From a virus, in the IMG/VR virus record IMGVR_UViG_3300044833_000182, positions 32,109 through 96,108 of that record: a stretch of 64,000 bases of DNA; one strand, 5' to 3'. Both the position numbers and the translations under genes were made by a program. Numbering within the stretch: the stretch's first letter is position 1; each line of letters begins with the position of its first letter. Shown here one piece after another: positions 1 to 64,000 of the stretch. Under the pieces are notes generated by a model. That model worked only from the letters and a program-made list of their open reading frames with translations, searched no databases and was not told where the DNA came from.

Positions 1-417
1 CCGTACCTGGCCGGCCGCGATCCGGCTGCCCCGCTGTTCTCGCCTGCGGAGGCGCGAAAAGAGCGCAACGCTGCCCGGCGAGCGGCGCGAAAGACGCCCG
101 TGCAGCCGTCGCAGCAGGACCGCAGCAAGAAGGACCCGGCGCGGAAGCCTGGCGAGCGCTGGACCACGGAGAGCTACGCTCACGCGATCGCCAGCGCGAT
201 CCGCAAGGCCAACCGGGCGCGAGCGGAGAAGGGACTGCCGCCCGTCGCTCACTTTCACCCTCATCAGCTTCGCCATAACGCGGCGGGAGAACTGAAGCGG
301 CAATTCGGCTGGGAAGTTGCCCGAATTGTCTGCGGCCATACGAGCGTCCAGACCACGTCGGGGTACGTCCAGCGCGATCTTCGCGCGGCTTTCGAGGCCG
401 TTGAGAAGGTCGGTTGA
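1..417 (+). CDS. int: Tyrosine recombinase/integrase, C-terminal part (5' truncated by the window)
   Basis: Frame is open from base 1 (PYLAGRDPAAPLFSPAEA..). Catalytic box II HPHQLRH..CGH..TTSGY. Confidence 0.92.
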   Translation, partial: PYLAGRDPAAPLFSPAEARKERNAARRAARKTPVQPSQQDRSKKDPARKPGERWTTESYAHAIASAIRKANRARAEKGLPPVAHFHPHQLRHNAAGELKRQFGWEVARIVCGHTSVQTTSGYVQRDLRAAFEAVEKVG

Positions 418-551
418 CACCGTGGCGCTATAATTCACCTGACGCGCGACGACGGCCGGCTGTCATTCCTGGGAATTGCGAAAAAGGACGTGACGCCAGC
501 GCTGCCGCGGTGTTGTAATACCCGCTCGCACCAGGTGGATCTCGTCTTTCA

Positions 552-983
552 ATGTCAGATAGCGAATATCTGCTATTAAGGATGCCCCCTGCGGCATCCC
601 CCTCCACCGGGCGCATGGAACGGCGTACACTATTTCAGTGTCCCGTGAAACAAGGATTGCGCCCCATGCAGGAATCAGAAGCGGAAGCCTTGCACCGGCT
701 GGCGGCGCAGGCCCTTCATTACGCAGCCGAGCGGATGACACAGGTTCGGGAGGAACCTGTGTCGGAAGACGCTGCCTCGTCAGAGGAAAAGTACCTTCTG
801 TTCTCGCCCACAGAGGAAGCGATTCTCGCCGCCGTGCCCGTCGAAGGTTGGATGACAGCCGAACTGATCGCGGAAGCCATCGACGAACCGCTGGAGGGCG
901 ACCTGAAACCGCTCCTGCGGAACCTCGTGGCCCGCAAGGCGCTGCGCAGCGCGCAGGGTAGGGGCTACCGGCGCCGAGCCTGA
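552..983 (+). CDS. Hypothetical protein with C-terminal winged-helix-like domain (start may be 615 or 666)
   Basis: SPTEEAILAAV..WMTAELIAEAI..LKPLLRNLVARKAL..GRGY resembles a wHTH. Confidence 0.6.
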   Translation: MSDSEYLLLRMPPAASPSTGRMERRTLFQCPVKQGLRPMQESEAEALHRLAAQALHYAAERMTQVREEPVSEDAASSEEKYLLFSPTEEAILAAVPVEGWMTAELIAEAIDEPLEGDLKPLLRNLVARKALRSAQGRGYRRRA

Positions 984-985
984 AT

Positions 986-1046
986 CCGGCTAAGGGGGCC
1001 TTGCCGCGGCAAAGGGGTCTTAGCGCTAATTCCCGGCTAAAGGGGC
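986..1046 (+). repeat. Three imperfect direct repeats CGGC(T/A)AA(G/A)GGGG upstream of the xis-like gene
   Basis: Copies at about 986-999, 1007-1017 and 1033-1046. Confidence 0.55.
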
Positions 1047-1082
1047 TTTTGTTTGCCGCCGCGCCCCGCATATTATTGCGGC

Positions 1083-1349
1083 ATGCTCGATCCCACGAGA
1101 GAGAGACTGATCGGTATGACGGAGGCCGGCCGGCTGATGGGCCGGCACCGCGAGACGATGCGCGCACTGGTGAAGCGCGGGGCGATCGAGGGCGTGGAGA
1201 TGGCCGGCCGGCTGTACACGTCGGCGGAGGCAATCCGCCGGGCGGTTGTACCCGTTGAGGAAGGCCCGCAGCCTGCGTCCGCCGTGGACGTGCAGGCGGA
1301 CTATCGGCGAGCGATGGACGATCTGCGAAGGCGCGGGATGGTGACGTAG
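1083..1349 (+). CDS. Excisionase-like HTH DNA-binding protein
   Basis: LIGMTEAGRLMGRHRETMRALVKRGAIEGVEMAGRLYTS has a MerR/Xis-like HTH-wing pattern and lies next to the integrase. Confidence 0.75.
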   Translation: MLDPTRERLIGMTEAGRLMGRHRETMRALVKRGAIEGVEMAGRLYTSAEAIRRAVVPVEEGPQPASAVDVQADYRRAMDDLRRRGMVT

Positions 1350-1378
1350 CCGCGCCCACTACCCGGAGGACCACGACC

Positions 1379-1651
1379 ATGAGTATCAATGACCAGCCCC
1401 CGCAGCCGTCCGCCTTCGTTCCCGGCGCCAGCGTGCGGTTGAAGTCCGGCGGCCCGGAGATGCGCGTGGTCGTTACGGTCGGCGGGTGGGTGTGCTGCGC
1501 CTGGGTTGACGCAGACGGCGTGCAGGAGGCGCACACGTTCGACGGCGACGCGCTACAGCCCGTGGACGCTGGCGAGGCGATGGAGAGGCGGGAGTCGGGC
1601 GAGCCCGCGTGGGGTGAGGAACGGGAGGGGGACGGGGAGGAGCAACCGTGA
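1379..1651 (+). CDS. YodC/DUF2158-family protein
   Basis: FVPGASVRLKSGGPEMRV..VCCAW motif; GGAGG RBS. Confidence 0.85.
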   Translation: MSINDQPPQPSAFVPGASVRLKSGGPEMRVVVTVGGWVCCAWVDADGVQEAHTFDGDALQPVDAGEAMERRESGEPAWGEEREGDGEEQP

Positions 1652-2256
1652 ACGTACTTCCGGGAGAGAACATCCGCACGCCGGCACTCCAGGCCGCGAA
1701 ACTGGCGCTGCTGTTCCGCGGCCTGGCCGATTGGACGGTCGTGTACGATTCAAACGCCGAATACAAGGGCCAGATGACAGTTCACCCAGAAGAAAAACGG
1801 GCGGTGATCTACGCTTGGGGCGAGCTGACCGCGGAGCCGCCCGATTACCTCTTCCACGAGGTGTTGCACGCGGCCTACCGGGCGGCCGTCCGAAAGGGTT
1901 ACGACGGCGAGGAGGAGTTCGTCCAGGACGTGTGCGGTATTCTGACCGGGGGAATGACCATGAGCGACGGCGGGCAGTTCAAGGCAAGCGACGAGCGGCA
2001 ATTCCAGCCGGGCGACGTGGTGCGGCTGAAGAGCGGCGGGCCGGCGATGACGGTGATGGAAGCCACGCCCGGCAGATGGATTCACTGCCGCTGGTTCGTG
2101 TTCAGCGAGCAACGGCTCAAGAAGGCTGTGTTCCTTGACGTGTGCCTGAAGAAGGATCCGGGCGAACTGCCCGCGGCAACATCGCCTGCGGTGGAGGAAC
2201 TGCGCCGGCACTGCCTCGGACCTGATCGGCCACCGATGTACGGCGGGCAAAAGTAG
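1648..2256 (+). CDS. HEXXH metallopeptidase-like domain fused to a second YodC/DUF2158 domain
   Basis: LFHEVLH in the N-terminal half; FQPGDVVRLKSGGPAMTV..IHCRWF in the C-terminal half; GTGA overlap with the previous gene. Confidence 0.75.
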   Translation: MNVLPGENIRTPALQAAKLALLFRGLADWTVVYDSNAEYKGQMTVHPEEKRAVIYAWGELTAEPPDYLFHEVLHAAYRAAVRKGYDGEEEFVQDVCGILTGGMTMSDGGQFKASDERQFQPGDVVRLKSGGPAMTVMEATPGRWIHCRWFVFSEQRLKKAVFLDVCLKKDPGELPAATSPAVEELRRHCLGPDRPPMYGGQK

Positions 2257-2289
2257 GCTTATTACCTAAAAGCCTATACGGCGGCGGAA

Positions 2290-2482
2290 TGCTCGAGCAG
2301 GGCGGCGGAGACGATGCACGATTATGCTCGAGCATAACTTTCGCGGCTGATGACATCGAATCGCATAATCGGGACCAACTCGAAGTCCTTTGCCGTCAAT
2401 AGGTTGCGTTCTCGAGTAGAGGCGGCTCGATCCGGGCGGGCGGTTTCTCGAGAAGCCCGCTCGAGGTAGCGGCTGCTCGAGC
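2290..2482. repeat. Non-coding cluster of CTCGAG palindromes
   Basis: Exact CTCGAG at 2292, 2327, 2411, 2447, 2460 and 2476; perfect 16-bp palindrome TTATGCTCGAGCATAA at 2322-2337. Confidence 0.75.
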
Positions 2483-2570
2483 TAGCGGCCGGTTGCTTGC
2501 GGGCGGGTGGGGGTGCGAGGGCGGCGAGGGGAAGGCTTGCGGCTCTCCCCCTCGCGGAAGGTGGGATGGG

Positions 2571-3404
2571 TCAGGTGGATTCGATCAGATCCCACACCCG
2601 ACGACGGTAGTCTTCCCGGATCGCCTTTGCCCCTTCTGGCGTGATGTGATCGCAGAGTGGCGGAAGGTCGGAGTCGGCTTCTTTCCACGACGAGACGCCG
2701 GGGAATGCCCGCGAGAGGACAGGCCACCAGTGGGGATCGTTCAGCGGAGCGCCCCTTGCGTTCACGTCCCAATAGTCATCGGTTGTGAAGTCGGCGTCTT
2801 GGTCGCCATCGACGAGGGTCTGATGGAGAACGGCGTAATACCAATACCGCGGATCGTCCTCGCACGGCGCGATCTCGACGATGCGAACGACGGGCTTGCC
2901 CATTTCCAAGGGCGTGTGCGTATCGCCCCGATAGGACTTCCCCGGCAGCAAGGGCGGCATCGGAACGGAACCGGGCACAGCGGCCGTCTGTTCGACAGCC
3001 TCTTCGGCGTCCATCTGAGCGAGCGCCGGGGCTTCCGGTTCGACCTGCGGAGCATCCATCTCCGTGAGGAGTTGCAAGGCCCCGTCAACGGTGAGGGGCG
3101 GTTCGCCGGCCTCTTCACGGAGGCGGATCGGCTCTTCGAGACGGTGCCAGTTCTCGGCGAGACGCATGCGCACCTGTGCGGTCCGGAGCGGGGCGCGGAA
3201 ATTCTTCTGGACGAAAGGAATCCATCCGCCGTGGCCGACGAGTGGCTTTGCCTCCAAGAGAACGCGGCCGACATGGACGGCGTCGGCGAGAGAGGCAGTG
3301 GTGTGCCGGAGTTCGCTGCTGTAGTAGTCGTTCGCCCGCTGGCACAGCGCAAGCGCCTGCTGCTGGGACGACACGACGATGGCCGGGGGATTGAGGTTCT
3401 TCAC
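2571..3404 (-). CDS. DUF3102-domain protein
   Basis: AVHVGRVLLEAKPLVGHGGWIPFVQKNF..RTAQVRMRLA; GTG start at 3404 after GGAGA. Confidence 0.8.
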   Translation of the reverse strand: MKNLNPPAIVVSSQQQALALCQRANDYYSSELRHTTASLADAVHVGRVLLEAKPLVGHGGWIPFVQKNFRAPLRTAQVRMRLAENWHRLEEPIRLREEAGEPPLTVDGALQLLTEMDAPQVEPEAPALAQMDAEEAVEQTAAVPGSVPMPPLLPGKSYRGDTHTPLEMGKPVVRIVEIAPCEDDPRYWYYAVLHQTLVDGDQDADFTTDDYWDVNARGAPLNDPHWWPVLSRAFPGVSSWKEADSDLPPLCDHITPEGAKAIREDYRRRVWDLIEST

Positions 3405-3469
3405 GATGTCTCTCCGTGGAGGATGGGTGAGGCCAAAAGCGCAGGATGTCTGCGCATTTGAGGGACTGC

Positions 3470-3709
3470 TTACCTCTTGTCCGTTGGGTCTGGATGGTCC
3501 TTCTTGAACTTGCCGTAGTCCCGAAGGACGTTGGGGCGGAGGTAGCCGTCGATCATCTGGGCAATCTTCATCCGCTTGTTGCGACTGTCGCGAGTGAAGA
3601 AACACATTTCACGGATCATCTCCAGGAGATCAACAGCGATGCGAGCGGTCTCCGACTCCGGCTCTTTGGACGCATCGTCAGGGGGAGGCGACGGAGGCTT
3701 CTTGCCCAT
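3470..3709 (-). CDS. Small divergent regulator 1 (RHH-like repressor)
   Basis: ETARIAVDLLEMIREMC..KIAQMIDGYLRPNVLRDY; paralogous to 18786-19037; divergent from promoter 3863. Confidence 0.65.
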   Translation of the reverse strand: MGKKPPSPPPDDASKEPESETARIAVDLLEMIREMCFFTRDSRNKRMKIAQMIDGYLRPNVLRDYGKFKKDHPDPTDKR

Positions 3710-3862
3710 GATTGGCTCCAGCAAGAACACTGCCGACATTGTGACGCCTCCCGATGTTACCCGCGACAAGTGGAAACGGACAAGCCATTTAAGTATACCA
3801 GGGCGACGATTCTGTGACAAGGGATTTTAGCCCCGATTTCCAGTTTCCAGTCACAAATCACC

Positions 3863-3891
3863 TTGACACCAGTTACTCACCCTGCTAAGAT
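3863..3891 (+). promoter_or_regulatory. Sigma70-type promoter P1
   Basis: TTGACA-17-TAAGAT with TGn extension, in an AT-rich gap with GTGAC/GTCAC half-sites. Confidence 0.75.
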
Positions 3892-3937
3892 ACACATCAG
3901 TCACCCAACCACCGCCCGCCCCTCCGGAGCTTCGACC

Positions 3938-4099
3938 ATGACGACCACAAAGACTTTCGCGAAATCGATCAAGTGCCAGGTCTGCGGCTGCACCGTGATG
4001 GTGGCGCGCACCGCGAGGTTGCCGGTGCGGACGTGTCGGGCGCTGGCCCTGGCGAACCATGTCCAGACACTGCACTCGCACCTGCTGCCGCGGAAGTGA
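3938..4099 (+). CDS. Small Zn-finger protein
   Basis: CQVC..HVQTLH; GGAG RBS; first gene after P1. Confidence 0.55.
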   Translation: MTTTKTFAKSIKCQVCGCTVMVARTARLPVRTCRALALANHVQTLHSHLLPRK

Positions 4100-4629
4100 T
4101 ATTTCCACCTTTGCCTTCGCCTCCTCCGGAGCCTCCCGCCATGTGCGCCACCCCGACCGCCGCCCCCGCGACCCGCCCGACGCCCTGCATCATCGCCGCA
4201 GGCAGCGTGGTCAGTTTTCAGTGCGCCCACGGCGAACACGCGAGGTGCCGGGTGGAAGCATGTGCCTGCTCCTGCCACAAGCCGAAGACGCCCGCGGCGG
4301 CAACGGTCGCCGCCCGCCCGACGCCCCGCAGCAAGCCCGCCCGCACGCTGCGCATCCTGTGCCGCCCCGCCCCGGGCGAGTTGGTGGTGGAAGTGACGGC
4401 CAGCGACGGCCGGAACATGTATCACGTCTTCGCCTGCCCGCCGTTCAGCGGCACGGGGCGCGCGTGGATCTGGCAGGGGCTCGGCCGCAAGACCGGGTCG
4501 CGCTACGAAGTGAATATGGGCAGTGGCAGCGGCGACGGGCAGGGCGGGTCGTGCGAGTGCAGGTCGCGGGTGACGTGCCGCCACCGCAGCGCCACCGAAG
4601 CCTTGTTGGCGCGCGGCGACCTGTCCTGA
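4096..4629 (+). CDS. Cys-rich protein with a C-terminal SWIM-like finger
   Basis: SCECRSRVTCRH; GTGA overlap. Confidence 0.6.
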   Translation: MIFPPLPSPPPEPPAMCATPTAAPATRPTPCIIAAGSVVSFQCAHGEHARCRVEACACSCHKPKTPAAATVAARPTPRSKPARTLRILCRPAPGELVVEVTASDGRNMYHVFACPPFSGTGRAWIWQGLGRKTGSRYEVNMGSGSGDGQGGSCECRSRVTCRHRSATEALLARGDLS

Positions 4630-4666
4630 TTGTTGCCTCACACCCTTTACCTCGGAGGATCGAGAG

Positions 4667-4936
4667 ATGGCAGACCATACACCCGGCCCGTGGAAAGTGC
4701 TGCCGAAGAGCAGCCACCTCAGCATCATGGAAGGCGACGAGTGGAGCGCCGTCCCTATCTGCGATGTCTATATCGCGTCGCGCCCAGACGAGGGGAAAGC
4801 CAACGCCCGGCTGATCGCCGCCGCGCCAACGATGTACGACCTGTTGCACGAGATCCGGCATCGTGTCCCGGCCGGCAGCGAAACGCACGGGTTGATTGCC
4901 GCCGTGCTGGACGAGATCGACAACGGCGCGCCCTGA
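4667..4936 (+). CDS. Phage protein of the 'HTPGPW..NARLIAAAP' family
   Basis: Motif seen directly; GGAGG RBS. Confidence 0.8.
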   Translation: MADHTPGPWKVLPKSSHLSIMEGDEWSAVPICDVYIASRPDEGKANARLIAAAPTMYDLLHEIRHRVPAGSETHGLIAAVLDEIDNGAP

Positions 4937-5049
4937 CCGCTAACCCAGCCCGCCCCTCGCCCCCCCCCTCGCCCCCGGGGAGTGCAGCCCGTCCGCCCCC
5001 GGCGGCGTCCTCCCGCGACGACGAGTAACCCAAACACTACTGGAGCGAC

Positions 5050-5238
5050 ATGAGCATTAACGAGGCTGTGGAATCTCTGAGGCAGAAACTTGGAGAACCC
5101 GACGTGTTCATCGTCCGCCATGACGGCACGACGATAACGGTCGATGTGAACTTCGTCTACCGGGTCGAGGAAGTGAAAGCACTTGGCGACAAGTGGCAGG
5201 ATTTCCCCCTGCAAATCGGTAGGCGAAGTTGTTGGTGA
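5050..5238 (+). CDS. Hypothetical protein
   Basis: GGAG RBS, same-strand gene packing. Confidence 0.55.
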   Translation: MSINEAVESLRQKLGEPDVFIVRHDGTTITVDVNFVYRVEEVKALGDKWQDFPLQIGRRSCW

Positions 5239-5368
5239 GAACACAGTGCGGCGCGTCCGCCCCCGGCGGCGTGTGGCCGGGGAGTAAGGAGTCCAAGCTA
5301 TCACCGAACTTCACGCCGACAACCTGAGCAACCGCCTGCGGGAATGCTCCTTCTCGTTCGATCGGGCA

Positions 5369-5818
5369 ATGGCTTCCGGAAACTGGCCAGCCGCCATGCG
5401 CCTGTGGCTTGATCTCCTCGCCGCTTACAGTACGGTCATTCGCGAGGCGCGGTCGGCCAGCGTCGAGAATGACGCCCTGTCCGCGGAACTGAAGGTCTAC
5501 CGCCCTACCCGCACCGGCCGGCCAGCAGCGCCATTCCTCGAACGGCACATCTACGTCTTCACGGCGCGATCTCCGTGGGTGTGCGCGGCGGTGGAGTTGC
5601 GTCAGACAATTCAGATACCACCTATCTTTGGAGGCGGATATTATCAGGAGCATTACGTTCCAGAGAAAAAGACGGTGTGCGGGAAAACAACGTCCTACCC
5701 GGTGTCGGAGCGGTTTACGTCGGGCGGGTGGCCGCGCCTGCATGAGTTGTGCCCCGAATGCACGACGGCGCTCGTCAAGGCGGGAGCATTCCCCGTCGAA
5801 CCTATCACCGGTAGTTGA
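5369..5818 (+). CDS. Hypothetical protein (start uncertain)
   Basis: Fills the gap in the operon; C-terminal CPEC. Confidence 0.5.
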   Translation: MASGNWPAAMRLWLDLLAAYSTVIREARSASVENDALSAELKVYRPTRTGRPAAPFLERHIYVFTARSPWVCAAVELRQTIQIPPIFGGGYYQEHYVPEKKTVCGKTTSYPVSERFTSGGWPRLHELCPECTTALVKAGAFPVEPITGS

Positions 5819-5827
5819 GGAGTCAAC

Positions 5828-6178
5828 ATGCCGACTGAACCACCAGCCCCGCTGTCCAGCGCCGAGGGCGCCGTCCTCTACCTCTTGCGGCGCATCGCCC
5901 GCGATCCGGGCCTGCGCTGGCTAATGCTCCACACCCAGGCGTTCGGCAAGCTATGCGAGGCGGAAGCTCTTCGCACCGAAACGACGGTGGACGCTGTCGA
6001 GAAGAAATACGGCGTGCCGTGCCAGGAGGGGAGCGTCGAACTGGTCCGGCTGCGGAAGGTCAAGGAGGCAGCGGAAACGCTGATCGAGTTTATCGAGCAA
6101 GACGGCGGGAAACTACTCTTCAAGGAATCCAGTGTTGTGCTGGATCTGCGCGCCGCCCTGTCGAAAGACGGTGAGTGA
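5828..6178 (+). CDS. Hypothetical protein
   Basis: GAGGAG RBS. Confidence 0.65.
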   Translation: MPTEPPAPLSSAEGAVLYLLRRIARDPGLRWLMLHTQAFGKLCEAEALRTETTVDAVEKKYGVPCQEGSVELVRLRKVKEAAETLIEFIEQDGGKLLFKESSVVLDLRAALSKDGE

Positions 6179-6270
6179 CGGCCGGCAAGCAGCGTCAGGG
6201 CGAGAACGAAGCGGCGGCCCGCGCGGGCGCCGGTGTACGGGGAAGCGGAGACCTTTTAAGGAGAATCACG

Positions 6271-6708
6271 ATGGAGAACTGGCGGAAGGTGTTTCGCGAC
6301 GGTCTGGCTCCCCTGCTCTCCGTGGAGCATTTGGAGGCTTTGAAAGAGGCGCTGGAGAGTGACGATCCTGCTCTGCTGCAAGGCTCAACAATGATGCCTC
6401 CATTTTACCGATCTGAATGGTTGGTGGAAGGCGCATGCTTGCTGGCTTACCCATACGCGGCTGTCAATGGAGGTTTTCTGCACGACGACGATCCCTCCGA
6501 ACTCAACATTGAAGCGGCGCAGGCTGGCGACGTTGAGGCATTCTTCGCGCAAACGTGTTCTGGCATCGATCAACGGCTGGCGGACGCGGAAGAACCAACA
6601 CCCCACCAACTCCTGCTGGAATGGTTTGACGAGACGCCGCGCGACGAGATGCGCATCAACCTCCTTCCTGAAATCGAGCGCGAACTGACGCGGCGCGGCG
6701 GTCTCTGA
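6271..6708 (+). CDS. Gemmataceae-type conserved protein (WRKVFRDGLAPLLS..DDPALLQGST..WFDETPRDEMR)
   Basis: AAGGAG RBS; recalled resemblance to a family common in Gemmata-like genomes. Confidence 0.7.
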   Translation: MENWRKVFRDGLAPLLSVEHLEALKEALESDDPALLQGSTMMPPFYRSEWLVEGACLLAYPYAAVNGGFLHDDDPSELNIEAAQAGDVEAFFAQTCSGIDQRLADAEEPTPHQLLLEWFDETPRDEMRINLLPEIERELTRRGGL

Positions 6709-6736
6709 CTCCTGACTTCCCGGCCGGAGTCCACGG

Positions 6737-7012
6737 ATGGCGACGTATCCGATCACCGGCCCAGACGCTCAGATCCTTAACGCTGGAGCGGTATGTACCT
6801 ACCTCGGTTGCGAGTTGCGCACTCTCCGCCGCTGGATCGAGGCCGGCCGCTTTCCCCGGCCCCGGCGCGTCGGCCGAACGCGGTTCTGGACCGGGCAGGA
6901 CATTGCCGCCTATCTGTCCCTTGAAGGCCGGTATGTCGTCGGCCCGCAGGAAACTGATGACGAGGAACCGCCGAAAAAAAGCAAAAAGAAGGGCGAAACG
7001 CCGCCCGGGTAA
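6737..7012 (+). CDS. AlpA/Xis-family HTH regulator
   Basis: LNAGAVCTYLGCELRTLRRWIEAGRFPRPRRVGRTRFW. Confidence 0.85.
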   Translation: MATYPITGPDAQILNAGAVCTYLGCELRTLRRWIEAGRFPRPRRVGRTRFWTGQDIAAYLSLEGRYVVGPQETDDEEPPKKSKKKGETPPG

Positions 7013-7030
7013 AGGATTCTTTCGGTGTCA

Positions 7031-7080
7031 CTCGCGGCCACTGATGACCACTGGCGTACATCTCGCGGCCACTGATGACC
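7031..7080 (+). repeat. 19-bp perfect direct repeat CTCGCGGCCACTGATGACC x2 (putative operator)
   Basis: Copies at 7031-7049 and 7062-7080, period 31 bp. Confidence 0.8.
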
Positions 7081-7119
7081 GGGCAAAGCCGATGCCAAAA
7101 AATAGAGAAAATGTAGCTG

Positions 7120-7147
7120 TTGACAGCATGGAAATCGCGTGTAATCT
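7120..7147 (+). promoter_or_regulatory. Sigma70-type promoter with an A-rich UP-like element
   Basis: TTGACA-16-TAATCT preceded by AAAAAATAGAGAAAAT. Confidence 0.55.
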
Positions 7148-7177
7148 TCTTGAGTCGCCTGCGAAAGGCCCTCGACC

Positions 7178-7486
7178 ATGACGAGCGAAACGCGGCTCAT
7201 GTCCGCCTTGCACGACCTGCCCGCGGGCAACGCCGAGCCCGCCGCCAGCGCACCGCAACCGGCTGCGAAGGTGCTGTCTCCGATCAAACTCCCCTGCCCG
7301 TTGTGCGGAGAGGAAGACGCTGACATCAGCGTGCATCTGGCGAACCTGGGGAGCGGTGAAGAGTTCATGTGCGACGACTGCGGCGAGGACTTCAGCATCG
7401 CCGAGGTTCGCCGGTTCATCGCCCGATGGACGCCGATTTTGGATTGGTTGAGCGCCATTCCGACGACGCCGCCCGACGCCGAGTAA
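7178..7486 (+). CDS. Zn-ribbon protein
   Basis: CPLC..CDDC. Confidence 0.7.
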   Translation: MTSETRLMSALHDLPAGNAEPAASAPQPAAKVLSPIKLPCPLCGEEDADISVHLANLGSGEEFMCDDCGEDFSIAEVRRFIARWTPILDWLSAIPTTPPDAE

Positions 7487-7523
7487 CGCCCCGCACCCCT
7501 TCGCCCCGACATGAGGCCACCAC

Positions 7524-7841
7524 ATGCTCACCCGCTCCCTCCGCACGCCGTACCCCCTGCCCACCGACGCGCCACCGCGCCGGCGCATCACGGAGGTTGA
7601 GGCCGCCGTCATGGTGTCGGCCGTGGGCGGCCTGGCGGACCTGGTGGCCGTGCGGAAGACGCTGGCGATGTTGCTCAACTGGGACCGCGAGCAGCAGGAC
7701 CGCGAGATCGAGGCGGCGCGGCGCAGCGGCCGGGTCACGGGGACGGCGCGCGAGGGACGCAACGGTGTGACGGCCGAGCAGCGGGCGACGGAGACGGCGG
7801 ACGGGTGCGGGTATCTGAGCATCCGCGAGGAGGGGGCATGA
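7524..7841 (+). CDS. Hypothetical protein
   Basis: ATGA overlap with the MTase gene. Confidence 0.55.
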   Translation: MLTRSLRTPYPLPTDAPPRRRITEVEAAVMVSAVGGLADLVAVRKTLAMLLNWDREQQDREIEAARRSGRVTGTAREGRNGVTAEQRATETADGCGYLSIREEGA

Positions 7842-9073
7842 TCGCAACCGCAAAGGACGTGCTGGAGGGACGGGCGGCGTGGGCGTGTGACCCGGCCGAC
7901 AACCTCGTATGGCTGGCCAGCCTTCCTGCGAGCTGCTGTTCGCTTTCGGTCACATCCCCGCCATACGAAGGTCAGAGACTTTACGGAGCCGTCAAGTTCA
8001 AGCTCGTGGGTCAGGCGTGGGTGGACTGGATGATTCCGCGCGTCGTCGAGATGTGCCGGGTCGTCAACGGTCTGGTGTGTATCAACATGAGCGGTTGCGT
8101 CGAGGATCGGATGTATCACCCCGTCGTCGAGTGGTTGGTTGCCGACCTGACGCGGAATCATGGTCTGGTGTGCGGCCCCGCCCCCTACGTCTTTTTCCGC
8201 TACGGTATCCCCGGCTCGGGAGGGTCGGGAAAAATCGACCGCTACCACCGGCGGGATTGGGAACCGGTGTACGCCTTTGCCCGTCTGGAGAACCTGCCGC
8301 TGAAGTGGACGGACGCGACGGCGATGGGGCATCCGCCGAAGTGGGCGCCGGGTGGGGAGATGAGCAATCGGCTGAAGAACGGCCAGCGCGTCGGCAAGTT
8401 CGGTGCGGGCGGAAGCAGCAACAGCAAGGGAGGTATGGGCCGTAAGAAGAACGGCGAAATGGAACCGACGCGCAACTCTTCCCTGGCGGAAACTGTGATC
8501 GTTGGCGGCGAGACTCCCGGTCTGTTCGGCCCTGTCGAGGAACCGCCAGCCGATCCCTACGGCCACGACCGCGCGACTTCGGGCGGCAAGAGAGCGAACG
8601 GCGAGCGGAAACCGCCAACGAAGCACGTCACCCGTCGCCGTCACGGCGACGGGGAGCGCGACGACGGCCAGTATGAACCGCCCGTTTTGGCGAACCCCGG
8701 GAATGTGATCAAGGCGCTGTACAACGCCGAAGAAGTCCGCCAACTCTTTGACGACCTCGTGACGCAGAAGATCGAGCCTGGCGACGTGGTCCGTTGTCTC
8801 GTCGGCGGCGGTCTGATGGGGCATCCGTTGTGCCACCGCAATGAAGCCCCGTTTCCAGAAAGCCTCGTGGAGTTCTTCATCCGTTCCTACGCCGCTCCCG
8901 GCAGCATCGTCCTTGACGCCTTCTCCGGGAGTGGTACGACGGGCGCCGTCGCGGTGCGGGAGGGGCGGCGGTTCATCGGCGCGGACGTGCGGCCCGATCA
9001 GATCGAGGTTGCCCGGCAGCGGATTAGTGGCGAGACGCCGTCTCTCTTCGCCGCGCAGGAGCCCCCGCCCTGA
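7838..9073 (+). CDS. DNA methyltransferase, beta class (N4-cytosine-type SPPY)
   Basis: Motif IV VTSPPY precedes motif I VLDAFSGSGTT; GRRFIGAD. Confidence 0.9.
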   Translation: MIATAKDVLEGRAAWACDPADNLVWLASLPASCCSLSVTSPPYEGQRLYGAVKFKLVGQAWVDWMIPRVVEMCRVVNGLVCINMSGCVEDRMYHPVVEWLVADLTRNHGLVCGPAPYVFFRYGIPGSGGSGKIDRYHRRDWEPVYAFARLENLPLKWTDATAMGHPPKWAPGGEMSNRLKNGQRVGKFGAGGSSNSKGGMGRKKNGEMEPTRNSSLAETVIVGGETPGLFGPVEEPPADPYGHDRATSGGKRANGERKPPTKHVTRRRHGDGERDDGQYEPPVLANPGNVIKALYNAEEVRQLFDDLVTQKIEPGDVVRCLVGGGLMGHPLCHRNEAPFPESLVEFFIRSYAAPGSIVLDAFSGSGTTGAVAVREGRRFIGADVRPDQIEVARQRISGETPSLFAAQEPPP

Positions 9074-9210
9074 CGAACCACCCCCTCCGGCCGCGCCAGG
9101 CCCCGCTCGTTGCGGAATCAGCCTGGCCGCCGCGGTTCACGCCCGCGGACGCATCCCTTGCCGGCCGGGATGGGGAGTTTTCAGATCGCCCGCAACCGAA
9201 GGAGCAACCT

Positions 9211-9648
9211 ATGGGAACTCGCGCCGACGTATATCTCGGTCGCGGCGAGCAGGCTGAATGGCTCGGCAGTATCGCCTGGGACGGCGACCCTGACGGCGTC
9301 CAGGCCGCGCACCGCACCTACGGCGAACACGGCCGCGCCATGCTGCGGGCGACCGACGAGAAGGCGTTCCGCGAGGCCGTCAAGGCGTTCCTCGCGGCGC
9401 GCGAGGACGACGCCACCCTCCCGGAGATGGGCTGGCCGTGGCCGTGGGAGAACAGCCGCACCACGGATTTCGCCTACGCCTTCGACGGCGGCAAGGTGTG
9501 GGCGTCCTGCTTCGGTTATGCGTGGTTCGATCCGCTGCTGCCGATGCCGGAAAGCGACGGGCCAAAGTCGGCCGTTTTCCCGGACATGACGCATCGCCAG
9601 AAGGTGACGATGGGGCCGCGGTCGGGGCTGATCGTGCTGGGAATGTAG
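9211..9648 (+). CDS. Conserved phage protein (MGTRAD..WLGSIAWDG..GWPWPWENS)
   Basis: AAGGAG RBS; globular, aromatic-rich composition. Confidence 0.75.
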   Translation: MGTRADVYLGRGEQAEWLGSIAWDGDPDGVQAAHRTYGEHGRAMLRATDEKAFREAVKAFLAAREDDATLPEMGWPWPWENSRTTDFAYAFDGGKVWASCFGYAWFDPLLPMPESDGPKSAVFPDMTHRQKVTMGPRSGLIVLGM

Positions 9649-9770
9649 CGAACCATCCCGGGCCGCGCCGCCGCGCCGAGAGCGTCGGCAGCGTGACACG
9701 CCTTCCTGCCCCGGCTCGTTGCTGGCGGCGGGTGGGCGGCCCGGGGGAAGGAAACAAAGGAGAAGACGAC

Positions 9771-10040
9771 ATGGCATGCCCCACATGTAATGCGACGATG
9801 GCAAACCTTGGCCTGGAAAGCGAACGCGTCTTCCACTGCGCGACGTGCGGGACGGTCAAGAGCGTGGACGCGAACGGATTCGAGAACGTGACCGTTCCCG
9901 CACTCGTCGGCCGGGTGCGCGACTGTCTCAAGCAGTCCATCGCCGAGCCGCGCAGTTTCTCCGTCGCCGCGTGGTACTTCAGGGCGGCGTGCGAGGCGGC
10001 AGGCCTCGAGGTGGACGCTGTGAAGCAGGATTCACCGTGA
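9771..10040 (+). CDS. Zn-ribbon protein
   Basis: CPTC..CATC; AAGGAG RBS. Confidence 0.65.
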   Translation: MACPTCNATMANLGLESERVFHCATCGTVKSVDANGFENVTVPALVGRVRDCLKQSIAEPRSFSVAAWYFRAACEAAGLEVDAVKQDSP

Positions 10041-10041
10041 G

Positions 10042-10144
10042 ACCAGCCGGCCGGACACGCCTTTTCATGAGGCGTTGGGGCGCACCCCGCAGACGACTGG
10101 GCAACGTCTGCGGGCGTCCGGCTGGTGGATAGACGCCCGGAGGA
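10042..10144 (+). promoter_or_regulatory. Structured intergenic leader with mutually exclusive stems next to the RBS
   Basis: Stems 10042-50/10118-26, 10057-62/10070-75 and 10086-95/10105-14; alternative stem 10111-18/10132-39. Confidence 0.4.
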
Positions 10145-10151
10145 AGCAACG

Positions 10152-10403
10152 ATGCCTGAAGACCCCATCGACCAGATCGCCCGCGAGCTTGGCCTGGGAG
10201 CCACGAACCGTTACCCACACGGCAAGAACGCCCCCGATGACGAGGGCGAACTGAGGGCTGGCGTCACGCTTCAGGACGAGTTCATCATCCTGGCGTTCGG
10301 CAAGCCGGTGTCATGGGTAAGCATGACGGCGGCGAATGCCCGAGAGATAGCGGCGCTATTGCTGAAGAAGGCTGACGCGCTGGACGTCGCACGGCGAAAC
10401 TGA
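10152..10403 (+). CDS. Conserved small phage protein (LGAT..PHGK..DDEGEL..FGKPVSW)
   Basis: GGAGG RBS; motif recalled from many phage proteins. Confidence 0.75.
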   Translation: MPEDPIDQIARELGLGATNRYPHGKNAPDDEGELRAGVTLQDEFIILAFGKPVSWVSMTAANAREIAALLLKKADALDVARRN

Positions 10404-10433
10404 TCGCCCTTCACCCAACCGAAAGGACACACC

Positions 10434-10889
10434 ATGACCCTGAACGAACAGCCGCCGCTCGACGCCGACCGCTGGGATGACGCCGCCTACCGCGACGAAC
10501 TGCTGCTGCGCGTGCTCCCGGAGTGTCTCTGGGACGACGCGAGCGGAGACTACTCCACGCCAGAGGAGGCGAACAAGCGCGCCGAAGACTTCGTCGCGGA
10601 GGCCATGCGCCGCCGGGCGGCAAGGCGCAAGAAGCGGCAGACGGACGCGACCGGCGCAGACGACTCGCCCAGCTTCATCGGCGCGGCCATCCACCGGATC
10701 GACGGCGAGGAGCGGCGGCGCCGCCGGGACGCGCGGCCGGACGCCGTGGCGGCGAGGCAGCAACGCCGCCACCCGTCATGGACGCCGCGACAAGGTCCGA
10801 AGCCATCTCCCTGTCCGGGCAGGAAGCGCTCGACGCGCTTCTCCGCGACCGGGAACGGCACAAGGCGATCCGTCGTCAGGAGCCGCTGA
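10434..10889 (+). CDS. Hypothetical protein
   Basis: AAGGA RBS; the 3' part overlaps the next gene. Confidence 0.55.
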   Translation: MTLNEQPPLDADRWDDAAYRDELLLRVLPECLWDDASGDYSTPEEANKRAEDFVAEAMRRRAARRKKRQTDATGADDSPSFIGAAIHRIDGEERRRRRDARPDAVAARQQRRHPSWTPRQGPKPSPCPGRKRSTRFSATGNGTRRSVVRSR

Positions 10890-11044
10890 ACAGCGAGCCC
10901 GAGCCGGACGGCCGGTGTGCGGCGGGCGAGTGCGAAGTGATCGAAGTGGTGGACCAGCGGGAAGAGGCGTTACAGTTCCGAATCGTCGGTGGGGGCGAGC
11001 CCGAGAATATCCCGCACCACTATGAGGCAGACTTGCGGGACTGA
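10778..11044 (+). CDS. Hypothetical protein
   Basis: Protein-like acidic sequence MDAATRSEAISL.. Confidence 0.45.
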   Translation: MDAATRSEAISLSGQEALDALLRDRERHKAIRRQEPLNSEPEPDGRCAAGECEVIEVVDQREEALQFRIVGGGEPENIPHHYEADLRD

Positions 11045-11189
11045 GTCACGAGGAAGCGCTACCTGCGGCGTGCCACATTCGCGGTTCCTAGGTTATCGCG
11101 TCATAGGCGTCAGCAGGAACCCCCGGACGCCCGCCCATAACGGCGGGGCCGCGTCGAGAGGCGCGCCGTAGCGACGGTCGGGGGACTTT

Positions 11190-11301
11190 GCCCCTGTGCA
11201 TGGTGCATTCGACGAACTACTGCCGGTCTGGGCGCTGGGGCCGAAACCCCGTGCGACCCCATTCCGGCAGCGTTGATCGGGTTCGATTCCCGGCCGGGGC
11301 C
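11190..11301 (+). ncRNA. tRNA-like RNA 1 (acceptor stem, mini D-arm, T-arm; anticodon arm replaced by a ~68-nt irregular stem)
   Basis: GCCCCTG/CCGGGGC acceptor (6/7 pairs); T-arm TCGGG-TTCGATT-CCCGG; TCGACG/CGTTGA and CTGCCGG/CCGGCAG stems; intergenic. Confidence 0.6.
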
Positions 11302-11327
11302 TGAACAGAACTACGGAGAAACCAGCT

Positions 11328-11870
11328 ATGGAACGCTCCCCACCCGACGCCCCCACGCTCTCCGACCTGGCCGGCCGCGCCCGCGAACTGGCCGACGCCC
11401 TCGCCGTGTCCCCGCCCTGCACGGAGGCGATAGCGGGGCGGGCGTCGTGCCTCTCTCTGAAGGAACAGGAGTGGCGGCGATTCCGAGACCTGCGCAACGT
11501 CCCCTCCCTGACGCTCTACCGCCGGTTCGGCGAGCACGACCTCTGCCAGCCGTGCCGCGCCTACTGGTTCGCCCGCCGCTGCGAGATGGTGGTGCAAGAG
11601 ATGCTTGACGCCGCGCCGCCGCCAGAAGCGCCGGCCGTTGCGCCGCCCGCGTTCGACCCGGCAGCGTGGTTCCAGCAGACGCGGCCGGGGTTTCCCGTCG
11701 CCTGCTTGGGGGCGGTAATGGTTCTCCCCGCGATGACCGATTGCCCTCTCGGCTCCCTCGTCCCGCTGGCAGAGTGGCTCCTGGAGCAGCGGCCGGATTT
11801 AGAGGGGGCGATTCACACGGCCGTGCTGGAGCTGACGCGGAATGAGGATTTGAACGCGGCGGGGTGCTGA
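11328..11870 (+). CDS. Hypothetical protein
   Basis: GGAGA RBS; CQPC. Confidence 0.6.
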   Translation: MERSPPDAPTLSDLAGRARELADALAVSPPCTEAIAGRASCLSLKEQEWRRFRDLRNVPSLTLYRRFGEHDLCQPCRAYWFARRCEMVVQEMLDAAPPPEAPAVAPPAFDPAAWFQQTRPGFPVACLGAVMVLPAMTDCPLGSLVPLAEWLLEQRPDLEGAIHTAVLELTRNEDLNAAGC

Positions 11871-11938
11871 GGATGAGGGGATGCGAGGAGATTGAAAGCA
11901 GACGAGAATTTGGGCGGATATAGCGGAAGGAGATCCAG

Positions 11939-12499
11939 ATGACGAAAAAGGCAAGTCCGAAAAAGGCGAGTCGCCGCGTAAGCGTGAGCGACCGTGCCAG
12001 CGAAATCATTCAGAGGACGTGGGGGGATGTCCCCGTTCTCGATGCCACGGAGAATTTGCGCGTATTCATTCTTCCGGAAGACACGGTCGGCGCAGTCCGA
12101 AAAGATCCTGGATGCTGCGTCTTCGCGCGTGCATGCCAACGCACCTTTGGGGCAACAAAGGTTCTCTTTTTCCGCTCCGTTGCCTACGTCGAACTTCCCG
12201 ACGACGCGGGCAAGAAGCGGGTCGAGAGGTTTACCATGACCCCGGGCATGCGCAAACTCGTCGAGGCGTTCGATGCGGGGAAAAGCGTGATTCCCGAGGG
12301 TGGCTTCCTGCTGAAAGCACCTACTTACAGCAGGACCTTTGAACACTCCCGCGCCAAGAAAACCGCACAGCGGGAGCGGCAGAAGTTGCTCGGCAAGGCA
12401 GAACGAAAAGGCAACGCGGGCTCTGGCAGATACGAAGACGCTCCGCTCGTCGTTGATCTTTCTGTCCGTTCAGGTACGGGAGCCGTCCATTTCTCCTAG
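11939..12499 (+). CDS. Hypothetical basic protein (lower GC, moron-like)
   Basis: AAGGAG RBS. Confidence 0.7.
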   Translation: MTKKASPKKASRRVSVSDRASEIIQRTWGDVPVLDATENLRVFILPEDTVGAVRKDPGCCVFARACQRTFGATKVLFFRSVAYVELPDDAGKKRVERFTMTPGMRKLVEAFDAGKSVIPEGGFLLKAPTYSRTFEHSRAKKTAQRERQKLLGKAERKGNAGSGRYEDAPLVVDLSVRSGTGAVHFS

Positions 12500-12541
12500 A
12501 AGGACGGTTCGCCCGGATGCTGAACACAGGAGACCGGCACG

Positions 12542-12724
12542 ATGCCCACACTCACCCGATGGACGCCCTTCGCGGCAGGCGTCTGCAAAAAGCTCAGGCG
12601 CTGGCTGCTGTTCGCAGCCGGCATGCTGCTGGGGACTTTGGAAGCCACCCTCTGGCTAGGCGAGTACGAGTTGCTCGCGGCGGCGCTGATGTTGATGGAA
12701 GCGGCGGTGGGAGAGACCTACTAA
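12542..12724 (+). CDS. Small membrane protein
   Basis: AGGAG RBS; hydrophobic segments. Confidence 0.5.
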   Translation: MPTLTRWTPFAAGVCKKLRRWLLFAAGMLLGTLEATLWLGEYELLAAALMLMEAAVGETY

Positions 12725-12745
12725 CGCCCTGAAGAGAAAACGCTG

Positions 12746-13324
12746 ATGCTCGCCGCCGAAGAAGACGCCCTGATCCGCCTCCACTGGCCTCTGGCCCGCC
12801 TCCTGGCTGGCAAGCACGGTCGCGGCCGTCTGCGCTCCGACGACGGCGAGCGCCTCAGCGACGCCCTGCTTGGCCTGCTTCGCGCCGTCCGCACTCACCG
12901 CCCGCACTGGTTGCACCTGCACGCCTGGATCGAACGAAAGGTTAGAGGCGCTCTCCTCGACGGCGACCGCGAGCGGAGCGTGATGTCACGGTCACTGACG
13001 AAAGAAGTTGTCGCCGGCCGTCGCGAGGCCCTTCACCCTGCGACGAGACAGGAATTGCCTGATGGGATTTTCAGTCTGCCTGACTGCCGTGAGGAGGCTC
13101 CCGATGCTTCCCTCGTGCGCCGGGACCTGCTTGGCCGCCTGCTGCGCGACCTCAGCGTCAGCGAGCGCTCGACGGTTGAGCGCTATTACCTCGACGGTCT
13201 GACCCACGCGCAGATTGCAGCGGCGGACAGTCTCTCTCGGACGGGCGTCTTGCGGCGTCTCACTGATCTGATGCAGCAGTTGCGCGAGAAGGCCGCGCTG
13301 CTGGCCGAACGGGAGAAACGCTGA
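12746..13324 (+). CDS. Sigma70-family (FliA/WhiG-like) sigma factor
   Basis: Region 2 DALLGLLRAV..WIERKVRGALLDGDR; region 4 LSVSERSTVERYYLDGLTHAQIA..LSRTGV. Confidence 0.8.
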   Translation: MLAAEEDALIRLHWPLARLLAGKHGRGRLRSDDGERLSDALLGLLRAVRTHRPHWLHLHAWIERKVRGALLDGDRERSVMSRSLTKEVVAGRREALHPATRQELPDGIFSLPDCREEAPDASLVRRDLLGRLLRDLSVSERSTVERYYLDGLTHAQIAAADSLSRTGVLRRLTDLMQQLREKAALLAEREKR

Positions 13325-13500
13325 TGCCCGCCGCCGACTTGGCCCGCCGTTCCACCTGCCGCCCGGGACTGACGAGCCGCAGCTACCGCCGGGAGCACCC
13401 GTCGAAGGCGCTGGCCCCGGCCAGCGATTGCTGCCTGCTGGACGCGGCCCGACAGGAGAGGATCGCCCAGCACGCCGCCCGCCGCCGAGAGGGAATTGCC

Positions 13501-13941
13501 GTGACGCGACAATCGATCCTCGCCGAAGTGTCTGCCGAACGCGACCGTCAGGACCGCGACTACGGCGCCAGGCATGATGACGGCCTTCAGCGAAACGACT
13601 GGTCTGCCATCGCCGCCCGTCATCTCGGGCTCGCTTCCAGCGACGGCGCGGAGACGGACGCCGACCGCTGGCGTCGCCAACTCATCCGCCTCGCAGCCGT
13701 TGCCGTGGCCGCCATCGAGTCAGCCGACCGCAAGGGCCAATCTCACCCGGAACTGGCGGCACGATTGCAGGCGCTCGCCGATCAGCACTGCGAGCCCGTG
13801 TTGCTGCTGGCGGACGGTGCGCCCGGGATGGAGTACCGGTCGCGCACTCCCTACGGCGTGTTGCTGAGTCAGGCGAGCGGGTGGGAGAAGGCAAATCAGA
13901 TGAGGACGATTGAGCCAACGAAAATGGAGGGCGTCTCGTGA
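13501..13941 (+). CDS. MazG-like/all-alpha NTP pyrophosphohydrolase-related protein (frame open from 13324)
   Basis: ILAEVSAERDRQD..HDD..W..RRQLIRLAAVAVAAIES. Confidence 0.6.
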   Translation: MTRQSILAEVSAERDRQDRDYGARHDDGLQRNDWSAIAARHLGLASSDGAETDADRWRRQLIRLAAVAVAAIESADRKGQSHPELAARLQALADQHCEPVLLLADGAPGMEYRSRTPYGVLLSQASGWEKANQMRTIEPTKMEGVS

Positions 13942-14462
13942 AACGCTGCCTTATTTACAGAGGCTTGCCGGGCGCCGGAAAAAGTACGGCGGTTCGCTGG
14001 CGTCGAGCATCCCTCGCCTGGGACGGCGTCGAGTTCGTGGTTTGCTCTTCAGACGATCACTTCATCGGGCCCGACGGCGTCTATCGCTTCGCGCTCGCCG
14101 AGTTGCCTGATGCTCACGCCGCATGTCAGCAGAAATGCCTGGACGCAATGGCCCGGGGCGTCAGCGTGGTCCTGATCGACAACACCAACGTCACCGCGAG
14201 GGAGTGCAGGCCATACGTCGATCTCGCTCAGCGGTACGGCTACACCGTGGAGTTCGTCGAGCCCAGCACGCCGTGGGCGTTCGACCTGACGGAGTTGAGC
14301 AACCGCAACACGCACGGCGTTCCCTTGGCGACCCTCCAGCGGATGCTGTCGCGATGGGTTCCCGACATGACCGTGGAGAAGGCGCTGACGGCCGACCCCG
14401 CGCCTGGGAAGCCGACCAACGATGAACGATGCGCCGATCTCGCCCGGGAGGTGCGGAAATGA
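13938..14462 (+). CDS. P-loop kinase (AAA_33, N4BP2-like polynucleotide kinase)
   Basis: RGLPGAGKST, SSDDHF, VLIDNTN, RNTHGVP. Confidence 0.88.
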   Translation: MKRCLIYRGLPGAGKSTAVRWRRASLAWDGVEFVVCSSDDHFIGPDGVYRFALAELPDAHAACQQKCLDAMARGVSVVLIDNTNVTARECRPYVDLAQRYGYTVEFVEPSTPWAFDLTELSNRNTHGVPLATLQRMLSRWVPDMTVEKALTADPAPGKPTNDERCADLAREVRK

Positions 14463-14749
14463 GCAAATCCCTCAACCTCGACCGCCTCTCCCCTGACGAC
14501 CTGCGCCGTCTGGTTGTCGTCCTGATCAGCCGCCTCGACCAGGCCCGCATGGGCGAACGCGACGCCGGACGCAGTGCGACCAGGGCGACGCTGCAAGCCG
14601 CGGCAGCACTGGCAAACGAGCGGCGAGCGGTGCAGGAGACGATCGAAGCGGTTCGCGGCGAGCGGGACGCTCTGCGCTGGGCGGCGGAGGCGGAGCGGGA
14701 GGTGCGGGGGCTGCGATGGATGCTGAAGCAAGAGAGGAGGAGAAAGTGA
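14459..14749 (+). CDS. Coiled-coil hypothetical protein
   Basis: ATGA overlap. Confidence 0.55.
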   Translation: MSKSLNLDRLSPDDLRRLVVVLISRLDQARMGERDAGRSATRATLQAAAALANERRAVQETIEAVRGERDALRWAAEAEREVRGLRWMLKQERRRK

Positions 14750-14967
14750 GCTACAACCGCGAGAGCCTGATTCCGTTCTCAACCTGGAAACACGTCGTGA
14801 CCGGGTCGTTTTACACCGTCTTCGGCATTGCCTCCTGCTCCACGAACGGGCCGCGCGAAGGAGTGGAGGAATCCGTGGTCTACGTCAGCCACACATACGA
14901 TGGGTTGCTCTACCGCGAACTCAGCGAATTCACCGATGGCAGATTTGAGCCGGTTACGCCCACCTGA
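14746..14967 (+). CDS. DUF1653-like protein
   Basis: WKHVVTGSFYTV..ESVVY..LLYRELSEFTDGRF. Confidence 0.7.
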   Translation: MSYNRESLIPFSTWKHVVTGSFYTVFGIASCSTNGPREGVEESVVYVSHTYDGLLYRELSEFTDGRFEPVTPT

Positions 14968-15066
14968 AGCCGCGGCCGGCGGCGGGTGTGCGGGCGCTCG
15001 CTCGTTGCGGACAACATCGCTGGGCTCGCGCCCGATGGCCGGCCGTGAACGGATCTGGAGGGGAAA

Positions 15067-15672
15067 ATGATCAGCTTGATTGTTGCCATGACCAAACGCG
15101 GCGTCATCGGGGACAGCGGCCGAATCCCCTGGCACTGTCCGCCGGACCTGAAGCGGTTCCGTGATCTCACGATGGAAAAGGCTGTCGTCTTCGGTCGCAA
15201 GACGTGGGAGAGCATCAGCAAGCCGCTTCCCGGACGGCGCGTCTGGGTCCTCACGCATCGACCGGACCTGTACGAGACGGCAACGGCCGACGACCCGGAT
15301 TACTTCGGACATCTATGGGAGCAATTGGTGCATCTGGGCGCTGGTTGGCCGGAGGTGCTGATCTGCGGCGGCGCGTCGGTGTACCGGCAGGCGCTCGCTC
15401 TGACCACGCAACTCGGGGGAATCGACTGGAAGAAAGCGCCGCCGATGGTGACGCGGATGTATCTCACGGAGTTGGACGCCGACGTTCCCGGTAGCGTCTT
15501 CTTCCCGCCGTGGGACCGCGGCGTGTGGCGAGTGATCTCGTCGGAGCGGTGTGAGGGCGACGGGCCGAACGCGATGCCGCACACGTTCAGCGTCCTGGAA
15601 CGTTCCGGGAGAGCGGTTCCCCCGGGCTCTTCGCCCGCAACCTCCTTGTCAGAGGGCGCGCCTATGGGCTGA
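15067..15672 (+). CDS. folA: Dihydrofolate reductase
   Basis: ISLIVAM..VIG..IPWHCPPDLKRFRDLT..GRKTWESI.KPLPGR; ICGGASVY; RMYLT..GSVFFP. Confidence 0.95.
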   Translation: MISLIVAMTKRGVIGDSGRIPWHCPPDLKRFRDLTMEKAVVFGRKTWESISKPLPGRRVWVLTHRPDLYETATADDPDYFGHLWEQLVHLGAGWPEVLICGGASVYRQALALTTQLGGIDWKKAPPMVTRMYLTELDADVPGSVFFPPWDRGVWRVISSERCEGDGPNAMPHTFSVLERSGRAVPPGSSPATSLSEGAPMG

Positions 15673-15760
15673 CGTGATAGTGAAGGCAGGTTGGGGCGCG
15701 GCGGCGTCTGCTGGCAATCGAACGCCGCCGCGCGTTTCGCCCGGGAAAGGAGCATCGACG

Positions 15761-15973
15761 ATGGAAGACAACAAAGATCCTCAGGGGTGTTTCTACTGCT
15801 GCCTCGCCGCGGTGCATGTCTGCTCTGGGTCCGGCGGCTGCGGCAAGCCGATCTGCGTCGTTCACAGCCAGCCTTACGATGGGGGCGGCGGCTGGCGGTG
15901 CCAGACGATTCTGACGCCAGCAGCTGAACTGGCGGTCACGCCCGCCAGCGAGGATGACGGTTCGCCTGACTGA
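15761..15973 (+). CDS. Small Cys/His-rich protein
   Basis: AAGGAG RBS; CFYC..C..CGKPICVVH. Confidence 0.5.
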   Translation: MEDNKDPQGCFYCCLAAVHVCSGSGGCGKPICVVHSQPYDGGGGWRCQTILTPAAELAVTPASEDDGSPD

Positions 15974-15986
15974 GAGAGGAGACGCG

Positions 15987-16178
15987 ATGAAGGCATACAC
16001 CTGTACGCAAGCCGAGCCCTGTCCGGAGAAGCGCGCCAAGGCGGAGACTCCCGCGGGGCATCTGTTCATCGTGAACCATCCCGACGCCGCGAAAATGGAA
16101 GTCATGGAAACGGACGGCAAGGGCGCAGAACACAAGCGCATGGCGAATGTGTGTCCCCACTGCCGGGAAATCTGGTGA
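15987..16178 (+). CDS. Small Zn-binding protein
   Basis: GAGGA RBS; HPDA..CPHC. Confidence 0.6.
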   Translation: MKAYTCTQAEPCPEKRAKAETPAGHLFIVNHPDAAKMEVMETDGKGAEHKRMANVCPHCREIW

Positions 16179-16344
16179 GGAGCGACCCCATGAAGAAGCA
16201 CATCTTGCACTTCGCCCAGCTCCGCCACCGCGGCGAGCGCATCCACCCCCGGCACCGGCGGGATCGGGCGTTGTGGCGGGTGGTGCTGCGGGTGGTGCTG
16301 CGGGCGGTGGCGCCGCTGGTACGGCTACGGAAGGAGGAACAATC

Positions 16345-16623
16345 ATGGGCATGAACCCTGAACAGCGAGCAACGGTGTACGCGGACAAGATCGCCCAATC
16401 CTTCGGGATGGACAACAAGGACCGCAAGGAGGTGTATCTGCTGTTCCTCGAAGCACTCAAGGCGCAACAGGCGGACGCAATGCAGCCGCTGGTAACGATC
16501 CGCGACATTGCCCGCGAAGCGCCCGAAGGCGAACACGGCAGCGCGGACGAGGTTGTGGCCCGGTTGGGGGAGATTGCCCGCGACGCCCTGCGGCAGACGC
16601 TGGATCTGGAGGGGGACGCCTGA
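16345..16623 (+). CDS. Hypothetical protein
   Basis: AAGGAGG RBS. Confidence 0.6.
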   Translation: MGMNPEQRATVYADKIAQSFGMDNKDRKEVYLLFLEALKAQQADAMQPLVTIRDIAREAPEGEHGSADEVVARLGEIARDALRQTLDLEGDA

Positions 16624-17036
16624 TGATGACCCAGAACGATTGGGACCGCCTACAAACCATGATCCGAGAGGAGTTGGCGCGCGACGGCAAACTGCGGGTG
16701 GACGTGGACGTTCTCTCCGCCCTCATCGGCGAGAAGCTCGCCCCCGTCGTCGCCGGCGCCGTGGCCGTCATGCAGGAAATGCGCGAGCGTGACCGGAAGG
16801 CCGCAGGACACCGCGCCGCCCTGGAGCGAATCAGACTCCATGCCAACATCGGCGAACCATACTCCGCTGATGTCGCCCGGGAGGCGCTCGCCGGCACCAG
16901 CGAGAAACCAGCCGACCCCTGCCGCACCGCCCTGGAGCGCATTGCCCGTGAGTGCGGGGCGAGCCCGCAAGAGGCTACCGGCGTGCTGGCGGCGCGGATT
17001 GCAGGGGAAGCGCTGAAGCAGGAGGAAACGACGTGA
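16623..17036 (+). CDS. Hypothetical protein with an internal 'ALERI..IA.EAL' duplication
   Basis: TGATG coupling with the previous gene. Confidence 0.6.
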   Translation: MMTQNDWDRLQTMIREELARDGKLRVDVDVLSALIGEKLAPVVAGAVAVMQEMRERDRKAAGHRAALERIRLHANIGEPYSADVAREALAGTSEKPADPCRTALERIARECGASPQEATGVLAARIAGEALKQEETT

Positions 17037-17737
17037 TCCGCACCGTGGGAGACGAGTTGCTGCAAGCGATCCGCGAAGAACCTGGCGTCGATGCGCCGCG
17101 GATGATCTACGCCGACTGGCTGGAAGAGAACGGCGGGGACGCCGACCGCGCCGCCTTCATCCGCCTGTGCTGCATCAAGGGACGGTCCATGCTGCCCGTT
17201 GCGGCCGGGAAGATGCTCGACGCGCACGCGGACAAGTGGCTGCTGGAGCCGCTGGAGAAGCTGACCGGGCTGCCGATGATGGTTGGCTGGAGGAAGGGGC
17301 GCAGGTTGGCCTTGCGCGTCACAGGCGGGGGCAGCGTGAACGCCTGGGCAATCCTGAACTACCGTCGCGGGTTCGTCGCTGACGCGACGTTCTACACAAT
17401 CAAGCAGGCGTACTACCTCGCCGGGGCGGTTATGGCGATCGAGCCAACGGCCGTCTGCCGCTTCGCCCATTCGCAAGCATTACCGTGCGGTTCATGGCAT
17501 ATCGACTGCCGGACGTTCATGGAGCCGCCGCCACTCGTCCCGCGCCCGTGGGAGCGCTTTTACGCGGAGTGGTTCGACCTGCTTGCCGGGTTCGAGGGGA
17601 CTTCGGACGGCCACAAGCACTACATCCGCCAGTCGCGCGAGTCCCCGCAGCAGTGGCGCGACCGGGCGCATGGCGCCGCCGACGCGGCCTTGACGGCGCT
17701 GGCACGGCAGAAGGCGGCGATGCTGTCGGCCGATTGA
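17033..17737 (+). CDS. TIGR02996-type domain protein
   Basis: ELLQAIREEPGVDAPRMIYADWLEENG..RAAFIRL; YRRGFV. Confidence 0.85.
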   Translation: MIRTVGDELLQAIREEPGVDAPRMIYADWLEENGGDADRAAFIRLCCIKGRSMLPVAAGKMLDAHADKWLLEPLEKLTGLPMMVGWRKGRRLALRVTGGGSVNAWAILNYRRGFVADATFYTIKQAYYLAGAVMAIEPTAVCRFAHSQALPCGSWHIDCRTFMEPPPLVPRPWERFYAEWFDLLAGFEGTSDGHKHYIRQSRESPQQWRDRAHGAADAALTALARQKAAMLSAD

Positions 17738-17840
17738 ACCACCCTTCCCCGGCGTGCGGCTTGTCGCCGCCGTCCCGCACTCGTTGGGCGCTTGCGCTGG
17801 GCCGGGAGAGGGGGACTTTCGCCAGTGAAGGAGGAACGCG

Positions 17841-18326
17841 ATGGCTGAGGAGAACGAATCGCCCAATGAAAGACCTCCGTTGTTCGTTGAGCCAACGACC
17901 AGGCAGGAGGCCGAAAAAAGGATTGTCACGCTCAACGGCGAGAAGGCCAGCATCGAGGGGCAACTCTCAAACATGGGGAAGAGGCATCCGGACGGGCAGA
18001 TGATGACCGGCGTTGAGTACCATCAGTGGCGACATCGCGCCATCTGCGCGGTGAAGTGGAAGACAAGCGAGGCGCTCTTCCTGAAAAGGTGGCTAGCGGC
18101 TCATCCGCCGGCAAGCGAGGGCGTCGGTGGGAGCCTGAAGCGCCCTATGGGAAACATCATGAAAACGCTCGGCAGGCAGGTGGCGGCGATGGAGAAAATA
18201 CGCCTGGCCGCGATGGAATTGCTGGAAGGTCTGCCCGCCGATCAGACCGAAGAGGTTGAATTGCTGACGGACAACCTCGCGGCGGCGCTCGATGCGTTTG
18301 AACAAACAACCGCGGAAGATTCCTGA
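17841..18326 (+). CDS. Hypothetical protein
   Basis: AAGGAGG RBS. Confidence 0.65.
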   Translation: MAEENESPNERPPLFVEPTTRQEAEKRIVTLNGEKASIEGQLSNMGKRHPDGQMMTGVEYHQWRHRAICAVKWKTSEALFLKRWLAAHPPASEGVGGSLKRPMGNIMKTLGRQVAAMEKIRLAAMELLEGLPADQTEEVELLTDNLAAALDAFEQTTAEDS

Positions 18327-18340
18327 TAGGAGCAACGCCG

Positions 18341-18730
18341 ATGCAATCCGGAACCATCCACCTGCCCCGCCCCTGCCGCAAGCGCGTCGCCTCCCTCGAC
18401 GCGCTCTTCCCGGACGACGCGCGGCTCGGCGACTTCCTCAGCGGCGACAACCGCCCGGACTGCACCAGCGCCGCGGGCCGCGACCGGATGGACCGGCTCG
18501 ATGAGTTGCTGGCCCTGCTGACGGCGCGACAGCGGGAGATTCTCCTGATGAGCGTCGAGTGCGGCAACGTGGAGGCGGCCCGGCGGCTGGGGGTGGTGGT
18601 CGGCAGCGTTGCGATGACGAAAGCCCTTTGCTTGCTGAAGTTTCAGCGGGCGATAGCCGGACAGCGGGTGTGCGCGTGGCGGGGGCGGCCGGAGAAGGTC
18701 AAGCGGCGGCCGGGGGAGAGGGCGGGGTGA
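18341..18730 (+). CDS. Sigma70 region-4-like HTH protein
   Basis: VASLDA..LGDFL..LLALLTARQREILL..EAARRLGV. Confidence 0.65.
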   Translation: MQSGTIHLPRPCRKRVASLDALFPDDARLGDFLSGDNRPDCTSAAGRDRMDRLDELLALLTARQREILLMSVECGNVEAARRLGVVVGSVAMTKALCLLKFQRAIAGQRVCAWRGRPEKVKRRPGERAG

Positions 18731-18785
18731 ACCGCGGACCGCGGTGGAGGAGCGACGAGGGGCGGGGGAGGGGAGGGATGATGGG

Positions 18786-19037
18786 TTACTTCTCCGGCCT
18801 CCTCAGCCTATCCATTACCGCCTGATAATCCCGGGTGATTGCTGGACGGTTGATGGAATCGAGGTAGTCGGTGAGTTTTAGGCGCTTACCGCCCGGCGCC
18901 TTGGTGTGAGCGCAAACGATCCGGGCTTGCTCGATCAGTTCGACCGCAAGACGGACGGTCGCAGTAGGAGCCTGGTAGGGTTCCGGCTCCGGAGGAGGAT
19001 CAGGCGCGGGAGGGGAAGAAGGTGTCTTCTTTGCCAC
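18786..19037 (-). CDS. Small divergent regulator 2 (RHH-like repressor)
   Basis: TATVRLAVELIEQARIVC..KRLKLTDYLDSINRPAITRDY; paralogous to 3470-3709. Confidence 0.65.
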   Translation of the reverse strand: MAKKTPSSPPAPDPPPEPEPYQAPTATVRLAVELIEQARIVCAHTKAPGGKRLKLTDYLDSINRPAITRDYQAVMDRLRRPEK

Positions 19038-19179
19038 GGCAGGGTCCAGTAATGCCAGGGTCGTCACAAACTACTCCTGTTTCAAGGGTAACAGTGTCGA
19101 TGGCACACGACCAGACGCCGTACCATTGTACGCGGAAATCCCGTTCCAGTGACACTTGTAAATTACGGTTTCTGTGTCA

Positions 19180-19208
19180 TTGACACTTTGTGTCAGTAGC
19201 ACTATACT
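19180..19208 (+). promoter_or_regulatory. Sigma70-type promoter P2 overlapped by TGACAC/GTGTCA inverted half-sites
   Basis: TTGACA-17-TATACT. Confidence 0.8.
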
Positions 19209-19256
19209 ACGTTCTGACAAACAACGCAACCCCATCGCCCACGAGGAACTGTCGCA

Positions 19257-19463
19257 ATGAGGTACTACCTGGAGATCGAAGAGAACAACGACCGCCTCCC
19301 GGTCGGCAACCTCCGCGGTTACACCACGCTCGACGAAGCGAAGAAGGAAGCCGAGAAGTACGTTGACGACACTCTCCCCGCCAACCGCGTTCGCGTCTTT
19401 GCCCACGTCGCGACCGCGTATCTTCGCGGCGACGGCGAGGCCGCCGTTCAGGACGAGAAGTGA
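19257..19463 (+). CDS. Small early protein
   Basis: GAGGA RBS; first gene after P2. Confidence 0.65.
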   Translation: MRYYLEIEENNDRLPVGNLRGYTTLDEAKKEAEKYVDDTLPANRVRVFAHVATAYLRGDGEAAVQDEK

Positions 19464-19499
19464 ACCCCATCGCTCCTTCACCCCACGAGGTCACCTACC

Positions 19500-19682
19500 A
19501 TGACTCGCCGCGCAGCAAGACTCCTGAAGCGGTTTGAGAACGCCGCCCGCGAACTCTCCTGGCTCGGCGGGCGCGATCCGGACGCCCACGACGAGATCCA
19601 GAGTGAGTACAAGGCGGCGCGGAAGGCGCTGATGGAGTACATCGGAGAACTGGAGAAGGCCACGGAAGGGGTGAGGCAGTGA
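19500..19682 (+). CDS. Small hypothetical protein
   Basis: GAGG RBS. Confidence 0.6.
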   Translation: MTRRAARLLKRFENAARELSWLGGRDPDAHDEIQSEYKAARKALMEYIGELEKATEGVRQ

Positions 19683-19939
19683 AAGCATGTGACCGCTGCC
19701 TGGCAGCAAATGCCTTCAAGACATCCATCCTGTTCGGCAAACACGACGGATCACGGAAGAGCGGCGCGCGCCGGATTCTGAGCGTGAACTGTGAGTTGTG
19801 CGACCAGTGTATCACCGATTTGCTTCACGAGTTCGGCCGGTTGAAGGCGGCCTTCCTCAAGGCCGGCATCAGCCCGGACGGCCCAGCGAAAAACATGAAA
19901 GAACCCATTTCGCCCGCAACAATGGAGACCGCATCATGA
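19679..19939 (+). CDS. Zn-binding hypothetical protein
   Basis: CDRC..LCDQC; GTGA overlap. Confidence 0.6.
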   Translation: MKACDRCLAANAFKTSILFGKHDGSRKSGARRILSVNCELCDQCITDLLHEFGRLKAAFLKAGISPDGPAKNMKEPISPATMETAS

Positions 19940-20670
19940 GCGTTTTCAAGCGTCCCACGGGCAAGACCGGCAGCGGCGGCGACTTCGAGTTGCCCAGCGA
20001 AGAACCCCAACCCGCCGTCCTCATCGGTATCATCGACATCGGCACGCAGACGAGCCCGAAGTACGGCAAGAGCCGTCAGGGCGTGTTCATCTGGGAGTTG
20101 ACCGGCGAGGAGAGGAAGAAGGACAACACCCCTTTCATCCTGGCGCACAAGTTCACGTTGAGCATGAACGAGAAAAGCAACCTGTACAAGTTCGTCAAGG
20201 CGTGGCGGAAGAATGTCACGGACGGCGAGGAGTACGACGTGGCCGGACTCCTCGGGATGAAGGCCGTGCTCAACATCGAGCTGAAGGGCGGGCAGGGCGA
20301 GAAGGGGGACCGGACCTACCTGGAAATTCTGGGGGCGAACAAGCCGGCCAAGGGCCAGACGGTGAACGACCCGGAGAACGACCCTCTCCTCTGGGAGATC
20401 GAGGGCGGGAGTGAGTTGCCCGAGCAGAAGTGGATTCCCAACCTCTACGGCAAGCCGATCCAGGAGATGATTCGCGAGTCCGACGAGTGGCGCGCCCGCG
20501 AGGCGCAGCGCGCCGGCGCCGAGAAGACGAAGGCTGTGGAGAAGGAAGCCGACGCCGCGTTCAGCAGGGCCGCCCCGGCGCCTGAACCTGAGCCGGAGGA
20601 AGAGCCGCCCGTGCGCGCCGGCAAGCGGCAGACGACAGCCGCGGCTGTTGAAGACGAGATCCCGTACTGA
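19936..20670 (+). CDS. Phage single-stranded DNA-binding protein (putative)
   Basis: IIDIGTQ..FIWEL..FTLSMNEKSNL; acidic tail EDEIPY; upstream of the primase. Confidence 0.75.
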   Translation: MSVFKRPTGKTGSGGDFELPSEEPQPAVLIGIIDIGTQTSPKYGKSRQGVFIWELTGEERKKDNTPFILAHKFTLSMNEKSNLYKFVKAWRKNVTDGEEYDVAGLLGMKAVLNIELKGGQGEKGDRTYLEILGANKPAKGQTVNDPENDPLLWEIEGGSELPEQKWIPNLYGKPIQEMIRESDEWRAREAQRAGAEKTKAVEKEADAAFSRAAPAPEPEPEEEPPVRAGKRQTTAAAVEDEIPY

Positions 20671-20686
20671 TCCAAGCGAGGCTGAC

Positions 20687-21007
20687 ATGGCCAGCATCTT
20701 TCTTCAGTGCGTGGTGGGCGGCGGCACGGAAGCTCCGCCCACCGGCGCCCCGTCGCTCCTGATGGAGCCGGTCGTTGTTCGGGAAGCGAACCTCGTGGTG
20801 AACGAGATCGCCTGCGCGAACGGCCGTGCCTGGCAGGTTCGCCGTACTTCTGCGCTCAAGGCAGGCGCAAAGGAGCCGGGCGACGTTCACCGGGTGACGT
20901 TCGCCTCGGGCGTGTGGTCATGCTGCTGCAAGGCGTGGCAGTATCGGGGCGCGTGCAGGCACGCCAGCGCCGTCAAGCAACTGCTCAACGGGGAAAGTCA
21001 TGGGTAA
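20687..21007 (+). CDS. SWIM zinc-finger protein
   Basis: WSCCCKAWQYRGACRH. Confidence 0.75.
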   Translation: MASIFLQCVVGGGTEAPPTGAPSLLMEPVVVREANLVVNEIACANGRAWQVRRTSALKAGAKEPGDVHRVTFASGVWSCCCKAWQYRGACRHASAVKQLLNGESHG

Positions 21008-21236
21008 GAACGTGTGCTCCCACGTCCGCAAGGCGTTCTTCCGCCAGCAGATGGCGGACGGCCGATTTCAGGTGCGCGAGGCCTGCCTCGATTGCTGGGA
21101 GAACCCGCGCGGGAGTGGAGTCTGGGTGAGCCGGAGCGAGTTGATCGTCCCGCTGGAAGACCTGCCCTTGTATCCGGACGCGCAAGAACGGGTCATCCCT
21201 GGCCAGCCCCGGCAAGGCGATCTTTTCGGGGGCTAA
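21000..21236 (+). CDS. Small Zn-binding protein
   Basis: CSH..CLDC; ends in QGDLFGG. Confidence 0.6.
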   Translation: MGKNVCSHVRKAFFRQQMADGRFQVREACLDCWENPRGSGVWVSRSELIVPLEDLPLYPDAQERVIPGQPRQGDLFGG

Positions 21237-23434
21237 TGATGGCGAGCATCTTCACCGTTCCCGTGGAAGCAGCAAGCAACACCTCTACAGCGGACATCGA
21301 CGCCGCGGAGATTCGCCGCGCCATGACCCTTTTCGGGGCTCACGAGAAACTGGTGGAGATCCGCGCTGTCTTCGGCGAGCGTCGCAAGGCGAGAGGGCGA
21401 TTCCATCCAGGCACAGACCTTGACGCTTTCGTAGAGACGGCGCGGATGTTTTCGGGCGAGGGAGCGACCAGCATCTATTTCACCATCAATCCTGTACCAA
21501 CGGAGCCAGCCAAACTCACCACCGACAATGACGTTTTGCATCGACAGCTACTGTTCATTGACGTGGACGCTCTCACGCCCGACGCACACAGCAACAGCAG
21601 CGAGCCGGAGCACGAGGCGGCGCGAGAAATGGCGCTTGCCGTCCGCGAAGCACTTGCAACGGAAGGCTGGCCGACGCCGATTCTCGCCGACAGCGGCAAC
21701 GGCTGGCATCTCTATTACTGGATCGACCTGCCCGCTGACGAGCCCACCCGGGAACTTATCTCCGCTTTCCTGAAGCGGCTCAAGACGAAGTTTGACGGCG
21801 GCGGCAAGATCGACCCGGCCGTCTCCAACGCCGGGCGAATCAGCAAACTCCCCGGAACATGGGCGCGTAAAGGTCTGGACAGTCCAGACCGTCCCCACCG
21901 ACAGGCGCGCCTGCTCTGGGTTCCGGAGGAAAAAGAGCTTGTTTCGCCAGAACAGATTGGAGCGTTTCTCGCAGCAACTACCGAAAAGACCCACAAGGCC
22001 AACGGGACAGTGCCGCCCTTCTCGGCGTTGAAGCCGCGAGTGAACGCCAGCGGCAGCGATTCCGCCTACGCCCGCAAAGCGCTCGCGGACGAATGCGCCC
22101 GCATGGCGATGACTTCCAGCGGCGGCTTGAACACCCAGCTTTTTAAGTCCGGCGCCGCGTGCGGGAACTTCGTCCCGCACCTTCTTTCCGAGGCTGAGGT
22201 TTTCGATTGTCTTCTAGCGGCCGCGCATACGGCGGGATGCGACAACCCCGCCAAGGATGAGGACACCCTCCGGCGGGGCATCCACCAGGGCATGGAGACG
22301 CCCCGGTATGCACCCAAGCCAGCGCCCGTCAGTGCGCCGCCTTCCGCGACGGAAGCCAACGGCGTTCTGGAGCGGGTCACAATCACGGCCATTGAAATAA
22401 CACCGCGAAAGGTTGAATTCCTCTGGCCGGGCCGGATTCCCGCCAACAAATTGACTACCTTCGCCGGAGTTGGGGGACTGGGAAAAACTTTTTCACTCTG
22501 CGACATAGCCGCCCGCTTGAGTACCGGCGCTCCCTGGCCCGACGACCCGGACAGCGCTGCGCCCAAGGGGCGGTCGCTCATTATCAGCGGCGAGGACGAC
22601 GCCGACGACACGCTTGTCCCCCGTCTGATCGGCATGGGGGCCGACCTTAACCGCGTGTCCTTCCTGACCATCAAGGCCCTTGACCATTTCACCCTCCAGC
22701 AGTTGCCCTTGCTGGAGCGCGCCTTGGAAGAGATGCGCGGCGAATGCCGATTCCTCGCCATCGACCCGCCCACGGCCTACCTCGGAGGGATCGACGATCA
22801 CAAAAACGCCGAACTCCGGCAACTGCTGACGCCCCTGAAGAGTTTCGCGCACAAGCACAACGTCGCCATCGTTTTCAACACGCACATCACGAAATCCGGA
22901 GGCGTCAAGGTAGAGGCGATGATGCGCGTGATGGGTTCCGTTGCCTGGGTCAACGCCGTCCGCGCGGCACACCTGTTCGCCCGCGACCCCGATGATAAGG
23001 ACCGCCGGCTCTTCCTCTGCATGAAGATGAACGTGGCCAAGGAGAAGAGGGGCCTCGCCTATCGGCTCGTGGGCGAGCCGGGCGAGGACGCAGGGCGCCT
23101 GGAATGGATGGGTGAAGTGGACACGTCGGCGGACGACGCCATCAACGCTGGCGGCAAGCAGTCACGCGGGGTTGTCGCTTCCCGGTGGTTAATCGAGCGG
23201 TTCCGCGAAAACCTCGAATGGCGGTCAGACGACCTGATCGAGGCCGGTAGGCAGAACGGCGTCAGCCGCAACGCCCTCTTCGAGGCGAAGGATCGCCTTT
23301 GCCTGCCCAAGGCAAGGAAGACCACCCACACCAACGGAGACACCTGCTGGGTCTGGTGGGTTCCGGCGGACTGGCCTCATTTCCAGGCGTCCGTTAAACC
23401 GGAAGCCGCTGGGCCCGATGAAACGCCGTTCTGA
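21236..23434 (+). CDS. Primase (AEP/RepB-like) fused to a RecA-family AAA_25 helicase with a C-terminal wHTH
   Basis: LFIDVD, DSGNGWHLYY, RISKLPGT; Walker A GVGGLGKT, SGEDD, LAIDP, NTHITK. Confidence 0.9.
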   Translation: MMASIFTVPVEAASNTSTADIDAAEIRRAMTLFGAHEKLVEIRAVFGERRKARGRFHPGTDLDAFVETARMFSGEGATSIYFTINPVPTEPAKLTTDNDVLHRQLLFIDVDALTPDAHSNSSEPEHEAAREMALAVREALATEGWPTPILADSGNGWHLYYWIDLPADEPTRELISAFLKRLKTKFDGGGKIDPAVSNAGRISKLPGTWARKGLDSPDRPHRQARLLWVPEEKELVSPEQIGAFLAATTEKTHKANGTVPPFSALKPRVNASGSDSAYARKALADECARMAMTSSGGLNTQLFKSGAACGNFVPHLLSEAEVFDCLLAAAHTAGCDNPAKDEDTLRRGIHQGMETPRYAPKPAPVSAPPSATEANGVLERVTITAIEITPRKVEFLWPGRIPANKLTTFAGVGGLGKTFSLCDIAARLSTGAPWPDDPDSAAPKGRSLIISGEDDADDTLVPRLIGMGADLNRVSFLTIKALDHFTLQQLPLLERALEEMRGECRFLAIDPPTAYLGGIDDHKNAELRQLLTPLKSFAHKHNVAIVFNTHITKSGGVKVEAMMRVMGSVAWVNAVRAAHLFARDPDDKDRRLFLCMKMNVAKEKRGLAYRLVGEPGEDAGRLEWMGEVDTSADDAINAGGKQSRGVVASRWLIERFRENLEWRSDDLIEAGRQNGVSRNALFEAKDRLCLPKARKTTHTNGDTCWVWWVPADWPHFQASVKPEAAGPDETPF

Positions 23435-23436
23435 GG

Positions 23437-23705
23437 TCAAGTGTCCCGGTTTCTCTCCCCAAGTGGGGCCGGGACGATTGGGACGATTGCAACACTTGAG
23501 GTTAAGTCTATATGCGACAACATGTTGGGTCTGTCCCATTTACCACTGTCCTCGAATGGAGAGCGGGACACTTGAAAAGTGCCGGGACACTTGAGCGCTT
23601 TTTCAAGTGTTTCAATCGTCCCGGTTTAAATTTCCACCGGGACGATTGAAACACACCTGTTTAGCTGTGAAACAGGTCAAGTGTTGCAATCGTTTCAATC
23701 GTCCC
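23437..23705. promoter_or_regulatory. Putative replication origin: iterons and nested inverted repeats
   Basis: GGGACGATTG and GGGACACTTGA units in both orientations; 29-bp IR (27/29) at 23471-23499/23677-23705; perfect 19-bp IR at 23607-23625/23636-23654 with an AT-rich spacer. Confidence 0.75.
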
Positions 23706-23727
23706 GAAAACCCTCTAGGAGGATTCC

Positions 23728-24105
23728 ATGAAACAGATCATTTTGACCCTTCCCGAGAACGTCGAGCTTCTCCTGAACGAGGCCGCCACTCGTCACTTGA
23801 TGAGCCTGGAAGGCTACGCTTCCCACGTCCTGACCCGGGCGCTTCAGCGGGGCAGTCGCCATCAGGGACAGACCCCTTACCGCCGCAAGAACGCCGCCGC
23901 GTTTCTCCACAGACTCGCAGCCGAAAAGACCCTCTGGGTTGCCACGGACTTGTGGACTCGCGCCCGGGAAGACGGCGTCAGCCGACAGGCCATCTTCGAG
24001 GCGAAGGAGGATTCGCTGATCGAGATCCGACGCAGAAAGATGGAAGAGTCCGTCTGCTGGATCTGGGACCTGAGCCAGCTTGTCCAGAGCAACGATCACT
24101 CCTAA
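23728..24105 (+). CDS. RHH-like N-terminus plus a wHTH homologous to the primase-helicase C-terminus
   Basis: MKQIILTLPENVELLL..; REDGVSRQAIFEAK..VCWIW vs RQNGVSRNALFEAK..TCWVW; AGGAGG RBS. Confidence 0.75.
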   Translation: MKQIILTLPENVELLLNEAATRHLMSLEGYASHVLTRALQRGSRHQGQTPYRRKNAAAFLHRLAAEKTLWVATDLWTRAREDGVSRQAIFEAKEDSLIEIRRRKMEESVCWIWDLSQLVQSNDHS

Positions 24106-24132
24106 CCACCCAAACGCTTGAAGGGAGATTAC

Positions 24133-25293
24133 ATGGCCAGACTCGCTGATCTCATCTCGCAATGGAAATGGACGCCCCCTGTCACCTACTCCGGGGCGAC
24201 TGACGACGTGCTTGCGGAATGGAAAACCGCCGCCGATGATCTGCGCGACAAGATTGCCGCTTCGGTGATCATCTCTGCCGACAACGTTTGCGAGTACCTC
24301 TTCGCTGGAACGGACCAGGAAGAATGGGAATACATGAAGGATTTCCCCTGCTGCGCCCCGCCCTTCCCGTCCTTCTTTATCGAGATGGCTCGCCCCTCTC
24401 GCATCACTTCAGAGAAACCTCGTCCCGGGTCGTCCGCCTCCATGCTCCCCTTGCAATGGGGTTGGTATTTCGAGGCGATCGACCACGCCGAAATCATCGC
24501 CGGACAAACCGAGACGCCCGGGGAAGCCGTATCCCGCCTGGAGAAAATCGCTGCACAAGTTGAGCGGGTAATCGATGTTCGCCTTATCCAGGCTGCGGCA
24601 CAGTCAACAAACCACGGCGTTGACCCAGCAGCCGCGTTTGCCGGATTGCCTGATCGCGAGAAAGACTACGTCATGCTTCTTCGCACCATCGAAGCCGCAA
24701 AAGAAGGTAACGCCAACTTTGCCCAGGGCGTAGCCCAGGAGCTTGCGGCTACATCCTGGATTCTCAAAGCCGTTCTGGTTGCTTCGTCGCCTGGAAAAAT
24801 CGTTGGCCCGTCTCTCGCCCTGTCTTTCCAGATTGGCGAGGCCGGAAACATCCTCCACAAGCCGATGTTGCAGGTTTATGGAAACCACGCCTTTAACAAT
24901 CGATCTCTTGCCGAAGGGTTGAGTCAGACTTCCGGGCCGCTGATCTTCCCTGCTCTTCTCGCGCTCTCATTCGTCAATTGCAAGAACGTACAGGTCGTGA
25001 ATCACGAGCCGGCGCCGCCATCGTCCGGTACTCACCTGAAGCGCCCGCTTCTTCGTTACCACGTTCTCAACATCGAACCGATGAAGACGGTTCTTCGGCG
25101 TGATGGCGGCTCGGAGACTGCCGGTGTGAAACGCGCGCTTCACATCTGTAGGGGCCACTTCGCTAACTACACCGAGCGCGGCCTGTTCGGTAAGTATTTC
25201 GGCCGCTTCTGGGTTCCCTCCCACGTTCGCGGCAGCACATCTCAGGGATACATGGAAAAGGACTATGCGGTTCAACCCGGGAAGCATTCGTGA
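24133..25293 (+). CDS. Conserved phage protein with a C-terminal H..RGH..WV..H.RG motif (lower GC)
   Basis: RALHICRGHFANY..FWVPSHVRG; GGGAG RBS. Confidence 0.75.
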   Translation: MARLADLISQWKWTPPVTYSGATDDVLAEWKTAADDLRDKIAASVIISADNVCEYLFAGTDQEEWEYMKDFPCCAPPFPSFFIEMARPSRITSEKPRPGSSASMLPLQWGWYFEAIDHAEIIAGQTETPGEAVSRLEKIAAQVERVIDVRLIQAAAQSTNHGVDPAAAFAGLPDREKDYVMLLRTIEAAKEGNANFAQGVAQELAATSWILKAVLVASSPGKIVGPSLALSFQIGEAGNILHKPMLQVYGNHAFNNRSLAEGLSQTSGPLIFPALLALSFVNCKNVQVVNHEPAPPSSGTHLKRPLLRYHVLNIEPMKTVLRRDGGSETAGVKRALHICRGHFANYTERGLFGKYFGRFWVPSHVRGSTSQGYMEKDYAVQPGKHS

Positions 25294-25345
25294 CCACCGA
25301 CGCCGTCTGTGAGACAAACAATCCCAACCCTTGAGGACCAGTGCC

Positions 25346-25828
25346 ATGCCGACCTACCGCACCGCCACAAAGGAAGTCACTTCGCTGATAAGCGAAGTGA
25401 TGAATCAGTACCACCCGGACCTGGAAAAGGCCGGAGTGACCGTGTCCGCTCTCTTCGCCGATGAACTTCGGCACCACGGATATTCCGCCCGGGCGACCAT
25501 CAAGATCAACAGCGTGAAGGACCGGATTGAGGGCAAGGCTGACTGCACCCTCACCATCTGCGAACCGGATTGGGAAGAGATGAGCGCAGAGGAACGGTCG
25601 GCTCTGATCGACCACGAGGAAACCCATCTCATCCTCGTGCGCGATGAAGACAAGCGGGTGAAGTACGATCAGGCCGAGCGGCCGAAACTGAAGATGCGCG
25701 AGCACGACTTCCAGGGCGGCTACTTCTTCGAGGTGGCTGAGCGGCACAAGGAATCCTCGCCGGAGGCCGTCAGTTACAAGCCCTTACAAGCCCGAATGCG
25801 ACAGCTTTTACTCTTCGAGGACTCCTGA
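25346..25828 (+). CDS. Putative phage metallopeptidase
   Basis: W..MS.EERSALIDHEETH..REHDF. Confidence 0.8.
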   Translation: MPTYRTATKEVTSLISEVMNQYHPDLEKAGVTVSALFADELRHHGYSARATIKINSVKDRIEGKADCTLTICEPDWEEMSAEERSALIDHEETHLILVRDEDKRVKYDQAERPKLKMREHDFQGGYFFEVAERHKESSPEAVSYKPLQARMRQLLLFEDS

Positions 25829-25829
25829 C

Positions 25830-26042
25830 ATGCGTGTTCCCGTCGAGATCGAAGAAATAGAACTGGACGGCGATCACGCGCCCGTGCCCAGCATCCAGGC
25901 GACCTGCCAGCGGTGCGGACATGAAACGCAGTCGTTCGGCACATCGGAGAAATCCGTCAAGCGCTGCCTCGTCTTGCTCCGCAAGGAATGCAGGAACGAG
26001 GAGAGCAATTTCTATGTCGCCAGCGAGGAGGATGAATCGTGA
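25830..26042 (+). CDS. Small Zn-ribbon protein
   Basis: CQRC..C..C. Confidence 0.65.
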   Translation: MRVPVEIEEIELDGDHAPVPSIQATCQRCGHETQSFGTSEKSVKRCLVLLRKECRNEESNFYVASEEDES

Positions 26043-26671
26043 CCCCAGCCGTCTTCCTCGCCGACCTGCGCCGCGCCGGCTTTTCCCTCCGCTCCGAGGC
26101 CGGCAAGCTCCTCATCGCCCCGTCGAGCAAACTGACCCCCGCGCAGGTTGCCCTGATCAAGCAGCACCGGGACGCCCTCCTCCTCCTCCTTGCCGACGAG
26201 GAGGCGGCCCTGTCGGCGCTGGCCGACCGCGCCTTTCTGGGACAACCCGTTCGCGGACCCACCGAGCAAGACCGCGCACGAGCCGACCGTGCTGCTGAGG
26301 TGGGAGAGCGGCGAGGTAATGGCGTTCAGTCGTCGCTTCGTCTTGTGGTGGGAGGCGCGAGCGGCAGAGGGCAGGGCGACCGCGGAGAAACTCGCCCGGC
26401 GAGACCGGGAAAAGGCGAAGAAACGGGCGAAGGCGCGGAAGCAGAAGCAGGCCCGGCTGTTCGACCCGGAACAGCGCCCGGAGGCGATGTAGGCGTGTGG
26501 ACCGGATGGATCAAGATGCTGGGCGAGCCGTGGCGGCGGCTCGTTGCCCACGAGGACCGCTGGGAGTGCTGGCGCCGCTTGCTCGACCTGCGGCCGGGCG
26601 TGGACGAAGCAAGTTTTGAGCTTCTCGTGAACGAAGGGCAGACGCCAGACCATCGAAGGAAACCCAGATGA
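26039..26671 (+). CDS. TubC-N-like docking domain protein (downstream frame ambiguous)
   Basis: FLADLRRAGFSLRSEAGKLLIAP..LT....ALIKQHRDALL. Confidence 0.55.
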   Translation: MTPAVFLADLRRAGFSLRSEAGKLLIAPSSKLTPAQVALIKQHRDALLLLLADEEAALSALADRAFLGQPVRGPTEQDRARADRAAEVGERRGNGVQSSLRLVVGGASGRGQGDRGETRPARPGKGEETGEGAEAEAGPAVRPGTAPGGDVGVWTGWIKMLGEPWRRLVAHEDRWECWRRLLDLRPGVDEASFELLVNEGQTPDHRRKPR

Positions 26672-26981
26672 CCGACCGCGACGCGCTCAACAACGACCTG
26701 GAAGCCGGCCCCGCCCTCACCCTCGCCGCCGGCTTGTTCGTCATCGGCGGCGGCCGTCCGGCGGCGCGGCAGACACAGGAGGGACGCAACATGGCTACCG
26801 CCGCCGAATGGACGGTGCTGGACAACCTCGAACACCACTGGCCCGTGCGAACGAACCTGCCGCTGGATGTGGCCGAGGCCGCTTACGAAGCGTGCGAGGC
26901 CCGGGGGTGGGTGAGCGACGGGGCGGTTACGCCAGCTGGGAAGGTGGAGTTGCTCAAGCCGCTGACGATGGAGAGCGAACC

Positions 26982-27269
26982 ATGACCGATTATGAAGCAC
27001 TCAAGATGGAACTGGAAGGCGTCAAAAAGGCGTTCGCCATCATGGAAAAGGGCCTGGAATCGGCGTGCGAGCTGATGGACGATCTGAAGCAGCAGACGCG
27101 AGCGCAGGCCGCCGAGATCAACCGTCTTGCAGACGAGGCGGCGCGGCTGCGGAGGCTGTGTATTGCGCACCACGTTGATCCCGACCGGTGCGGCGAGTTT
27201 CCCGGTGGGGAGCAGTGCGGCCGAAGGCATGGGCATGAAGGGAAGTGCTGCTGGCTGAATGGAGACTGA
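26982..27269 (+). CDS. Coiled-coil protein with a Cys/His tail
   Basis: GGAG RBS, ATGA overlap. Confidence 0.55.
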   Translation: MTDYEALKMELEGVKKAFAIMEKGLESACELMDDLKQQTRAQAAEINRLADEAARLRRLCIAHHVDPDRCGEFPGGEQCGRRHGHEGKCCWLNGD

Positions 27270-27283
27270 AGGAGGATTGAAGG

Positions 27284-27520
27284 ATGACCAGACGCAACAT
27301 TCAGAACGCCCTCGCCCGCGCCTTCAATGAAGGTTCGGACTCGTGTCTCGCCGGTCTCAAGCCGTGCGACAACCCGTACAAGGACGGTGGCTTGCCTGCC
27401 CTCTACGAGAAATGGCGACAAGGCTGGTGGCATATTCAACTAAATTGGTGTGCCAGCGTCAACGGCCGCTGGCCGGCTGGCGCGCCGCGGCCGTGTGCAG
27501 CGGGAAGGAGGGCGAAGTGA
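27284..27520 (+). CDS. Ribosome modulation factor (Rmf/CrpP)-like protein
   Basis: RAFNEG....AG....NPY....WRQGW. Confidence 0.65.
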   Translation: MTRRNIQNALARAFNEGSDSCLAGLKPCDNPYKDGGLPALYEKWRQGWWHIQLNWCASVNGRWPAGAPRPCAAGRRAK

Positions 27521-28068
27521 GCGCAAACGTCAACAACCCGACTCATCGAAAGAGCAAACAGCGCCTTGCCGTGGAAGCAGCAATCCGCACCAATCGCAGC
27601 TTGACACACAAGGCTCTGGCGAAACGGTTCGGCGTCTCCCCGCAGAGGATATCCCAGATCAACCTGGCGATGCCTCCCGCTGAACGCTTGTTCGGAAAGA
27701 GATGGGAGCCGACAGAGGCGCAGCGTAACCGAGCCGACGCTATCGCCGCTGCTCTGCGAGAACGCTGTGACCGTTCCGATACGGAGATAGCCAGGCTGGC
27801 TGGTTGCGCCTGCTCCACTGCGGGAAGGCACAGGAAGCGTCTTGGGTATCCCCGGTACTTCGCCCCAAACAGGAACCGAGGAGTCAAGGGTCAGCGCCGC
27901 CTTGCTATCGAAGCAGCGCTTCTCGAAAAGCCGATGAGTTACGGCCGTATCAGGGAGATCGCTGAGGATTTGGGCGCGTCGTACGAGTACGTTTCTTGGT
28001 TGTGGTTCCATCTGAAGCCGGCCGATGCGCCCGATCTGCGCAAGGTGAAAAGGAGGGGGACGTCATGA
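27517..28068 (+). CDS. Multi-HTH protein A
   Basis: Three HTH-like repeats (RLAVEAAI, SDTEIARLAGC, IREIAEDLGAS); paralogous to 29308-29775. Confidence 0.7.
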   Translation: MSANVNNPTHRKSKQRLAVEAAIRTNRSLTHKALAKRFGVSPQRISQINLAMPPAERLFGKRWEPTEAQRNRADAIAAALRERCDRSDTEIARLAGCACSTAGRHRKRLGYPRYFAPNRNRGVKGQRRLAIEAALLEKPMSYGRIREIAEDLGASYEYVSWLWFHLKPADAPDLRKVKRRGTS

Positions 28069-29307
28069 CCTCACGGCTTGCACCGGAGGCTTGCAGGCAG
28101 TCTTGGCCGGATACATCGGCGGCAACGGCGACCCCTGCAATAGGGCGCATGACGACGCCCCTTTATCTCTAATGTTTCGAGCAGCGTTTTCGTCCGCAGG
28201 CGATTCATGACCACACGCACGGCACACAAACTGATCCCGACTTCTCCGGTTGGCCTTCTCACAGTGGCCGCATTGGGAGCAAGTTCGCGACGTGTTCCGT
28301 GGATCGATGAAGACCACGGGAACGCCAGCGCGAGCCGCTTTGTATGTCAGGAATCCCCGAAGCTGATGAAACGCCCACCCCTTGAGACGGTTGAGTTGAT
28401 CAGGCCCGCGAGCGGTTGTCCGGCTGCCGATTCCCTGGAGATCCTCCAGAGCGATCACGCTGCCGGTGTCTTTGGCCTTCTCGACGATGCACTTAGTGAT
28501 TCGATGGTTCTCGTTTGCCCTGAAGCGAGCCTCCTTCTTGCGGATCTTTCTGAGATGACGCCGGGCGCTCTTGCTACCGCACCTGTTCAGGTTGCGCCGA
28601 TGCTTCCCGTAGCGCTTACGGACTTCTTCCACCTTCGCCCCGGAGAAGACTTCTCCATCGCTGTCCACGGCAAGGTTTACCACGCCAAGGTCAACGCCGA
28701 TTACATCGGAAACGGTGATGGACTCGGGCGCTTCGTCCTTGATCTGGACGTGAAGGAAGTATCCGCCGTCTGGGCGCTTGACGAGCGTGGCGCTGGTGGG
28801 GTATTGGTCGCGAAGAGCGTCCCGCTGGAAGTCGCCGACCGAGGTAGCAAATCTTTCGCGGCCTTGCAGGAGTGTCAGGCCGAAAGTCCAATCATTTTCA
28901 TGGAAGCGAAAGATGCGAACGTCATAGTCGATGCTGGTCGGATTAAACATCGAGTCGCACCTATTAGGAACCTTGAGCGCCGTACAGGCGCGGGCGATGG
29001 CGCGAATGGTCAGGTTGGCGGACAGGCCGAATTCGGCCCGCACAGTGTGGTAACAGGCTTCCTGAACCTCGATCTTGTTTGTGCTACCGATGGCGCGGCA
29101 AACGTTCGCGATACGGTTGCAAGCAGCGGCGAACGCTTTGAGTGTGGCGTCAATCTCCAACGCCTGTTCGGCTGTGGGATCAAGCTTACAGCAGATGGTA
29201 CGCACAAGTTCCATGCGACTATTTTACCACGAAAGATGTCGCTTTACCATGTCGGTAGGCGACGGTTTTACCTACTGCCTAAAGGCAGTGATTCCCGGGA
29301 GTGGGAC
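28062..29307 (-). mobile_element. IS200/IS605-family (IS1341-type) non-autonomous element 1
   Basis: Right end CAAG-hairpin-TGAC ending at 28062; left-end hairpin ACTGCCTTTAGGCAGT; removing it restores AGGAGGGGGAC-GTGA stop/start coupling. Confidence 0.8.
28063..29214 (-). CDS. tnpB: RNA-guided endonuclease TnpB
   Basis: RuvC GVDLG / ALEDL / ADENAARNI; Zn finger TSRTCSQC..CRAC. Confidence 0.95.
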   Translation of the reverse strand: MELVRTICCKLDPTAEQALEIDATLKAFAAACNRIANVCRAIGSTNKIEVQEACYHTVRAEFGLSANLTIRAIARACTALKVPNRCDSMFNPTSIDYDVRIFRFHENDWTFGLTLLQGRERFATSVGDFQRDALRDQYPTSATLVKRPDGGYFLHVQIKDEAPESITVSDVIGVDLGVVNLAVDSDGEVFSGAKVEEVRKRYGKHRRNLNRCGSKSARRHLRKIRKKEARFRANENHRITKCIVEKAKDTGSVIALEDLQGIGSRTTARGPDQLNRLKGWAFHQLRGFLTYKAARAGVPVVFIDPRNTSRTCSQCGHCEKANRRSRDQFVCRACGHESPADENAARNIRDKGASSCALLQGSPLPPMYPAKTACKPPVQAVRS

Positions 29308-29775
29308 GTGAGCGCACCAGGTCAGAGATTCCCCCGCCGCCTTGCCATTGAGGCGGCAATTCGAGCCGATCCCTCCGCTCCGTTTCCCGTGATCATCGCG
29401 GAGGTAGAGAGGCAGATGCCCGCAGCGGAGCGGATTCCGAGGAAGATGGGGCCGCCGTCGAGTAAAGCTCCCGCCATCCGGGCGGCGCTGCTGGACAACC
29501 CCCGGCAGACAAACGACGAGGTTGCCCGGAAGGTGGGATGTCACCCGAGTTACGTCAGCGATATTCGTTCCCGCTTCGGGTTCCCGACCGTCCGTAAGCC
29601 GAAGCCCATCGGCAAGGTTCGTCGGCTTGCGGCGCAGATGCTCCTCGCGGAACCCATGCGCCGCGGCCGGGTGCAGGAGGTTGCGGACGCTCTTGGCGTC
29701 TCGCGGGGGTGCATCTACGCCATCTGGTTCAGGATCAAGCCGGCCGGCGCGGTTGACTTGCGGAGGGCGAAGTGA
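29308..29775 (+). CDS. Multi-HTH protein B
   Basis: RRLAIEAAIR, TNDEVARKVGC, VQEVADALGVS..WFRIKP..DLR. Confidence 0.7.
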   Translation: MSAPGQRFPRRLAIEAAIRADPSAPFPVIIAEVERQMPAAERIPRKMGPPSSKAPAIRAALLDNPRQTNDEVARKVGCHPSYVSDIRSRFGFPTVRKPKPIGKVRRLAAQMLLAEPMRRGRVQEVADALGVSRGCIYAIWFRIKPAGAVDLRRAK

Positions 29776-30122
29776 GTATCCGCAAACCGCGAGAGACTGA
29801 TTTGATCCGCCCCGCCCTGCAACTGCTGGCGATGCGTGGCTGCTTCGCGTGGCGGTCAAACTCGGGTGCGGCTCGCTTGCCTGGCCGCGGCGGCAAGCTG
29901 CAACTGGTGCGGTTCGGCACGCCCGGGGTGTCAGACCTCCTTGCAGTAGCGCCGGGCGGTAAACTGATCGCTGTCGAACTGAAGGCCGGGAAGAACCCGC
30001 AGACGAAGGCGCAGGCCGCGTTCGCGGAGCAGGTTGTGGCGCGCGGCGGGATCTACCTGCTTGTCCGTGACCTGGCGCAACTCAACGAGGAACTCGACCG
30101 CTTGCTCAAGGAGGCACGATGA
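29772..30122 (+). CDS. VRR-NUC / PD-(D/E)xK nuclease (resolvase-like)
   Basis: PGVSDLL..IAVELKAG....T.AQ..F. Confidence 0.88.
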   Translation: MSIRKPRETDLIRPALQLLAMRGCFAWRSNSGAARLPGRGGKLQLVRFGTPGVSDLLAVAPGGKLIAVELKAGKNPQTKAQAAFAEQVVARGGIYLLVRDLAQLNEELDRLLKEAR

Positions 30123-30448
30123 GCGTTTACGTTGACCGACTCCGGGATTGGGGCTGGCGGCTCGGTCCCTCATCGCACCTTATCACCGACGAGGGGAACG
30201 AAGTTCTTCACGCCTTCGCGGCTAGCATCGGCTTACGAAAAGCCTGGTTCCAACCGTCGCCGTCCGGCGTTCACTACGATCTGTGCGCATCCAAGCGACG
30301 TACAGCGGTTGCTCTGGGTGCAATCGAGCTGGACGACGCGTCCTTCCACGCGATCCTCAAGGCGTGGCGCGGCAGGGCGGTTGCCGCCGTCAACGCCGCC
30401 GTTACGGAAGAAGAAAAGGCCGCTGTCCGGATGCACCTCTTTCGCTGA
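30119..30448 (+). CDS. DUF4031-family protein
   Basis: MSVYVD..SHL..D..LHAFA..IGL...WFQ..HYDL..KR..A...GA. Confidence 0.85.
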   Translation: MSVYVDRLRDWGWRLGPSSHLITDEGNEVLHAFAASIGLRKAWFQPSPSGVHYDLCASKRRTAVALGAIELDDASFHAILKAWRGRAVAAVNAAVTEEEKAAVRMHLFR

Positions 30449-30460
30449 GGAGAACCATTC

Positions 30461-31204
30461 ATGACCACCACGACCACCGCATCTCGCCCCCTCCCCTGGC
30501 TCTCCGCCCTGTGCGACGAGGAGCGCTCCGGATCACTGTACCGCGAGCCGCACCGCCTGCCCGACGGCTCGCTCGTCGCCACGGACGGCCGCGTGTTGTT
30601 CCGCGTGACCGGACTGGCCGCCGACTACCCGCCGTCGGAGGGAGACCGGCTGGCCTCTGTGCAGGCCATCCTCGCCGCGCCGGCCTCGCCGCTGGGCGTG
30701 ATCGACGGCGCGGTGTTCCGGGAGTTTGTCGATCCCGCGTGCAGCGCGTGCAACGACATGGGCGTTACGGAGTGCAAGGAGTGCGACGGAAACGGCGTGA
30801 TTGAATGCGAGACGTGCGGCCACGAGGCCGACTGCATCGAGTGTCACGGCGATGGTCCCCGCGACGGCTGCTCCGTCTGCGGGGCCAAGCCGCCGCCGTA
30901 CGAACAGCGGCATCACCAGTGCGAGGCGGGCGGGCGGTTCTTCGATCGGCTGCTGCTGGCCAAGCTGCCCCGGGAATGTACGGGCGTCTTCCGCGTGGGC
31001 GAGGCGGCGCTGCCGGGCGGGGAGAAGTGGGTTCTCCGGCTGGCGGGCGAGAGCGTCATCGAGGGCGCGGCGTGCGCGTGGTCGATGATCGTGGTGGCGA
31101 TGGACCGGAAGGCGGATGGAGAGGTTCCGGCGCTGCCGATGCAGGGCGGCGAACCCCCGCCGTCCGGCGAGGCGGCGGGTGAGGGAGAGGAGGCGACGAC
31201 GTGA
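30461..31204 (+). CDS. Protein with DnaJ-like CxxCxGxG zinc fingers
   Basis: ATDGR; CSAC, CKECDGNG, CETC, CIECHGDG. Confidence 0.75.
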   Translation: MTTTTTASRPLPWLSALCDEERSGSLYREPHRLPDGSLVATDGRVLFRVTGLAADYPPSEGDRLASVQAILAAPASPLGVIDGAVFREFVDPACSACNDMGVTECKECDGNGVIECETCGHEADCIECHGDGPRDGCSVCGAKPPPYEQRHHQCEAGGRFFDRLLLAKLPRECTGVFRVGEAALPGGEKWVLRLAGESVIEGAACAWSMIVVAMDRKADGEVPALPMQGGEPPPSGEAAGEGEEATT

Positions 31205-32676
31205 AGGACGCGACGGCGGAGGATGTGATCGCCGGACGGGAGCCGCACGCGGTTCTTCTCGGGGACTGCTTGCAAGTGCTGCCAACGCTGCCGGACGGAT
31301 GCGCCGATGCGATCATTTGCGATCCACCTTATGGGCTGGATTTCATGGGTCGTGCGTGGGATCACGGCGTCCCGGGGATACCGTTCTGGGAAGCGATCCT
31401 CCGTGTCTGCAAGCCCGGTGCGCATCTGCTGGCGTTCGGCGGGACGCGAACCTTCCACCGCCTGACGTGCGCCGTCGAGGATGCCGGATGGGAGATAAGA
31501 GATACGCTTATGTGGTTATATGGATCTGGCTATCCGAAATCGCATGACGTGAGCAAGGCTATTGACAAGGCGGCAGGCAGAGTAAGTCATTCGGTCGTGA
31601 CATTGAAGCGCCGTCTCGCCGAACTGTTCGACGCCAGCGGCAAGCAGCGGAAGCAGATCGACCATGAATGCGGCTTTCGCGCCTGCAATTATCTCACATT
31701 GCCGGGAGAGGGGAAGCGGCCGGACCCGTGGGTCAACGTGCTGCCGTCTCAGGAGAAGTGGCAGACGATCAAGCGGGTGCTGGGTTGCAATGCTGACATC
31801 GCAGAAGAACTCGACGCGATCTACGCCGAGGCCGAGCGGGAAGTCATCGCGAAGGGGTTCCGAGTCCGCCTGTCGAGCACCGTCCAGTTTTGCGGCACGA
31901 GCGATGGCGAGTACGACATTACCGCCCCAGCGACCGCTGCCGCGAAGCAGTGGGAAGGCTGGGGGACCGCTCTTAAACCCGCGTGGGAGCCGATCATCGT
32001 TGCTCGCAAGCCTCTGGAGGGCACGGTCGCGCAGAACGTTCTGAAGCACGGGACAGGGGCGCTGAATATCGGGGCGTGCCGTGTCGGAACAGAAAGCACT
32101 ATCCGCAACCAGAACGAAGGGCCGACGTGGAGCGGGAAGTTTCAGGGCGGCAAACGGCTTAACGGGAGCGACGCAGGCCGCTGGCCCGCTAATGTCATTC
32201 TTTCTGACGATACCGAAGTCCTGGAGATGTTCCCGGAACGAAAGGTCTGCGCTCACGGGCCTGGAGTGAAAGCAAAAGGAATGTTTGGCGTGACAGCCGG
32301 TGCTGTGGCAGGCTATGACGACTCCGGCAGCGCCGCCCGCTTTTTCTATGTGGCCAAGGCGGACAAGACAGATAGAGGACACGGTAACACTCACAATACC
32401 GTCAAGCCGACCGCCCTGATGACCTGGCTTTGCCGCCTTGCGTGCCCCGCTGGCGGACTCGTTTTAGACCCCTTCGCCGGGTCAGGTTCAACAGGCGTCG
32501 CGTGCCGAATGGAGGGACGCCGCTTCATCGGGATCGAGGAGTCGGCGGAATATGTCGAAATCGCCCGCCGCCGTCTCGCCGCCTGTAACCCCGTCGCTGA
32601 CCTCGCGGACAGAACCGCCGCCCGCGAGCCCGCCGCGCAACCGGACTTGTTCGCGGCGCTGGAGGATACGCTATGA
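31201..32676 (+). CDS. DNA adenine methyltransferase, beta class
   Basis: ICDPPY; GYPKS; LKPAWEPI; HNTVKP; VLDPFAGSGSTG. Confidence 0.93.
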   Translation: MKDATAEDVIAGREPHAVLLGDCLQVLPTLPDGCADAIICDPPYGLDFMGRAWDHGVPGIPFWEAILRVCKPGAHLLAFGGTRTFHRLTCAVEDAGWEIRDTLMWLYGSGYPKSHDVSKAIDKAAGRVSHSVVTLKRRLAELFDASGKQRKQIDHECGFRACNYLTLPGEGKRPDPWVNVLPSQEKWQTIKRVLGCNADIAEELDAIYAEAEREVIAKGFRVRLSSTVQFCGTSDGEYDITAPATAAAKQWEGWGTALKPAWEPIIVARKPLEGTVAQNVLKHGTGALNIGACRVGTESTIRNQNEGPTWSGKFQGGKRLNGSDAGRWPANVILSDDTEVLEMFPERKVCAHGPGVKAKGMFGVTAGAVAGYDDSGSAARFFYVAKADKTDRGHGNTHNTVKPTALMTWLCRLACPAGGLVLDPFAGSGSTGVACRMEGRRFIGIEESAEYVEIARRRLAACNPVADLADRTAAREPAAQPDLFAALEDTL

Positions 32677-33014
32677 CACCTGGACGACTTGCAGAATTGC
32701 GTCACTGGCTCAAGATGTGTCGCGATGAATCGATTCCAGAATTGGAGTGGCAATCGGTGGTGCGCCAGTTGCTTGACGCTGTTGAACAGTTGCAAGCTCA
32801 ACTCAAAGAACATGCTCTTGACCCGGACATCCTGGACTGTGCGGCAGTCGCGAAAATGTGCGGAGTAGCCCCTCGCACGGTCATGATGTGGTGCGACAAC
32901 GGGCGACTCCGCTGCGAGCGGGAGGGGTTGACCGCCAACCGCGTCATCCGGCGACAAGACGTGATTGACTTCATGCACGAACATGGATTCGCTTTCGTGG
33001 AGAACGACCTGTGA
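32673..33014 (+). CDS. Protein with a C-terminal MerR/Xis-type HTH
   Basis: AAVAKMCGVAPRTVMMWCDNGRL..R.I.R.D...FM.EHG. Confidence 0.75.
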   Translation: MTPGRLAELRHWLKMCRDESIPELEWQSVVRQLLDAVEQLQAQLKEHALDPDILDCAAVAKMCGVAPRTVMMWCDNGRLRCEREGLTANRVIRRQDVIDFMHEHGFAFVENDL

Positions 33015-33127
33015 ACGAATCCGACTGGCTTTCCAGCGACACCCCCGCCTCCATGCTCGCCTTCCTGCTCGCCCCGAGCGGCACGAGCGGCGGCCGGGGG
33101 GCTGCGCCGCCGATCAGCGAGAGAAAG
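33011..33127 (+). pseudogene. Orphaned original 5' end of the 33756 gene, in frame with the HNH
   Basis: NESDWLSSDTPASMLAFL..ISERK matches [23 protein letters not shown]. Confidence 0.7.
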
Positions 33128-33256
33128 CAGGATGTATCGGCTAGCGTCGATTCTGAATCCTTTACGGATGGCGTGCGTCTAATAAGCGGGTCGGCGAGGC
33201 GTTGCGAGCGCCTGCCGACCCTGACCACAACCACCCTTCTTGCGAAAGGGCATGTC

Positions 33257-33766
33257 ATGGCTGAGCGTATTCCTATCGCCTTGCGCCCTACCTTTCAACC
33301 GCGCCCTGGCAACACCGGAGCCGCAGTCGCCTACCTCCTCTGGACGTTGGCTGGCAGCACTGTCCGTCTCGACGGCGGCTGCTGGGAGTGGATTGGCAAC
33401 CGGCACCAGGACGGCTACGGCTATTTTGAGATCGACGGTACGCTTTACCGCGTCCACCGTCTCGTTTACGAAGTCTGCGTCAGCGACATCCCTGATGGGT
33501 TGATGGTGCTTCACCGTTGCGACTACCGTTCTTGCTGCAATCCCGCCCATCTCTATGTCGGCGATGCGCTCGCCAATATCACCGACTGTCTGGTGCGCGG
33601 ACGGCACCCGGCGAGCAAGTTGAACAACGATGCCGTGCGTGATATCCGCCGCCGTGCTGCCTTGGCGAAGAACAGAAACTATAGCGCCCTCGCACAGGAG
33701 TACGGCGTTAGCTACGGTTGTATCAAGGACATTGTATACCGAAAGAGGTGGAAGCATGTCGATTAG
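33257..33766 (+). CDS. HNH homing endonuclease 1
   Basis: GCWEWIG..GYG.F..VHRLVY..VLHRCD..CCNPAHL..N..D; C-terminal HTH. Confidence 0.92.
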
Positions 33767-34766
33767 CAGCGAGACCGACTGGTTTTCTTCTGTCGATCCT
33801 GCTGCCATGTTGGCCCATGTTCATGGCAAGGTGTCGGACAGAAAGTTCAGATTGTTTGCTGTGGCCTGCTGTTATCAAGTTTGGCACTTACTCACGGACG
33901 AAAGGTCAAGCCGAGCCGTTGAAGTCGCTTCCCGTTTCGCGGACGGTGAGGCTACGGAAAACGAGAGATTCCGAGCTTGGGATACGGCCATATTCGAGAC
34001 GAGTGGTCTTGTCTTCGCCGCCGCCCGTTGCGCTGATGATGATGCGCACATACATCTGTCGCCCGGGATCGTTTGCAATGCTGTCGAGCAATGGTTTCCC
34101 TTCGCTTCACAAGTCGCCTTGCTGCGTGACATCGTCGGCAACCCCTGGCGACCCATCCGCTGCTCCTGGTGCGCGGGTGACGGGTTGGCGTCTCACGAGG
34201 ATGACGAGAGGAAGTGCGGCGTGTGCGGTGGAAGCGGCGGACTGCCGTTGCGATGGCTGACGCCCCTCGTGGTTTCGCTGGCGACTGCCGCCTATTCCGA
34301 ACCGTCCCCCGCCGACCTCCCCTGTCCCGCCTGCCGGGGCAAGGGAAGGCGACGCGCCGTACCTGTTGCGCCGGACAGCGAGCGGTCGTGTCCCGAGTGC
34401 GGCGGCAAGGGGCGGGTGGCGAATCCGTTTCCCGGGGTGCTCGACCCCGACCGGCTCGCCGTACTCGCGGACAGCCTGGAAGAGGCCGGTTTGTCGCCTG
34501 AAGAGGAATCGCCCTGCCCAACTTGCCGGCCATACCACAACGACCCGAGAAACCCCTGGGGCGTCGGCCCCGGCTATCACCCCGAGCGCGATCCAGCAAG
34601 CGGCCGGCACGAGGGGGCATGGACGAATTGCAAGACGTGCAACAGCCGGGGCGGGAATCACGCCGGAACCGTCCGCAAGCCGTCCAGGCTTCTGACTCAT
34701 CTTCGCGAGCCGGGGCCGCACGTAAAAGGTTGTCACGTCATCGACGCGCTGCTCGGAAAGGAGTGA
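33756..34766 (+). CDS. Gemmataceae-expanded family protein with three inserted zinc fingers
   Basis: [58 protein letters not shown]. Confidence 0.85.
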
Positions 34767-35257
34767 TCGTGAAGGCGCTTTTCCTAGACGTTGACGGAGT
34801 TCTTAACGGGCATGAAAAACACCCCTCCAGCCCGTACACAATCATCCGCCCCGACTGCGTCCAGCGGCTCAACCGGGTAATCGAGGCGACCCATTGCCAG
34901 CTCGTTATCTCGTCGGCGTGGCGGTACATGCTGCTGCGCGTGAAGGGCCGCAAGCCCGCAATGACGCCCTACGGGTTTCAGTACATGCTGCACACGCACG
35001 GGCTGGTCTTCTGGGCGCACGGCTGCAAGGTGGTCGGCTTTACCTGTGCCGACGAGAAGATCCCCGAACGCGGTAAGCAGATCCTGGCGTGGCTGGCCGA
35101 GCATCCCGAAGTCGAGCGGTGGGCCGTCGTGGACGACGATCCGATGGCGATGGAGTTGGGGAAGCATCGGCGGCGGCTGGTGCGGACGGACGGGGCGAAG
35201 GGACTGCAAGACGCCGATGTGGTGAAGCTGATTCGGCTGCTGGGAAAGGAGAAATAA
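34763..35257 (+). CDS. HAD-superfamily phosphatase (RNA-repair 'Swiss army knife' type)
   Basis: [25 protein letters not shown]. Confidence 0.88.
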
Positions 35258-35481
35258 CGATGAGTTTTCGCGATGAATGGTGGGCTCGTCAGGTTCGCTG
35301 TCCGAGCGTCAGTCTTGATGGGCTGCGCTGCGGGCTGGAAAAAGGTCACGACGGGGAGCATTCCGCTCTGATCGAGACGGGCGCTCCGTGGGAAAACGAC
35401 GGCGTCAAGCTGCTGCCGGCTGTGAAGAAGCCGCGCAAGAAGAAGGACGGTGCATCGTGAGCATGCCTATGAGGAGGGTTC

Positions 35482-35859
35482 TTGATGCCGCGCAACTCAC
35501 AAGGTGAAATGTTCCTGCGATCCTGCCTTGCCGAGCCGGGAGAAAGCCTGCATCGGTTCGCGCTCGAGGACTGGCTCAATGAGGGTGGCCGATTCGGGGA
35601 GGGACTCCGCAATCCGGGAAAATGGCTGATCGAGTATCGCGGGAATCATTCCCGATGGGCTCTCCTGTGGCTCTATAAGATTCTGGGCCAGTATGGCGAG
35701 CGCTGGATTGCCACGCTCTCCCGCGTCGAACTGCCTCGCTGTGTGACCTGTGGGGCACGCGCCTACTGGAGTTTCGCCCCGACCTGGCATTGGGTCTGCG
35801 ACCGCGATAGCTGCCTTCACAGCGCCAAACTGGAGCCGAAGGAGGAAAACCCATCGTGA
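35482..35859 (+). CDS. Degenerate TIGR02996-like protein with a Zn finger
   Basis: FLRSCLAEPGESLHRFALEDWLNEGG; CVTC..C...C. Confidence 0.55.
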   Translation: MMPRNSQGEMFLRSCLAEPGESLHRFALEDWLNEGGRFGEGLRNPGKWLIEYRGNHSRWALLWLYKILGQYGERWIATLSRVELPRCVTCGARAYWSFAPTWHWVCDRDSCLHSAKLEPKEENPS

Positions 35860-36074
35860 AGACAACTCGACTCGCCCTGATTTTCTTGTTCGTCACCGTC
35901 TTTGTCTTTGGCTACACCGTGGACCGCTGGCAGCTCGGCCGGCGCATCGACCGGCTGGCGGAGCGGCAAGAGATTCAGTCCACGATTATTCGCCTTTATG
36001 GGGAGCAAATACTCGAACTGGAGAATCGCGCCCATGTTCACCACCTGGAAGGGAAGAAGGAGCCTCCTCGATGA
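35856..36074 (+). CDS. Small membrane-anchored protein
   Basis: N-terminal hydrophobic helix followed by coiled coil. Confidence 0.55.
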   Translation: MKTTRLALIFLFVTVFVFGYTVDRWQLGRRIDRLAERQEIQSTIIRLYGEQILELENRAHVHHLEGKKEPPR

Positions 36075-36285
36075 GTGACCGTGACGATGTGCCGCTGACA
36101 ACCTGGTACAGCGGCAAACTCCTGCTGATTGACGACGCCGATTGGGTCGTTCTCCCCTGTGTTTGTGGTCACGCGAAGGCGGCACACGAAGGCCACACGC
36201 ACGCGGTGGGGACGGAGCCGCCGAGTCATTGCTCGCAGGGGTGCGGGTGTCGGGAATACGGGCCAGAGAAGAGGAAGGTGCAACC

Positions 36286-36864
36286 GTGAGCGAACCGATT
36301 TCGGAAGTCTGCCTCGCCGAAGCCCGCGAGGCGGCGGCGCGGATGGCGGGATGGCGCTGGGAGGCGGTGCCGGCACCGGAAATGCCGTCTTGCTCCAGCT
36401 TTTTCGCTGTGCGGGCGGGTGGGGAGCGGATTGTCTTAGTACAAAACTATCCATTCCAGACCCAGCACGCCCACCACGCCGCACTGGCCGAGAACCTGCT
36501 GCCGCTGCTGCTGGCGGCGGTGGAGGAGCGGGATGGGTTGCTGTGGCGAATGACCGACAGCGAGGCGTATCAGTTGGGACAGGAAACCGAGCGGCGCGCC
36601 GTGCTGGACGTGATCCACACACTGAACCCTGGCAGCGGCGTGGCGATGGCCGATCTGGAGTTCCACGTCACCCGTGAGCGCGGCGTCATCCGCGAGCCGC
36701 TGCCGCCGGAGCAGGCTCGCCGTGAATTGGATCGGCTGCGCGCCGCCGTCCGCAAGCTGGCCGAGATGTTCACCCCGCTTGACGAACCCACGCGCGCCGG
36801 CCTCATCGCTCGCATCGGCGAGACCGAGAAGTTTGTACGGCAACTGGCGGAGACTGTTCGATGA
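36286..36864 (+). CDS. Hypothetical protein
   Basis: GTGA coupling. Confidence 0.55.
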   Translation: MSEPISEVCLAEAREAAARMAGWRWEAVPAPEMPSCSSFFAVRAGGERIVLVQNYPFQTQHAHHAALAENLLPLLLAAVEERDGLLWRMTDSEAYQLGQETERRAVLDVIHTLNPGSGVAMADLEFHVTRERGVIREPLPPEQARRELDRLRAAVRKLAEMFTPLDEPTRAGLIARIGETEKFVRQLAETVR

Positions 36865-37070
36865 AGCATCCCGCGCTCTACCAACCCGGCGACAAGGTCA
36901 AGGTGCTGTTCGCCTGTAAGTGGCGTCCGGCCACCGTGCTTCGCTCGTTCGAGTGGCCCGATGGGTGGGGCAACACCTGTACGTCCTACGTCGTGCGGCT
37001 GCGCGGCGGGACGGGTGAGAACAACGAGATTAGTTGCGGGCCGAACTCGCTGAGAAGGGGCAAACCATGA
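36861..37070 (+). CDS. Small SH3/Tudor-like protein
   Basis: YQPGDKVKV..WRPATV..YVVRL. Confidence 0.6.
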   Translation: MKHPALYQPGDKVKVLFACKWRPATVLRSFEWPDGWGNTCTSYVVRLRGGTGENNEISCGPNSLRRGKP

Positions 37071-37789
37071 TCGCCACCACCGCTGACGCCTTGCTCCTTG
37101 ACGTGCTGCTCGCGCCGGAGGAAGACTGGCCGCGTTTGATCCTCGCCGACTGGCTGGCGGACAATGGGGACGTGGACCGCGGCGAATTCATCCGCTGCCA
37201 GATCAGCATGGAAGCGATGACGGACGACGAGTGCAGCCAGTGTCGGGCGCGGCGAACGGGCGGCCAGCACACGAACGGCCCCTGCCGGTGTTCCGCGAGG
37301 CTGAAGGCGGCGAAGCAGCGAGAGTACGGCCTTGCCTTTCGGCACATCGTCGAGTGGTCCGGGAACCTTCCCGGGCTGCTGTCGATCCCGGCCGAGAACC
37401 TGATGGAGTTCCGCGATCCCGCCCCGTGGAGGTTCCGCCGCGGCTTCATCGATCACGTCGACCTGCCCCTCGCGGCGTTCATGGCGGAGGGCGCGGCCGC
37501 GAAGATCTTCGCGGCGCACCCGGTGCGGAGCGTGCGGCTGGTGGACAGGGAGCCGCGGTGCTCCGGAACGATTCAGTTCGGCTGGTGGAACGACGACCGC
37601 GCTCCGGCTCAAGATCCTACCGATCCTGACGACCTTCCCGGAGGGCTCTGGCATCTGCTGCCCGCCGCGAACACTGGCAGCGGTTCCGGCTGGATTTGGT
37701 ACGCCACGACCGACGCCGCCCACGCGGACCTGTCGGCGGCGGCTGTGCGGTATGGGCGACGGGCCGCGGGACTGGAGGGCAAGCCATGA
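37067..37789 (+). CDS. TIGR02996-type domain protein
   Basis: LLLDVLLAPEEDWPRLILADWLADNGDVDRGEFIRCQI; FRRGFI..HPVRSVRL. Confidence 0.88.
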   Translation: MIATTADALLLDVLLAPEEDWPRLILADWLADNGDVDRGEFIRCQISMEAMTDDECSQCRARRTGGQHTNGPCRCSARLKAAKQREYGLAFRHIVEWSGNLPGLLSIPAENLMEFRDPAPWRFRRGFIDHVDLPLAAFMAEGAAAKIFAAHPVRSVRLVDREPRCSGTIQFGWWNDDRAPAQDPTDPDDLPGGLWHLLPAANTGSGSGWIWYATTDAAHADLSAAAVRYGRRAAGLEGKP

Positions 37790-38013
37790 AACCCGACGAA
37801 GTTACTCTCTTGCTCGCCGTCGCCGCCAAGTCCGCGGAGGCGAGCGTGCGCGACGTGGTGCAGGCCAGCGGGATTCACCACAAGCGCTGCTTGTATCTGC
37901 TACAAAAATGGTGCGGTAAGGGCTGGTACAGTTACGGCGTGAGTTTGGATCTGGGCTGGCTTACCGAGAAGGGGAAGGAAGCCGCCGCAAAGGCAAAGGA
38001 GGAATTACGATGA
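37786..38013 (+). CDS. Small winged-helix-like phage protein
   Basis: KRCLYLLQKW..KGWY.YGVSLDLGWLTEKG. Confidence 0.7.
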   Translation: MKPDEVTLLLAVAAKSAEASVRDVVQASGIHHKRCLYLLQKWCGKGWYSYGVSLDLGWLTEKGKEAAAKAKEELR

Positions 38014-38204
38014 CTTGCCCCCAACTTCCGCCCCCTGACGACTCCGACCACGACGACGCGCCCGCCCTCTGCCCGACGTGTGGCGGCGACGGCTGGTGCA
38101 TCGTCGGGCTGGACTACGACGTTGAGGACGGCGTCAACGGGCCATTCGACGGTGAGACGGAGCGGTGTCCCAATTGCGGGGGCACGGGGCGGGCGGCGGA
38201 TTGA
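38010..38204 (+). CDS. Small CxxCxGxG protein
   Basis: CPTCGGDG..CPNCGGTG. Confidence 0.6.
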   Translation: MTCPQLPPPDDSDHDDAPALCPTCGGDGWCIVGLDYDVEDGVNGPFDGETERCPNCGGTGRAAD

Positions 38205-38499
38205 CCGGGACGAACGTTTGTGCGCGGCTGCTGCCGATCAGCCGATACAGGTCGTCGGGATGCCAGCCTTCGGGCGCGTGACCGAGGACGTGGTACAGTT
38301 CCGCCATGCCGTGACACTCCGGGCAAAGGGTAATGCCGTTCTTCGGCACATAACCGCCGCCGGGTACCAGGCTCCGGTCAGTGATGTGGTGCGGATCAAG
38401 CTTCGCGTCCTTTTTGCCGCACACCCGGCAGCGGAAGCCATCGCGCGTAAAGACGGCCTTGCGGAAAGCCGCGCGTCGTCCCTTCTTTGCCTGGCTCAT
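38134..38499 (-). CDS. HNH endonuclease (McrA-like, short)
   Basis: FRKAVFTRDGFRCRVC..HHI..NGITLCPECH. Confidence 0.88.
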   Translation of the reverse strand: MSQAKKGRRAAFRKAVFTRDGFRCRVCGKKDAKLDPHHITDRSLVPGGGYVPKNGITLCPECHGMAELYHVLGHAPEGWHPDDLYRLIGSSRAQTFVPVNPPPAPCPRNWDTAPSHRRMAR

Positions 38500-38741
38500 G
38501 ATGTGCTTCCTTTCTTCGGCCGGCCGCGGGGGCGCTTTGGTGTTGGGTCTATGTCGGTCGGTTTGAGTTTCGGCGACTGAACCTTGACCGTTGGCGGTTG
38601 GGCAAGGTGGCGCTCGATTGCGTGAACGATTTCGTCGCTCTCCGACCGCCCGTTCCTGGCGGCTAGCGCTGCTAGATCATCCAGCAGATGTTCCTTTCCC
38701 GGTTCCAGGCGAAACGCCCCTCGCTTGCGGTCTGACGGCAT
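38496..38741 (-). CDS. Small divergent regulator 3 (Arc/CopG-like RHH) with an AT-hook tail
   Basis: AFRL..LLDDLAALAARNGRSESDEIVHAIERHL; RPRGRPKK. Confidence 0.75.
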   Translation of the reverse strand: MPSDRKRGAFRLEPGKEHLLDDLAALAARNGRSESDEIVHAIERHLAQPPTVKVQSPKLKPTDIDPTPKRPRGRPKKGSTS

Positions 38742-38849
38742 CTTGTTCCCTCCGTGATCGGCCGGACGCATTATCTGGCCCTGTTGCCAGTATAGCAGAT
38801 TAGTGATGTTACGGTGACGAGGAATATTCGGATTATTCGGAATCTTTCC

Positions 38850-38877
38850 TTGACACCGCCCGTCTAACTGGTAAGAT
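38850..38877 (+). promoter_or_regulatory. Sigma70-type promoter P3
   Basis: TTGACA-16-TAAGAT with TGn; shares CCTTGACACC..TG.TAAGATACA with P1. Confidence 0.75.
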
Positions 38878-38924
38878 ACAAGTGTCGCCACGGTGACGAC
38901 ACTAAACACGACTCGGAGCCGGCC

Positions 38925-39125
38925 ATGACGACAAAAGAAGCAATCGCCGCCTTGATTCAGCGCTACGGCATCGACGGCGCTCTGTCGGCGGTTGCCGATC
39001 AGGTCGAGGAATACGCAGAGGAACACGAGGATACGGTTCCGGAGTCGGCCGAGAAGTACGACAAGATCGCCCGGGCCGTCCGGCGCACGGCGAAGGAGGC
39101 CAGAGAGATTTTGGCCAGCAAGTAA
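38925..39125 (+). CDS. Small early protein
   Basis: GGAG RBS; first gene after P3. Confidence 0.65.
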   Translation: MTTKEAIAALIQRYGIDGALSAVADQVEEYAEEHEDTVPESAEKYDKIARAVRRTAKEAREILASK

Positions 39126-39151
39126 CCAGTTCACTCCGGGATAGTGTAACC

Positions 39152-39373
39152 ATGACGAAGCTGATGCGACTCCGGCGAATCGAAGCCGGAGTCTACGAAA
39201 CGCTGGACGGCAAGTTCCGGGTGGACCACTGGAGCAACCCTCCCGGGGGGAACCGCCCTTCCTGGGCAGTGAACGAGCGGGACGGTAAGGCGTGGGACTT
39301 CGTCTGCGAACTACTCACGCTGTCTGACGCCCGCCGATATCTGGCCGGCGAGAACGTATTCATCTTGAGTTGA
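39152..39373 (+). CDS. Small early protein
   Basis: RRIEAGVYETLDGKFRV..W..TLSDAR. Confidence 0.65.
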   Translation: MTKLMRLRRIEAGVYETLDGKFRVDHWSNPPGGNRPSWAVNERDGKAWDFVCELLTLSDARRYLAGENVFILS

Positions 39374-39378
39374 AACAA

Positions 39379-39504
39379 GCCCGGTTCGTTCAACGGAGAA
39401 GGAGGGGCAAGACGGCTGGCGGCTAGCCACCAGCACCCGTCACCCCCGAAAGAGGACACCGGCAACTAAGCCGGAGATGGGCGGTTCGACTCCCCCGCCG
39501 GGCG
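39379..39504 (+). ncRNA. tRNA-like RNA 2 (cloverleaf with a ~56-nt hairpin inserted in the D-loop and a 6-nt anticodon loop)
   Basis: Acceptor GCCCGGT/GCCGGGC; D-stem GTTC/GGAC; CCGGC-AACTAA-GCCGG; T-loop TTCGACT; intergenic. Confidence 0.7.
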
Positions 39505-39561
39505 CTTTGATGACTGGCCCCTCGCCCTTCCCCCTCGCCCTCGCCCCGGAGAACAACGCCG

Positions 39562-39750
39562 ATGAGCAGCTTTGAAGCCTGGAACGAGTTCCGCCGCAAC
39601 GAGACGCGCGGCCTTGAGGAACGCGGTCCGTTCTGCTGGCATTGCGGGCAGAAGTGTAGCGGCGACGTAACCGAGACGGTGAGCATCGACGGGCAGACCG
39701 CCGAGGTTGCCGTCTGCGAGCCGACCGAGAACGGCGAGCCCGGTTGCTGA
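39562..39750 (+). CDS. Small Cys-rich protein
   Basis: Preceded by the CTCGCCCCGGAGAAC linker. Confidence 0.6.
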   Translation: MSSFEAWNEFRRNETRGLEERGPFCWHCGQKCSGDVTETVSIDGQTAEVAVCEPTENGEPGC

Positions 39751-39783
39751 TGCACATCCTTCCCCTCGCCCCGGAGAACGACC

Positions 39784-40113
39784 ATGTCTGAGCCAACCGA
39801 ATCTTACATCTGCCGTGACTTCAGCGGCCGTACCTTCCTCGCCAGCGAGAACCTCGCGGCGGCCCTGGACCGCGAGACCGTCCGCAGCCCGGTCAACATC
39901 GCCGACGCCCGGGAAATCCACGTCGGGCAGGTCTGGCGCAGCCTGGATACGGGCAACCGCTGGCGGGTCGTGTCCCTCACCCTGGGATCGCAGGAAGGCG
40001 ACGGCAAGGTGACGGTGGAGCGGTTGTCGCCGCGGCCGAAGTGGGAGGAGGCGTCCGGGGGCCGGTACACATGGCATCCCGGGGCGTTCGCGGCGATGGT
40101 TCTTGAGTCCTGA
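39784..40113 (+). CDS. Hypothetical protein
   Basis: Linker plus RBS; IHVGQVWRSLD. Confidence 0.65.
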   Translation: MSEPTESYICRDFSGRTFLASENLAAALDRETVRSPVNIADAREIHVGQVWRSLDTGNRWRVVSLTLGSQEGDGKVTVERLSPRPKWEEASGGRYTWHPGAFAAMVLES

Positions 40114-40144
40114 CCCTTTCGCTCTCGCCCATTGGAGGATGACG

Positions 40145-40357
40145 ATGAAGACGTATCGCTGCTGGTATCGGGACGGTTCCGCGCGGACCATCGACCAGGA
40201 ATCTCACGAAGGAGCAGCCAAGGAAGCGCAGGAACTTGCTGGACTGGACAACGGACCTGTCCCGACCGATCCCGTCGAGAAGAAGCGATATCTCGCTGCT
40301 TGCAAGGTGAAGCGAACTGAATGCCTGACCGATGGACTGACTCGAAACTGGAAGTGA
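40145..40357 (+). CDS. Small hypothetical protein
   Basis: GGAGG RBS. Confidence 0.6.
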   Translation: MKTYRCWYRDGSARTIDQESHEGAAKEAQELAGLDNGPVPTDPVEKKRYLAACKVKRTECLTDGLTRNWK

Positions 40358-40384
40358 CCGTCCTTCGCCCCGGAGGATCGAGCA

Positions 40385-40642
40385 ATGGGCAAGCGCCCCA
40401 AATGCTTCATGTGCTCCCGCAAGGCCAAGGCGCTTACTGCTGGGCGAGACGGCTCAACTTATTGCAATGCTCAGAACGTCGTTCTGTTCTGCTCTGTTCG
40501 CTGCGCTGCCAACTACGGACTCCTTTGGGGTTTCCCGGAAGTGGTTGACCACTGGCACTTTTGCGCTCAAACGAACGAATGGGAGTGTGTCGAGGCCGAC
40601 GCTTGCCTGAAGTGCAGGACGGTCGAAACTGAAGGAGATTGA
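40385..40642 (+). CDS. Zn-finger protein
   Basis: CFMC..FCSVRCA; linker plus GGAGG. Confidence 0.65.
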   Translation: MGKRPKCFMCSRKAKALTAGRDGSTYCNAQNVVLFCSVRCAANYGLLWGFPEVVDHWHFCAQTNEWECVEADACLKCRTVETEGD

Positions 40643-40644
40643 CC

Positions 40645-40875
40645 ATGCCCGCGTACAAACTGCCCCTGTCCGTCGATGAACAGCAGCGTATCAGCGATGC
40701 CGCCAATCCGTTCGACGTGCCCGCCCTGCTTGATCTCGTGGCTCGCTCACAGGAGATTATCGGGGCGTGTCGGTGCCAAGCACGAATCGCCCTGAAGGAC
40801 CGAGACGAAACGCGCCATTGCCTACGAAACATCGTCGCCATGTGTGACCAGATCATGCCGGAGAGCCAATCGTGA
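40645..40875 (+). CDS. Hypothetical protein
   Basis: AAGGAG RBS. Confidence 0.55.
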   Translation: MPAYKLPLSVDEQQRISDAANPFDVPALLDLVARSQEIIGACRCQARIALKDRDETRHCLRNIVAMCDQIMPESQS

Positions 40876-41090
40876 ACCTCGCTCGTGTAGCCCTCTATCT
40901 GGAGTACATCGCCTACCGCCTGCGGTGCGAGGCCGGGGAGAAACCGCCGCCGATCCCCGCGCCGGACGCCGTCAACGTCGATCTGCTGGAGGCGTGTCAA
41001 TCGCTGATTGAGTGCGGCGAGGTCGGTTACATCCCGCACCCGGACACGCTGGATCGCGCCCGGGCCGCTGTCGCGAACGCTCGCACCTGA
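40872..41090 (+). CDS. Hypothetical protein
   Basis: DLLEACQSL..ARAAVANA; GTGA overlap. Confidence 0.55.
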   Translation: MNLARVALYLEYIAYRLRCEAGEKPPPIPAPDAVNVDLLEACQSLIECGEVGYIPHPDTLDRARAAVANART

Positions 41091-41140
41091 CCCACCCTCG
41101 CCCGGCGACCGCCCCGCCGCGGCTGACGGAGGAACGACCG

Positions 41141-41401
41141 ATGACCGCCGATCAGCTTCTCGCCTCGACGCCGTCCCTCCTGCGGAAGCTCGACGCGATC
41201 CGCGCCGCGCTTAACGACGAGGCCGGCGAGATCATCGAGCAGTGGCAGACTCTCGCCTCAATGGGGGTGCAGCGGGCCGACCACGCCGCGGCGCTGCTGT
41301 CTCGGCTGCGCCCGCACCTGACGGAGTTGCAGCGGTTCGCCCGGAACTGCGAGGCCCAGATTGACGCTGTGGTGCGCGACCCGTTTGGCCGCGCACCCTG
41401 A
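41141..41401 (+). CDS. Hypothetical protein
   Basis: GGAGGAACGACCGATG leader. Confidence 0.6.
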   Translation: MTADQLLASTPSLLRKLDAIRAALNDEAGEIIEQWQTLASMGVQRADHAAALLSRLRPHLTELQRFARNCEAQIDAVVRDPFGRAP

Positions 41402-41434
41402 CCCCGCACCCTTCGCCCGTGGAGGAACCGACCG

Positions 41435-41683
41435 ATGTTTCGCTGTCTGGAATGCAACGAGGTCGTGAAGACCGAAGAAGGAATGGCCGGCCACAAGTGC
41501 CCGATGGGACCGCAAGCCCGCCTGCCCGTTCTCGAAAACGAAGTGCGGAACATGCTGCGGATGTTCTACCGGGACGACGTGCCGGAACGCCGCGAGTTGG
41601 GTCCGACTGGCTCGATCGTGCTGGTTGCCGTGCTGCGCACCACTGCGGAGCGCTGGCGGAGCCTGCTTGACAGCGAGTCTTGA
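41435..41683 (+). CDS. C2HC Zn-finger protein
   Basis: FRCLEC..GHKC; linker. Confidence 0.6.
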   Translation: MFRCLECNEVVKTEEGMAGHKCPMGPQARLPVLENEVRNMLRMFYRDDVPERRELGPTGSIVLVAVLRTTAERWRSLLDSES

Positions 41684-41713
41684 CCCGCACCCTTCGCCCT
41701 GGAGAAACAACCG

Positions 41714-42046
41714 ATGTCCGAAATCGAAGAACTCCTCTCTGGCGTCCGCCCCCTGCCCGCCTGCCTCTACGAGAAAAACGGGCTGATCCTCGCCCGCGAT
41801 CCGCTCGACGCCGACCGGCAGCCGCCGTTCCGGGTGGTCGCGGATTGCAATACGGCGTCGGCGCGGAGCATCGCCGGGGCGCAGCCGAAGCGGTGGGCGG
41901 AGGAGTTGTGCCGGCGGGCGAACGCCCATGAGAAGCTGCTGGCGGCGCTGAAAAACTTGCTCCTCGTTTCGCTGCCCACCGACGTTTCCGGGCAGCGCTG
42001 GGTTGACGAGGCCCGCGCTGCTGTGGCCAGCGCCGAATCCGCCTGA
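41714..42046 (+). CDS. Hypothetical protein
   Basis: Linker; RRANAHEKLLAALK. Confidence 0.65.
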   Translation: MSEIEELLSGVRPLPACLYEKNGLILARDPLDADRQPPFRVVADCNTASARSIAGAQPKRWAEELCRRANAHEKLLAALKNLLLVSLPTDVSGQRWVDEARAAVASAESA

Positions 42047-42079
42047 CCGGCCACTAATCACCCCGAAGGAATCCCGACC

Positions 42080-42298
42080 ATGCCGCGCCGCAAGCCGCTT
42101 CCGAAGCCTCCGAAAGAGTTGCCCGTTCTCGTCGCTGTCGAACGGGACTACTTCAGCCTGCGGCTGCGGCTGCTGAATCACTCGCCCCCGTTCATCGCCG
42201 CGATGAGCGAGGCGCAGCGGCGGGAGGTGCGCGACCTGTGCCGGAGAATGATTGACGCCCTTGACGCCCTCCATCCCCCGAAGGAGTCCCGACCATGA
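42080..42298 (+). CDS. Hypothetical protein
   Basis: CCGAAGGAATCCCGACCATG leader. Confidence 0.6.
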   Translation: MPRRKPLPKPPKELPVLVAVERDYFSLRLRLLNHSPPFIAAMSEAQRREVRDLCRRMIDALDALHPPKESRP

Positions 42299-42843
42299 AT
42301 CCCCGTTGGACGCCGGGCGACTGGATTCTGGGTGAAGGTGAGATCGATCAGGATGAACGCGGCTACGACGGTTACATTTATGCGCCGCCGGAAGAGGATA
42401 TGCCTGCATCAGAGGCAGGCGGGAATTATCCTGACGACTTGCCTGAAGTCGCCAAGGTGGACCACGAACCCGACGCCCGTCTCATCGTCCACGCAAAGTC
42501 GATGGCGGCGCTGCTGGAAGACTGCCTCGCCCTGCTCTCCAACCGCTTCGGCGCGGCCGACGACCCCGAAGCGGAGGAGCTATGTCATCGCGTTGCCGTG
42601 CTGCTGCACAACGCGGGAGCGGGCGAGCCGGCGAGGATTGCGGGGCAGAAGACGGCGCGGAAGGTGGCGGGAAAGTGCGAGCATCCCGGTTGTACGAACG
42701 CGGCAACGGATACGGTCTACTCGCGGAATCTGCGGCGCGTGCTCTGCTGCTGCGGTGGTCACGCTCAACTCGTCGTGGACGAACGCAACCCGGAGTACGA
42801 TCACGACTGCGAGAATTGCGGTTGTCACCTGCCGATCAACTAA
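42295..42843 (+). CDS. 'TPG.W..DARLI' family protein with a C-terminal Zn finger
   Basis: Paralogous motif to 4667-4936. Confidence 0.65.
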   Translation: MNPRWTPGDWILGEGEIDQDERGYDGYIYAPPEEDMPASEAGGNYPDDLPEVAKVDHEPDARLIVHAKSMAALLEDCLALLSNRFGAADDPEAEELCHRVAVLLHNAGAGEPARIAGQKTARKVAGKCEHPGCTNAATDTVYSRNLRRVLCCCGGHAQLVVDERNPEYDHDCENCGCHLPIN

Positions 42844-42865
42844 CCCCATAAGGAGTTACCCAACA

Positions 42866-43195
42866 ATGGCTGACGGCCGACCCAAGTATTACATTCTCGA
42901 CGACGCCGGCGCCCCTGTCCCCACCGATCTGCTGACGTGGGGACGATGGATGGCTGATCACGACACCGACCGTATTGTGCAGCAAACCGAGATCGAGGGG
43001 CGCTGGTCGCTGAGTTCTATTTTTCTCGGACTGGACCACCAGCACGATCCCAACCGGCCGCCGATCCTCTGGGAAACGATGTTCTTTTCAGAGGGCGGCG
43101 AGGCCGACTACCAGGAGCGGCACACAACCAGGCAGCAGGCGCTGGAACGGCACGCCGCAATTGCCGAGCTGATCCGCAAGGGCCAGATGGCCTGA
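42866..43195 (+). CDS. Conserved phage protein (YYILD..LS(T/S)(V/I)FLGLDH..P.LWETM.F)
   Basis: AAGGAG RBS; motif recalled from many phages. Confidence 0.75.
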   Translation: MADGRPKYYILDDAGAPVPTDLLTWGRWMADHDTDRIVQQTEIEGRWSLSSIFLGLDHQHDPNRPPILWETMFFSEGGEADYQERHTTRQQALERHAAIAELIRKGQMA

Positions 43196-43220
43196 TCCGT
43201 ACACCGAAGGAGTCCCGACC

Positions 43221-44546
43221 ATGACCTCCCCCCTCCATCAGCTCCAATCCCAGGAAGCCGCCCTCGCCGGCGCCGTCCGAACAACCGCCCGGACTGTCCG
43301 CGAGATGGGCGGCGATATCGACGCCAGCCTCGCTGATCTCGCCGACGCCCTCGACGGCAACCGGCGGCATCTCGCGGACGGCATGGCCCGGTTCGCCGGG
43401 ATGCTGCTCTCGGCCGCGCAGGATCACGCGGAGGCTGCCGCTGGCGTGCTGCTGGCGCTGCCGGAACCGCAGCAGGAACAGGCCGCCCCGCTGCTGGGCG
43501 TGGCCGCTGTCAACTCCATCCGCCCCGCTGGCGAACCGCTGCCCCGCACGCCCGCGCAGCAGGCCCGGCTGAACGGGTGGCATGACGTACCGTGCCCCCG
43601 ATGCGGCAGCCTGCACACCGCTGGCGCCACCCGGCAGAACGGCGTTCGCGTCTGGTGTTGTCAGGACTGCGGCGCCGCCGGGCAGGGCGACATCCGCCAA
43701 CCCCCCGTGGAGGCCGCCGTCGCCGCCAGCCGGGCGGCCGTCAAGGAGGCGCAGGCTGCGGCGGTTGCGGTCGATGACGCGCCGGTCGCCGGTCCCTCGA
43801 TGGCCGCGACAATGGCAGGTTGCCCGCCGGTGATGCGGGGGCCGGTTGCGGAGGCGTACGCCGAACCGCACCCGGCGGAGGGTGATCCGTTCGATGAACT
43901 GCGCGAGGCGGTCGGCAACCGCCTTGACGGGATCCAGTACGCCGACAGCACTGCGGGCGACGACGTGATCGGCACTGGCGTTCGCCGTTCCACTGCTGAC
44001 GATCTGATCGACCTTCACCCGTCGCCCGGCGGAACCGAGGACGACGGCAAAGAGGCTGCGGCAACCGCCCGGGAGATCGTTGATCACGTCGCCGATTCCA
44101 TCGCTGCGGATGCCGCGAAGGGTGACGACGTGATTGACCTGAGCGGCGACCGGCCCCTCCGCCCGCTGACGAACGCCGAAGCGGAAGCAGCCTACGACGC
44201 AGCCGAGCCGGTTCACGTCAGCGAGGACCGTATCAAGGAAATCGTGGCCTATGCGACTGACGAGAAGTCCGATGACGGTGGCGAGGATATGATTGACCTG
44301 TCTCCGCCGCCCACCCCCGCCGCACACGCCCCGGAATCGCCCCAGGACGCGACGGCCGGGCAGGCGACCCGCGAGGCGTCCGGGGGCGGCGGGACGCGGC
44401 AGGAAGCGGCGGGGGCGGGGGAAACGGCGTGTCCGGCAGCCGATGCCGACCAACGAGAGCGAGACATGGCCGCTCACACCCGGATCGTCGATGCCGCGCA
44501 GGAGCAGGGGCTTTGCGATAGAACTCTCGTATTTCTATCAGTTTAG
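43221..44546 (+). CDS. Large acidic Ala-rich protein with a Zn ribbon; C-terminus truncated by the IS remnant
   Basis: CPRC..CQDC; repeated DD(V/L/M)IDL; abrupt compositional change near 44505. Confidence 0.65.
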   Translation: MTSPLHQLQSQEAALAGAVRTTARTVREMGGDIDASLADLADALDGNRRHLADGMARFAGMLLSAAQDHAEAAAGVLLALPEPQQEQAAPLLGVAAVNSIRPAGEPLPRTPAQQARLNGWHDVPCPRCGSLHTAGATRQNGVRVWCCQDCGAAGQGDIRQPPVEAAVAASRAAVKEAQAAAVAVDDAPVAGPSMAATMAGCPPVMRGPVAEAYAEPHPAEGDPFDELREAVGNRLDGIQYADSTAGDDVIGTGVRRSTADDLIDLHPSPGGTEDDGKEAAATAREIVDHVADSIAADAAKGDDVIDLSGDRPLRPLTNAEAEAAYDAAEPVHVSEDRIKEIVAYATDEKSDDGGEDMIDLSPPPTPAAHAPESPQDATAGQATREASGGGGTRQEAAGAGETACPAADADQRERDMAAHTRIVDAAQEQGLCDRTLVFLSV

Positions 44547-44548
44547 TT

Positions 44549-44830
44549 TCATTTCATCACGTTTCGTCTCAAAGCGTTGAACGACAGGACGGCCGGGTCT
44601 TCTTCGTCCGCGCCGTCCGGCTCGTCGTCCCAGAAGATCGGCTCGATGCCCAGCTCGATGTGAGACGCATGGACGACGCAGATATTGTGGCACAAAAACT
44701 TGCACAGCACCTCGTTCTTCATCGAAACGTCCGTCCGGCTGCGGACGTGGTCGCGGAACTTCGCCTTGATCATCGAGAACGTGCTTTCGGCGTTGCTGCG
44801 CTGGTGATAGTGCTTCAGGAACTCTTCGGA
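44549..44830 (-). pseudogene. 3' fragment of a DDE transposase (IS4/IS5-like)
   Basis: EEFLKHYHQRSNAESTFSMIK = Y-R-E-K motif; LCHNI; N-terminus absent. Confidence 0.8.
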
Positions 44831-45142
44831 GCGGACGGCAACGAGTTCGACCGCTACAAGCAGGGTTGGAACGCCGGCCGGGAATCACTGATGGAGTTGC
44901 TGCGAAAGGTGGAGTGGTCGGCAAGAGCTGACGGGGAATACGCATGGCAAGTGTGTCCCGTCTGCCTTGAAGGGTGGAAATACAGTATGGAACATGCGCC
45001 CGGTTGCAAGCTGGGCGAGGCTCTGGGGCGGAAGACGACGGAGGAAACCCGATGACGTACGAAGAGAAAAGACTGCGCCGGGCGCGAAGAAGGGGAGGGG
45101 TGAGCTGATGATCCGACGATGTCGTCACTGTGGCGTGCCCTA

Positions 45143-46375
45143 CTGGGCCTGGCACGAAGTCCTGCAACAAATTCAGGTGGCATGCTCGGTGAACCATTTT
45201 CGCATCATCGGAGGGGACCAGAGCCACGCAAAGGGATGGGCGTAGCGTTGGTTGTACTCCGGTCTCGAGACGGTAATATGCTCGATGAACTCGGTCCGGC
45301 TCCTCCAAGAGCCACGCTTGATGTAGTAGTAACTGAACGCTTCGATCAACGATTCTGCTTGGTTCAGCCACGAGGCATGCACCGGCGTGAACCGGGGCCG
45401 CCACCAATCCCCGCACCCCGACCAGTACGCTGCCGTCGCGGCCGCCGTATGGCTGGGATCCCCGTCCTGCACCAGGAACACCCCTTTCAAGCGGCGATGC
45501 CGGCGGCGGAAGGCCCTCAACTCCCTGATGTAGTGCTCCGCGTCCTTGGTGTCCTCAGCCACTACCTCCATCCAGCCGCTGTGGACGACCAAGAAAAACA
45601 ACAGGTTGACCGTGCCGTGCCTGGTGTACTCGAACTCCTGTTGCTCGATGGAGCCGGGGATGGCTCGCCGGATCGGAGTACGCTCCAGCACCTGGTGGTT
45701 GGGCTTCTCATCCACCGCCACCACCCAGATGCCCTGCCGGGCCAACCGCTCCGCATTGGCATAGCACCAAAGGACTTGCTCTGCCCGCTGCTTGAACTGC
45801 TCGTCGAGACGGGATGTTTTCCAGTAACGGGTGCGGTGCGGTTGCAGGTGCGCGTCTTTGAGGATCTGCCGAACCGTGCGTGGGCTGATGGCGGCCACGA
45901 TGCCATCGGCGACCGCCTGGCTCGCCAGATCCTTGCTGGTCCAGTGAGTGATGTGCAGTCCCTCGGCGATGGGCTCCAGGCAGGCGAGTTTGATGATTTG
46001 GGCACGCTGCAGGGGGGGAAATCTCCTGCGGACGGCCCACGCGGGGTTCGTCCAGTAGGAGAGCCTTCCAGCCGCCCTGCTCGTAGCGGCGGCAGATTCG
46101 CCAAACCGTGGTTCGGTCACACTCCAGGCGGTTGGCTACCGCTTGGACCGGTTCCCCGCCGGCAACGGCCAGGACAATACGGGCACGTTCAACCTCAAAG
46201 AAGGGAAGTTGCCGGCTGCGTGCCACGGCCTGTAAGATGGGGGCATCGACGGCAGCGACAGTCAGGGGACGGGGCTTCCGGCCACGCATGGGATCACCTC
46301 CGCTGCGGGAGCAGGGCCTATCCCCCATCGTACCACTTCCCGCGAATTTGTTGCAGGACTTCGTGCCAGGCCCAC
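45143..46375 (-). mobile_element. IS630-family element
   Basis: 31-bp perfect TIR at 45144-45174/46344-46374; TA duplicated at 45141-42 and 46376-77. Confidence 0.95.
45173..46289 (-). CDS. IS630 transposase (two ORFs joined by a frameshift near 46015)
   Basis: HTH ORF MRGRKPRP..GRP; catalytic ORF VAVDEK, YTRHGT, LVQDG, SWLNQAE; TTTCCCCCCC run at the junction. Confidence 0.9.
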
Positions 46376-46601
46376 TACTCCACCCGCGCGGGACGCGGGC
46401 TGTGTCGCGGTTGCTTTGACGTACCGCTGATTCGCGAGCAGTACCCGCCGCTTGCCCCGTTCGGCGGGAGCGAGGCCGGCAAGATGCAGCGCAAACAGCG
46501 CAAGCCGAAGAAGGACTGAGCAGACCGCTGTTACCCGACCTCACACCCTGACGCCTCGCCGCCCCGGTCCGGCCGCGGGGAGGGAGGGGAACCTGCCGAC
46601 C

Positions 46602-46630
46602 TTGCGATGACGCTATTGGACGGGTATACT
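46602..46630 (+). promoter_or_regulatory. Sigma70-type promoter of the XRE gene
   Basis: TTGCGA-17-TATACT. Confidence 0.6.
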
Positions 46631-46674
46631 TGGCGTTTGGTTTTGATAGTCGCCCCGGACCGGAGGAATCCCCG

Positions 46675-46926
46675 ATGCCCCACCCTTCACCCCCCACTCT
46701 CGGCGCGCTCCTTCGCGCCGCCCGCGACGGCATGGGCATGTCGCGGGCGGCGCTCTCCCGCGAGACCGGCCTGGACCTCGCCTACCTCGAACGCATCGAG
46801 GCCGACGTGGTCCAGGCCCCGAGCTGGTTCACCGTAGTACTGATCGCCGACGCGCTGGGCGCCGAGCTGGAGGAGTTCCGCCCGGGGGTCAAGCCGCCGC
46901 CGAAAAAGGGCAAGGCGACGGCGTGA
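46675..46926 (+). CDS. XRE-family HTH regulator
   Basis: LGALLRAARDGMGMSRAALSRETGLDLAYLERIE..PS..V..IADALG. Confidence 0.9.
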   Translation: MPHPSPPTLGALLRAARDGMGMSRAALSRETGLDLAYLERIEADVVQAPSWFTVVLIADALGAELEEFRPGVKPPPKKGKATA

Positions 46927-47052
46927 AACTATTTCCGGGAATTCCGCTGCACCGCGCTGTTTTGCTGTATCATTACCGTCTATTGGCTGGTAGAATGAGT
47001 AAGTCAGCCGCGGGAATCCCCCCCCGCCGCGACCCCGAAGGAGACGACAACA

Positions 47053-47340
47053 ATGGCGGCACGCAGAGGAAAAAGAAGTTGGACGGCTGTGTGGACCGTC
47101 TGGACGGCCGGAGGGACCGGGCCGGAGATGTTCGAGAACACCCAAAGCGGTTTTGCGTCCGAAGCCGAGGCTCTGGCGTTCGCCTCTTCCGAAGAGACGA
47201 ACGGAGCAACGAAAGAACGGGTCGAGGCGGAGATCGCTGCCCGTGAAGCTGCTGCTGTGGCCCCCGTCAAGGCATGGGGACAGAATCCCCACCCCGAGGC
47301 GTCCCGCTTCGAGGACGAGGATCGTGGGCGGAACTGGTGA
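47053..47340 (+). CDS. Small early protein
   Basis: AAGGAG RBS; WTVW..FASEAEA. Confidence 0.55.
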   Translation: MAARRGKRSWTAVWTVWTAGGTGPEMFENTQSGFASEAEALAFASSEETNGATKERVEAEIAAREAAAVAPVKAWGQNPHPEASRFEDEDRGRNW

Positions 47341-47389
47341 CATCCCCGCGGCCACAACCGCACAACGCCGGAAGGCCGGTAGAGGAGAG

Positions 47390-47605
47390 ATGAAGATGAC
47401 GACCGCAACTGATCTGATCTGGACAGTCTGGATACCTGATGGCCGTTTCTTTCGGGTTCTCGCCCAATACCCGACGCACCGCGAGGCCGAATACACCGCC
47501 TCTGACATCCGATCCGATGGTCAAGAGGCCGTCGTGACGAAGACGGGCGACCGGACGGACGACGCCATCCGCGCCGGCAATCGTCGTCCCAAGGTGCGGA
47601 TCTGA
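47390..47605 (+). CDS. Small early protein
   Basis: GAGGAG RBS; WTVW..YPTHREA. Confidence 0.6.
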   Translation: MKMTTATDLIWTVWIPDGRFFRVLAQYPTHREAEYTASDIRSDGQEAVVTKTGDRTDDAIRAGNRRPKVRI

Positions 47606-47634
47606 CCACCAATTCGCCCCGGAGGAACGAGACG

Positions 47635-47883
47635 ATGGCGACCATGACGCGCGACGAGAGGCTGACGGTTGAGGATCGGATCTGGACCGCGTGGGAGCGG
47701 TCCAGCGCCATCGCCCAGAACGACTACCATCGCGACTGTGCGGCTGCTCACGCCGCGTGGCGAACTGGCGGCTCGTATTCCGATCTGGAGGCCGCCACAA
47801 AGGCCGCCCTCGCCGCCAGGAATACGGCGGAAGAGGCCGCGTCGGAGACGTACCGTGCGGCTATGCGGTCGTTGCGGTCCTGA
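47635..47883 (+). CDS. Small helical protein
   Basis: TTCGCCCCGGAGGAAC linker. Confidence 0.6.
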   Translation: MATMTRDERLTVEDRIWTAWERSSAIAQNDYHRDCAAAHAAWRTGGSYSDLEAATKAALAARNTAEEAASETYRAAMRSLRS

Positions 47884-47954
47884 CCCCACACCCCCACCTC
47901 ACGCGGCCCCGGCCGCACACGCCGGACGGCCGGCAGACGCAAGGAGACTACTCG

Positions 47955-48128
47955 ATGGCAGACGCAGTGTATGTGGTGCGAGACGCCAGCGGCGAGTACG
48001 TCGCGGACGAGACAGGCGAGCGGCGGACGCCGGCGAGCGATGAGGCGTTCGAGTTCGCCTCCCGGGAGGCGGCCAGCGCCGCCGCCCATCGGGAAACTGA
48101 CCGCGTGCTGGTTCGCGAGGACGAATGA
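47955..48128 (+). CDS. Small early protein
   Basis: AAGGAG RBS; YVVRD..GEY..AFEFASREAA. Confidence 0.6.
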   Translation: MADAVYVVRDASGEYVADETGERRTPASDEAFEFASREAASAAAHRETDRVLVREDE

Positions 48129-48349
48129 TGCCAGCCCCATCGCGAAAGTTCTGCCAGTTCTGCGGGCGAGAATTTCAGCCACGCGACTATCGTCAAGTGG
48201 CGTGCTGGGAGGAGAGCTGCCGGGCGGCGCTCAAGGCCGCCCGGAACAGGAAGAACTATCAGGACAGGACAGGAAGAAAGAAACGATGAGCAAGGACCGA
48301 TTGTCCCCGGTGGCGTGATCGTCCACCCCTGATTACGGGAGGCTGGATC

Positions 48350-48562
48350 ATGTCCCTGACAGACCTGGAAACCGCCTGCAACCGCGTCCTGATCGACTGC
48401 CTCCCGGCCAGCCTCAAGGCCGCAATTCGGGAAGCCAGGGCCAAGGGAGCGACCCGCAAGAACCTGCTTCGCGTGGTCCGCAAGGCGACCGGCGGCCGTC
48501 GCGGTCTGACCGCCCTTGGCGTCGAGGCGCTCCTCGACGAGATCATCCGCGAGAGCAACTAA
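48350..48562 (+). CDS. Small hypothetical protein
   Basis: GGGAGG RBS. Confidence 0.55.
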   Translation: MSLTDLETACNRVLIDCLPASLKAAIREARAKGATRKNLLRVVRKATGGRRGLTALGVEALLDEIIRESN

Positions 48563-48626
48563 CCCCACCACCCGCGGCCCCAGCCGCACACCCGCCGCGA
48601 GAGCGGCAGACGCAAGGAGAACGACG

Positions 48627-48842
48627 ATGGAATGCTTCGACCCGCGAACGAACGTCAACTATCCCGATCACGAGGAATGGGTCACTGAGACTCGCGACTG
48701 CCTCGGGATATGCACCCGCTGCGGAGAAATCTGCGACCTCGCCGCTTGTCGCGTGATGGCCAGGCGCGGCAACGTCATGTGCCAGCGGGCCATGCGCGAA
48801 GCCGGCTACGAGTGGGCCGCGCCCAAGACGGCGGCGCCTTGA
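48627..48842 (+). CDS. Small Cys-rich protein
   Basis: AAGGAG RBS; CTRC. Confidence 0.55.
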   Translation: MECFDPRTNVNYPDHEEWVTETRDCLGICTRCGEICDLAACRVMARRGNVMCQRAMREAGYEWAAPKTAAP

Positions 48843-48883
48843 CGCCCCCTCGCCCGCACCTTCGCCCCGGGAGGAATGAGACG

Positions 48884-49111
48884 ATGACGACTGACCAGGC
48901 ACAGCAGATTGTGGACGCAAGGCACGCGCAAATCGACGCGCGGAACGCCCAGGTTCCCCGCGACGACAAGGGGCGTCTGCCGGAGAAGCAGGCCGGCGCC
49001 TATCGCCTTTTTCCGACGCTGCAAGACCGGGACTACTGGCGCGCCCGCCTCGCTCTGGGGACGATTCCCCCGGACGAAGTTGCCGAACTGGAAGCCGCGC
49101 TCGCCGAGTAA
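48884..49111 (+). CDS. Small hypothetical protein
   Basis: Linker plus GGAGG. Confidence 0.6.
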   Translation: MTTDQAQQIVDARHAQIDARNAQVPRDDKGRLPEKQAGAYRLFPTLQDRDYWRARLALGTIPPDEVAELEAALAE

Positions 49112-49125
49112 CTCCGCACCTTCTC

Positions 49126-49160
49126 CCCCGCGCCGCTTGCCCGGCGCGGGGTTTCTGTTT
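49126..49160 (+). terminator. Rho-independent terminator ending the early region
   Basis: 10-bp stem CCCCGCGCCG/CGGCGCGGGG followed by TTTCTGTTT. Confidence 0.8.
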
Positions 49161-49338
49161 GTACTCAACTCCTTTGCACCCGTCGCTTTATCTTGAACCA
49201 ATCCCCTCCCTGACGTACAATCCCCTGCGCCGTTCCGCAACCTCCGCGCGTGGTTAACCGTGCGTCGGCCATCGGGAGGCGCTGCGTATCGCGCCACCCC
49301 GGGAGCGGCTTTCTTCCAGCCCCGTCTGAGGGCGTTTC

Positions 49339-49887
49339 ATGGCTCGCGCCGACCCATCCCCGACGCCGGAAAGGCTTCCCGAACAATCCTCCGTTCTCAG
49401 CGCCATTGACTATTTCAACCTCATTCGCCGAGAGATTCGGAAGCATCTGCACAGCCCGGGAGTGAACAGCGACGACCTCTTCGGGGAAGCCGAAGGGGCG
49501 GTCGCCGCCGGGCTGCTGACCTACGATCCGGCGAATCCCAAGCACGGCCCGCCCGCCGCCTATCTCACCGTCTGCATCAAGCACGCCCTCTCTCTGTGGT
49601 GCAAGAAGGAAGGGAAGCGCGTCGCCCGCGAGAAGCCGCTGTCAGAACACGCCGAGCCCGTCTCGACCGCCCCCGGCCCCGGCGAGGTCAGCCTGCGCGA
49701 TTCCTTCCTGGCGCTGATGGACCGTGTGCTGGCCGGCCGGCAACTCAAGGTGATGAAGCTGCTCGCGGACGGCTGGCTCGTCTGGGAGATCGCCCTTGAA
49801 CTGCACATCAAGGAAACCACGGTCAGCGTCCACAAGGGAAGGGCCATTGCCACCCTGCGGAAACATCCTTTTTTCCCGCTGGCGTAA
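49339..49887 (+). CDS. Sigma70-family factor, probable late-gene activator
   Basis: DDLFGEA..LLTYDP..AYL..CIK; LAGRQLKVMKLLADG..EIA.ELHIKETTVSVH; own TTGAAC-17-TACAAT promoter; sits just before the late block. Confidence 0.8.
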   Translation: MARADPSPTPERLPEQSSVLSAIDYFNLIRREIRKHLHSPGVNSDDLFGEAEGAVAAGLLTYDPANPKHGPPAAYLTVCIKHALSLWCKKEGKRVAREKPLSEHAEPVSTAPGPGEVSLRDSFLALMDRVLAGRQLKVMKLLADGWLVWEIALELHIKETTVSVHKGRAIATLRKHPFFPLA

Positions 49888-49993
49888 AGGTTTTCGGCCC
49901 CGGAGAGGCGTATATAGGTAGGGACAGAAGAGAGAGACATACCATCCGGAATGTCTGGTGGTGCTGCGCGCCGTGGGGGAAGCGAGGTAGAGC

Positions 49994-50686
49994 ATGCCTG
50001 CTTCCGAGAAACCGTCCGGGCAAGTGGGTCAGCAAGGATGGGTGCCCTCCCCTGATCCGACGGAGATGACCACCCGGGCGCTGCTCCGCGAAGTGGCGAT
50101 GCTGCGGGAGTTGATGGAGTCGCGCATCAACTCGCAGAAGGAGGTAGTGGAGACCAGGTTGACTGCGATGGACAAGGCGGTTGTTCTCCTGCAAACGTCC
50201 ACTGAATTGCAGCGGACTGTCATCCTCTCCCAGGTGGAGCAGCTTAAAGACCTTCATGGGGAGAAGTTCCAGGGCGTCCAGCGGCAGTTCACGGAGCGCG
50301 ACGAGCGGACGAAGAGCACGGCGGAGCTGAACCAGAAGGCCATCGACGCTGCCTTGCAAGCCGCCAAGGAACTTGTTGGGGTACAGGCGAAAAGCAATGA
50401 GCAGACGAACGCCAAGACGGAGTCGATGCTTGTGAAGCAGGTTGAAGGGATCATCGACCTGATCAAGACGAACGCCCTCAGCACGAGCGACAAGATCGAG
50501 GCGAACGCGAAGAGCGCCAACGACCGGAACGACGGGATGAAAGAGCGCATCGCGATGATGGAGAGCCGGCAATCCGCGTACGAAAGCCGGGGCAAGGGCG
50601 CCGGCGACATGTGGGGCGTGATCATAGGAGTGATTGGCGTTGTCGCCGCTGTGGCGATTGTGGTGGCGACGGTGATGCACAAGTAG
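49994..50686 (+). CDS. Coiled-coil protein with a C-terminal TM helix (possible holin/lysis accessory)
   Basis: Heptad-rich body; GKG..WGVIIGVIGVVAAVAIVV. Confidence 0.7.
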   Translation: MPASEKPSGQVGQQGWVPSPDPTEMTTRALLREVAMLRELMESRINSQKEVVETRLTAMDKAVVLLQTSTELQRTVILSQVEQLKDLHGEKFQGVQRQFTERDERTKSTAELNQKAIDAALQAAKELVGVQAKSNEQTNAKTESMLVKQVEGIIDLIKTNALSTSDKIEANAKSANDRNDGMKERIAMMESRQSAYESRGKGAGDMWGVIIGVIGVVAAVAIVVATVMHK

Positions 50687-50857
50687 AGGGGCCGTCCCGT
50701 GTGCTACCTCCTCGCCGGCGGCATCCTCCTGGCTTCGCTCCTGCTCGCCCTTCGCCTGCTGAAGCGCCGCCCGGAGAAACGGTTGACTCGCCCGGTGCCG
50801 CCGCCGCCAAGGCTGCCGCGGCGCTACGTGGATGAGGAATGACCCAAGGGATTCATC

Positions 50858-51841
50858 ATGGCAGTGGTCAAGGTCGCAGTACCGAAGCTGAACATCACCG
50901 CACACTTCACGCCACGGCAAGCGATGCGCCGCCGCGGCGTGTTCCGCGAGTTTCAGCACACGGCGCCCATCATCCCGGCCACGGTGCTGCCGGTGGATTG
51001 CACGGGTGACGGCAAAGTGATCGCGCTGATGGATCACAATGACGCTTACGGAATCTGCGGATTTGCGATGGCAAATCACGTCGATGGGATCTGGACGTTC
51101 GGGCAGGGCAAGCCCGGGTGGAAGGAAAGCGTCTGCGATCAGGACGCCTTGCTGGCGCAGTACCTGCGGGTCAGCGGCGGGGACAACGGCGTCGATGAAG
51201 CGATGATGGTCGGCTCGGGCGGCGCCTGGCGCGTCGGCATCGCGGGGAACCCGGCGGCGTGCATCGTGGACGCCCTCGACATCGACGTGGCCAACATACC
51301 GCTCGCTCAGTTTTGCATCGACAACTTTTACAACGTGTGTATGGCCTGGTCGGTCCCTGACGACTTCATCAAGGGGTTTGACACGGGCACGGTGTGGACC
51401 AACGCCGACACACCCAATCCCATGAACGGCCACTACACGCCGTTGGCCGACGTGCGCACTGACGGCCTCTACCGTCTGTTTTCATGGGGCACCTGGTGCT
51501 GGGTCGGCCCGAAGTTCGTCGCCAGCGTGCAGCCGCAGTGTTTTACGGCGTTCTCCGCCCGCCAGTTCGACCCGGCCACCGGACTCGACAGCAAGAATCG
51601 GCACGTCACGACCCAGGCGAAGGTGTGGTCTTCTTGCGGTGGCAACGCCATCCCGGCCAGCGTTATCAACGCTTTTCCGCCCCCGGGTGGGGTTGTCCCT
51701 CCTCCGCCACCTCCGCCTCCTCCCCCGCCTGTGGGGCCAACGGAGGCCAAGGTCCAGGCGGCCGTGGACGTGCTGTTCTCTCGTTACAGGCGCGTGACGA
51801 AGCAAATGATCGACGCGGCCATTCAGGGAGCATTCCGTTGA
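50858..51841 (+). CDS. Papain-like cysteine peptidase
   Basis: ND.YG.CGFA (Cys), NGHY (His), FSWG; poly-Pro linker. Confidence 0.75.
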   Translation: MAVVKVAVPKLNITAHFTPRQAMRRRGVFREFQHTAPIIPATVLPVDCTGDGKVIALMDHNDAYGICGFAMANHVDGIWTFGQGKPGWKESVCDQDALLAQYLRVSGGDNGVDEAMMVGSGGAWRVGIAGNPAACIVDALDIDVANIPLAQFCIDNFYNVCMAWSVPDDFIKGFDTGTVWTNADTPNPMNGHYTPLADVRTDGLYRLFSWGTWCWVGPKFVASVQPQCFTAFSARQFDPATGLDSKNRHVTTQAKVWSSCGGNAIPASVINAFPPPGGVVPPPPPPPPPPPVGPTEAKVQAAVDVLFSRYRRVTKQMIDAAIQGAFR

Positions 51842-51848
51842 GGAAGCG

Positions 51849-52037
51849 ATGGCCAGCAAGGCGCAGTTGGAGAAGGTGTCTGAACTGGAAAAAGCCGGGT
51901 GGAAAGTTCTTCCCCCGCTTGATCCGGGAATGATGGGCGCTCCTGTACCGATGCAGTCGCCAGATAAAAAGACGTGGCTGGTTCACGAGGACGGCCACTT
52001 GACAGTCTCGCCCGTTCCGGAGCATTCACCACCATGA
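51849..52037 (+). CDS. Small hypothetical protein
   Basis: GAGGA RBS. Confidence 0.55.
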   Translation: MASKAQLEKVSELEKAGWKVLPPLDPGMMGAPVPMQSPDKKTWLVHEDGHLTVSPVPEHSPP

Positions 52038-52252
52038 CGGACAAGATCAAGGCGAAGCTGATGGCTCACGGCGTTCCGGCCGACCACTGCGACCGCCTGG
52101 CGGCGCTGCCCGCCGCCGCGCGGAAGACGGTGAATTGGGACGTGCTGCTGGACACTGCGGTTAAGAATGGTCCGGCAGCAATTGCCGCACTGCCGGGGCT
52201 GATCGCGCAGATTATCGCGATTTTTACTCCGTCTGTTCCCCAGACGCCGTAG
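52034..52252 (+). CDS. Small amphipathic protein with a recoded C-terminus
   Basis: VNWDVLL..KNGPAAIAALPGLIAQIIAIF. Confidence 0.7.
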   Translation: MTDKIKAKLMAHGVPADHCDRLAALPAAARKTVNWDVLLDTAVKNGPAAIAALPGLIAQIIAIFTPSVPQTP

Positions 52253-52338
52253 CGGAACTACGGATAATCCGATAAAATGGACCCGCAGGGTATGTAACGC
52301 CCTGCGAGTCCGGTTGCAACCTTTCTGAGAGGCTGCTC

Positions 52339-53022
52339 ATGTCAAGGATAGGAGTCCGCGGGAAAGACATCAAGGTCGAGGATAGCTTCGGAAGGTGGAC
52401 CGTTATTGGCGGTCGAGACATGATCGCCGAAGGAACGCTCGGCAAGACGCGCCCCGCCCATCTGTGCCGGTGCAGTTGCGGCAAGGAAAGGCTGGTCAGA
52501 GATGGAGCTTTGACAAGAGGAGAGTCGATCAGTTGCGGATGTTATCAATCGGAAGTGGTGTCGGCAGCAGCCCGGAAGAGAAACACGACCCACGGAGCGA
52601 ACCGCACCAGACTGCATCGTATCTGGCACGGCATGCTTACCCGATGCAACGATCCGGAGAACGAGGATTACGGAGGGCGAGGGATTTCGGTCTGTCCGGA
52701 GTGGCACGACTTCGCGGTTTTTCAGACATGGGCGCTAGCTAATGGCTACCGCGATGATCTTCAGATTGACCGATTCCCAAACAACGACGGCAACTACGAA
52801 CCGGGAAACTGCCGATTTGCCACGAACAAGGATAACAACCGTAACAGACGGGATAACGTTCTCCTGACGGCCTGGGGTGCAACAAAAACGATAGCAGAGT
52901 GGGCTGAGGATTCGCGCTGCTTGATCAGTTACGATTCGTTGGTGTATCGAGTCGGAAAAGGCAAATGGGATCATGAACGAGCGATTTCGACGCCGTCCAG
53001 GCAGCACAAGAAGAAGCTGTAA
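52339..53022 (+). CDS. HNH-type homing endonuclease 2
   Basis: FGRWTVI..CRCSCG..SISCGC..THG..TRL..IW..M..RC..YGGRGI.VC.EW..IDR..NNDGNYEPGNCR. Confidence 0.92.
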   Translation: MSRIGVRGKDIKVEDSFGRWTVIGGRDMIAEGTLGKTRPAHLCRCSCGKERLVRDGALTRGESISCGCYQSEVVSAAARKRNTTHGANRTRLHRIWHGMLTRCNDPENEDYGGRGISVCPEWHDFAVFQTWALANGYRDDLQIDRFPNNDGNYEPGNCRFATNKDNNRNRRDNVLLTAWGATKTIAEWAEDSRCLISYDSLVYRVGKGKWDHERAISTPSRQHKKKL

Positions 53023-53023
53023 G

Positions 53024-53125
53024 CTTGCGGAAGTCGTCAAGAACGGTCCGGCGGCGGCTGCTGCCCTGCCCGGCCTGATCGCGGCGATTCTGGCGATCTT
53101 CTCGCCGCCCGCCCCGACGCCCTGA
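53024..53125 (+). pseudogene. Orphaned original 3' end of the 52034 gene
   Basis: EVVKNGPAAAAALPGLIAAILAIFSPPAPTP* duplicates ..VKNGPAAIAALPGLIAQIIAIFTPSVPQTP*. Confidence 0.85.
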
Positions 53126-53158
53126 CGCATCCCGGCCGCGCGCCCGGGACGGGTATAC

Positions 53159-54475
53159 TCGGCCGGCCACCAGAAAACAGTTTCAGTTATGTGGATAAAT
53201 GGAGACGATTTTGCTACTGCTGGGCTTTCATTTGACAGCGGTAATATGGGATAATAGCAGGTATGGTCATGCACCAGCGCTGCTATCGATTCCGTATGCA
53301 ACCCAACCGGAAGCAAGAACAGTCTCTTGCTCGTCTGGCAGGTGCGCGTCGATGGGTATGGAACTGGGCGCTTGCTCGGCGGAAGATGTACTTTGCCGAA
53401 CATGGCAAGGGTATTTCAGCGGCGCAGCTTTCCCGAGAATTGACGGCGCTGAAGGATCAGCCAGAAACGGCGTGGTTGCGCGAAGTCCACGCGCAGGCGC
53501 TGCAGCAGGTTTTGCGCGACTTGGACCGGGCGTTCGTCAACTTCTTCGAGCGCCGCGCCGGTTTTCCGCGATTCAAGAGCCGCAAGCGATCTATCCCGTC
53601 TTTCCGCATTCCGCAACACGTCAAGGTTGCGGACGGCAAGGTGTATGTTCCGAAGATCGGCCTCGTGCGAATTCGCCAATCACAGGCGGTCGAAGGCGAG
53701 AGCAAAAGTGCCACCTTCAAGCGGGACGCCTGCGGGAACTGGTACGTTACGCTGGTTGTTGCCTTTACCATGCCGGACGTTGCGTTGCCGCCGCCCGATC
53801 CGGAGAAGGTTGTCGGCATGGACGCTGGGCTGAAGGACTTCATCGTTCTGTCCAACGAGGAGCGCGTTCCGGCCCCGCAGTTTTACCGCAAAGCGCAGAA
53901 GAAACTACGTCGCGCCAACAAGGCATTTTCTCGACGGAAGCGAGGGAGCAAGCGGCGCGACAAGGCGCGACGACGGATTGCCCGCATTCAACAGCAGACG
54001 GCGAACAAGCGGCAGGACTTTCTGCACAAACTGAGTACGGACATTGTCAAACGGTTCGATGGCGTCTGCATCGAGGATCTGAACGTCAAGGGCCTTGCGA
54101 GAACAAAGCTGGCCAAATCGTTCACCGATGCCGCACACGGGGAGTTCAGACGGATGCTGGAGTACAAGTCGCTCTGGCATCGCAAGCATCTTGTTGTCGT
54201 GGGGCGATCCTTCCCCTCGACGAAGACTTGCAGTGCGTGCGGCGCGGTCAACGACAACCTCACGTTGAAGGATCGGCAGTGGATCTGTCCGGCGTGCGGG
54301 GCTATTCTGGATCGCGACCTCAACGCCTCTTGCAACATCAGAACGGAAGGACTGAGAATCTTGGCCGTGGGGCACACGGACAATAACGCTCGGGGAGTCT
54401 TTATAAGACCTTGCGCAAGCGGGGCAGTGGACGATGAACCGAGAATCCCGATGCCGCAAGGCTAGGGAGTGTCAA
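53159..54475 (+). mobile_element. IS200/IS605-family non-autonomous element 2 (left boundary approximate)
   Basis: Right end GAAT-hairpin-GTGTCAA ending at 54475; AT-richer left end. Confidence 0.75.
53263..54465 (+). CDS. tnpB: RNA-guided endonuclease TnpB
   Basis: YRFRMQP..G..RWVWN..L; RuvC GMDAG / IEDL / DRDLNAS.NI; CSAC..CPAC. Confidence 0.95.
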   Translation: MVMHQRCYRFRMQPNRKQEQSLARLAGARRWVWNWALARRKMYFAEHGKGISAAQLSRELTALKDQPETAWLREVHAQALQQVLRDLDRAFVNFFERRAGFPRFKSRKRSIPSFRIPQHVKVADGKVYVPKIGLVRIRQSQAVEGESKSATFKRDACGNWYVTLVVAFTMPDVALPPPDPEKVVGMDAGLKDFIVLSNEERVPAPQFYRKAQKKLRRANKAFSRRKRGSKRRDKARRRIARIQQQTANKRQDFLHKLSTDIVKRFDGVCIEDLNVKGLARTKLAKSFTDAAHGEFRRMLEYKSLWHRKHLVVVGRSFPSTKTCSACGAVNDNLTLKDRQWICPACGAILDRDLNASCNIRTEGLRILAVGHTDNNARGVFIRPCASGAVDDEPRIPMPQG

Positions 54476-54514
54476 TCGGCCCTCCCGGCGCCGGCCTGGA
54501 CCACGAGGAAAGCG

Positions 54515-54772
54515 ATGCCGCCACTGAAGGACATCCTTGGAAAGCCGGGGCAAGGGATTCACTTTCATTTCCTCGGCATTGCCGTCCTTGACGTGCTGGC
54601 GACCGTGCTCCTGGGAGCGGCGATGGGCTGGTTGACCTGCTGGCTGACTGACTCGATGCCAATGATCTGGTTTGTCGCGGTGCTGTATGTCGTGATTCTG
54701 TTCGCGATTGGTGAAGCACTGCATCTTATCATTGGCGTCGATACGACGGTCGCTCGATGGTTACAGGAATAG
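54515..54772 (+). CDS. Small membrane protein
   Basis: ILGKPGQGIH..DVLAT..GEALH..GVDT; two TM segments. Confidence 0.7.
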   Translation: MPPLKDILGKPGQGIHFHFLGIAVLDVLATVLLGAAMGWLTCWLTDSMPMIWFVAVLYVVILFAIGEALHLIIGVDTTVARWLQE

Positions 54773-54791
54773 GTTGGGAAAGGGGCGAGTA

Positions 54792-55349
54792 ATGTACAAA
54801 GAATATCTCGAATGCGAGAAGCCGCTGTTCCCCCTCCGCAACCCCATGCTGCGGAGCGGTGTCCAGCCGACGCCAACCGATATCCTCGGGCCGTTCTACA
54901 AGGCTGGCGCGCCGCTGGTCGCAAACGGCGTCATCGGCGAGGCCGATCAGTTCAACCGCCTGACCATCCACGTTTCCGGGCGTGTTCTATCGGTGGACGG
55001 CGAGCCCGTCGCCGGGGCCGTACTGGACGTGTGGCAGGCGGACAGCCACGGCGTGTACGACAACGACGGGTACAGACTGCGCGGCAAGGTCGAAGCAAAC
55101 TATGTCAATGTCGGTGGATACGAGTTTCAGACGGTCATGCCCGGGGACTACCAGATCGGCGACGAGCCGCCCGAGTTCCGCTGCGCCCACATCCACGTCA
55201 TCGTGACGGCGTCTGGGTTCAAGACGCTGACGACGCAACTGTACTTTGCTGATGACAAATACGATGCGACTGATCGCTGGTTCGACGCCAGGCGGGTGAT
55301 CCAGGTTCCGCACGGGACGTTCGATTTCGTCCTCGTGCCGGAGGGCTGA
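54792..55349 (+). CDS. Intradiol ring-cleavage dioxygenase family protein
   Basis: GPFY, SGRV..G.P..GA.LDVWQAD..GVY, F.T.MPGDY, RCAHIH, LTTQLYF; two Tyr and two His Fe ligands present. Confidence 0.92.
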   Translation: MYKEYLECEKPLFPLRNPMLRSGVQPTPTDILGPFYKAGAPLVANGVIGEADQFNRLTIHVSGRVLSVDGEPVAGAVLDVWQADSHGVYDNDGYRLRGKVEANYVNVGGYEFQTVMPGDYQIGDEPPEFRCAHIHVIVTASGFKTLTTQLYFADDKYDATDRWFDARRVIQVPHGTFDFVLVPEG

Positions 55350-55350
55350 C

Positions 55351-55545
55351 GTGGACGACGGCTCAAGCAACGAGGAACTGTGGAGGCGGGCCAGGAAGCC
55401 GTCCGGCGGCGGTTCCGGCTGGAAGAGCCTGGACTGGTTCGAGGCGCTTGCATGGGCCGGAATCACGGTGACGCTGCTGGCGTTCTTGGCGTTTGTGCTG
55501 TGGGCGTGCCTCTGGCTGGAGAAGCACAGCTGCCGGTTTCTTTGA
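55351..55545 (+). CDS. Small membrane protein
   Basis: One TM segment. Confidence 0.5.
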   Translation: MDDGSSNEELWRRARKPSGGGSGWKSLDWFEALAWAGITVTLLAFLAFVLWACLWLEKHSCRFL

Positions 55546-55552
55546 GAGAGGA

Positions 55553-55849
55553 ATGGTGATGAGTCCGCTCAACTGGATCATGGCTGGCCTGCTCAAGGTC
55601 CGCGCCAACCGCGCAGCCGGCAATCCCACGACGCCGCTGCCGCCGCTGGTCCCGCCCCGGCCGGTCAAGGAACCGGCGAGCGAGGCGACGGACGGCGTGG
55701 AATGGCTGCTGGTGGAAGCGCCGGGCATATTCGGCGAAGGCGTATTGACGGCGCGCGGCCGGACCAAGAGCGAGGCTCGCTCCCGGCTGAAACGCCGTCT
55801 GAACCTGAAGCGCCTGCCGCCCGGAACGCGGCTGACGCGGTGCGGCTGA
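55553..55849 (+). CDS. Basic hypothetical protein
   Basis: GAGGA RBS; ARGRTKSEARSRLK. Confidence 0.55.
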   Translation: MVMSPLNWIMAGLLKVRANRAAGNPTTPLPPLVPPRPVKEPASEATDGVEWLLVEAPGIFGEGVLTARGRTKSEARSRLKRRLNLKRLPPGTRLTRCG

Positions 55850-56095
55850 TGCCGAAGCGAAAGTGGAGCCTGCAAACGCGGCGGCGGGCCGACCGGGATC
55901 ACGCCGCGAAGAAGGCGGCGAGGAAACAGCGACAACACTTGCTGGCGGTCAAGAGCGAGGTGGAGTTGCGGCGGATGGTGCTGGCATCGCGGGCAAAGCA
56001 GAGGAAGAGACACCGATAAAGGGACGGCGCAGGACGGTCGGGACGCATTCTCGTCCTGTGCCCGCCCGATTCGACCGGAGAGGTAAAGGCATCAT

Positions 56096-57727
56096 GTGTG
56101 GAGGAATCTTCGCTGGCTGAAAATCCTGGCCCTCGCCGCGACGGTCGGACTGACAACGGCCGCCGCGCCAGCCCCGGAACCGCCGCTGTCGTCGCCGGCC
56201 GACGCGGTTGTCCTTGCCTGGAAGGACGCACAGACGCTGCCCGCAGACGATGCGCCCTTCATCCGCTACCTATGGGTGGCGACGCCCGGCGCGAAAGCCA
56301 CGGCGGTCTGGAGGCTGCATCAGAACCTCCTCTCCCGGTATTCCGAGATGACGGAGCCGGTCGAGATAACGCCCTGGCTGTGGCGCATCGACCTGCGCGA
56401 ACCGCAGTGGGAACCGGCGACCTGGGAGAAATCGGCGACTGCGGAGAACGAGGTTTACTTCCATCAGACGGTGACTCTCGCGGAAGACGCCGTCTTCGCG
56501 AAGGTCCGGCCGATCGGATTGAGGACGAAGGGAACGTTCAGCAAGGGCCGCAAGCCGGGGAGGTTCCTCCAGAGCAAGAAGGCTGGCGCGAAGGTGCAGC
56601 TCGCCGCGGCATGGCTGCCCGGCGAGACGGTCGTGAAGCTCCGCGAGTTGCTGTATACAGAATCGCCTGTTCTGAATGCGGAGTGGTTGTTCGTCCAGAG
56701 CGCCCGGCAGCGGAACCTCCTCAACGACGACAACCACGGGCTCGGCTACTACGACTTTTTGCGGCTGAAGGACCGCAGGGATTACTTCGAGCTGATCGAC
56801 CCGAAGTCAAACTTCGTCCGTGCCTCCGAACTGTTCGGCCGGGAGTTCCTGGCGGCTCTGGACAAGAGCGCAATCAGCCCGCAGAACCGGCAGTTTTTCC
56901 GGTATCAGAGCCGGGGCGGCGGGACATGGTCAACGCTTGACACGGACAAGCAGAAGGGTCGCGGGGTAGCGCTGAAAAACCTCCGCAGGCCGGACTCAGG
57001 CGCAAAGGACCAGACGGGCAGGTTCAAGCACAACACGGAGGAGTGGTACGGGCCGATGTCCAACGGCCTGCCGGCGGTGTTTCTCAGCGACGACAAGGGA
57101 GTGCGGCAGAACGTCGCCCCCGGAGATACGCATGGGCTGCACGATCGGAGCAGCCTGAACGAGAGCAACAGCCAGACGCTGCACATCGGGCTTTCCTGCT
57201 GGCAGTGTCACTATCCGAACGTGCTGAAGCCGTTCACCGACGACGTCCGCAAACAGTACGCCTTGGGGCAACTGACCTTCCTGGGAGCGAAGGACAAGAA
57301 GCAGGGGCTGGAGTTCCGCCAGCTCCTGATGAGTGATATCTACACGGCATTCGCGGACGATCAGGCGCTTTACGTCCGCGCCTTCGCGAAGGCCACGGTG
57401 ACGAGGGACCACCCGAAGGGGCTGGATGTCAAGACGGCGGTGAAGTGGTACAGCCGGTGGTTCCACGCCTACGCCACCGACGACGTAACGCTGGCCAGTT
57501 CGGCTCGCTGGTTGGGGGTGACGGAGGCATTGTGGTTGCGGGCCCTGCGGAATTACGCCCGGCCGCTGCCGAATGCGGCGATCCTCTCCGATGAGGCGCT
57601 GGGCAGGTTCTTGCTGAAGGAACCGCTTGGGATGACGCGGTTGACGTTCGAGGATTCATACTCGCTCGCCCAGGTTGTGCTGGCGCAAGAACGGGCGCGG
57701 ATGACGAAGGCAAAGGACAAACCATGA
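56096..57727 (+). CDS. Secreted protein with one c-type heme motif
   Basis: Signal peptide; IRYL, WRIDLR, NGLP..L.D..G.RQ..AP, GLSCWQCH. Confidence 0.8.
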   Translation: MWRNLRWLKILALAATVGLTTAAAPAPEPPLSSPADAVVLAWKDAQTLPADDAPFIRYLWVATPGAKATAVWRLHQNLLSRYSEMTEPVEITPWLWRIDLREPQWEPATWEKSATAENEVYFHQTVTLAEDAVFAKVRPIGLRTKGTFSKGRKPGRFLQSKKAGAKVQLAAAWLPGETVVKLRELLYTESPVLNAEWLFVQSARQRNLLNDDNHGLGYYDFLRLKDRRDYFELIDPKSNFVRASELFGREFLAALDKSAISPQNRQFFRYQSRGGGTWSTLDTDKQKGRGVALKNLRRPDSGAKDQTGRFKHNTEEWYGPMSNGLPAVFLSDDKGVRQNVAPGDTHGLHDRSSLNESNSQTLHIGLSCWQCHYPNVLKPFTDDVRKQYALGQLTFLGAKDKKQGLEFRQLLMSDIYTAFADDQALYVRAFAKATVTRDHPKGLDVKTAVKWYSRWFHAYATDDVTLASSARWLGVTEALWLRALRNYARPLPNAAILSDEALGRFLLKEPLGMTRLTFEDSYSLAQVVLAQERARMTKAKDKP

Positions 57728-58602
57728 AACTGTTCGGCTTCTTCCTGATCCTCCTTGCCGGCCTGGCGCTGCTGATGCTCACGCCGCCGGCGGAGGCCGT
57801 CTGTTACACCAGCGGTTATTCCGTCCCGTCGTATGCGCCCAGCTACACCAGCTTCCGCAAGAGTTTCAGCGGCTACAGCAGTTACTCGACGGTTTATCCC
57901 GTCGCGCAGTTCGTCGGCGTGCCGATCCCGATTTTTGGCAGCGTGTACATCGGCCCGACCGGCGTTGCCAGCGCCGCGGCGGCGATTGGACAGGGCACCG
58001 GCCCGGTCGCCCAGCAAGCCGCCGCCGTGCAGGCCGCGCCTGCCCCTGTTGCTCCCGCTCCCGTAGCTGCCGCCCCGCAGCCAAACAACGACATGCTCAC
58101 GCAAGTCCTCGCCGTGGTGAAGCAGATCGCCGCGAAGCAGGACGCACACGGTTACGCGATCAAGAGCCTGGCGGACCGGCAGGACCGGCACGAGCAGCGG
58201 CTGGCAGCGGTGGAAGCGGCGATGAACCTTCCTCCGCCCCCACCCACTCCGCCTCTTCCACCGCCGCCCATGAAGGAGGCCGCCCCGGACGAAGCAGCCG
58301 TGCCGCCTGCGCCCCCTGTCAAGCTCGACGCCGCCCTGACGATCGCCAACCGTTCCTGTGCCGCTTGCCACCTGAAGGGCAACCACAAGCGAGCGGATTC
58401 TGACGGCTTCGTGCTGCTGGAAGCGAAGGACAGGCGGACCGCGCTGACCGACAAGCAGCGGAAGAACTACCTGTCGCACATCAGCGGGGGCAAGATGCCG
58501 CCCCCGGACAACGCGCTGAGCATCCCGCCGCTGACCGCTGACGAGAAGAAGGTTCTGACTGCCGATCTCGACAATTACCCGATCAAGCCCGAGGCGAAGT
58601 AA
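57724..58602 (+). CDS. Secreted protein with a C-terminal class I c-type cytochrome domain
   Basis: Signal peptide (AEA); SCAACH; distal GKMPP; LT.DEK. Confidence 0.85.
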   Translation: MKLFGFFLILLAGLALLMLTPPAEAVCYTSGYSVPSYAPSYTSFRKSFSGYSSYSTVYPVAQFVGVPIPIFGSVYIGPTGVASAAAAIGQGTGPVAQQAAAVQAAPAPVAPAPVAAAPQPNNDMLTQVLAVVKQIAAKQDAHGYAIKSLADRQDRHEQRLAAVEAAMNLPPPPPTPPLPPPPMKEAAPDEAAVPPAPPVKLDAALTIANRSCAACHLKGNHKRADSDGFVLLEAKDRRTALTDKQRKNYLSHISGGKMPPPDNALSIPPLTADEKKVLTADLDNYPIKPEAK

Positions 58603-58659
58603 CTACCAACTGTATAGTTTCGCCCGGCTGTACAGATCAAGGCTGGAAGGAGAAACAAG

Positions 58660-58902
58660 ATGCACTTTCGTAACGGCAGGGTTGCCCAAAACGGCGACAA
58701 GGTCGTACTACTGCCGGAGAGTTGGGGTTATCCGGTTGTCGGCATCCTGTACGACGCTGTGGCCGGGAACGATTGCTGCAACGGCAGGCTGGCGCCGATC
58801 AGCAACAGCGATCCCATGCCGAACCTCGCTGAATGCCTGCATCTCGACGACGTGAAGGCGGCGGTGGCGGGTTCGGAGGCGTGTGCCAAGAAGAAGCCAT
58901 GA
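58660..58902 (+). CDS. Conserved small protein (MHFRNGR.A.NGD..GND.CNG..CLH.DD)
   Basis: AAGGAG RBS. Confidence 0.75.
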   Translation: MHFRNGRVAQNGDKVVLLPESWGYPVVGILYDAVAGNDCCNGRLAPISNSDPMPNLAECLHLDDVKAAVAGSEACAKKKP

Positions 58903-59141
58903 CGCAGCCGCACACAATCATGGTCTTCGACAGATGCCAGACGCCCGGCTGCAAGTGTTCGCTCCTGTCCGTCCTCGAAGGCATCCGCGGGACGTGTACG
59001 ACGTGCTGGTTCGAGAGCCAGCCGCCCCGCATACGACGGTCGATGAACGCCCTGATGGCTGCGGCGTTCGACGAAGACGGGACGAAAGCGAAGGCGGCGG
59101 CGCTGGATACGCTGGAGAGGATGAGGGCAACGAAACGATGA
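58899..59141 (+). CDS. Small Cys-rich protein
   Basis: ATGA coupling. Confidence 0.5.
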   Translation: MTQPHTIMVFDRCQTPGCKCSLLSVLEGIRGTCTTCWFESQPPRIRRSMNALMAAAFDEDGTKAKAAALDTLERMRATKR

Positions 59142-59389
59142 TGCCGCGATACCACCCGACCGTCGCCGTGCTGGCCAGCGATGTCAATGCCGTGACGCAT
59201 CACGCCCCCTTCGGCGATCAGGCGGCGCGGTACGAGGACAACCGCAAGGCGGTCCTTGGCTTGATGGTCTTGCTCCGGGGGAACTGCCCGGCGTCGCCCG
59301 AACTGGAAACCGCCCTGAATCGGCTGCGTGAGTGTCTTATGTGGAGTAACGCATCCATCGCATGCAACGAGAAAGAAGATAAACAATGA
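59138..59389 (+). CDS. Acb2/Tad1-like helical-hairpin protein (candidate nucleotide-signal sponge)
   Basis: THHAP.GDQ..RYE..R..CP.S.E...AL..L.E..MW.NASIA. Confidence 0.65.
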   Translation: MMPRYHPTVAVLASDVNAVTHHAPFGDQAARYEDNRKAVLGLMVLLRGNCPASPELETALNRLRECLMWSNASIACNEKEDKQ

Positions 59390-59907
59390 AGACTTTCGCA
59401 TTGTTCGCCGCCCTGTTCTGCTTGACGCTGTTCGCCGTCCCCTCCCAGGCCGGCAAGTTCGCGAAGGGTGGAGGCGGCAAGGGGGCCGGCGCCCGGACGG
59501 CTGGGGCGAAGGCTGCTGCGCCTGGGGCCTTTCGCCGCGGCAGCGGGTTCCGGCACAATGGCTACTTCGCGGGCAACAGCATCTACGGCCGCGGCTACTA
59601 CGTCAACGGGCTGTACGTCGGCGCGACCGCCCAGCTTTACGCGGCCTACACGGCTCCTTCCGCGACGATTTACGCCGACCCGGCGCCAGCCCAGGCGTTC
59701 GCCGCCCCCGCGCCGGCATACGTCGCGCCTCCGCCGCAGCCAGCGGTGTACTACGCGCCCGCTCCCGTGGTCTACTACTCGACCCCGGCGTATTACTCCG
59801 TTCCAACTTACTACAGCCCGGCCTACTACGGCGGCGGCTACGGCGGCTTCCGCAGTTATGGCTACGGCGGAGGGTTCCGCGGAGGGTTCCGCGGCGGGCG
59901 GCGGTAA
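59386..59907 (+). CDS. Secreted Gly/Tyr/Pro-rich low-complexity protein
   Basis: Signal peptide (SQA); YY.P repeats; GGFRGG tail. Confidence 0.75.
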   Translation: MKTFALFAALFCLTLFAVPSQAGKFAKGGGGKGAGARTAGAKAAAPGAFRRGSGFRHNGYFAGNSIYGRGYYVNGLYVGATAQLYAAYTAPSATIYADPAPAQAFAAPAPAYVAPPPQPAVYYAPAPVVYYSTPAYYSVPTYYSPAYYGGGYGGFRSYGYGGGFRGGFRGGRR

Positions 59908-59982
59908 GCCTCTCACGGGGACGCCGGAGCGCTGCGCACCGGTAATGCGCAGCCTCCGACGGTTGATTCAAACGAGGCACAG

Positions 59983-60234
59983 ATGGACGAGCTAGACGAT
60001 CTGCTGTATCGTCGCTGGCGCTGGGAGGCGGCGGAGGGCTTCTGCTTCGGGTTGATCTGGTTCAGCCCGGTTCTTCTCTGCCTCGGCTGGGGCAAACTGT
60101 GGCCGCTCTTCGTGGTTCTGCCGGTCGGCGCGGCCTTCTATTTCGTTCAGGAGATGACTCGCCGAACGCGGCGGGAACTGCGCGACTGGCGGCCGCCGGT
60201 CTTTGAGAACGGCAAGGCGTACCGGTCGCGGTAA
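59983..60234 (+). CDS. Small membrane protein
   Basis: Two hydrophobic segments. Confidence 0.55.
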   Translation: MDELDDLLYRRWRWEAAEGFCFGLIWFSPVLLCLGWGKLWPLFVVLPVGAAFYFVQEMTRRTRRELRDWRPPVFENGKAYRSR

Positions 60235-60270
60235 CAACAGAACAACACTCTTCGCCCGGGAGAATGAACG

Positions 60271-60528
60271 ATGCCCGTTACCGACCAGCAACTTCAGCAG
60301 CTTCAAACGATGGTCGCGACCCTCGTCGCCGACAAGGCGGCGGCGGACAGCGCCACGCAAACGAGCAACGCCGCCGACACGGCCGCGGTGCAGTCAGCCG
60401 CGGCGGCCGCGCAGGCGAAGCTCGACGAGGCTGCAGCGGACGGCAAGGCGACGAGCGACCTGACGGCGCTGATGACGTTCGTGGACGGGTTGGCGAACCC
60501 GCCTCCGGTCCCGCCGCCGACGCCGTGA
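60271..60528 (+). CDS. Ala-rich coiled-coil protein
   Basis: Linker-like leader TTCGCCCGGGAG. Confidence 0.6.
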   Translation: MPVTDQQLQQLQTMVATLVADKAAADSATQTSNAADTAAVQSAAAAAQAKLDEAAADGKATSDLTALMTFVDGLANPPPVPPPTP

Positions 60529-60543
60529 GGGGAGGGATAAACC

Positions 60544-61077
60544 GTGTGGGTCAAGTGCGACAAGTGCGGGCGGCATTACGACGATTACAGCCGGTGGACG
60601 ATCTGTCCGCACGGCCCGCTCGGCTTCGCCCCTGACGACTACTGCCCGCACTGCGACACGCTGAAGACCATTCACGGCCTCTGTCGTCATCAGAAGGAGC
60701 AAACCAGTGCATCCAGCGGTGTCCCACGTTCTGAAGTTCTTCAGCTTCACGCATTTGCCGCCCCATCTTCAGGAGGTGTCGCGGCCGTTCGCGGAACTGG
60801 CGAAGCAGGTGGCGGAACGCGCCCCGGACAATCAGGAGACGACGGTGGCGCTGAGAAAACTCTTGGAAGCAAAAGATTCGGCGGTAAGGGCAACACTCTG
60901 AGACGCCTTTACCTGTGGTTCCTCGCTCGCTTCCGTTTGTCGCCGGACGCCGTGTGCGAAATGTCCAAAGGGATGGGATTGGTGGACTACCATGATTATC
61001 CCGATGACGAATTCGGCAAGCCGGACCATTTCGTTGAACTGACGTGCAAGAGGTGTGGAAAGAGGTTCCGGATCTGA
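60544..61077 (+). CDS. Two small Zn-binding domains in one frame, spanning a nested gene
   Basis: CDKC..YDD..ICPH..CPHC; VCEMS..DYHDYPD..CKRCGK.F. Confidence 0.5.
   Translation: MWVKCDKCGRHYDDYSRWTICPHGPLGFAPDDYCPHCDTLKTIHGLCRHQKEQTSASSGVPRSEVLQLHAFAAPSSGGVAAVRGTGEAGGGTRPGQSGDDGGAEKTLGSKRFGGKGNTLRRLYLWFLARFRLSPDAVCEMSKGMGLVDYHDYPDDEFGKPDHFVELTCKRCGKRFRI
60707..60901 (+). CDS. Small helical-hairpin protein (FF...HLPPHLQ.VS.PF..ALRKLLEAKD.AVRA)
   Basis: AAGGAG RBS; recurrent phage family with an Acb2-like C-terminal helix. Confidence 0.8.
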   Translation: MHPAVSHVLKFFSFTHLPPHLQEVSRPFAELAKQVAERAPDNQETTVALRKLLEAKDSAVRATL

Positions 61078-61090
61078 GGAGGGGCAAGCC

Positions 61091-61327
61091 GTGATCTCGA
61101 CGCATGCCATCAATGGCATATTCGCTGTCCTCTCGGACGGGGCTCGTTCGTGGTCGTTCATTGACATCGCCAGGGTGATCATCATCGTGATCGCTGTGTG
61201 CGCCGTGGTGTTCATCGCCTGCAAGGCAATGGGCATCCAGATCCCGCAGTGGGCGATCCAGATAGGCGTTGTTGTCCTTGTCGCTTTCGTCGCCATCGTG
61301 GCAATTTCCCTGCTGGCGACGATGTAA
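61091..61327 (+). CDS. Two-TM membrane protein (holin-like)
   Basis: GAGGAGG RBS; two long hydrophobic helices. Confidence 0.65.
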   Translation: MISTHAINGIFAVLSDGARSWSFIDIARVIIIVIAVCAVVFIACKAMGIQIPQWAIQIGVVVLVAFVAIVAISLLATM

Positions 61328-61411
61328 ACCACCCCGGGCCGCGCCCGGACGTGCAAAGCCGGACAGCAGACGCACCCCGGCGCGGCACGGACCATGTAAG
61401 AGGGAAAAACC

Positions 61412-62023
61412 ATGTTCGACGCTTTCGAGGTCGGCTGCCGCACCATCGGCGTGAACCCTGCCACGGTGCAGGTGACAGCCGCTGCCGCCCTTGGCCTGCT
61501 GATTGCGGCGGCAGCCCTGCTGGCGTCCGTGATCGGCGCGTACAGAACGGCGAAGGTCGGCCTGTACCTGACGCGGGCAACCTGGCGGTGGACGTTCCCC
61601 GCGCGGCCGCCGTCGCCCTTGTGCGCCTCCGTGCTGCGGGCGCTGGCGGGGCCGAAGCTGACGCTGGAACCCGGCCGGAACGTCCTTGCTGGCCCCAACT
61701 TCCGCGCGTCCTTCAAGGCGGACGCGGACGCGCTGGAGTCATTCGAGGTCCGCTCGGTGAAGAAGGTTCCTGAGCGCTGCGGCAACAGTTCCGCGGCGAT
61801 CGAGTACAGCCAGGACGTGCTGCCGCTGCTGGTGCTGAAGAGCGAGCGGAAGTTGGTCGAGAAGGCATCGCTGGCGGCCCGCAAGCGGGTGCTGCAAGAG
61901 AACGCGGACATGGCCGGCTGCGAGGCGATGGACGCGCTGGCCGCGGGGGCGCTGCCATCCTGTGCCACGACTACGGGCAACGGGGCGAAGGATTGGCCGA
62001 ATATGGCGCGGCGGACGGGGTGA
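61412..62023 (+). CDS. Membrane-anchored hypothetical protein
   Basis: N-terminal TM segment. Confidence 0.55.
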   Translation: MFDAFEVGCRTIGVNPATVQVTAAAALGLLIAAAALLASVIGAYRTAKVGLYLTRATWRWTFPARPPSPLCASVLRALAGPKLTLEPGRNVLAGPNFRASFKADADALESFEVRSVKKVPERCGNSSAAIEYSQDVLPLLVLKSERKLVEKASLAARKRVLQENADMAGCEAMDALAAGALPSCATTTGNGAKDWPNMARRTG

Positions 62024-62099
62024 GACCACGCGGGACAGGGAGTGTCGGGGGAGGCTGGAGAGAGGCCTCCGCCGGCGGTCCTTGGAGGAGAGAACGGCG

Positions 62100-62351
62100 G
62101 TGGACCCCGAACGAAACTACGCCTCCTGGGTGCCAGTGGAATCCTCCAATCTCCACTCCGTTATCTGGTACGAAGACCGGACTACCGGCGTGGGCATGCT
62201 GGGCGTCCGCTTCGGCGGGCAGAAGGGTAGGCCGATCACGACGTATGACTACATCGGCGTGCCGGAGAGCGTGTATCAGGGACTGCTTGCCGCGCCAAGT
62301 AAAGGGAAGTATCACGCAGCGAATATCAAGAACAAGTATCCGTGGCGGTGA
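62100..62351 (+). CDS. KTSC-domain protein
   Basis: PVESSNL.SV.Y..L.VRF..Y.Y..VP..VY..LL.APSKGKY...IK..Y. Confidence 0.9.
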   Translation: MDPERNYASWVPVESSNLHSVIWYEDRTTGVGMLGVRFGGQKGRPITTYDYIGVPESVYQGLLAAPSKGKYHAANIKNKYPWR

Positions 62352-62381
62352 GTGGCGAGGAGGCGGATTCGAGGCGCGACG

Positions 62382-62891
62382 ATGGGCGGCAAAACCACAA
62401 ACACCACAAAGGCAAAGCCAAAAAAGAAGACGCATCCTTGGCAACCGAAGTTCCTGGCCGCGCTGAAGAAGACCGGCAACATCTGCAAGTCTGCTAAAGC
62501 GGCTGGCGTTGATCGAGGGACCGTTTACGACTGGCGGGACGCCGACGAGGCAAACGCGGAAGCGATGACAGAGGCGATCTCTCACGCCAAGGAAGACTCG
62601 ACAGACGCCCTGGAAGCGGAGGCGGAGCGGCGGGCGAAGAAGGCAAGCGACGTGCTCTTGATCTTCTTGCTGAAGTCGCGGAAGCCGGACGTGTATCGGG
62701 AGGTTCATCGGCATGAGCACAGCGGCCCCGGCGGTGGGGCAATCACCCATGAGCAGCGAATCACCTTCGCGGAATTCGAGCGACTACCTCTCGAAGACCG
62801 CGTCCGCATCCTTCGCGCGCAGGTACTCCTACCGGGTGGGGATCGAAACGGGCGAACTGTTCCGCCAGGAAATGAGCGTGTGCCGGGATGA
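62382..62891 (+). CDS. terS: Terminase small subunit
   Basis: FLAALKKTGNI.K.A..AGVDR.TVY.WR..D..LE.EA.RRA..SD.LLIFLLK..P..YR. Confidence 0.88.
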   Translation: MGGKTTNTTKAKPKKKTHPWQPKFLAALKKTGNICKSAKAAGVDRGTVYDWRDADEANAEAMTEAISHAKEDSTDALEAEAERRAKKASDVLLIFLLKSRKPDVYREVHRHEHSGPGGGAITHEQRITFAEFERLPLEDRVRILRAQVLLPGGDRNGRTVPPGNERVPG

Positions 62892-64000
62892 CCCGGTCCA
62901 CTTCATCTCGCAGTGGTGCTACACCTGTGACCCGCGCGACCGCCGCGTGTGGCCGCTGGACCCCTTCCCCAAGCAGGAGGCGTTCGTTCGCTGGCTGCAA
63001 GAACGGGAGCGGACGCAGACGGACGGACTGGCCGACAAGAGCCGGGACATGGGGGTAACGTGGTTCTGCTCCGCCTACGCCTTGCAAGGCTGGCTCTTTC
63101 GCTCCGCGTTCTCGTGCGGGTTCGGCTCGCGCAAGCTGGAACTGGTCGATACGCTTGGGGACCTCGACAGCATCTTCGAGAAGGTCCGCTTCATGCTCTA
63201 TTCGCTGCCAGCGTGGATGCTGCCCGAAGGATTCCGCCGTGTCGCGCATGACAAGGAGGGCGTCCTTGTCAACCCGGCAAACGGTTCGAGTATCAAGGGC
63301 GAAGGAGGAAATAACATCGGCCGCGGCGGGCGGTCCTCGATTTACTTTGTGGACGAGGCGGCCTACATCGAGCGTCCCGAGTCGATCGAGCGCAGCCTTG
63401 CGGAGAACACCAACTGCCGGATCGACGTGAGCACGCCAAACGGCCCCGGCAATCCGTTCGCGACCAAGAGGTTTTCGGGGAAGGTCAGCGTCTTCACCCT
63501 TCATTGGAAGGACGATCCGCGGAAGGGCGAGGAATGGTACGCCGAGAAGAAGAGGACCAAAGACCCCGTCACCGTCGCTCAGGAAATCGATATCGACTAC
63601 TCGGCGTCCGTCGAGGGCATCTGCATCCCCGCCGTCTGGGTCCGCGCCGCCGTGGAATTGAAATTGCCGATGGGCGCCCCCATTGTCGCCGGCCTGGACA
63701 TCGCCGAGTTTGGCGCTGACCGCTGCGTCCTGATCCCCCGCGCCGGCCCCTTTGTCCTTCCCCCCGTCGATTGGGGACAGTGCAACACGACGGAGACGGC
63801 GCACCGGGCAAGGGAGATTGCGCAGAAACAGGAGGCAAAAACGGTGTGGTTCGACGTTGGGGGAGTCGGGGCTGGAATCCGGGGGACGTGGGACAGTAGC
63901 GAGCAGAGGCTCCCTTTCGACGCGGTCGCCGTGAATGCGGGAGAGTCGCCGACCTTGACACGCTGGCCGGACGGGAAAACCTCGAAGGAGCGGTTTGTAA
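62749..64000 (+). CDS. terL: Terminase large subunit (3' truncated by the window; alternative start 62872)
   Basis: Frame 1 open to the window end: DPVHF..DPR, KSRDMGVTW, YFVDEAA, STPNG, QEIDIDY, AGLDIA..G.D, FDVGGVGAG. Confidence 0.93.
   Translation, partial: MSSESPSRNSSDYLSKTASASFARRYSYRVGIETGELFRQEMSVCRDDPVHFISQWCYTCDPRDRRVWPLDPFPKQEAFVRWLQERERTQTDGLADKSRDMGVTWFCSAYALQGWLFRSAFSCGFGSRKLELVDTLGDLDSIFEKVRFMLYSLPAWMLPEGFRRVAHDKEGVLVNPANGSSIKGEGGNNIGRGGRSSIYFVDEAAYIERPESIERSLAENTNCRIDVSTPNGPGNPFATKRFSGKVSVFTLHWKDDPRKGEEWYAEKKRTKDPVTVAQEIDIDYSASVEGICIPAVWVRAAVELKLPMGAPIVAGLDIAEFGADRCVLIPRAGPFVLPPVDWGQCNTTETAHRAREIAQKQEAKTVWFDVGGVGAGIRGTWDSSEQRLPFDAVAVNAGESPTLTRWPDGKTSKERFV

Follow-up and report, generated by a model that had tools for sequence, protein, structure and literature searches.

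We found that a 126-nt segment in the genome of an uncultured soil virus has the shape of a tRNA with one arm too many. The element lies at positions 39379-39504, on the plus strand, of the window (the whole stretch of 64,000 nt that was analyzed, which comes from a 96-kb uncultured virus record of a soil metagenome), and it consists of a class-I tRNA body with a hairpin set into the D loop. It is a real and conserved element, and an uncatalogued one, with no match to any Rfam family. We tentatively favor the view that phages pass it on horizontally as a self-contained gene and that its product is a tRNA mimic that does not decode, which would be cut out by the tRNA-processing enzymes of the host and would act in trans.

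A tRNA body with a fifth arm

A sequence-only reading of this DNA had proposed a tRNA-shaped RNA with a hairpin in the D loop and a loop unfit for decoding, and every structural part that it named is present in the sequence where it had placed it (Table 1). The cloverleaf core and the bases that make the tertiary contacts (U8, A14, G18-G19, A21, and the T loop) are present and are conserved in three members of the family, and position 26 is a purine. That reading left out one imperfection, in the T stem, which contains a C-C mismatch at 51:63 or, alternatively, a bulged C. The minimum-free-energy fold of the element is modestly better than those of shuffled sequences (z = -2.3), which alone is weak evidence.

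Table 1. Parts of the element, flanking features in the window, and the two further members of the family
Feature	Position	Strand	Remarks
Acceptor stem	39379-39385 with 39497-39503	+	6 Watson-Crick pairs plus U-G
U8	39386	+	
D stem (positions 10-13)	39388-39391 with 39454-39457	+	4 bp, long-range closure
D loop, 5' part: A14, G18, G19, A20	39392-39397	+	5 of 6 letters invariant across the three members
Inserted extra arm	39398-39452	+	55 nt, directly after A20
Extra arm, basal helix	39404-07 / 39443-46	+	compensatory changes
Extra arm, internal loop	39408-10	+	3 nt
Extra arm, second helix	39411-15 / 39437-41	+	5 bp, invariant
Extra arm, bulge	39434-36	+	3 nt, invariant, on the strand opposite the internal loop
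Extra arm, third helix	39416-19 / 39430-33	+	compensatory changes
Extra arm, cap	39420-29	+	10 nt
A21, then D stem 3' strand	39453-39457	+	A21 at 39453
Anticodon-type stem	39459-39463 with 39470-39474	+	5 bp, invariant
Anticodon-type loop	39464-39469	+	6 nt, no U33
Variable region	39475-39478	+	short (4-5 nt); identical in all members
T arm	39479-39496	+	canonical T loop; identical in all members
Discriminator G	39504	+	CCA not encoded
Sigma-70-like promoter match	38850..38877	+	10/12, extended -10; ~500 nt upstream of the element; consensus match only
Upstream ORF, 73 aa	39152..39373	+	no Pfam family; stop codon ends 5 nt before the element
Next ORF, 62 aa	39562..39750	+	first of the small-gene array; Cys-rich; zf-FCS match 22.0 bits versus Pfam cut-off of 22.4 bits
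Second member	L010:5117-5293		in the 67.9-kb record; arm of 106 nt
Third member	L170:1499-1665	minus	in the 115.7-kb record; arm of 96 nt; identical copy in a 14-kb record

That reading had also expected a canonical tRNA call to be missing or weak, and this was borne out. ARAGORN with default settings reported no tRNA or tmRNA in the entire 96-kb record; in tmRNA mode it was negative on the element, and with introns allowed and thresholds lowered it returned only implausible calls. Rfam had no match at the gathering score in the window, and none to the element segment even at E <= 10. When the arm was deleted in silico, default ARAGORN called a tRNA of 71-72 nt with a two-base anticodon, and such a call was obtained for all three members. 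We also wrote a strict scanner that demands a T arm, a 7-bp acceptor stem, a 5-bp anticodon-type stem, a 4-bp D stem, and the D-loop GG, while leaving the length of the D loop free. In 1.55 Mb of DNA, for the most part from unrelated viral contigs, the family of the element and a neighboring tRNA-Thr were the only sources of long D loops, and no spurious match occurred.

Other structural identities were tried and rejected. A tmRNA was dismissed on the lack of a tag reading frame and of pseudoknots and on the negative outcome of ARAGORN in tmRNA mode and of Rfam, and a tag peptide encoded in the arm on the lack of a reading frame common to the members. For an archaeal-type intron, the helix has 5 bp instead of 4 and the module lies inside the arm, and the phage records hold no gene for a splicing endonuclease or RtcB. 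For a group I intron, the arm measures 55-106 nt, as against more than 200 nt with a P1-P9 core, it occupies the D loop and not the anticodon loop, and there is no Rfam match. A type-II tRNA, in which a local D hairpin forms and the hairpin of the 6-nt loop serves as variable arm, can be drawn for two of the members only; the third does not allow it, and every member supports the long-range D stem. Finally, a K-turn in the conserved internal loop would require a register that breaks the invariant helix.

Conservation across three dissimilar phages

Exact-pattern scans of 2.9 million viral contigs recovered two further distinct members of the family, both in uncultured viral contigs (Table 1). 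The body, the D-loop arm, and the length of 6 nt for the anticodon-type loop are common to the three members, which have the same T arm and variable region. Their RNAs are 78% identical overall, and the last 35 nt of the body are 100% identical. A covariance model built from the three members themselves scored them at 206, 180, and 140 bits, with the next match, an ordinary phage tRNA-Ile that has the same T arm, at 45 bits. In the model-based alignment, 97% of the pair cells hold standard pairs, versus 40%-55% when the partners are slid by 1-3 columns. All four single-sided changes in the three-way alignment keep the pairing; in the D stem, a U-G pair is replaced by C-G in L010 and is thus maintained. 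In the arm, two pairs are changed on both sides in the three-way alignment, one of them being represented by three different Watson-Crick pairs in the three sequences, and two more compensatory pairs in the distal arm are seen between the two long arms (96 and 106 nt). The covariation to which the sequence-only reading had looked for confirmation is present in the form of these compensatory and pair-preserving changes; coming from three sequences, with most pairs of the tRNA body invariant and shuffle controls that are not decisive, it is suggestive.

The 6-nt loop has the same length in every member, and three of its six positions vary: it contains CUA in two members and CUG in one, and U33 in none. 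A length that is fixed while the letters vary argues both against random decay and against a fixed anticodon. The distal arm also differs in length among the members, and is nevertheless folded in each. Given two further distinct homologues in unrelated phages, and a strict scanner that yields no spurious matches, the fold is more than a product of chance. The proposal that the RNA is something other than an ordinary decoder is supported as well, the homologues being not ordinary tRNAs beside a single armed copy in the window but RNAs that all carry the D-loop arm and the 6-nt loop.

Searches beyond these contigs returned no further member. No member turned up in the cultured phages searched, and the covariance model found none in 151 sampled Actinomycetota genomes (a sample only, searched without a positive control). 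Among sequencing runs, a look-up of the locus listed one DNA run, the probable source of the record, and no RNA run. When metagenomes were scanned for the variable region plus T arm, the yield was two contigs with tRNA arrays and nothing from the family; in a loose-pattern scan, only chance matches were left after filtering among the matches listed. In 185,579 species, represented by one genome each, we found no ordinary tRNA with the 3' half of the element, which argues that the element is not a copy of a host tRNA; the patterns used ended in the acceptor letter of the window, and copies resembling the third member would escape them. The 21-nt string of the T arm and acceptor strand had seven matches in the same genomes, consisting of chance matches in coding sequence, minihelices in prophages, and three other small tRNA-like loci.

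The RNA is the only nucleotide-level similarity among the three phages in six-frame and ORF-level comparisons. A DNA-methylase domain occurs in all three; one pair of phages has in common the tyrosine integrase and one further protein, another pair the portal and one further protein, and all of these shared-protein matches are at 26%-48% identity. The G+C content is 63%-64% in two of the records and 73.5% in the third. Because the last 35 nt are identical despite such different genomes, the RNA would seem to be under very strong constraint or to have been exchanged horizontally, and probably both.

The genomic context differs from phage to phage. In the window, the element heads an early small-gene array, and the promoter match at 38850-38877 is likely the start of the transcript that carries it. 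The 67.9-kb phage carries it about 500 bp upstream of the tyrosine integrase, with the tail and tape-measure region on the other side. In the 115.7-kb phage, it lies ahead of the portal and head genes as one of four tRNA-like genes on the same strand; a promoter-like sequence ahead of this cluster was read by eye, and the promoter scan did not call it. A stop codon lies 5-6 nt ahead of the element in the window and in L010, and the ORFs on either side are co-directional. With three such differing contexts, a trans-acting cassette fits better than a local cis signal. The expectation that the RNA would be made early applies to the window alone, with its small early genes; of the other two phages, one has the element adjoining the integrase and the other has it before the operon of head genes.

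No partner protein is conserved across the three phages, and the three records contain no gene for ArgRS, a CCA-adding enzyme, RtcB, a splicing endonuclease (PF01974 and PF01139 are absent), or Ro60. A search of viral contigs with each of the two flanking proteins yielded a single weak relative, with no RNA beside it. The phage of the window encodes a tyrosine integrase (window 1-417; G000:C1:31101-32525), 40 kb from the element, and is therefore probably temperate; no integrase was found in the third phage, whose record is 71% complete. The terminase is ∼40% identical to those of assorted Gram-negative phages. A DNA methylase ORF (L177:571-2214, in G001) has a LAGLIDADG-like domain in the middle of the protein (Pfam E = 1.3e-6), which may represent an intein or a homing-endonuclease insertion.

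Armed tRNAs, minihelices, and other tRNA-like loci

The tRNA-like cluster of the 115.7-kb phage contains a tRNA-Thr(UGU) (L170:1137-1309, minus strand; G002:C1:17734-17910) that has a normal 7-nt anticodon loop and a structured insert of 104 nt in the D loop, right after G18-G19. ARAGORN calls this gene only with the insert removed, and its Rfam match is limited to model positions 10-63 (27.9 bits). Since a tRNA with a normal loop carries a comparable arm, the arm alone is no mark of a non-decoder. D-loop arms placed after G18-G19 thus appear, on sequence grounds, to be a recurring feature in this phage that is not restricted to non-decoders. The view that D-loop inserts are unknown needs softening accordingly, given a normal-looking tRNA-Thr armed at the same site in a related phage. 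The same cluster holds two more tRNA-like genes on the minus strand: one (L170:1731-1801) has a 6-nt loop with UCA, G8 in place of U8, and a C1-G72 pair, and the other (L170:1050-1123) has an 8-nt loop with UCA and an Rfam tRNA score of 45.9 bits.

We also observed minihelices of ∼45 nt, composed of an acceptor stem and a T arm with neither D arm nor anticodon arm, which follow a stop codon and precede the next ribosome-binding site. They were found in 24 viral contigs (e.g., L018:6570-6611, minus strand; L003-L027) and in cultured phages of Gordonia, Mycobacterium, Corynebacterium, and Streptomyces, where they are unannotated in GenBank (e.g., Gordonia phage Cafasso, 80352-80395). The acceptor stem and T arm of the element are letter-for-letter those of the minihelices, with 21 nt of the T arm and 3' acceptor strand identical. 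The sequence-only reading had assumed a Planctomycete phage, an assumption that finds no support here, the top half of the RNA being that of minihelices from phages of the genera just named.

The acceptor and T-arm letters of the element recur, around a different middle of ∼65 nt, at two loci in Burkholderiales MAGs (L152:7513-7590 and L153:1732-1810) and at one in Streptomyces (L154:6759-6829). The two Burkholderiales loci have an apparent sigma-70 promoter ahead of them, judged by eye, and ARAGORN calls none of the three chromosomal loci. A tRNA array from a metagenome includes, between tRNA-Pro and tRNA-Met, a segment without a call (L148:464-621) that has the variable region of the element and its odd T arm; no matching 5' acceptor strand was found there. 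An otherwise ordinary phage tRNA-Ile(GAU) (L147:8519-8593) has the same imperfect T stem, with the C-C mismatch or bulged C, and so this kind of T arm is not restricted to non-decoders either.

A candidate tRNA mimic and its place among known systems

For the processing of the element, its action in trans, and its target, we infer the following. The mimic would descend from a class-I phage tRNA, retaining everything that is needed for the L-shape and for end-processing; indeed, the acceptor stem, U8, A14, G18-G19, A21, the purine at 26, the T loop, and a variable region of 4-5 nt are all retained. Two changes would separate it from such a tRNA, namely the structured fifth arm after A20 and an anticodon loop shortened to six bases and devoid of U33. 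Bacterial RNase P, RNase Z, and the CCA-adding enzyme recognize the elbow and the helix formed by the acceptor stem and T arm, and excision is expected because the body keeps the bases of both. The element would be transcribed within a longer RNA, in which host RNase P would cleave at G39379 and the 3' tRNA nuclease after the discriminator G39504; the CCA-adding enzyme of the host may then complete the RNA. Once released, the 126-nt RNA would act in trans: a host factor with affinity for tRNA bodies would be tied up by it, as by a decoy or sponge, and no codon would be read. The cuts would also separate the flanking cistrons, as a side effect.

We prefer a trans-acting mimic to a mere cutting signal because the D stem, the anticodon-type stem, and the base of the arm are conserved, because the gene moves as a unit, and because the loop length is fixed. 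A competing explanation, which we regard as unlikely, is one of pure punctuation in cis, resembling t-elements: the sole role of the fold would be to direct cleavage of the polycistronic RNA by RNase P and RNase Z, so that the two upstream ORFs are separated from the small-gene array, and the released RNA would be functionless. An acceptor/T-arm fold between cistrons suits the window and L010, where the element follows the stop codon by 5-6 nt between co-directional ORFs, and the same acceptor and T arm form the minihelices found between stop codon and ribosome-binding site; plant mitochondrial t-elements offer a precedent (PMC1920247). The third phage does not conform, for there the element belongs to a cluster of tRNA-like genes, with nothing in between to punctuate. 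Moreover, the minihelices indicate that RNase P and RNase Z need the top half only, yet the D stem, the anticodon-type stem, the tertiary-contact bases, and the base of the arm are invariant or covarying, and the RNA has moved as a unit between unrelated phages.

It seems to us distinctly improbable that the element is a working tRNA, with an arm that is tolerated or is removed by an unknown pathway, and with a 6-nt loop that decodes in an unusual way (CUA/CUG, NCU with a shifted loop, nonsense suppression, or frameshifting). No member has U33, no register yields a 7-nt loop, and the putative anticodon differs between members. The mismatched 51:63 pair falls in the region of the T stem that sets the affinity for EF-Tu. 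None of the three phages has a splicing endonuclease or RtcB, and the loop-helix-bulge module lies inside the arm and not at its base, so that excision of the archaeal type would not restore the D loop; a crude comparison of stop-codon read-through in open frames gave no sign of TAG recoding in the phage of the window. Against these points must be set the neighboring tRNA-Thr(UGU), which combines a normal 7-nt loop with a 104-nt arm at the same D-loop site, the genes of that cluster with 6-nt and 8-nt loops containing UCA, and the CUA or CUG within the loop of the element itself (two members and one, respectively). A decaying tRNA pseudogene that acquired an insertion and hitch-hikes without function would account for the non-canonical loop, the imperfect T stem, and the lack of any tRNA-finder call. 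We consider this very unlikely, since the body, the loop length, and the base of the arm are kept in three unrelated phages, with pair-preserving and compensatory changes, a distal arm that varies in length yet is folded, and a 35-nt 3' part that is identical between genomes of 63%-64% and 73.5% G+C. The least probable alternative by our estimate, with hardly any chance of being right, is a feature of the DNA, either an attP site or the remnant of an integration into a tRNA gene. Only the 3' fragment of a tRNA is needed for attP, and not the complementary 5' strand, the D arm, and a covarying extra arm; no tRNA with the 3' half of the element was found among the 185,579 species genomes, the integrase of the window's phage is 40 kb away, and none was found in the third phage (with its 71% complete record). 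What attP would explain is the 67.9-kb phage, in which the element lies ∼500 bp upstream of a tyrosine integrase, between tail and early genes, the classic position of attP; phages often integrate into tRNA genes and may carry lysogeny-linked tRNA genes (PMC10865867).

Returning to the non-decoding mimic, arginine-type marks provide a weak lead to its target. The published identity set of tRNA-Arg comprises A20, C35, U/G36, and A/G73 (PMC9976931). In all three members, A20 follows G18-G19, directly before the arm. Positions 3-4 of the loop read C-U in every member, with a purine and then A next, an order also seen in NCU arginine tRNAs, although this loop lacks one base on its 5' side; the discriminator is a purine, as in the arginine set. 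The best host matches of the covariance model are tRNA-Arg(CCG), tRNA-Asp, and tRNA-Arg(UCU); in a plain similarity comparison, however, the body resembles tRNA-Arg no more than it does tRNA-Ile or tRNA-Asp. The arm, beside A20, might block ArgRS instead of permitting it to bind. A more specific proposal, which is possible but rather doubtful, is that soil phages trade a tRNA-Arg-like decoy whose marks would be kept for a host tRNA-binding enzyme or for a tRNA-targeting immune nuclease. The 6-nt loop and weakened T stem would bar it from translation, and the D-loop arm would be its handle; large D-loop arms would be a recurrent, tolerated site of expansion in phage tRNAs, including the tRNA-Thr with the 104-nt arm, which is apparently able to decode. 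If this is true, a fifth arm would be added to the accepted architecture of tRNA.

Mimicry of tRNA is a known route by which viruses engage host machinery. Here, a conserved RNA of bacterial viruses combines a whole tRNA body with a fifth arm in the D loop and a non-decoding loop; it has no Rfam entry, and our literature searches returned no description of a D-loop arm together with a contracted anticodon loop. Its near letter-perfect upkeep and its exchange among unrelated phages point to a specific host target, for which a synthetase, a tRNA-modifying or tRNA-processing enzyme, and a tRNA-directed antiphage toxin are candidates, and identifying this target could expose a new layer of conflict between phages and hosts. 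The site of the arm, at position 20 on the outer corner of the tRNA, may furthermore serve as a natural, tolerated insertion point in the engineering of tRNA scaffolds.

The closest published kinds are tRNA-like processing signals and the tRNA mimics of viruses and bacteria, and we found no paper in which any of these has both a D-loop arm and a contracted anticodon loop. Plant mitochondrial t-elements (Forner et al. 2007, PMC1920247) and the mascRNA of MALAT1 are likewise non-decoding tRNA-like folds within longer transcripts, where they are cut by RNase P and RNase Z. Two of the three phages have the element right behind a stop codon, as would suit a signal of this kind. However, t-elements and mascRNA need and keep mainly the half formed by acceptor stem and T arm. 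In the element, the L-shape is retained in full and is joined by an extra arm, the whole travels among phages as a gene, and cleavage is a prediction made here. The phage minihelices are intergenic and on the coding strand, as is the element, but have no D, anticodon-type, or extra arm. The 3' tRNA-like structures of plant viruses, the tRNA-like domain of tmRNA, and the bacterial YrlA Y RNAs all imitate the shape of tRNA to engage tRNA-binding proteins without ordinary decoding; the element has no tag frame, pseudoknots, or Rfam match, its phages have no Ro60 gene, and it ends at the acceptor stem instead of being permuted as in YrlA. Archaeal pre-tRNAs can have non-canonical bulge-helix-bulge introns in the D loop (e.g., PMC3241643), and there too a structured segment occupies the D loop; in the arm of the element, a short helix separates a 3-nt loop on one strand from a 3-nt bulge on the other. 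The archaeal motif (3-4-3) sits at the exon boundaries, while in the element the helix has 5 bp, the module is inside the arm, and the phages are of bacterial type. With the canonical elongator tRNA of bacteria and phages (RF00005), finally, the element has in common the 7-bp acceptor stem, U8, the 4-bp D stem with G10 and Y11-R24, A14, G18-G19, A21, R26, the 5-bp anticodon-type stem, the short variable region, the T loop, and the intergenic location; it differs from it in the D-loop arm of 55-106 nt, the 6-nt loop that lacks U33, and the mismatched or bulged T stem.

Follow-up and report, generated by a model that had tools for sequence, protein, structure and literature searches.

The stretch of DNA analysed here (the window) makes up the 64 kb at the right-hand end of an IMG/VR virus record of 96,108 bp. 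Within it, a nuclease gene is flanked on one side by a full-length target gene, which encodes 72 residues, and on the other by a further copy of that gene's end (Table 1). The original prediction, made from the bases alone, had described the 72-aa gene, an HNH reading frame and an orphan copy of the gene's end, and all three are present where they had been placed; as an observation it is confirmed, and its interpretation is partly supported, as set out below.

Table 1. Genes and sequence parts at the nuclease locus, numbered as in the window
Feature	Position	Strand	Remarks
Upstream 62-aa gene	51849-52037	+	GC3 0.63; no Pfam or PHROG match
72-aa target gene	52034-52252	+	Stop TAG at 52250-52252
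Head of target gene, codons 1-42	52034-52159	+	Read as native; GC3 0.90; colinear with P0003-P0005
In-frame tail, 30 codons and TAG	52160-52252	+	Read as arriving with the nuclease cassette; GC3 0.57
Cassette spacer, 86 nt	52253-52338	+	TAAAAT 52273-52278; hairpin 52279-52311; RBS GAGAGG 52327-52332
Nuclease gene, free-standing, 227 aa	52339-53022	+	phrog_374, E 1.5e-53; candidate PacI-like HNH-type; GC3 0.63
Right junction, 13 nt	53023-53035	+	Between nuclease stop and start of homology
Orphan tail, 29 codons and TGA	53036-53125	+	Read as displaced native 3' end; GC3 0.86

The locus and its parts

The target gene is joined to the 62-aa gene before it by an ATGA overlap of the TGA of the latter with the ATG of the former, and so the two would be translationally coupled. 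The product of the next gene upstream (50858-51841, +) is 327 aa long and contains twelve consecutive prolines close to the C-terminus; neither Pfam nor PHROG has a match for it, and no relatives of it were found in viral contigs. On the other side, 137 nt 3' of the orphan tail, lies a TnpB/IS605 OrfB-type gene (53263-54465, +; phrog_506, E 4e-122) with HTH_OrfB, OrfB_IS605 and Cas12f1-like TNB domains. Two selfish elements, the nuclease cassette and the TnpB element, thus adjoin. The latter has no DNA similarity to the other TnpB element in the genome, so that comparing the two did not yield the ends of the IS.

The nuclease gene is free-standing and has its own translation signals, with an RBS that ends 6 nt ahead of its ATG. 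The hairpin that had been noticed ahead of this RBS is well formed: its two arms (52279-52290 and 52300-52311) are 12 nt each and 92% complementary, and the fold energy of the spacer is -32.9 kcal/mol (z = -2.3). The TAAAAT motif that had been listed with the hairpin is likewise present; however, a consensus scan called neither a sigma-70-type promoter nor a terminator in the spacer and so gives the motif no support as a promoter.

The tail of the target gene occurs twice in the genome, once on each side of the nuclease gene, and older fragments of it are not clustered there. The two copies form a direct repeat of 72 nt (52160-52231 and 53036-53107; 75% identical, spacing 876 nt); the longest of the other repeats in the 2.2-kb region measures 24 nt. 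A tblastx comparison of the two nuclease flanks gave E 1.7e-10. Furthermore, when flanks of 305 nt were compared, this locus scored 51.5 bits and none of 255 cross-locus controls scored above 25.4 bits, which rules out chance similarity of the two tails. The 13 nt of the right junction show no homology to the last codons of the head, and no native codons were lost at the insertion. The orphan tail would start at 53033 if an extra Val is counted. It has no start codon of its own and lies in a different frame from the nuclease reading frame; the sole ATG in its frame (52973) is within the nuclease gene and has no obvious RBS.

Phage HNH genes are frequently intron-borne (PMC3984707), and one alternative is a nuclease carried by a group I intron or an intein, with the orphan as the true downstream exon. 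The probability of a self-splicing element at this locus is very nearly negligible. The group I intron was rejected because no Rfam family matches at E <= 1 in 51500-54900 and because the upstream frame runs on into a complete homologous tail with its own stop. An intein was rejected because the target gene ends in the TAG codon and is separated by the non-coding spacer from the nuclease gene, for which there is a dedicated RBS, and because the orphan lies in a frame other than that of the nuclease.

The nuclease

The product of the nuclease gene belongs to a PHROG annotated as 'HNH endonuclease'. By sequence it matches nothing in Pfam or the PDB, neither a Pfam HNH domain nor PacI, and none of its 7677 homologues at E <= 1e-10 carries a Pfam domain. 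A structure model built from 47 sequences has a pLDDT of 91.9. Foldseek returned no match to this model at E <= 1e-3, and the best match by VIA-align, a modest one, is the HNH restriction enzyme PacI (3m7k_A; Z 6.6, rmsd 3.0 over 78 residues, residues 85-174 of the model). Among the 47 sequences R145, Y153 and N157 are invariant and N169 is nearly so. The family has an Arg in place of the HNH general-base His and the invariant Y153 in the next loop, and the present protein is also read as having an N-terminal Cys-rich beta domain. In PacI, too, the catalytic His is missing and its role falls to a Tyr in a loop (PMC5714182); PacI-like His-Me finger nucleases further have a metal-binding Asn and a beta-beta-alpha-metal fold. 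The apparent likeness to PacI and the PacI-like phage HNH enzymes (PDB 3m7k; PMC5714182, group 20; PMC12724721) lies in the missing canonical His and the invariant Tyr in a loop between strands, whereas sequence similarity to PacI is undetectable. Taken with the model, these residues make the protein a probable candidate for an active PacI-like His-Me finger (HNH-type) nuclease.

The public gene call for this protein (P0006) has 200 aa and starts 27 codons too late: it leaves out the FGRWTV motif, which is conserved at the N-terminus, and the beta strands modelled with confidence at residues 20-31. Outside the window, the genome has a third nuclease gene of this family (37% identical; G000:C1:12131-12664, -; L004, 1204-2067). 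Its neighbours on both sides are plus-strand genes, to which it runs opposite, and it has no flanking duplication.

Two diverged ends of one small gene

The in-frame tail and the orphan are identical at 23 of 29 residues (79%) and at 72% of their bases. The original prediction held that the in-frame tail is a synonymous replacement of the orphan. This is correct for part of the sequence, since the codons differ at 12 of the 23 shared residues; nevertheless, six residues differ, and the in-frame tail has one extra codon. By the NG86 method dN is 0.155 and dS 1.17, giving a dN/dS of 0.13, as is typical of divergence under purifying selection. Saturated synonymous divergence with so few replacements suggests that both tails evolved as working coding sequence, as diverged functional alleles of separate lineages rather than as a fresh duplication; the orphan would then have been displaced recently relative to the divergence of the tails.

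The contrast of AT-ending and GC-ending codons that had been noticed between the two tails is borne out by counts. Of the 12 synonymous differences, eight pair an A/T-ending codon in the in-frame tail with a G/C-ending codon in the orphan and one is the reverse (sign test, p = 0.039). GC3 differs between the head and the in-frame tail (Fisher test, p = 0.0015) and not between the in-frame tail and the nuclease gene (p = 0.55). Along the target gene, a two-state likelihood model places the change point of GC3 best at the end of codon 40; the support interval (codons 30-44) includes the repeat boundary at codons 42/43. This comparison of composition covers 30 codons only, and 11% of the 30-codon windows in the genes of this genome have a GC3 of 0.57 or less; the adjacent 62-aa gene, at 0.63, is likewise low.

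Together, these comparisons fit an origin in which the head and the orphan are native and the in-frame tail came together with the nuclease gene. Two other origins of the paired tails have to be weighed here. The 3' end may have been duplicated in tandem and have diverged in place, the nuclease gene having landed between the copies or having caused the duplication, with no imported tail. Endonuclease-induced breaks can produce local duplications (PMC13096335), and the insert is flanked by direct repeats. Moreover, no donor of the in-frame tail was found: the nearest relatives of the nuclease (about 50% identical at most) have no tail homologue alongside. However, the dS and dN/dS would require long selection at the protein level on both copies, which an untranslated orphan would escape, and the 8:1 bias at third positions is not expected under the mutational regime of one genome. 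We regard local duplication as unlikely.

The polarity could also be the reverse, in that the head and the in-frame tail are native and the nuclease gene was inserted behind them, between genes, together with a foreign downstream fragment. Copying of the donor's downstream fragment is allowed by the model proposed for the WHO elements of yeast (see below), and a distant relative of the 72-aa protein (P0004) ends in ..AIFTP as the in-frame tail does, whereas the orphan has ..AIFSP. Against this, the GC3 of the orphan (0.86) fits that of the head (0.90) and not that of the nuclease gene (0.63), which the in-frame tail fits instead, and a native gene of 72 codons would need a sharp switch of GC3 exactly at the repeat boundary. 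This arrangement is improbable in our judgement.

The relative just mentioned is one of three distant members of the 72-aa protein's family, which were found by an exhaustive HMMER search of 1.84 billion representatives (E 2e-4 to 6e-4): P0003 (118 aa), P0004 (62 aa, 47% identical) and P0005 (68 aa). The contigs that carry them are 919, 1319 and 934 bp long. Each has the conserved head and one tail and is colinear across the junction of the two, from which the normal architecture is taken to be one head and one tail. The 72-aa gene itself has no match in Pfam or PHROG. The prediction had argued that the repaired reading frame implies selection on the gene. An in-frame join is not by itself a sign of selection, because recombination within the gene yields it automatically; instead, it is the low dN/dS and the three metagenomic family members that support a real and constrained gene.

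Searches for an uninterrupted allele covered several collections. A word-based search of 5.8 billion proteins with the 72-aa query matched the query itself only. No nuclease-less allele or close relative was found by blastn and tblastn in 50,697 phage records, by scanning viral contigs for peptide patterns (from the 72-aa protein, the family alignment and the 327-aa protein of the upstream gene) or in metagenome and genome contigs. None of the 174 loci examined encodes a member of the 72-aa family, and the relatives of this phage's terminase are at most 52% identical to it.

Similar footprints at other loci

We surveyed 85 viral loci that encode this nuclease family, using the 305-nt flanks and the cross-locus controls; the flanks of 1 kb that this test replaced had been swamped by low-complexity, off-frame matches in GC-rich DNA. 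Two of the 85 loci exceeded the control ceiling, the present one and L010 (34.5 bits; IMGVR_UViG_647000236_000001, 2821-3931).

In L010 an SSB gene is affected, and the present layout appears there in mirror image. The nuclease is 45% identical to the present one. On one side of its gene (GC3 0.40) lies the native start of the SSB gene, 15 codons that end in a stop; on the other, the remaining SSB gene (GC3 0.84) is fused to a recoded start (GC3 0.21). The two starts use different codons at nine of their ten shared residues. The copy on the in-frame side, beside the nuclease gene, appears to be the foreign one in L010, which is a further point against reverse polarity at the present locus. The L010 nuclease gene is AT-rich, with a GC content of 0.40 in a phage of 0.60.

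In L176 (IMGVR_UViG_3300005804_000054, 2460-2900) the SSB gene is uninterrupted: no nuclease gene is present, and a single 5' end is joined to the body of the gene, of which the residues after the first 14 codons are 80% identical to those of L010. On these alignments, L176 can be taken as the empty site for L010, and for this related nuclease the pair shows the sporadic presence that marks free-standing homing endonuclease genes. By hand count (alignment A6) the L010 orphan is identical to L176 at 29 of 35 nt and the in-frame copy at 24 of 35, a difference that is not significant. The single copy in this nuclease-less relative at an analogous locus also speaks against tandem duplication.

Two further loci, L086 (2436-3005) and L033 (2471-3279), have the last 8-10 codons of the upstream gene duplicated at exact positions on both sides of the nuclease gene. 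The duplicated ends (..ELFRKYE.. in L086; FSNILKI followed by a stop in L033) are spelled differently in the two copies, including a TCT/AGT serine switch in L033. The scores of both loci are within the range of the controls, and these duplications are suggestive. With two clear and two suggestive cases among the 85 loci, most members of the family sit between genes without a duplication footprint, which is therefore a recurrent yet minority habit of this nuclease family.

A second cassette in the window (33011-34766, +; cassette 1) is a mirror image of the cassette at 52160-53035. Here the orphan is a 5' end (at 33011; GC3 0.90), which continues in frame as the reading frame of an HNH_3-type nuclease (Pfam PF13392); after this comes a recoded 5' end (GC3 0.60) fused to the remainder of a 336-aa Cys-rich gene. 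A distant relative of that gene (L256) has one N-terminus and no nuclease gene before it. The layout thus occurs, if the two suggestive cases are included, at four loci of one nuclease family and, in the present genome, also with an unrelated HNH_3 cassette.

A cassette that may replace the gene end it displaces

With a probability of roughly 70%, we interpret the locus as an 876-bp homing cassette (52160-53035) that was inserted into the 3' part of a small phage gene, at the boundary of its codons 42 and 43. The cassette would consist of a foreign allele of the last 30 codons, the spacer with its hairpin and RBS, and the gene for the PacI-like HNH-type nuclease. The native head would read in frame into the foreign tail, so that a full-length chimeric protein of 72 aa is still made, and the native tail would have been pushed downstream, where it persists as an untranslated fragment. 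Intron-less homing with replacement of the gene end, as originally predicted, is thus favoured by the layout, the composition, the divergence of the tails, the second cassette and the pair of L010 and L176, with the reservation that the replacement tail is only partly synonymous.

The same architecture is known elsewhere; the prediction had named integrative elements and organellar homing endonucleases as known cases of gene-end replacement. WHO elements at the FBA1 locus of yeasts (Coughlan et al., 2020; PMC7282813) comprise a chimeric gene with an element-borne 3' end, an endonuclease gene and a leftover 3' fragment. In the model for these elements, a sensitive FBA1 allele is cut where the replaced part begins, and repair from the donor installs a resistant 3' end together with the endonuclease gene; the 3' end that the recipient had before is left over as the downstream fragment and acts as a homology arm. 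The order of the parts is identical to that of the phage locus. Nevertheless, there are differences: WHO proteins are intein-derived endonucleases with zinc fingers that home at meiosis in a eukaryotic nucleus, whereas the phage enzyme is a PacI-like HNH-type candidate, and the phage locus has no cluster of successive elements.

The second precedent comes from the mORF hybrids of fungal mitochondria, at atp6 of Allomyces macrogynus (Paquin et al., 1994) and at atp6, atp9, cox2 and nad3 of Glomus (PMC3630166). There too the order of parts is an inserted foreign C-terminus, an endonuclease ORF and the displaced native C-terminus. The inserted end is 64-81% and the native end 91-98% identical in nucleotides to relatives, while protein identity is high (PMC3630166). 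These elements differ in being organellar and in their endonucleases, and their ORF is sometimes fused in frame, whereas the nuclease gene of the phage locus lies beyond a stop codon and a spacer and has an RBS to itself.

Among phage enzymes, SegF, SegG and MobE of T4 are comparable in that a free-standing nuclease gene lies beside its presumed target and spreads by break repair with co-conversion of the flanks (reviewed in PMC2988022). These genes sit between genes and lack a duplicated gene end, and the string 'duplicat' does not occur in that review. We found no phage example of the gene-end-replacing layout in the published phage and homing-endonuclease literature that we searched. The mechanism itself is therefore not new; it is a layout known from yeast and fungal mitochondria for which a published phage example was not found.

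By analogy with the WHO elements and the mORFs, on which our scheme is modelled, homing would proceed in three steps. In a mixed infection the nuclease would cut an uninterrupted allele near the 52159|53036 junction. The break would then be repaired from the cassette-bearing genome, with homology provided on the left by the head and on the right by the downstream tail fragment; an illegitimate one-sided event may instead join the right side, with the same product. Repair would finally bring in the resistant tail and the nuclease gene together. Both routes place the predicted cut at 52159|53036, and empty alleles would join 52159 to 53036. We infer the nuclease activity, the cut site, the resistance of the new tail and the repair route from the precedents. 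In the first 15 nt from the junction the two tails differ at two positions, so that the resistance of the in-frame tail is not obvious from the sequence.

A more restrictive reading departs from this scheme in the repair route only. The tail and nuclease gene may have been captured once, illegitimately, by one-sided break repair; the target gene would not be a target of the nuclease, and the orphan would be a passive scar with no role in mobility. One-sided repair joined at microhomologies is documented for intron homing in T4 (PMC2988022), the footprint is found in a minority of the nuclease family, and the genome has two copies of the tail and no cluster of older fragments. However, the insertion is clean, and the recurrence at four loci and in the HNH_3 cassette suggests a regular process. 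A single capture of this kind seems to us quite improbable.

At the other extreme, the resistant end, the nuclease gene and the downstream fragment could form an obligate three-part mobile unit, the phage counterpart of the WHO elements; the orphan would then be no scar but an arm still used in recombination. This stronger proposal is tentative, and we consider it a possibility that falls somewhat short of even odds. If it holds, endonuclease genes would have a way into phage coding sequences that needs neither intron nor intein; the evolution of gene ends would be driven towards chimeras, and cut sites would be marked to the nucleotide in metagenomes.

In the usual accounts, phage homing endonucleases are situated between genes or within introns and inteins. 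The present locus points to what may be a third route to harmlessness, in which the element supplies a replacement for the gene end that it severs. The likely cut site can be read from the recoded and orphan copies as 52159|53036, which makes the specificity of the nuclease directly testable. Furthermore, the similar footprints at L010, L086, L033 and cassette 1 suggest that the layout is recurrent in viruses, where chimeric gene ends may arise from it.
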